NCBI GenBank assembly: GCA_036478295.1
Contig: JAZGDW010000175.1
Location: forward strand, 1-20,959
Reading direction: 5' to 3'
DNA from: Candidatus Krumholzibacteriia bacterium
GTDB taxonomy: Bacteria; Krumholzibacteriota; Krumholzibacteriia; WVZY01
Length of the DNA stretch: 20,959 nucleotides
The notes beneath the pieces are model-generated. The model was not told the origin of the DNA. It did no database searches and worked only from the letters and a program-made list of their open reading frames with translations. Below are positions 1-20,959 of this stretch, in pieces. A program made the translations under genes and the position numbers. Within the stretch, counting starts at the first letter, position 1. Every line of letters starts with the position of its first letter.

Positions 1-2
1 TC

Positions 3-218
3 CATACTTTCGCCACTCGCCTTGTTTGCCTGGGGGTCGATCTCGTCACTGTCAAACAACTCATGGGTCATGCCGACATTTCCACGACCATGGAATACAC
101 GCATCCTAGCCCTCCCCACAAACGAGACGCCGTCGCGCGGCTAGACTCGCCTCAACAGGCCCCTCAATCCTTGGATGCTCTTTATCCCAGCCAGAACGGA
201 AGTGTAAGAAAAGTGTAA
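3..218 (+). CDS. Tyrosine recombinase/phage integrase, C-terminal fragment (5' part outside window)
   Basis: Not in ORF track. Manual translation from nt 3: [49 protein letters not shown]...SVRKV* (TAA 216-218). Matches integrase box II (HTFAT..L...G.DL..V..L.GH....TT..YTH) including the catalytic Tyr. Confidence 0.93.
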
Positions 219-222
219 TATG
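200..222 (+). repeat. Left copy of tandem AGTGTAA repeat, putative integrase arm-type sites
   Basis: AAGTGTAAGAAAAGTGTAATATG; nearly identical to 443-466. Confidence 0.7.
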
Positions 223-268
223 GGGGTATGGAGTAGAAGTCGCAGATCGCGTAAGTCTTTGAAAAATA

Positions 269-322
269 TGGAGCTGGTGTGCGGATTCGAACCGCAGACC
301 TGCTCATTACGAATGAGCTGCT
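269..322 (-). mobile_element. att core: 3' fragment of tRNA-Thr(CGT), not an intact tRNA
   Basis: Reverse complement reads AGC-A-GCTCA-TTCGTAA-TGAGC-AGGTC-TGCGG-TTCGAAT-CCGCA-CACCAGC-T-CCA: anticodon arm (CGT), T arm, acceptor 3' strand and CCA. The D loop and 5' acceptor strand (expected caccagc on + near 338-345) are absent. Confidence 0.88.
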
Positions 323-442
323 ACTAGATCAGGTAACTTACTGCGAATTGGCTAATTACGGAATTAGTAAAGGAGTTGCAGTGAAGCTACACTTGCACAT
401 TGTCGAGTATTCTCGCGCATTGTTGCGGGTGTTATACAGTGA

Positions 443-466
443 AAGTGTAAGAAGAAGTGTAATATG
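443..466 (+). repeat. Right copy of tandem AGTGTAA repeat, putative integrase arm-type sites
   Basis: AAGTGTAAGAAGAAGTGTAATATG; differs from 200-222 by one inserted G. An inverted AAGTGTA lies at 388-394. Confidence 0.7.
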
Positions 467-693
467 AGAAGCGCCGTTGCTATCGAAGTGTCCCGGGCGT
501 GCGAAAGAGGGTTCGAGTCCTACCCGGGTCCCCTTATGTGCCAGTGTTCGAACTAGGATGGGACCTGCCGAAGTCCTCTCTTTCTCCGTCACTTACACAG
601 CCACCCGCATCGGACGGAGCCGGATCGAATACCGGAGGAAAGACGTAGCATGCGGATAGCGACGGACAATCTGGCTCGCCGAGTGTGCCAGGT

Positions 694-1017
694 CTATCGG
701 GCGCGGGCCAGCCCCTTGGAAATTCGCTTGATCAGCAGTCCCGCGATGCCCCACACCAAGGGAAGCCAAGAAGGAACTGATTTTTCTGCCGCTCCGTAGG
801 CCCAGGCCCCGCGCGAGACTGCCAAGAGGTCGGCCAGCGTTCCGAGAAGAGCCGCCACCAGATAGACAGCCAGGTCGGCGCGCGTGTGCCACCGGATGAG
901 CATGATTCCCATAATGCCGATGCAGGTCAAGAAAAGGACCCCGGGGCGCTGCCACAGCAGGCTCACCGCCGCGACAGACCCGATGTAGATCACCAAGCCG
1001 AAAAAGATGTCTCTCAT
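694..1017 (-). CDS. Small multi-pass membrane protein, DUF2878-like
   Basis: MRDIFFGLVIYIGSVAAVSLLW...LLGTLADLLAVSRGAWAY...PSWLPLVWG; about 4 hydrophobic segments and a P-x-W-L-x-x-x-W motif. Start placed at ATG 1017 (track start 1092 is possible). Confidence 0.7.
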   Translation of the reverse strand: MRDIFFGLVIYIGSVAAVSLLWQRPGVLFLTCIGIMGIMLIRWHTRADLAVYLVAALLGTLADLLAVSRGAWAYGAAEKSVPSWLPLVWGIAGLLIKRISKGLARAR

Positions 1018-1084
1018 GTTCTTCGAAGCACCGGCAGCGCATATAGTTGCATCGCGCTCACCTGCAATAGTGAACTCGCATCCG

Positions 1085-1606
1085 TTACGCAAAGCGCCTC
1101 ACGATCTCGCCGGCGACCGAGTCGCGGTTGCGTGTCGTGAGCCCGAGCAACTCGACATCCGGCCGCTGTTTGACCTCGGCGATCAGTCCGCTCCCCTGAC
1201 GGGCAACCGTCGCGAGGACGCGTGTTCCCGAATCCAGGATCCGTCGCACCAGCGACCGGAATCTCTGGGAGAAGCACTCCATCTTCCCGATCTCGTCAAT
1301 CATAACCAGGCCGGTGCCCGGTCCAGGCCATTGAATGGTGTCGAGAAACCGGTCGAAGCCCTCGACATCCACGCCGTACTTGCCCACGCGGTGCGGGCCG
1401 CTAATGTCCACGTGAGACAACAGGCCCCGTCGGCCGTCGAGACTCACCAGCTCGAAGCCCTTCCGTGCGCCCCGTTCCCGGATCTCGGCGGTGTAGAAGC
1501 CCACGGGACGCCGGTGGGCGAGGTCGGCGGCGACCTTGCGGATCAGTGTCGTCTTGCCGACGCCGGGTGGCCCACTGACCAGGATGCGGTATTCGCTCCG
1601 GTCTAT
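1085..1606 (-). CDS. Nucleoside-triphosphatase, THEP1/NTPase_1 family
   Basis: Track ORF 1085-1504 has GFYTAEIRE.G.R.GF, VGKYGVD and the Walker B region VMIDEIGKME. In-frame upstream extension gives IDRSEYRILVSGPPGVGKTTLIRKV (Walker A). The only well-placed start is ATA 1606-1604. Confidence 0.88.
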   Translation of the reverse strand: MDRSEYRILVSGPPGVGKTTLIRKVAADLAHRRPVGFYTAEIRERGARKGFELVSLDGRRGLLSHVDISGPHRVGKYGVDVEGFDRFLDTIQWPGPGTGLVMIDEIGKMECFSQRFRSLVRRILDSGTRVLATVARQGSGLIAEVKQRPDVELLGLTTRNRDSVAGEIVRRFA

Positions 1607-2214
1607 CTCTGGTACCTGCCCGCAAGTTGCCCCTGCGCGAGGACGTGTCCCTTCATGGCCTTCTCAAGATCCTTCTTCTTCGCACCGGGCTTCAGGTCGA
1701 GCTCGGAGTCGAGTGCGTACAACTTGAAGAAGTAGCGGTGGGGCTTCCCGGGCGGAGGGCACGGGCCACCGTAGCCGATCCGCTTGAAATCGTTCTTGCC
1801 TTGCAACGCAACGTCTTCGACGATCTCATCCGTCGGTACACCTTCCGGAAGCGAGGTTGTGTCGGCAGGGAGACCATAGAGCACCCAGTGCACCCAGGTT
1901 CCCATGGGAGCGTCGGGGTCGTCGCAGATTAGTGCGAGGCTCTTCGTGCCCTCGGGCACATTGGACCACTCGAGGGGCGGCGAGACACCGGCCCCATCGC
2001 ACGTAAACTTCGATGGAATTGTCCCCCCGTCTTCGAAGGCAGGGCTGGTCAGTTCGAGTGTCATGCGCAACTCTCCTTCTTTCGACCCACCGCCAGCACA
2101 CTGCACGAGTACCATCGCTGGTATCGCGCCAAGGAGCAGCATCAATCGCGCGAAGCTTCTGTCTCTGGAAAGCAGATTGCTCTTGAGGTTCACTTGACTG
2201 AGTGGATCGGTCAT
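1603..2214 (-). CDS. YbhB/YbcL family Raf kinase inhibitor-like (PEBP) protein
   Basis: Motifs LTSPAF..G..IP, SPPLEW, DDPDAP.GTWVHWV, GYGGPCPP, HRYFFKLYALD. Alternative start at ATG 2064. Confidence 0.95.
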   Translation of the reverse strand: MTDPLSQVNLKSNLLSRDRSFARLMLLLGAIPAMVLVQCAGGGSKEGELRMTLELTSPAFEDGGTIPSKFTCDGAGVSPPLEWSNVPEGTKSLALICDDPDAPMGTWVHWVLYGLPADTTSLPEGVPTDEIVEDVALQGKNDFKRIGYGGPCPPPGKPHRYFFKLYALDSELDLKPGAKKKDLEKAMKGHVLAQGQLAGRYQR

Positions 2215-2441
2215 TTCTCATCCCCCGTCTTGCGCATGCATTGTACCAGATTCTAGGAACGGACGCGTGAGCCCTTCGACAATAACGCAGAAGAGCTTCA
2301 CTCAAAACGGCTGGCTCCCCAAAGTGGACTAGAACTCTCTCTTGAATCAGGGCTGATTCGCGCCATAAGGCGTGCGTCCCCTAGACATCCCCGCACAAAC
2401 CCACCCTCCGAAGAATCTGCTGGCCACCGCGAAACCTATTG

Positions 2442-2479
2442 ATTATACTTCCGTATAATTAGTGACTAGGGGTCATTAA
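2442..2479. promoter_or_regulatory. Divergent intergenic control region with two inverted repeats (candidate TetR operator and -10 boxes)
   Basis: ATTATAC-TTCC-GTATAAT (2442-2459, perfect IR giving TATAAT on both strands) and TTAGTGAC-TAGGG-GTCATTAA (2459-2479, one mismatch), 65 bp upstream of tetR. Confidence 0.55.
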
Positions 2480-2544
2480 AGAGTCATATATAGATCATAA
2501 CGAGCTATACTCCATTATAACCCATATAGTTACCTAAGGAAAGC

Positions 2545-3207
2545 ATGGGCATCCCCGAAAGACGAGAGCGCGAGAAGGAGCGGCGGCGCGTCGACATCAT
2601 CGACGCCGCCGAGAAGGTGTTTTTCTCCAAGGGCATCGGCCAGGCGACGATGCACGACGTAGCGGAGGCGGCCGAGTTGAGCAAGGGCACGCTCTACCTC
2701 TATTTCAAGAACAAGGAAGATCTCTACCTGGCCATCATCCTGCGAGGGATGGCCATCCTGCAGGCTGGGTTCGAGGCGGCAGTGAAATCCACGGAGAAGG
2801 GGATCGACAAGGTGGCCGCCATCGGGCGGGCGTATTTTGATTTCTGCGACAACCACCCCGATTACGTGAACGCAATGCTCCATTACGAATCACGGGACGC
2901 GGCGGCGGACCCGTCCGGTTACGCGTCCGAGTGCAACGCCCAGGGCAAGGACATAACGGCGACGTGCGCGAGGGCGGTGCAGTCCGGGATCGAAGACGGC
3001 AGTATCCGCGGCGACGTGGATCCGGTAAGAACGGCGCTCACCCTTTGGGGTTTGTCGACGGGCGTGGTGCAGATCATCGCGACAAAGGGAGAAATGATCA
3101 AGGAATTACACGGCATCGACCCGCAGGATTTGACGGAGACGTTTTTCGATTTGATCAACCGGGCGCTGAACCCTGACGGTCCCGCCGGGCGCGGCGGGAC
3201 ACGGTGA
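2545..3207 (+). CDS. TetR/AcrR family transcriptional regulator
   Basis: N-terminal HTH: IIDAAEKVFFSKG...ATMHDVAEAAELSKGTLYLYFKNKEDL; SD AAGGA upstream. Confidence 0.96.
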   Translation: MGIPERREREKERRRVDIIDAAEKVFFSKGIGQATMHDVAEAAELSKGTLYLYFKNKEDLYLAIILRGMAILQAGFEAAVKSTEKGIDKVAAIGRAYFDFCDNHPDYVNAMLHYESRDAAADPSGYASECNAQGKDITATCARAVQSGIEDGSIRGDVDPVRTALTLWGLSTGVVQIIATKGEMIKELHGIDPQDLTETFFDLINRALNPDGPAGRGGTR

Positions 3208-3222
3208 ACGAGTGAGGGAACA

Positions 3223-4719
3223 GTGGACTACAAACAAGGTAGGTGTGGAATGATGTTTCGGGTGTGTTTCGCAACCCTGATAATCGCCGTAATCGCCCAG
3301 AGCAGTTACGCACAAACCGTTTCCTTGGAAGAATACCTGGAGAAAGTACGGATCAACCATCCCTTCTTCGCCAAGGAAGCGTTGCAGACCGATATCGAAA
3401 AGCTGGGTCGTGACCGCTTTCTCGGCGTCCAGGACTGGGCGGTCAATTCTTCCGAGAGGGCGTCCTACCAGAAGACCGTCATCAACAGTACGTTTGCGCC
3501 GGACCGGGTGTACACGCTGGACGGAACGGCGTCGGTGGACCGTATCTTCTGGAATAGCGGCGGTCGTTTCTCGCTGACCTGGCAGTCGATCCTGTCCGAC
3601 CAGTCTCTGCCGGGTATCAGTGTGCCGGGCCCGGGCGGCACGACCATCGAGGTTCCCACGGGGGCCTCGCGTTTCTACGAGAACCGGGTCATCGCTAGCT
3701 ATTCGTACCCGCTGCTGCAGAACCGCGGCGGCGAGCTGGATCGTCTCGAATACGAACTGGCCGAGTTCAACATCGACTTCTCCGAAGTGCAGGCGCTGGA
3801 GAACCAGGAGAACTTCCTGCTCGATGTTGGTTTGCGTTTTGTCGACTGGGTGCGGGCGGTCGAGCAGAGCCGCATCGCGCGCGACCGCCTGAGGCTCGCA
3901 GAAGAGCAGCGTGCGCAGACCCTGCGCAAACGCCGCGTGAACCTCGTGGACAAAGTGGACGTGCTGCGGGCCGATGACGCCGTGCAGATCGACAAGGAAG
4001 TTCTCGTCCTGAACCAGTCGAGGGAGCGCGCCGTGCTGGCCGTGCTGGCCGTGCTGGCGCAGGACCCGGAGATGACCGGCGGCTCACCCGACATGGATCT
4101 GTACCAGCTCGAAGACATCCCCGCCATAGAGGACGCGGTCCGGCGCGTCCACGATCAACGGGTCGTCGAGACCTTGCGCATCCGGCTGCAGCAGGTCAAA
4201 CGCCAGCAGAAAGGCATGGACGATCTCGCCCGGCCGCAGCTTTTCCTTAGCGTGAGCGGGGGACTACAGGAAGGCGACGAGGATTTCGTCGACGCGCTGG
4301 GGCTCAGCAAGCCGGACATCGGAGTCGCGCTGGATTTTCGGTATCCGCTCGGCAACCGTACCGCTCGCGCGGACGTCGCCCAATCCCAGCTGCAGATACG
4401 CCAGCTCGAGAAGGAGATCGAGAACGTGTCGCTGAACCTAGAATCAGAGCTCCGCAGCTTGTGGATTCAGATTACGGAGCTGGTGGTGGTCCTCGAATTG
4501 AACAAGGAGCAGATCGAGACGGCGCGCAAGAAGACCCGTGAGGAAAAGCGCCTCTATGACCAGGGCCGCGGTGAGCTGACGTTCGTAATCCAGAGCCAGG
4601 ACAGCGAGGCGCTGGCCGAGCTGCGCTACGCGGTAAACGCTGCCACCTACCACCAGCTGGTGTTGGGTTACCGGGCCATCCTGGACGAGCTGCTGCCGAC
4701 ACCGCAGGTCGTGCAGTAG
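3223..4719 (+). CDS. TolC/outer membrane efflux (OEP) family protein
   Basis: Signal peptide ending SSYA/QT, two OEP-like repeats (YSYPLLQN..., FRYPLGNRTARA..., EEKRLYDQGR), located next to an RND gene. Start may be ATG 3250/3253. Confidence 0.88.
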   Translation: MDYKQGRCGMMFRVCFATLIIAVIAQSSYAQTVSLEEYLEKVRINHPFFAKEALQTDIEKLGRDRFLGVQDWAVNSSERASYQKTVINSTFAPDRVYTLDGTASVDRIFWNSGGRFSLTWQSILSDQSLPGISVPGPGGTTIEVPTGASRFYENRVIASYSYPLLQNRGGELDRLEYELAEFNIDFSEVQALENQENFLLDVGLRFVDWVRAVEQSRIARDRLRLAEEQRAQTLRKRRVNLVDKVDVLRADDAVQIDKEVLVLNQSRERAVLAVLAVLAQDPEMTGGSPDMDLYQLEDIPAIEDAVRRVHDQRVVETLRIRLQQVKRQQKGMDDLARPQLFLSVSGGLQEGDEDFVDALGLSKPDIGVALDFRYPLGNRTARADVAQSQLQIRQLEKEIENVSLNLESELRSLWIQITELVVVLELNKEQIETARKKTREEKRLYDQGRGELTFVIQSQDSEALAELRYAVNAATYHQLVLGYRAILDELLPTPQVVQ

Positions 4720-4731
4720 GCACCCGTGGGC

Positions 4732-4763
4732 GCCGTGCCTGCTGAACGTTTGACAGGCACGGC
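4732..4763. repeat. Intergenic hairpin between tolC and the RND gene
   Basis: GCCGTGCCTG-N12-CAGGCACGGC, 10-bp perfect stem with no U-tract. Confidence 0.6.
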
Positions 4764-4795
4764 AGCGCGGACGAACAAGAACAGACGAACGAACC

Positions 4796-7700
4796 ATGAG
4801 AACATTCTTTAGATTTTTTGCCAGGCGACATCTTCTCGCCACGGTGATCACCTTGATGACGATCCTGTTGGGTCTCAACACACTGGTGCACATCAAACGC
4901 GACGTGTTCCCGTCCGTGGACTTTGGCGAGTTGATTATCACTACCGTGTATCCCGGCGCGTCGCCCGAAGATGTCGAGCTCAACGTCACCAACAAGATAG
5001 AGGACGAATTGAAAGAGGTGACGGGGATAGACCGCATGACGTCGGTCTCCATGGAGAACATCTCGGTGCTGGACGTCATCATCGACCCGGACCTGCACGA
5101 CCAGGACGACGTCAAGCGGGAGATTCGCGACGCGGTGAACCGTATCACCGACTTTCCCGAGGCGGTGGACGAAGCGCCCAATATTTTCGAGGTCACTACG
5201 GCGGTGTTCCCCGTCGTCGAGGTGGGGCTCTCGGGAGACATCCCGTACCGCGAGCTCAGAGAGCACGCAAAGCGGTTCGAAAAAAAGCTCAAGGACCTGC
5301 CGGGAGTGGCCAGGGTGGACCGCTACGGATACCGCGACCGCGAGATCCAGGTGGAAGTGTCGCCGGAGGCCATGCGGCGATACCAGATTCCGCTGCGCGA
5401 AATCATAAACGCCATCGCCAGCCGCAACATCCGCGCCACCGGCGGCACGTTCGAATCTTACACCAGCGAGAAGACAGTCGTGACCCTGGCGCAGTTCCGC
5501 GATCCGCTGGAAGTCGGCGACGTCATCGTCCGCTCCACTTTCGACGGGCCGCTCATCAAGATTCATGATCTAGCGATCGTAAAGGATGATTTCGAGGACG
5601 AACGTATCATCTCGCGCATGAACGGCCGCCCGAGCATTTCCTTCATCGTCAACAAGAAGGAAACGGCGGACGTGATCCGCACCGTGGATTCGATCAGGGA
5701 CCTGGTCGAGGAGATGAACGGCAGCCTGCCGGAGGGTGTCGAGGTCCTCTACTCGGCCGACCAGTCCTTCTACGTCCGCAACCGTTTGAAAGTCGTCTCC
5801 AACAACGGCTGGATCGGACTGGGCCTGGTCCTGCTCATGCTGAGCCTTTTCCTCAACATGCGCAGCGCCTTCTGGGTCGCGATGGGCATACCGGTCACGG
5901 TCTTGGGTGTGGTGTTCATGCTGCCGCTGTTCGATTCCTATCTGGACGTGATCGCGCTCGCGGCGATGGTCCAGGTGATCGGCATCGTCGTCGACGACGG
6001 TATCATTATTGCCGAAAACATACACAAACACCGCGAGAGGGGCGTGCCACCGCTGCAGGCCGCCGTGGACGGCATCAGCGAGGTCTTCTGGCCGGTGTTC
6101 ACCACGATCCTCACCACGTTTATCGCGTTCGCCCCGATGTTCTTCATGTCGGGCATCATGGGCAAGTTCGTCTTCGTCATTCCGCTCGTCATGTCGCTCG
6201 CGCTCTTCATCTCACTCTTCGAGGCGATGGTCGCGCTGCCCGCGCACCTCATTATGGGGCTGCGGGAAAATGGCGCCGCGATGGCCAGGCGGTCGCGGGG
6301 GTGGTTCGACCGCGTGCGCAGTTTCTACAAAGCATCCATGCGTCACGTGTTGCGGCTGCGGTACCTGGTGCTTGCGGCGGCCGTGGCCTCGCTGGCGACG
6401 TGCTTGTGGTACGCAGTGACGTTCATGGACTTCGTGCTTTTTCCGACGAGCACGGCAGACACGTTTTTCCTGCTCGTGGAAACGCCGACGGGGACGTCAC
6501 TGCAGGCGACATCGCGCAAAGTGCAGGAACTGGAGAAACTCGTAGCAGCCCTGCCCAAGGAAGAGTTGCAGTCATTCGTCACCCGCGTGGGGACGCAGGG
6601 CGATTTTTCGCCGGGCGAAAACGAAAACTGGGCCATCATCGGCGTGAACCTGACGCCGTACGACCATCGCTCGCGGGCGGCCGACGAAATCGTGGAGGAC
6701 CTCCGGGCCCAAAGCAACCAGATCGACGGTTTCGACAAGATCGTGTATTTCATCGACGCCGGCGGGCCGCCGGTGGGAAGACCGATTACGCTGCGGGTGG
6801 TCGGCAGCGACGACGAGATGCGTGTGGCACTGGCCGATTCGGTGGAAGCGTTTCTCGAGGGCTTCAGCGGAGCCAAGGACATCGACCGCAACGACAAACG
6901 GGGCAAGGATCAGGTCGAGATCAAGATCGACTACGACAAGCTGGCCCGTGTCGGACTCACAGTCGCCGATATCGCACAGAACGCGCGTTTTGCCTATGAC
7001 GGTGAAGTGGTGACGGACGTCCGGTACGGCGATGAAGACGTGGATTTCCGGGTGCAGCTGCAGGAGCGCGCGCGGGGCAATCCAAAGTTCCTGCGCGAGT
7101 TGCTCGTACCCAACGAACGCGGCCGCATGATCCCGCTGAGGGATGTGGCGAGACTCGAGACCGGCCCCGGCCCGTCGAATTACTACCATTTCGACGGGGA
7201 CCGGGCCGTGACCGTTACCGCGGACTTCGTCAAGGGTGTCACCACGCCGCTCAAGGTGACCAAAGCGGTGGTCGAGCACTTCGATCTGGAGGAGGATTGG
7301 CCGGCGATGCGCTTCGTGATCGGCGGCGAAGCGGAAGAAACACAGCGATCGATGCAGAGCCTTTTTCGCGCGTTCATGATCGCCATCATCGGCATTTACT
7401 TCGTGCTGATGCTCCTCTTCAATTCGCCGATGCAGCCGTTCATGGTCATGGTCGCCATTCCCTTCGGTATCATGGGGGTAATCATCGCGTTTGTCGCGCA
7501 CGGCCAGGACATTGGCTTCCTGGCGATGATGGGTCTCGTGGGACTGAGCGGAATCGTCGTCAATGATTCGCTGGTGCTCGTCAACCACATCAACACCCTC
7601 AGGCGCAACTCACCCGAGACAAACATCCGGGAGATTGTCCTTCAAGGCGCCGCCGACCGGCTGCGCCCGGTGTTGCTGACGACGGTGACCACCGTCGTCG

Positions 7701-7888
7701 GTCTCCTGCCGCTGGCCTACGGCATCGGCGGGTCCGACCCCTTCATCGCGCCCATGGCGCTGGCACTGGGGTACGGTATCCTCTTCGCGTCGCCCCTCAC
7801 CCTGGGGCTCGTGCCCGCCCTCTACCTCATCGCGGAGGACGTACGCCATATTTTCAGACGCCGGCACAGGGAACCCGCGGCGGCCTAG
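4796..7888 (+). CDS. Efflux RND transporter permease subunit (AcrB/AcrD/AcrF family)
   Basis: 1030 aa; YPGASPEDVE, TM4 GIVVDDGIIIAENI, TM10 GIVVNDSLVLV, RLRPVLLTT. Confidence 0.97.
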   Translation: MRTFFRFFARRHLLATVITLMTILLGLNTLVHIKRDVFPSVDFGELIITTVYPGASPEDVELNVTNKIEDELKEVTGIDRMTSVSMENISVLDVIIDPDLHDQDDVKREIRDAVNRITDFPEAVDEAPNIFEVTTAVFPVVEVGLSGDIPYRELREHAKRFEKKLKDLPGVARVDRYGYRDREIQVEVSPEAMRRYQIPLREIINAIASRNIRATGGTFESYTSEKTVVTLAQFRDPLEVGDVIVRSTFDGPLIKIHDLAIVKDDFEDERIISRMNGRPSISFIVNKKETADVIRTVDSIRDLVEEMNGSLPEGVEVLYSADQSFYVRNRLKVVSNNGWIGLGLVLLMLSLFLNMRSAFWVAMGIPVTVLGVVFMLPLFDSYLDVIALAAMVQVIGIVVDDGIIIAENIHKHRERGVPPLQAAVDGISEVFWPVFTTILTTFIAFAPMFFMSGIMGKFVFVIPLVMSLALFISLFEAMVALPAHLIMGLRENGAAMARRSRGWFDRVRSFYKASMRHVLRLRYLVLAAAVASLATCLWYAVTFMDFVLFPTSTADTFFLLVETPTGTSLQATSRKVQELEKLVAALPKEELQSFVTRVGTQGDFSPGENENWAIIGVNLTPYDHRSRAADEIVEDLRAQSNQIDGFDKIVYFIDAGGPPVGRPITLRVVGSDDEMRVALADSVEAFLEGFSGAKDIDRNDKRGKDQVEIKIDYDKLARVGLTVADIAQNARFAYDGEVVTDVRYGDEDVDFRVQLQERARGNPKFLRELLVPNERGRMIPLRDVARLETGPGPSNYYHFDGDRAVTVTADFVKGVTTPLKVTKAVVEHFDLEEDWPAMRFVIGGEAEETQRSMQSLFRAFMIAIIGIYFVLMLLFNSPMQPFMVMVAIPFGIMGVIIAFVAHGQDIGFLAMMGLVGLSGIVVNDSLVLVNHINTLRRNSPETNIREIVLQGAADRLRPVLLTTVTTVVGLLPLAYGIGGSDPFIAPMALALGYGILFASPLTLGLVPALYLIAEDVRHIFRRRHREPAAA

Positions 7889-7986
7889 CGGCCACGATCC
7901 GCTGCCGCTTGACACTCACAACCCGCCGCCACAAACGGCCCCGACCACCTGGGCACGACGACGTGGCCACGGTGATTTTTCTCGAC

Positions 7987-8015
7987 TTGATAGCCCCCGT
8001 ATATCCTGTTATTCT
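7987..8015 (+). promoter_or_regulatory. Putative sigma70 promoter
   Basis: TTGATA (7987-7992), 17 bp spacer, TATTCT (8010-8015), with extended -10 TG at 8007-8008. Confidence 0.5.
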
Positions 8016-8125
8016 GCCGTCTTTGAGCCCACACCCTCGGGGATCAGGATCCTGTCCGACCCCTGTGGGAGTTCTGCCCTGCTCGGTATTTCCCCACGAA
8101 AACGTCCACAGAGGAGGTGGCGGTC

Positions 8126-8764
8126 ATGTTCTTCGGCTTTTGGAATTCGGCGCGTGCCAATAAAGAGAACATACTCTACGCAATCGTGACGGTGCTTCTT
8201 TTCGAGCGCGTGCGCACAGGATGGAACAAACTGGCATCGTCGGGCCGGCGCGACGGCCTGCCCGTGGAACGGGTCGAGAAGCGGCAGCGGCGGCTCGTGG
8301 TCAAGGCCTCACTGCTCTACGCTCTGCCGCTCCTGCTGCCGGTAATCAAGTACATCTATCGTTCCATCGAGGAGCTGGCGTGGAGCGTGCCGGGGCTGCT
8401 GGTCCTGAAGAGCACCTGGGCCTTCTGGGGACTGTTGCTCGTGACGGAGTGTTTTCTCGCCCTGGTTCTCTACCACCTGCTCAAGATCTACGTGGAACGG
8501 ATGAACGTTGCCATCGGTTTCTTCAAGGCCATGGGGCGAAACGTGGTGGACGGATTCCGGCCCGCGGTTCAGGTGAGCACCACCGTCGGAACGCGCACGG
8601 TCGCAGGTGTGCGCAAGCTGTCGACCAGCGCCCGTGCGACGTTGACCACCGGCGCCGCGTTGGGCAGGGGAGTGCTGCACCGGGCGTCGAAGGCGGTCAC
8701 GTCGTGGCGGTGGACGCGCCGCGTGGCCCGGGGCGCGGACGGCCTCGAAGGGAGCTGCTCATGA
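8126..8764 (+). CDS. Hypothetical membrane protein
   Basis: SD GGAGGT 8113-8118 before ATG 8126; about 3 hydrophobic segments and a basic amphipathic tail. Stop overlaps the next start (ATGA 8761-8764). Confidence 0.65.
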   Translation: MFFGFWNSARANKENILYAIVTVLLFERVRTGWNKLASSGRRDGLPVERVEKRQRRLVVKASLLYALPLLLPVIKYIYRSIEELAWSVPGLLVLKSTWAFWGLLLVTECFLALVLYHLLKIYVERMNVAIGFFKAMGRNVVDGFRPAVQVSTTVGTRTVAGVRKLSTSARATLTTGAALGRGVLHRASKAVTSWRWTRRVARGADGLEGSCS

Positions 8765-9639
8765 AAAGGCGATCGTTACCCTCTGTCTGCGCCGCGATGC
8801 TGCTCTGTGTCGCCGTGACCGCGCCCGCGCAGGATGTGGAGATCAAGATCACACGGGTCGCGGGAAATATCTACATGCTGGAAGGGTCGGGCGGTAACAT
8901 CGGCGTCTCCGTCGGCAAGGACGGCATTCTCATCGTCGACGATCAGTTCGCGCGGCTGGCGCCGAAGATCCGTGCCGCGCTCAAGGAGATCGGCGGCGGC
9001 GACCTGGAGTTTCTGCTCAACACGCACTGGCACGGTGACCACGTCGGCGGCAACGAGATTTTCGGCAAGGAAGCGACCATCATTGCACACGAAAACGTCC
9101 GCAAACGAATGGCGGTGGGTATGGAAACTCCGGAGCGTACCATCAAGCCCAGCCCGGAGGAGGCGCTGCCGATTATCACGTTCGGTTCGTCACTGTCAAT
9201 TCATTTCAATGGCGAGGAGATAAAGGCCATCCACTGGCCGCGGAGCCACACGGACGGCGACTGCGCGGTCTACTTCACAAAGTCCAACGTGGTACACATG
9301 GGCGATATTTTCTTCTCGGGCATGTTCCCCTTCGTCGACCTGGCCAGCGGGGGCGATGTGGACGGGCTCATCCGCACCGTCGAGACGGCTCTCGACGAAC
9401 TGCCGAAGGACGTGAAGATAGTTGTCGGTCACGGCCCGCTGTCGACGTACGAGGATCTAAAGACATACTATGATATGCTGCTCGAGACGACGGCGACGGT
9501 ACGCGCTCACATGAAGGACGGTAAGAGCCTGGAGCAAATCAAGGCCGCCGGACTGGGAGCGAGATGGGAATCGTGGAGCTGGAGCTTCATTCCCACCGAG
9601 AGGTGGATCGAGACCGTTTACACGCACTACTCGAAGTAA
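8761..9639 (+). CDS. Secreted MBL-fold metallo-hydrolase (cyclase-like)
   Basis: Signal peptide MKRRSLPSVCAAMLLCVAVTAPA/QD; metal motifs THWHGDH, HTDGD, GDIFF, GHG. The track's 8221 start is an over-extension. Confidence 0.93.
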   Translation: MKRRSLPSVCAAMLLCVAVTAPAQDVEIKITRVAGNIYMLEGSGGNIGVSVGKDGILIVDDQFARLAPKIRAALKEIGGGDLEFLLNTHWHGDHVGGNEIFGKEATIIAHENVRKRMAVGMETPERTIKPSPEEALPIITFGSSLSIHFNGEEIKAIHWPRSHTDGDCAVYFTKSNVVHMGDIFFSGMFPFVDLASGGDVDGLIRTVETALDELPKDVKIVVGHGPLSTYEDLKTYYDMLLETTATVRAHMKDGKSLEQIKAAGLGARWESWSWSFIPTERWIETVYTHYSK

Positions 9640-9727
9640 CCCGAGCAGCGTCCTGTCGACGCCGGCAGCGCCGTGCCATCGGGGTGCAAAGCGTCGTTAC
9701 CGCAACCGGCACAAAAAGGGGATCACG

Positions 9728-11452
9728 ATGAAAACACTACTCACACTCTTACTCATCCTGGGGGGCGCGATGGCACTCGCTTCTTGCTCAGACTCGGTCG
9801 CAGGCGATCAATCGTTCGAAAAACTCGCGGCCGACTTTATCCAGAAATACCTAGAAATGAATCCGGAAGCCGCGACCGCGCTTGGCGACCACCGCTACGA
9901 CAACCGTCTGAACGATTACAGTATGGCTGGAGTCAAGGAGAGCCTCGCGTTCAACAAGTTGACCCTCGGGGCGCTGGGGAAGATCGATCCCGCGAAACTG
10001 AGCGAAGCCAACCGCGTCGACTATTATATCCTGCGCAACCAGGTCGAGGAGACGATATTCCAGCTGGAGACGCTTCGCGAGCACGAGTGGAATCCGCTCG
10101 CTTACAACGTCGGTGGGGCCATCTACAACCTGCTCGTGCGTGATTTCGCGCCGCTCGAGGAGAGACTCCACAGCGTGAAGGAGCGCCTGAAACTGGTGCC
10201 AGAGGTCACCGCCCTGGCGAAGGCCAACTTGAAGAACCCGCCCAGGGTACACATCGAGACCGCCATCCGGCAGAACAAGGGGACCATCGGGCTGATACGC
10301 GATGAGCTGCAGACCTTTCTGGCGGACGTTCCTGAGCTCGTCGATGAATTCAAGCCGATTCAGACGCGGGCGGTGGCGGCGCTGGAATACTACGGTGACT
10401 GGCTGGAGCAGGACCTCCTGCCACGTGCCGATGGAGAATTCCGTTTGGGCGAGGAGAAATTTCGAAAAAAACTCCACTACGTTCTCGAGTCGGATCTAAC
10501 CATGGAGGAAATCCTCGAGCGGGCCGAAGCGGGACTCACGGCGACCCAGGACGAAATGCACAAGACGGCGCTGCCGCTCTATCAGAAATACACCGGCGGC
10601 GGCGGGGATGCCACGGACAAGAAGACCGTGATCAAGGCCGTCCTCGACAAGCTCGCCGAGTCGCATCCGAGCAACGAGTCCATTGTTGACCAGGCGAGGA
10701 AGTGTCTCGATGAGTGCACGCGGTTCACCACGGACAACAAACTCGTTACCGTTCCGGACGAACCGATCAATCTCATCGTGATGCCCGAATTCCAGCGCGG
10801 CGTGGCCGTGGCCTACTGCGACTCCCCGGGCCCGTTGGAACCGGAAGGGAAAACGTTCTACGCCATCTCACCCACGCCGGAAGACTGGGATGAAAACCGC
10901 GTCACCTCGTTCTTTCGCGAATACAACGACTACATGCTGCACGACCTGACGATTCACGAGGCCGTACCCGGACACTACCTGCAGCTGGCGCATTCCAACC
11001 GATTCAAGGCGCCGACCATGATCCGGTCGATTTTCTATAGCGGGCCTTTTGTCGAAGGGTGGGCGACGTACGCCGAGCAGGTGATGGCGGAAAAGGGATA
11101 CGGTGGTCCCGAGGTCAAGATGCAGCAGCTGAAGATGCACCTGCGCCTGGTGATCAACGCGATTATCGATCAGAAGATCCACACGGCGGGCATGACGGAA
11201 CAGCAGGCCATCGATCTCATGATAAACGAGGGGTTCCAGGAAGAAGGCGAGGCGGCGGGCAAGTGGCGCCGGGCGTGCATGACTTCCACGCAGCTCTCGA
11301 CGTACTTTGTCGGCAACATAGAGGTGAACTCCATTCGCGAAGCCTACGAAGAGAAGCACGGCAAGAGCGAAAGCTTAAGCACGATGCACGACAAGATGCT
11401 CTCGTTCGGGTCGCCGCCGACGAAGTACGTCAAACAACTCATGGGATTGTAG
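9728..11452 (+). CDS. DUF885 domain lipoprotein (putative metallopeptidase-like)
   Basis: Lipobox LASC; PEAATALG, HEAVPGHYLQ and FVEGWATYAE motifs. Confidence 0.92.
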   Translation: MKTLLTLLLILGGAMALASCSDSVAGDQSFEKLAADFIQKYLEMNPEAATALGDHRYDNRLNDYSMAGVKESLAFNKLTLGALGKIDPAKLSEANRVDYYILRNQVEETIFQLETLREHEWNPLAYNVGGAIYNLLVRDFAPLEERLHSVKERLKLVPEVTALAKANLKNPPRVHIETAIRQNKGTIGLIRDELQTFLADVPELVDEFKPIQTRAVAALEYYGDWLEQDLLPRADGEFRLGEEKFRKKLHYVLESDLTMEEILERAEAGLTATQDEMHKTALPLYQKYTGGGGDATDKKTVIKAVLDKLAESHPSNESIVDQARKCLDECTRFTTDNKLVTVPDEPINLIVMPEFQRGVAVAYCDSPGPLEPEGKTFYAISPTPEDWDENRVTSFFREYNDYMLHDLTIHEAVPGHYLQLAHSNRFKAPTMIRSIFYSGPFVEGWATYAEQVMAEKGYGGPEVKMQQLKMHLRLVINAIIDQKIHTAGMTEQQAIDLMINEGFQEEGEAAGKWRRACMTSTQLSTYFVGNIEVNSIREAYEEKHGKSESLSTMHDKMLSFGSPPTKYVKQLMGL

Positions 11453-11531
11453 AGGTTGGCGTAGTATAATATAGCCGGTCAATCATCTCTTTTCCCCGCT
11501 CTCGATTCACAGGTTCAGGAGGGCTCGCGTC

Positions 11532-13673
11532 GTGTATGGGGCGTTGCGACAGCGTTTTTTGTTTGCTCGTTCCTCGCCGGTCGCGTGCAGCGCCCTGCTG
11601 CCCGTCTCCCTCGCCTCGGCCATGATCGTCCTGGCATATCCGCCGCTTGCAATCGGCGGCACCGGGGGCCGCGCAGCGCGAAGCGCTCTCCCGAGCACTT
11701 TCATCGAGGTGTCGGCGAGCCTCGGCATCAGCGTAACGCCGACGGGCGACCGCGCGGACTGGGGACACGGTGCCGCGTTCTGCGACTACGATAACGACAA
11801 CGATCTCGATCTCTACGTGGTGATGGGCGCGGGCCAACCCAACCGCCTCTTCGAAAACCGGGGGGCCGCGGGCTTCGTCGATGTGGCCGTCGCCGCCGGT
11901 GTGGCCGATGCGGCGAACGGCCGTGCGGTGGTGTGGGCGGACTACGACAACGACGGTGACAAGGACATATTCGTTTCCAATTACCTGGCTCCGAGCCGCC
12001 TGTACAGCAACAACGGTGACGGCACTTTTACGAACATAGCGGCGTCGGCCGGCATCGATGCGGTCGCCAGGTCCCATTCAGCGGCCTGGGCGGACTACGA
12101 CAACGACGGGCATCTGGACCTCTTCGTGGGCAACTATGGCATCGTGGCGGCGGCCGATCCGAACTACCTCTATTATAATAACGGCGACAGCACTTTCACC
12201 GAGGTCGCGGCGGATGCGGGTGTTGCCGATTCCACCAGGCCTGCCCTGGCGTGCACCTGGGTCGATTATGATAACGACAACGATCTCGATCTCTATATCG
12301 CCTACGACAAGCTCGCGGGAAACGCACTGTACGAGAACGACGGCCTCGGCAACTTCACCGACGTATCTGCCGCCTCCAACAGCAACATTGCCTTCAACGC
12401 CATGGGCATCGCCGTCGGTGACTACGATCGCAACGGATATTTCGACATGTACGTCACCAACACGCCCGAGGGCAACGAACTGCTGCATAACAACGGTAAC
12501 AAGACCTTCAATCACGCTGCCGCAGGTCTCGGTGTGACCGTCAACAAGATAGGATGGGGGACGGCATTTCTGGACTACGACAACGACGGGGATGAGGACC
12601 TGTACGTGATGAACTTCTCCGCGGCCAGCCCGCCGGTAAACGCCGGCAACGTTCTCTTGCGCAACGATGGGGGCGCCTTCACCGACGTCTCGGTGGGTTC
12701 CGGCGCGGACGACGACGATTCCGGTTTTGCCGTCACCACGGGGGACTTCAACAACGACGGCTACTTGGATATTTTTGTGAACAACCAGAACCACCCCTCG
12801 AAGCTCTACCAATGCGTGCCCGGTACTTTCAACTGGCTCAAGATAAAGACGGTCGGGACGATCGGCAACCGCGACGGTATCGGCGCGAAGATACGCGTGG
12901 TCACGGGTGGGCTGAAGCAGCTCAAAGACGTGCGGTCCGGATCGAGTTACCTGTCCGGCTTGAGTCCGGAGGTGGAGTTCGGAGTGGGCACGGCGTCTAA
13001 CATTGATTCGGTCGAGGTTACCTGGCCGTCCGGTTTACGTGACCTGTACCTGGACGTGGCGCCGAACCAATTCCTGGTCGTGACCGAGGGTTCGACACTC
13101 AGGCCGGTGCCCGTGTTCATCACCCGTTTCCTGGCGAACCCCGCCTCCGGCGGCATCGAGCTGTCGTGGGAGATATTGAGCGACGAGGCGATCAGCGGGT
13201 TCCGCGTGTACCGCAGGCAGCCGGGCAACCTCGCGGAGACCCTTCTCAACCGGAACGGGCTCTTGAATCCGCTCGAACGCCGCTACGTCGACCGCGAGGT
13301 GCAGCCCGGGCAGCGGTACGAGTACGCGCTCGCTGTAATCCAGGCAGACGGCTCCGAGCTGCGCTCGTTGCTGGTCCGGGTTACGGCGACCGGCCGGCAT
13401 TTCCGGCTCGAGCAGAACTTCCCCAATCCCTTCAATCCCACGACGACCATCCGCTTTGCCCTGGATGCGAAGGATCACGTGCTGCTGACGGTGTTCGACG
13501 TCGAAGGCCGGCGCGTGGCGACCCTGGCCGACGAGGTGCGTTCGCCCGGCCCGCACGAGGTCACCTGGAACGGTCGCAACCAGGCAGGCCACCGTGTGAG
13601 CACCGGCATCTATTTCTATCGCCTGCAGGCAGGCGAGCGGCGGCTCACCAGCAAGATGATTCTCCTCAAGTGA
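11532..13673 (+). CDS. Secreted FG-GAP/VCBS repeat and ASPIC/UnbV (CRTAC1-like) protein with C-terminal FlgD-Ig/T9SS-type domain
   Basis: Repeated D[YF][DN].[DN]..D[LI] Ca-binding motifs; NRDGIGAKIRV...GSSYLS...FG.G...V.WPSG; tail QNFPNPFNPTTTIRF...FDVEGRRV...WNG.N..G..VSTGIYFYRL...KMILLK. SD AGGAGG at 11517-11522. Confidence 0.92.
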   Translation: MYGALRQRFLFARSSPVACSALLPVSLASAMIVLAYPPLAIGGTGGRAARSALPSTFIEVSASLGISVTPTGDRADWGHGAAFCDYDNDNDLDLYVVMGAGQPNRLFENRGAAGFVDVAVAAGVADAANGRAVVWADYDNDGDKDIFVSNYLAPSRLYSNNGDGTFTNIAASAGIDAVARSHSAAWADYDNDGHLDLFVGNYGIVAAADPNYLYYNNGDSTFTEVAADAGVADSTRPALACTWVDYDNDNDLDLYIAYDKLAGNALYENDGLGNFTDVSAASNSNIAFNAMGIAVGDYDRNGYFDMYVTNTPEGNELLHNNGNKTFNHAAAGLGVTVNKIGWGTAFLDYDNDGDEDLYVMNFSAASPPVNAGNVLLRNDGGAFTDVSVGSGADDDDSGFAVTTGDFNNDGYLDIFVNNQNHPSKLYQCVPGTFNWLKIKTVGTIGNRDGIGAKIRVVTGGLKQLKDVRSGSSYLSGLSPEVEFGVGTASNIDSVEVTWPSGLRDLYLDVAPNQFLVVTEGSTLRPVPVFITRFLANPASGGIELSWEILSDEAISGFRVYRRQPGNLAETLLNRNGLLNPLERRYVDREVQPGQRYEYALAVIQADGSELRSLLVRVTATGRHFRLEQNFPNPFNPTTTIRFALDAKDHVLLTVFDVEGRRVATLADEVRSPGPHEVTWNGRNQAGHRVSTGIYFYRLQAGERRLTSKMILLK

Positions 13674-13918
13674 GTGCCCAGCTAAGGGCGTGTTGTTCTT
13701 GTCGGCTGAAAGGTGCCGGCCGGGCGGCGGCACCGTGACGGGGGCGAATTAGTGGAATTTTTCACTTTCTCCCCCTCGCGAATCGTGTTATTTTACCCTG
13801 AGCTATCCTGAACCGGCACTTATAACCAACATTTATTCAGCGAGTTACCCCGGTGTTCCCCGTTGGGGGCGCCGGCGCGCCAAAATGATGAAAGTTCCCG
13901 AGGAGGCGACGAGAGGCG

Positions 13919-15118
13919 ATGACCGAAGCAGGCAAAGCGATCATAATCGGTGTTCCGAAAGAGACATTTCCCGGTGAACGTCGGGTCGCTTTGATTCCCG
14001 ATGTAATTCCCGGTCTGAAAAAAGCGGGCGCCGAGGTTCGAGTCGAAGCGGGAGCGGGCGTCGAAGCGAGCATTACCGATGCGGCCTTTTCCGAAAAAGG
14101 TGCGACCGTTGTCTCGAGTCGCGATGAACTTTTCAAAAGCGCCGACGCGATTCTGCAGGTGAGAACGTTCGGCGCCAACCCGGAGGGAGGCCGCTCCGAC
14201 TTGGACAGGTTGCAGAAGGGGCAGATGGTAATCGGCTTCACCGAATCCCTCGGTGAGCCCGAGCTTTCGAAAGAACTCGCGGCGTCGGGTGCGATGCTTT
14301 TTTCCCTCGAGTTGCTGCCGCGTATAACGCGCGCACAGAGCATGGACGTTCTCTCGTCGATGGCGACCATCGCCGGATACAAGGCGGTGCTCATCGCCGC
14401 GGAGCTCCTGCCGCGGATGTTTCCCATGCTTATGACGGCGGCCGGAACCGTTGCGCCCGCGAGGGCGTTTGTTATCGGCGCCGGCGTGGCCGGGCTGCAG
14501 GCCATTGCCACCGCGAAGAGACTCGGCGCGGTGGTCAGCGCCTACGACGTTCGCCCGGCGGTTAAGGAACAGGTGGAGAGTCTCGGCGCCAAGTTCGTGG
14601 AGTTGGAGATCGAAGCCGGCGAGTCGGAGGACAAGGGCGGTTACGCCAAGGCAATGGATGAGGAATTCTACGCCAGGCAGCGCGAGCTCATGGCCCGTGT
14701 GGTCGCGAAGAACAACGTGGTCATAACAACCGCCGCCATTCCCGGCAAGAAGTCGCCGGTGCTCATAACAAAGGAAATGGTCGCGGGCATGTCGCCCGGC
14801 TCGGTCATCGTGGACCTCGCTGCCGAGCGGGGAGGCAACTGCGAGCTCACACGGGCCGGCGAAACCATCGTCTCCGGTGGGGTTACAATCACCGGCCCGC
14901 TCAATCTCGCCTCGACGATTCCGTATCATGCCAGCCAGATGTATGCGAAGAACATCAGCACGTTCTTTCTCAACATGGTGAAAGAGGGTGAGGTACGGCT
15001 CGACATGGAAGACGAGATTGTCCGTGACACTCTGGTCACCAAGGACGGCGAGGTGGTCCAGCCGCGCGTTCGTGAATTGCTGGGTCTTGGTCAGGCCGAA
15101 GTAGCAGAAGGGAGTTAG
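13919..15118 (+). CDS. pntAA: NAD(P) transhydrogenase subunit alpha, part 1 (dI, NAD(H)-binding)
   Basis: GVPKETFPGERRVALIP, RAQSMDVLSS, GAGVAGLQAI, GGYAK, VDLAAERGGNC. Confidence 0.97.
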   Translation: MTEAGKAIIIGVPKETFPGERRVALIPDVIPGLKKAGAEVRVEAGAGVEASITDAAFSEKGATVVSSRDELFKSADAILQVRTFGANPEGGRSDLDRLQKGQMVIGFTESLGEPELSKELAASGAMLFSLELLPRITRAQSMDVLSSMATIAGYKAVLIAAELLPRMFPMLMTAAGTVAPARAFVIGAGVAGLQAIATAKRLGAVVSAYDVRPAVKEQVESLGAKFVELEIEAGESEDKGGYAKAMDEEFYARQRELMARVVAKNNVVITTAAIPGKKSPVLITKEMVAGMSPGSVIVDLAAERGGNCELTRAGETIVSGGVTITGPLNLASTIPYHASQMYAKNISTFFLNMVKEGEVRLDMEDEIVRDTLVTKDGEVVQPRVRELLGLGQAEVAEGS

Positions 15119-15123
15119 CAACA

Positions 15124-15402
15124 GTGGAAGCTCTGGTCATAACCGTTACTATTTTTGTACTCGCGATTTTTGTGGGGTTCGAGGTGATTACCAAGGTACC
15201 CCCGACCCTGCACACGCCGCTCATGTCGGGATCGAACGCCATTTCGGGTATCACCCTGATCGGCGCCATCCTTTCCGCCGGTTCCCAGCAAACGACGCTC
15301 ACCACCATTCTGGGTTTCACGGCGGTGGTGTTCGCGACGGTCAACGTCGTGGGCGGGTTTCTGGTAACGAATCGCATGTTGAAAATGTTCAGACGCAAGT
15401 AA
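15124..15402 (+). CDS. pntAB: NAD(P) transhydrogenase subunit alpha, part 2 (membrane)
   Basis: VPPTLHTPLMSGSNAISG, NVVGGFLVTNRMLKMF; GTG start with GGAG SD. Confidence 0.97.
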   Translation: MEALVITVTIFVLAIFVGFEVITKVPPTLHTPLMSGSNAISGITLIGAILSAGSQQTTLTTILGFTAVVFATVNVVGGFLVTNRMLKMFRRK

Positions 15403-15524
15403 CCGCCTCGCCGGCCGGCGGCGGTATAACGGCGATTGGAGCCGGCGCGGTACGGGCCGCGGCCAAGGTCGCCCGGTTGCCAACACCAGACGGCGGCACT
15501 CTTTAATTTGCAAAGGAAACGAAC

Positions 15525-16919
15525 ATGCAGGGTGCAGCAATCAATTTGACCTACCTGGTAGCATCGGTGCTCTTCATTATGGGACTGAAAGGGCTCGGCC
15601 ATCCGCGCACCGCAGTCCGCGGCAACCTGCTTGGCGCCGTGGGAATGTTTTTGGCCATCGTGGTGACGTTGATCGATCGCCGCGTGTTGTCCTTCGAGGT
15701 GATTATTGCCGGCGTGGTCGTCGGGGCGCTGGTCGGCTCCATCCTCGCCGTCAAGATACAGATGACTGCCATGCCGCAGCTCGTGGCCCTTTTCAACGGC
15801 TTCGGCGGCGGCGCGTCGGTACTGGTGGCCGGGGCGGCGCTCATCGAGGCCGGCGTGATCAGCGGCGGTTCGCTGTCGTCGCAACTGGCCGTCGCCACCG
15901 TGGCGACTGGGCTTATCGGCGCGGTGACGTTCTGGGGCAGTCTCGTCGCCTTCGGCAAACTACAGGAAGTGATCTCGGGCAACGCCATTCATTTTCCCGC
16001 GCATCAGGTGGTTAACACGATCCTCGTCGCCGCCTGTCTGGCGGTCGGTGTGATGATCGTGAGGGACCCGTCCGCCACGATGCTCTACTGGGTGCTGGTC
16101 GGCCTCTCGTCGGTCCTGGGTGTGTTGCTGGTGATTCGTATCGGCGGGGCAGATATGCCGGTCGTCATCGCGCTCCTCAACTCGTACTCAGGTCTGGCGG
16201 CGGCGGCCACGGGATTCGTGCTGTCGAACAACGTGCTCATTATCGCCGGGTCGCTCGTCGGCGCGTCAGGACTCATTCTCAGCAATATCATGTGCAAGGC
16301 GATGAACCGCTCGCTGACCAATGTGCTCTTCGGCAAGCTCGCCCCCGCGGCGGGGTCGGCGACGGCAGATGAGGTTTACGCCGGCAAGGTCAAATCCACG
16401 TCGGCCGAAGAGGTCGCGATGCTCTTCGATACGGCACAGCGCGTCGTCTTCGTCCCCGGCTACGGCATGGCGGTGGCGCAGGCGCAGCACGCGGTGCGGG
16501 ACCTGGCCAACCTGCTCGAGTCCAAAGGTATCACAGTGGAATTTGCCATTCACCCGGTAGCCGGCCGCATGCCGGGACATATGAACGTGCTTTTGGCAGA
16601 GGCAAACGTCGAGTACGACAAGCTCAAGGAATTGGACGAGATCAACCCGACCATGGACCAGGTGGACGTCGCCATCGTCGTCGGCGCCAACGACGTGGTC
16701 AACCCCGTCGCCAAGACCGACCCCAAGAGCCCCATCGCGGGCATGCCCATTATCGAGGTGGACAAGGCACGGACGAGTGTCGTCATCAAGCGGAGTTTGA
16801 GTCCGGGTTTCGCCGGGATTCCGAATCCGTTGTTCGCGGCGGACAACAACCTGATGTTTTTTGGCGACGGCAAGAAGGCCATTCTCGAACTGATCGCCGC
16901 TGTCAAGGAGGCGGCTTGA
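15525..16919 (+). CDS. pntB: NAD(P) transhydrogenase subunit beta
   Basis: MTAMPQLVALFNG, GGADMPVVIALLNSYSG, PGYGMAVAQAQ, HPVAGRMPGHMNVLLAEA, GANDVVNP. Confidence 0.98.
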   Translation: MQGAAINLTYLVASVLFIMGLKGLGHPRTAVRGNLLGAVGMFLAIVVTLIDRRVLSFEVIIAGVVVGALVGSILAVKIQMTAMPQLVALFNGFGGGASVLVAGAALIEAGVISGGSLSSQLAVATVATGLIGAVTFWGSLVAFGKLQEVISGNAIHFPAHQVVNTILVAACLAVGVMIVRDPSATMLYWVLVGLSSVLGVLLVIRIGGADMPVVIALLNSYSGLAAAATGFVLSNNVLIIAGSLVGASGLILSNIMCKAMNRSLTNVLFGKLAPAAGSATADEVYAGKVKSTSAEEVAMLFDTAQRVVFVPGYGMAVAQAQHAVRDLANLLESKGITVEFAIHPVAGRMPGHMNVLLAEANVEYDKLKELDEINPTMDQVDVAIVVGANDVVNPVAKTDPKSPIAGMPIIEVDKARTSVVIKRSLSPGFAGIPNPLFAADNNLMFFGDGKKAILELIAAVKEAA

Positions 16920-16930
16920 CCGGAAGCGGG

Positions 16931-16960
16931 TTGAATCCCGCGGCGGTATTTCGTTATTAT
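16931..16960 (+). promoter_or_regulatory. Possible sigma70 promoter for the Rieske-ychF-rlmI cluster
   Basis: TTGAAT (16931-16936), 18 bp spacer, TATTAT (16955-16960). Confidence 0.35.
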
Positions 16961-17018
16961 GGCGGCGGTGTCGGATCATAGTGACGTGATCGGCGCCCGC
17001 GAGACGCGAGAGGTGCGT

Positions 17019-17324
17019 ATGAAGATCAAGGTCTGCAAGACCGCGGATATCCCGGCGGACGGCATGAAGTCTTTTGACATCGAGGGGTCCCCCGTCCTTG
17101 TTGCCAACGTGGGCGGCACATTCTATGCCATCGCGGACACCTGCTCACACGCGATGGCGTACCTGTCGGAAGGCGAGCTCCTCGAAGACTGCCGTGTGCA
17201 ATGTCCGGATCACGCAGCCGTATTCGACCTCAAGACGGGGGAAGCACTCGAGCTCCCCGCCGTAGCGCCCGTTGAAAGCTACCCGTTGAGCGTCGAGGGC
17301 GAAGATCTCTTCATCGAAAAATAG
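17019..17324 (+). CDS. Rieske [2Fe-2S] ferredoxin (dioxygenase ferredoxin subunit type)
   Basis: CSH...LSEG...VQCPDHAAVFDLKTG...PA; SD GAGGT before ATG 17019. Confidence 0.94.
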   Translation: MKIKVCKTADIPADGMKSFDIEGSPVLVANVGGTFYAIADTCSHAMAYLSEGELLEDCRVQCPDHAAVFDLKTGEALELPAVAPVESYPLSVEGEDLFIEK

Positions 17325-17429
17325 GCCGCGCCTGACCGACTCCTGCACGTATCGAACAGAACCGCCGTTGCTACGTTGTCGAGTGCGTGGAGCCGGCGGT
17401 TTCCTCTTGGGTCCTTGGGGAGGACTGCC

Positions 17430-18503
17430 ATGAACATCGGTATCATCGGCTTGCCGCAAACCGGCAAGAAGTCCCTTTTCGAGCTCCTCGCGGGACCTGG
17501 GACGGCGCGCGGGCGTGGCGAGGGGCGCAAGACCGTCCGGGGAGTGGCGGAGGTGCAGGATCCCCGCTTGGATCGCCTCGTCTCCATCTACTCACCGAAG
17601 AAGCAGTCGCGCGCCCGCATGGACATCCTGCTGCCGCCGACCATCGAGGAACGCGCCGTAACCGAGGGTGATATTTTCCGCGACCTGGCGGAAGTAGAGG
17701 TCTTCTGCCACGTGGTGCGCGCGTTCGCCAACGACGCGGTCTACCACGTGTCTGGATCGGTGGACCCGGGGCGTGACATCGCGTTCGTCAATACGGAATT
17801 CGTGTTGCACGATCACCTCTTCATCGAGAAACGACTCAAGCGACTCGACAAGGACCTCATGAAGAAAAAGGACGACGCGGGAAAACGGGAAAAAGAGCTG
17901 CTTCTCAAACTAGGAGAACTGCTCGAAAAAGAACAGCCGCTGCGGCAGGTGCACATACCACCCGAAGAGGAAAAGATAATCAAAAGCTACCCGCTGCTCT
18001 CGAGGCGCAAAATGATTGTGGTCCTGAACGTGTCCGACAGCGATGTCGGCGACCACGCGCTGCTCGAAGCGATGAGCGAGCGGTTTTCGAACTCCGGCAT
18101 CATGATGGTGCAGGTCGCCGCGGAGATGGAGCTGGAGATCGCCGCGCTCGAGACCGTGGGGGAGCGCGACGAGTTCATGCGCGAGATGGGTATCGAGGAC
18201 ACGGCGCTTCATCTGTTGACCGCGCAGTGTGTCGAGGCGCTGGGGTTGTTGTCTTTTTTTACCGCCGCCCCGAACGAGGTGCGGCAGTGGTTTCTACGGC
18301 GCGGAGCGTACGCCGTGGACGCGGCCGCGCAGGTCCACACCGATCTCGCCCGCGGATTCATACGCGCGGAAGTCATTTCCTACGCGGACCTGGACGAGCT
18401 GGGCAGTGAGGAAGCGGTGAAGGCAGCGGGCAAGCTCGCCGTGAAGGGCCGCGACTATGTCGTCAACGACGGCGATACCCTGTTTATCCGATTCAATGTC
18501 TGA
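17430..18503 (+). CDS. YchF/Ola1-family homologue (DUF933/TGS C-terminus) with degenerate NTPase motifs
   Basis: GIIGLP, D.RL..L, HVVRAF, DP.RDI, FFTA, VHTDLARGFIRAEV, GRDYVVNDGD, FNV*; SD GGAGG before ATG 17430. G1-G3 are non-canonical. Confidence 0.92.
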   Translation: MNIGIIGLPQTGKKSLFELLAGPGTARGRGEGRKTVRGVAEVQDPRLDRLVSIYSPKKQSRARMDILLPPTIEERAVTEGDIFRDLAEVEVFCHVVRAFANDAVYHVSGSVDPGRDIAFVNTEFVLHDHLFIEKRLKRLDKDLMKKKDDAGKREKELLLKLGELLEKEQPLRQVHIPPEEEKIIKSYPLLSRRKMIVVLNVSDSDVGDHALLEAMSERFSNSGIMMVQVAAEMELEIAALETVGERDEFMREMGIEDTALHLLTAQCVEALGLLSFFTAAPNEVRQWFLRRGAYAVDAAAQVHTDLARGFIRAEVISYADLDELGSEEAVKAAGKLAVKGRDYVVNDGDTLFIRFNV

Positions 18504-19698
18504 TCCCGCCACACCGACCGTTCGATTGAAGAAAGGACGCGAGAAGAGCGTGGCCCGCCGCCACCCGTGGATCTTCTCGGGCGCTGTCTCGCGTATCGAG
18601 GGGGAGCCGGGGCCGGGGGACGTGGTGCGGGTGATGAGCGGCGACGGTGCGTTCCTGGCCTGGGGGTATTTCAACCGCGAGTCGCAGTTGCAGGTGCGGG
18701 TTCTGGATCGCGACCCGTCCAGTGTCATCGACGATGGGTGGTGGCGGCGGCGTCTCGACCTGGCCATCCAGCGGCGCGCCGGGCTGCCGGGACTCGAAGC
18801 CACCAACATGTGCCGCCTGGTGCACGCGGAGGCGGACGGTCTGCCGGGACTCATTGTCGATCGTTACGGTGACTTTCTCGTCGTGCAATCACTGACGGCG
18901 GGGATCGAGCGGGTGAAGCCGCTGCTCGGCGAGTTGCTCGGCGAGCTGTGCAAGCCACGGGGCATATACGAGCGGAGCGACAGCGACGGACGCCGCATGG
19001 AGGGGCTGTCCCCCGCGGCGGGACCGGTTGCCGGAGAGACGCCCCCCAAAACCATCAAGGCGCACGAGGGGGGAGTGAAGTTTGTCGTCGACGTGGAGTC
19101 GGGGCACAAGACCGGTTTCTATCTGGATCAGAGGGACAATCGCCGGGCGGTGGCGCGATACGCTACAGGCAGGAGCGTGCTCGACCTCTTCTCCTACTCC
19201 GGCGGTTTCGGGCTCTACGCGTTGGCCGCGGGCGCCCGCTCCGCCACCATGGTGGACTCTTCCGCGGGCGCGCTGGCGCTGGCCCGACAGAACGCCGAGT
19301 TGAACGGCCTCGCGACCGGCGACATAGAATTCGTAGAGGGCAACGCGTTCGATCTCGTGCGGTCGTATCGCGACGCCGCCAAACACTACGATCTGATTAT
19401 TGTCGACCCGCCGAGATTCGCCCAGACCCGGGCGCAGGCATCCAAAGCCGAACGGGCGTACAAGGACATCAACCTGGTGGCGATGAAGCTGCTCTCGCCG
19501 GGAGGTATCCTGGCGACATTTTCGTGTTCGGGCGCCGTGGGCGCAGAGAACTTCTCGCGGGTCATCGCCTGGTCAAGTCTGGACGCGGGGCGCGATCTCC
19601 AGATTATCGAGCGGTTGTCGCAGGGCTGCGACCATCCGGTCAACCCGCTTTTTCCCGAATCACAGTATCTCACCGGCCTGATCTGCAGAGTGTCGTGA
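18496..19698 (+). CDS. rlmI: Class I SAM-dependent rRNA methyltransferase, RlmI-like (23S m5C1962)
   Basis: RRHPWIFSGA (PUA-like), EADGLPGLIVDRY, GHKTGFYLDQRDNR, LDLFSYSGGF, DPPRF, TFSCS, DHP....PE..YL. Confidence 0.92.
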   Translation: MSDPATPTVRLKKGREKSVARRHPWIFSGAVSRIEGEPGPGDVVRVMSGDGAFLAWGYFNRESQLQVRVLDRDPSSVIDDGWWRRRLDLAIQRRAGLPGLEATNMCRLVHAEADGLPGLIVDRYGDFLVVQSLTAGIERVKPLLGELLGELCKPRGIYERSDSDGRRMEGLSPAAGPVAGETPPKTIKAHEGGVKFVVDVESGHKTGFYLDQRDNRRAVARYATGRSVLDLFSYSGGFGLYALAAGARSATMVDSSAGALALARQNAELNGLATGDIEFVEGNAFDLVRSYRDAAKHYDLIIVDPPRFAQTRAQASKAERAYKDINLVAMKLLSPGGILATFSCSGAVGAENFSRVIAWSSLDAGRDLQIIERLSQGCDHPVNPLFPESQYLTGLICRVS

Positions 19699-19762
19699 CA
19701 GTCGCCTACCGGTAGCGTGTCGTGACGGCCGGACGGTCGGCCACCGTAGCGTGTCGTGACGG
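19690..19762 (+). repeat. Short direct repeats at and after the rlmI 3' end
   Basis: GTGTCGTGAC at 19690, 19717 and 19751; 17-mer GTAGCGTGTCGTGACGG at 19712-19728 and 19746-19762. Confidence 0.8.
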
Positions 19763-19825
19763 ACAGCCGGCCGGCCGCCTTGACCATGTAGCGCGCTGCC
19801 TGAGGTAGCGACGGCGAGAAACCGC

Positions 19826-19854
19826 TTGACCTCCCGGGCGGTGTTACCTAGAAT
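19826..19854 (+). promoter_or_regulatory. Putative sigma70 promoter for the ABC transporter operon
   Basis: TTGACC (19826-19831), 17 bp spacer, TAGAAT (19849-19854), then a GC-rich discriminator GCGCCCC. Confidence 0.65.
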
Positions 19855-20000
19855 GCGCCCCAAGTAAGTGCCTCTTAACCCGTTGTGTTTTTTGTTTTGA
19901 CGGAATCGCACGGAGGCCCGTGCACGGGGGGGTTCAAAGTCGATTGCGAACCCTGAGAACTCTTCAGAGCCCCCTCGATTCTCCCCGGTGCGCAACATCT

Positions 20001-20959
20001 ATGGCTGCTCGTTTTCGTCTCACGGCTACCACGACCGCGCTTCTCTTCTCGTTAGTTGTTCTTCTCTCGTGTGGCAAATCTTCCGAGGAACAGGCGGCTG
20101 CCGGCGGCAGTCTGGTCGTCGGCATCTTGAGCGAGCCGAACACGCTCAATCCGCTCGCGGCCAGGTCGACGCAGGCCCACGATATCATTAACCTGCTGTT
20201 TCTCAAACTGCTCGACGAGCAGAGCGATTTCCTCAACTTCGCGCCGCGGCTGGCGACGCGCTGGACGTATAGCGAGGACAGCCTGTCCATCACCTTTGAC
20301 CTGCGGCGCGACGTGCGCTGGCATGACGGCGAGCCGGTGACCGCCGCGGACGTGCGCCATACCTGGATGTTGCAGACGGATGAGGATGTTGCCTGGGCGA
20401 GCCGCAGCATCAAGCAGGGGATTCGCGACGTCGAGGTGACCGGCGACCATACGGTCGTGTTTCATTTCAACAACCGGTACCCGTATCAGCTCATGGACGC
20501 CAACGACGGGGTCATACTGCCGCGGCATTTGACCCGGGATATTCCGAGAGAACAATTTCAAGCGGCGAAGTTCGGACGGATGCCGGTCGGCAACGGGCCG
20601 TACCGCCTCGCGCGGTGGGTACCGGTCCAGCTCATCGAGCTGGAAAAGAACCCGGACTATTATGACAAGGATGCGCCGCGGCTCGCGCGCGTGGTCTTTC
20701 GCATCGTCAGCGAGATGACCACACTGGTGTCGATGCTGAAGACTGGTGAGATCGACTGTCTCGAATCGTTGCCGCCCGATGTGGCCAAAGACCTCGAAGC
20801 GAAGCAGCCCGACATTAAGATCTACCGCTTTCCGTCACGCACCATGGACTTCATCGCGTGGAACCTCGAGCATGACCTGTTCCGGGACCGTGAGGTTCGC
20901 CGGGCGTTGGCCATGGCCATCAATATTCCCGAAATGATCCAGACGCTGTGGGGAGGCAT
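20001..20959 (+). CDS. Peptide/nickel ABC transporter substrate-binding lipoprotein, family 5 (OppA/DppA-like), 3' truncated by window
   Basis: Not in track (no stop in window). MAARFRLTATTTALLFSLVVLLSC (lipobox) ...GGSLVVGILSEPNTLNP...PRLATRW...TFDLRRDVRWHDGEPVTAADV...PVGNGPYR...VRRALAMAI. Confidence 0.95.
   Translation, partial: MAARFRLTATTTALLFSLVVLLSCGKSSEEQAAAGGSLVVGILSEPNTLNPLAARSTQAHDIINLLFLKLLDEQSDFLNFAPRLATRWTYSEDSLSITFDLRRDVRWHDGEPVTAADVRHTWMLQTDEDVAWASRSIKQGIRDVEVTGDHTVVFHFNNRYPYQLMDANDGVILPRHLTRDIPREQFQAAKFGRMPVGNGPYRLARWVPVQLIELEKNPDYYDKDAPRLARVVFRIVSEMTTLVSMLKTGEIDCLESLPPDVAKDLEAKQPDIKIYRFPSRTMDFIAWNLEHDLFRDREVRRALAMAINIPEMIQTLWGG

Follow-up and report, generated by a model that had tools for sequence, protein, structure and literature searches.

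A branch of the YchF family, with the P-loop GLPQxGK[K/R]x and without the switch I Thr or the DxxG Asp and Gly, is conserved, monophyletic and distributed over several phyla. One member of this "GKK" branch is encoded in the window, a stretch of 20,959 nucleotides from a Candidatus Krumholzibacteriia bacterium, and it is the sole full-length YchF-type gene found in that genome. With a probability of roughly one half, the encoded protein binds nucleotide, would need neither Mg2+ nor K+ for this and would lack the usual switching by hydrolysis, and docks onto the 50S subunit via a conserved basic tip. The branch is strongly selected and, throughout an order of the phylum, supplies the sole YchF-type gene found; all metal ligands have been surrendered, and the phosphate-binding loop, the base contacts and, by analogy with E. 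coli YchF, a putative ribosome-contacting tip have been kept. According to reviews, YchF/OLA1 is a universally conserved ATPase in which G1, G2, G3 and G5 are invariant (PMC10144078, PMC8959515), and a literature search found no paper on a pseudo or inactive YchF, nor one pairing YchF with a pseudoGTPase. Should the variant not be a normal ATP-driven switch, it would provide a natural test of the purpose of the YchF ATPase, as the branch lets one ask which YchF functions require hydrolysis and if a Lys replaces Mg2+ in a P-loop.

The YchF-type open reading frame occupies positions 17430-18503 on the + strand, from ATG to TGA, and encodes 357 amino acids.

16959..17324, + strand: upstream neighbour, small Rieske [2Fe-2S] protein
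17417..17424, + strand: Shine-Dalgarno-like GGGGAGGA, 5 nt ahead of the YchF-type ATG (read directly)
17430..18503, + strand: YchF-type gene of the GKK branch (Pfam, TIGR00092, PDB alignments, AF2 model)
18496..19698, + strand: downstream neighbour, PUA plus SAM-dependent methyltransferase, RlmI type

The likely ATG of the RlmI-type gene, at 18496, overlaps the YchF-type stop (ATGTCTGA), and an alternative, longer frame begins at 18457. The synteny of pntB, the Rieske gene, the YchF-type gene and rlmI is confined to this order, and 12 loci from other phyla share none of the neighbours; the gene neighbourhood, conserved in this order alone, was consequently dropped as a functional clue. The public DNA runs that contain this sequence are marine sediment metagenomes, with no RNA run among them, and are uninformative on expression.

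Residues 3-357 of the protein align to H. influenzae YchF (1JAL, E 1e-58) and, over the same span, to E. coli YchF (8KIE, E 1.3e-55) in phmmer searches against PDB chains, and full-length homology extends to human OLA1 (2OHF, E 4e-47, phmmer) and rice OsYchF1 (5EE0-5EE9, E 3e-44, phmmer). This end-to-end alignment with solved YchF/OLA1 structures agrees with the original prediction, made from the letters alone, that the reading frame is full length. The three-domain YchF architecture is present, consisting of a G domain, a coiled-coil insertion and a C-terminal TGS domain (PF06071). Pfam matches were obtained for YchF-GTPase_C (PF06071, 106.6 bits) and TGS (PF02824, 24.7 bits); MMR_HSR1 (PF01926) gave no match at E<=0.1 over the N-terminal G domain, and it is absent from all 120 best homologues in a precomputed domain list. 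The score against the NCBIfam equivalog TIGR00092 is 243.7 bits (243.1 in the genome search), below the cut-off of 279.2. The AF2 model has a mean pLDDT of 88.7 and a pTM of 0.84, with helices spanning 113-145 and 149-166; residues 273-355 form a TGS fold. Its confidence drops precisely in the loops that have been remodelled (pLDDT 67 at residues 21-30, 60 at 71-80 and 67 at 101-110). The ESM Atlas's own model of the protein reaches a TM of 0.91-0.95 versus canonical YchF clusters, which together with the alignments to solved YchFs points to similarity of fold.

17766..17927, + strand: inserted helical (coiled-coil) domain, residues 113-166 (AF2 helices; 8KIE alignment)
18246..18497, + strand: YchF C-terminal/TGS domain, residues 273-356 (PF06071, PF02824)

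Both of these domains had been thought intact, and the Pfam matches, the full-length alignments and the AF2 model bear this out. The helical domain's tip is basic (K141, K145-K147, K152, R153); K141, K145 and K152 align with three of the four E. coli tip lysines in the 8KIE alignment, and the positions of K145 and K147 are basic in 121/121 GKK-branch proteins. The E. coli tip lysines (K149/K152/K156/K159) contact 23S H62, and E. coli YchF is found on ribosomes with non-hydrolysable analogues or as the H114A mutant (PMC11814078). The conserved charge of the tip is what suggests ribosome binding by the GKK-branch proteins.

The changes are concentrated in the nucleotide pocket.

17448..17474, + strand: P-loop GLPQTGKKS, residues 7-15 (phmmer and MAFFT alignments; residue roles from PMC6310460 and PMC9599529)
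17493..17549, + strand: former switch I, residues 22-40 (alignments, family entropy, AF2)
17619..17669, + strand: former G3/switch II, residues 64-80, MDILLPPTIEERAVTEG (alignments, family comparison)
17706..17747, + strand: segment CHVVRAFANDAVYH, residues 93-106 (alignments; residue roles from PMC10144078, Table 1)
18027..18038, + strand: G4 motif NVSD, residues 200-203 (alignments)

The P-loop aligns on GLPNVGKST, so that Lys14 stands in place of the Walker A Ser, and it departs from the G1 pattern GxxxxGK[S/T]. Lys13 is the Walker Lys, Lys14 occupies the Mg-binding Ser/Thr position, and Gln10 occupies the site of the Asn found in K+-dependent TRAFAC GTPases. In MnmE, according to PMC6310460 and PMC9599529, the side chain of this Asn binds K+, and Mg2+ is held by the Ser of the P-loop together with the Thr of switch I. 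In the former switch I, the NYPFCTIEPN stretch aligns with 'GE--GRKTVR', with a two-residue gap and no Thr at the canonical position; the GKK family has no conserved Thr/Ser here, the G2 Thr of NYPFCT being absent, and no Cys35 equivalent, and the AF2 pLDDT falls below 50 at residues 29-31. In the former G3, 'MDIL-LPPTIEERAVTEG---DIF' is aligned on 'MEFVDIAGLVxGASKGEGLGNxFL', from which it follows that the DxxG Asp and Gly are both absent: within LPPT, Leu68 replaces the Walker B Asp and Thr71 the DxxG Gly, a departure from hhhDxxG. In the former switch II, Glu73 is near-invariant in the GKK family, and the GEGLGN stretch is missing five residues. The MAFFT alignments agree with phmmer on the pocket changes, and the claim that G1, G2 and G3 are degenerate is thus upheld. 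Obg, FeoB and Der of the same genome keep canonical G1, G2 and G3 motifs.

Other parts of the pocket are retained. NVSD answers to the G4 motif (N/T)(M/L/V)xE as defined in PMC8959515, and its Asn200 is invariant across every YchF type examined. Phe99 is the equivalent of the base-contacting Phe127 of hOLA1, and His106 that of E. coli His114, matching in the alignment position 114 of 8KIE, an H114A chain with Ala at this site. Cys93 and Tyr105 are peculiar to the GKK branch. Retention of the G4 NVSD and of His106, as well as the P-loop change from Asn to Gln10, are three features that the original prediction had missed. In YchF, His114 is critical and Ser16 supportive for the ATPase, and Lys78 sets the K+ dependence; in hOLA1, Asn230Ala abolishes nucleotide binding, F127A reduces ATP binding, and the phosphates are gripped by main-chain amides of the P-loop (PMC10144078). 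E. coli YchF(P11/N12) is described in PMC8138138 as ATPase-deficient.

Like bacterial YchF (E. coli 8KIE/8W51; H. influenzae HI0393 1JAL; TIGR00092), the protein shows end-to-end homology and the same three-domain order, together with an NxxE/D-type G4, Phe99, His94, His106, the basic helical tip and the TGS HxD...RGFIRAE motif. Unlike bacterial YchF, it has exchanged Ser for Lys, Asn for Gln and Asp for Leu, has lost the switch I Thr, Cys35 and the DxxG Gly, has GEGLGN deleted, carries a Glu at or adjoining the Lys78 position and scores under the equivalog cut-off. The equivalents of Asn230 and Phe127 are kept as in human OLA1 (2OHF), but G2, G3 and the Walker A Ser, present in both OLA1 and rice OsYchF1, are lost. 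With the K+-dependent TRAFAC GTPases (MnmE, Era, EngA, FeoB and canonical YchF) the protein shares its class and the GxPxxGK frame of the P-loop, and it differs from them in having Gln for Asn at K-3 and a shortened, variable K-loop (switch I).

The pattern of conservation was determined in 121 GKK-branch proteins, collected by full-length search with no selection on motifs, and compared with 32 canonical YchFs. Gln10 is found in 121/121, where all 32 canonical proteins have Asn; position 14 is Lys in 114, Arg in six and Asn in one, versus Ser in 32/32; Leu68 is present in 117/121, versus Asp in 32/32, and Glu73 in 120/121, versus Val in 32/32. Among the residues kept, G7, P9 and G12 occur in 121/121, K13 in 120/121, and F99, H106 and N200 in 121/121 each, and the last residue of G4 is Asp in 88, Glu in 32 and Gly in one. 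Conservation within the GKK family is highest in the P-loop, which has a mean entropy of 0.40 bits (family average 1.18), and the former switch I (1.67 bits) and switch II (1.27 bits) have relaxed to about the family average, whereas these switches are the most conserved parts of the canonical set (0.48 and 0.29 bits). The exceptions at positions 14 and 73 do not covary: the protein with N14 keeps E73, and the protein with G73 keeps K14.

Could the gene simply be decaying, or be an artefact of assembly or annotation? The TIGR00092 score under the cut-off and the missing PF01926 match would fit such an origin, which is nevertheless practically inconceivable: the frame is intact, most relatives share a length of 355-358 aa, AF2 models the protein with confidence, and the idea is refuted by a dN/dS of 0.03-0.15 over 11 pairs and by the same motifs recurring in 121 proteins of 53-97% identity. 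The N-terminal region is constrained as strongly as the TGS domain, and versus a same-genus genome dN/dS is 0.093 overall and 0.074 for residues 1-115. These values, and substitutions shared beyond this genome, support the view that the protein is a selected form and not a decaying one. The circumstance named beforehand as speaking against it, substitutions unique to the genome and under relaxed selection, did not materialise, since the substitutions are not genome-specific and selection is strongly purifying.

The branch is defined by Gln at K-3, Lys or Arg at K+1, Leu in place of the Walker B Asp, and Glu73, in one clade; the window's protein has every one of these features. In a tree built on columns without the N-terminal motifs, the main GKK clade of 29 rows has a support of 100/98, and the 33 GKK rows all fall to the same side of a branch (88/77); one change suffices for the GKK motif in 90% of 200 bootstrap trees. 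The suggested phylogeny thus does recover GK[K/R] without DxxG as a clade under purifying selection. A single clade of all YchFs with a basic K+1 residue was rejected, as one type B sequence (L158, GRKT) is independent (two changes, AU p 2.6e-8). Type B, type C and L165 YchFs resemble the GKK branch in combining degenerate nucleotide motifs with helical and TGS parts that are intact. In type B, GK[ST] is preserved, DxxG and His106 being absent; type C has preserved G1 and G3, and L165 has the P-loop GKNT. The His106 equivalent, invariant in the GKK branch, is lost in the divergent YchFs type B, L014 and L165. Forms resembling GLPQVGKTS make up 18 of the best 150 representatives (4586 matches in all), which suggests that the change from Asn to Gln preceded that from Ser to Lys.

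In the preferred reading, of a nucleotide-binding protein without metal and without the hydrolysis-driven switch, binding of the phosphates and the base would persist, as the Walker Lys has been kept along with the G4 Asn and the Phe that contacts the base. The three Mg2+ ligands have gone: Lys14 has taken the place of the Walker A Ser, Leu68 that of the Walker B Asp, and the switch I Thr is missing. Gone too are the K+ ligand (Gln10 now standing for Asn) and the K-loop, and these losses together would abolish metal-dependent catalysis. In the proposal, the positive charge of Mg2+ would come instead from Lys14 in a pair with Glu73, a residue specific to the branch. The pairing is suggested by co-occurrence of the two residues on one or two evolutionary events, as judged from the trees; the exceptions at positions 14 and 73, which do not covary, speak against it. 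A form that does not hydrolyse would then act as a permanently "ATP-state" 50S-binding factor, given that E. coli YchF stays on ribosomes only with hydrolysis blocked, and its possible roles include anti-association, the splitting of subunits or control of translation under stress.

A Lys-Glu salt bridge could equally fill the pocket, shutting nucleotide out. The protein would then be a nucleotide-free pseudo-NTPase of the class i type, a class to which CENP-M belongs, with the Lys14-Glu73 bridge in the Mg/phosphate site and the G domain serving only as a scaffold that locks the helical and TGS domains into a single shape for binding RNA or the ribosome. The loss of all three Mg ligands and the K+ ligand agrees with this, as do the lost exceptional conservation of the switch regions and the joint appearance of a basic K+1 residue and an acidic position 73 in the GKK branch. 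Class i pseudoGTPases serving as protein-binding modules are known (PMC12490416), and the window's protein resembles examples such as the AAGAB psGD and the p190RhoGAP pG domains in having a G-fold without catalytic residues that is maintained by selection. The members described there, however, have displaced G1, G4 and G5 loops and are without nucleotide, whereas here the G1 glycines and Lys, P9, N200 and F99 are invariant or nearly so, from which retained geometry may be read, and the P-loop is the most conserved segment. Retention of the P-loop backbone, of the G4 Asn and base-contacting Phe, whose human equivalents are needed for nucleotide binding, and of His106, the last three in 121/121 proteins, argues against a simple empty pseudo-NTPase, which is rather unlikely.

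The invariance of His106 would be odd if hydrolysis had been lost, and favours a protein that has remained an ATPase by altering its mechanism. At the beta/gamma phosphates, the ammonium group of Lys14 would stand in for Mg2+ or the activating K+, with Glu73 either positioning Lys14 or acting as a base, and His106 would be catalytic, making the activity independent of Mg2+/K+ and perhaps ribosome-stimulated. To our knowledge, hydrolysis by a P-loop NTPase in the absence of a divalent metal has no precedent. Retention of the P-loop, G4 and Phe99, and of a His that type B, L014 and L165 have lost, would fit this mechanism, and K+ ions and Lys/Arg fingers are described as interchangeable stimulators in P-loop NTPases (PMC6310460). 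On the other hand, the residues described as the conserved reference set for catalysis in TRAFAC proteins (Walker A Ser/Thr, Walker B Asp and switch I Thr; PMC9599529) are all absent, and the altered ATPase is quite unlikely. Also unlikely is a metal-free P-loop protein in the strict sense, in which the Lys14 ammonium, held by Glu73, sits at the site that Mg2+ occupies in all other TRAFAC NTPases and ATP or another phosphorylated nucleotide, e.g., an alarmone, is bound without Mg2+/K+, with either metal-free hydrolysis via His106 or a pure occupancy sensor on the 50S as the outcome. If this were true, whole bacterial orders would run the YchF function without the canonical ATPase cycle.

The MAG, which is 91% complete, contains one full-length YchF-type gene, and no canonical ychF was found elsewhere in it with the TIGR00092 profile. 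The check that had been proposed for such a gene yielded just a second match on another contig (C42), a 57-aa TGS-like relic with an in-frame TAG, which has 40-58% identity to all YchF types and is assignable to none. Of 36 genomes of the order, 33 have a single, low-scoring YchF-type match (198.6-279.1 bits to TIGR00092), and a canonical YchF was found in none of the 36, including the three closed, single-contig genomes (G011, G012 and G015). The branch as a whole comprises 495 tblastn-confirmed matches among 185,579 species genomes, including genomes labelled Omnitrophota, Spirochaetota and Thermodesulfobacteriota, in most checked examples of which the variant is the sole YchF-type gene; Desulfobulbus alkaliphilus DSM 24258 is a cultured carrier.

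In 51 other variant-carrying genomes that were checked, the variant is alone in 40 and stands beside a canonical YchF (460-496 bits) in 11, several of these having both on the same contig, 35-62 kb apart. The co-occurrence in 11/51 indicates that the two forms need not share one job, and it is the kind of setting in which a dead paralogue might antagonise or compete with canonical YchF in the same cell. For the window's protein this is highly improbable, given that no canonical YchF was found in the MAG or the 36 genomes of the order and that the variant is alone in 40/51 others. The proposal of a "selected paralogue" therefore stands in its first word, selection being evident from the purifying dN/dS and the near-invariant GKK motif, and not in its second for this genome, and the antagonist role that had been suggested finds no support here. 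Genomes in which both forms coexist, such as that of Desulfopila sp. IMCC35006, allow their roles to be compared. GKK-branch proteins are inconsistently annotated as "redox-regulated ATPase YchF", "YchF family ATPase" or "DUF933 domain-containing protein".

The YchF-type gene and the sequence preceding it were read as follows.

17430-18503, + strand: YchF-type gene, 357 aa, ATG start
GGGGAGGA: 5 nt upstream of this ATG

Residues 3-357 of the encoded protein can be aligned by phmmer with solved YchF/OLA1 structures (1JAL, 1e-58; 8KIE, 1.3e-55; 2OHF, 4e-47). Pfam recognizes just two domains, the C-terminal one of YchF (PF06071, 106.6 bits) plus TGS, with no MMR_HSR1 G-domain match at E<=0.1, and the NCBIfam YchF equivalog TIGR00092 scores the protein at 243.7 bits, below its cut-off of 279.2. 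Alignments made with phmmer and with MAFFT agree that the P-loop GLPQTGKKS lies opposite GLPNVGKST, replacing Asn with Gln, that the switch I stretch NYPFCT is substituted and two residues shorter, and that hhLLPPTIEERAVTEG stands where canonical YchF has hhDIAGLVxGASKGEGLGN, a deletion of five residues; the original prediction had described the P-loop, switch I and DxxG correctly in every respect. G4 (NVSD, residues 200-203) and His106, the equivalent of E. coli His114, are retained; the original prediction mentioned neither of these, nor the Gln in the P-loop. YchF ancestry is evident, yet the protein departs from the family in four defining motif tests as well as in the equivalog score. Obg, FeoB and Der of the same genome have normal G1, G2 and G3 motifs, and among these TRAFAC GTPases the change is specific to the YchF-type gene.

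The gene had been proposed to be a paralogue of a canonical ychF located elsewhere in the genome. The MAG (316 contigs, 91% complete) contains a single full-length YchF-type match, and its sole other YchF-like piece is a relic.

Contig C42 (locus L002), 1501-1671, + strand: 57-aa YchF TGS relic containing a TAG in frame; it matches TIGR00092 positions 308-364 at 62 bits

This relic lies about 110 nt upstream of tRNA-Pro(GGG) on a contig of 2993 bp and is 40-58% identical to YchFs of every type; judged by sequence, it could be what is left of an old canonical gene or a piece of foreign origin. No canonical YchF was found in the MAG or in any of the 36 genomes of its order (three of them single-contig), and the proposed paralogy is therefore not supported for this genome. 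A YchF-type match is present in 33 of these 36, always at 198.6-279.1 bits; the three others are 65-83% complete. The GK-K P-loop occurs in all 30 order genomes whose N-terminus was read. Two order MAGs have a second GKK P-loop match (G009:C249:2971-3375 and G025:C116:34228-34254), one of the two being a contig-end fragment; strain mixture or recent duplication could account for them.

The motif I-G-[L/F]-P-Q-x-G-K-K, written as a DNA pattern and run on 208 species genomes of the phylum, matched 31, all belonging to the order's two families (10/12 and the genome of the window in one, 20/23 in the other), and none of the 172 genomes in the phylum's other seven families; the reversed-pattern control gave no matches. 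Sampled genomes of those other families encode canonical YchF (372 bits in G038, 475 bits in G040) as well as divergent forms, with GKTT and DxxG at loci L014 and L019 and GKNT without DxxG at L165. The best 120 proteins from a full-length homology search are of 53-97% identity, with PF06071 in all and PF01926 in none, and their named sources are Latescibacterota and Krumholzibacteriota MAGs. The N-terminal 110-residue profile was also scanned against one genome per species (185,579 species), giving 588 pattern matches, of which tblastn confirmed 495. The substitutions are thus far from unique to this genome, and the outcome named as refuting the original prediction (substitutions confined to this genome, under relaxed selection) did not occur.

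NCBI phylum labels of the best 80 of the 495 confirmed loci
Thermodesulfobacteriota: 24
None: 18
Omnitrophota: 11
Krumholzibacteriota: 10
Latescibacterota: 8
Spirochaetota: 5
Planctomycetota: 3
Pseudomonadota: 1

These best 80 take in the cultured Desulfobulbus alkaliphilus DSM 24258 and Desulfopila sp. IMCC35006. Outside the order, the variant is alone in 40 of 51 carrier genomes, a count given without genome completeness, and accompanies a canonical YchF (460-496 bits) in the other 11. The canonical and GKK copies share a contig, 35-62 kb apart, in six genomes (G042, G104, G112, G121, G128 and G130).

It had been suggested that GKK without DxxG might define a clade under purifying selection, and this was borne out. 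Unrooted IQ-TREE phylogenies (LG+C20) used 55 rows chosen per type and phylum from 163 sequences. Using every column unites the 33 GKK rows in a single group (SH-aLRT 98), with a main clade of 29 rows at 98. With columns 98-378 only, which omit G1, G2 and G3, the main clade is supported at 100/98 and its four phylum-level subclades at 100/98-100, a branch supported at 88/77 has all 33 GKK rows on the same side, and a single change suffices for the GKK state in 90% of 200 bootstrap trees. The divergent forms (42 rows) are split from canonical YchF plus a further form, type C, at 98/92. NG86 dN/dS against a same-genus genome is 0.093 (0.074 for residues 1-115) and is 0.03-0.15 in ten further close pairs; constraint on the N-terminal region matches that on TGS, with sub-region dS saturated in three of the more distant pairs.

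Conservation was compared between 121 members of the GKK branch (the YchF group with P-loop GLPQxGK[K/R]x), not selected by motif, and 32 canonical YchFs (30 Desulfobulbales and two others).

Residues in the GKK branch and in canonical YchFs (window protein numbering)
Position 10: GKK branch Q 121/121; canonical N 32/32
Position 14: GKK branch K114 R6 N1; canonical S 32/32
Position 68: GKK branch L117; canonical D 32/32
Position 71: GKK branch K/R/A/S; canonical G 31
Position 73: GKK branch E120; canonical V 32/32
Position 74 (Lys78 position of E. coli): GKK branch E113; canonical S/K/A

Q10, K14, L68 and E73 always co-occur, across all phyla; position 74 differs by phylum. R37, R63, C93 and Y105 are also branch-specific, and G7, P9, G12, K13, R46, H94, R97, F99, H106, N200, V201, D/E203 and the TGS motifs are common to both sets. 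Within the GKK set, conservation peaks at the P-loop (0.40 bits), and the former switch I (1.67) and switch II (1.27) are close to average (1.18 overall); in the canonical set, switch I (0.48) and switch II (0.29) are the most conserved segments, and since this set is taxonomically narrower, only within-set patterns are compared.

The roles published for these positions bear on what the branch has lost and kept. In K+-dependent TRAFAC GTPases, K+ is bound by an Asn at K-3 relative to the Walker Lys, and an extended form of switch I makes up the K-loop. Mg2+ is coordinated by Ser/Thr of Walker A together with Thr of switch I, and the Walker B Asp bonds to that Walker A residue (PMC6310460, PMC9599529). 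Lys78 sets the K+ dependence of E. coli YchF, His114 is critical for its ATPase, and Ser16 supports ATPase activity and is phosphorylated (PMC10144078, Table 1); YchF(P11/N12) is ATPase-deficient (PMC8138138). In hOLA1, main-chain amides of Asn32, Val33, Ser36 and Thr37 hold the phosphates; nucleotide binding is lost in Asn230Ala, and ATP binding is much weaker in Phe127Ala (PMC10144078, Table 1). E. coli YchF contacts uL14, bL19 and H62, mainly via its helical domain, using tip lysines K149, K152, K156 and K159, and its retention on ribosomes requires a non-hydrolysable analogue or the H114A change (PMC11814078). K141, K145 and K152 of the window protein lie opposite three of these four lysines, counted on the phmmer alignment, and K145 and K147 are basic in 121/121 branch members. 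An AF2 model from a 131-row alignment (mean pLDDT 88.7, pTM 0.84) has the secondary-structure order of YchF, with lower confidence at residues 21-30 (former switch I), 71-80 (former switch II) and 101-110 (His106 loop); the ESM Atlas model of the window sequence (pTM 0.85) has TM 0.91-0.95 to canonical YchF clusters.

The protein is a YchF homologue under strong selection. It retains the loop that binds phosphate, the contacts to the base and the helical tip, and every Mg2+/K+ ligand is replaced. Such replacement would be compatible with a nucleotide-free scaffold, a reading that sits uneasily with the kept phosphate loop and base contacts and is considered unlikely. In the preferred reading, to which we assign a probability of about 0.5, nucleotide would still be bound, through main-chain amides, the Walker Lys, Asn200 and Phe99, and without metal, Lys14, probably paired with Glu73, supplying charge. 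The protein would no longer cycle through switch I/II conformations and would therefore resemble hydrolysis-blocked, ribosome-bound E. coli YchF. The observation that fits this non-cycling reading least well is the invariance of His106. A metal-independent ATPase still using His106 would accommodate it; such an enzyme would have to work with both former switches altered, and is judged slightly less likely than the nucleotide-free scaffold, the other main rival. Among the publications listed by full-text literature searches, none ties YchF to pseudoGTPase or related terms.

Other divergent YchFs are found in a sample of 41 Desulfobulbales genomes, 30 of which have canonical YchF (five with a low-scoring copy too) and six a low-scoring copy alone. 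Three further types occur there; the divergent-type loci L152-L165 are from Desulfobulbales genomes G046-G083 plus G037 of the window's phylum.

Type A: GLAQTGKKT...FVLCPDITE, 343 aa
Type B: normal GK[ST], without DxxG, without His106
Type C: GKTT and DxxG (DIPG), without NYPFCT

The P-loop of L158 is GRKT, an independent basic residue directly after the Walker Lys (K+1). When 1.84 billion cluster representatives were searched exhaustively with a profile, 4586 matched at E<=1e-3; of the top 150, 56 carry K/R at K+1 and 36 combine Gln at K-3 with a normal Ser/Thr, and thus a graded series of YchF forms exists. Eighteen of these 150 (including P0144, P0149, P0150, P0155 and P0159) have GLPQVGKTS, with Gln at K-3 and a normal Thr at K+1, and by their sequence could be transitional forms linking canonical YchF to the GKK branch.

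The YchF-type gene probably overlaps its downstream neighbour.

18496-18503 (8-nt overlap): likely start of an RlmI-type PUA/SAM rRNA methyltransferase gene, overlapping the YchF-type stop (ATGTCTGA)

This overlap suggests translational coupling. The pairing with rlmI occurs in many genomes of the order and is absent from the other phyla examined; conservation of the overlap and of a Rieske neighbour does not extend beyond the order, and both are given little weight as clues to mechanism. Upstream of the Rieske gene lie pntA-like and pntB transhydrogenase genes (13919-16919), and a TetR regulator, an outer-membrane efflux protein and an AcrB-type RND pump stand in a row at 2545-7888. Redox proteins (Rieske, rubrerythrin, prismane, Rex-like) neighbour GKK-type genes in several phyla. 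Redox dimerisation of E. coli YchF needs Cys35 in G2 (PMC10144078), which has no equivalent in the window protein (residues 22-40; nt 17493-17549). The branch-specific Cys93 (116/121; nt 17706-17708) adjoins His94.
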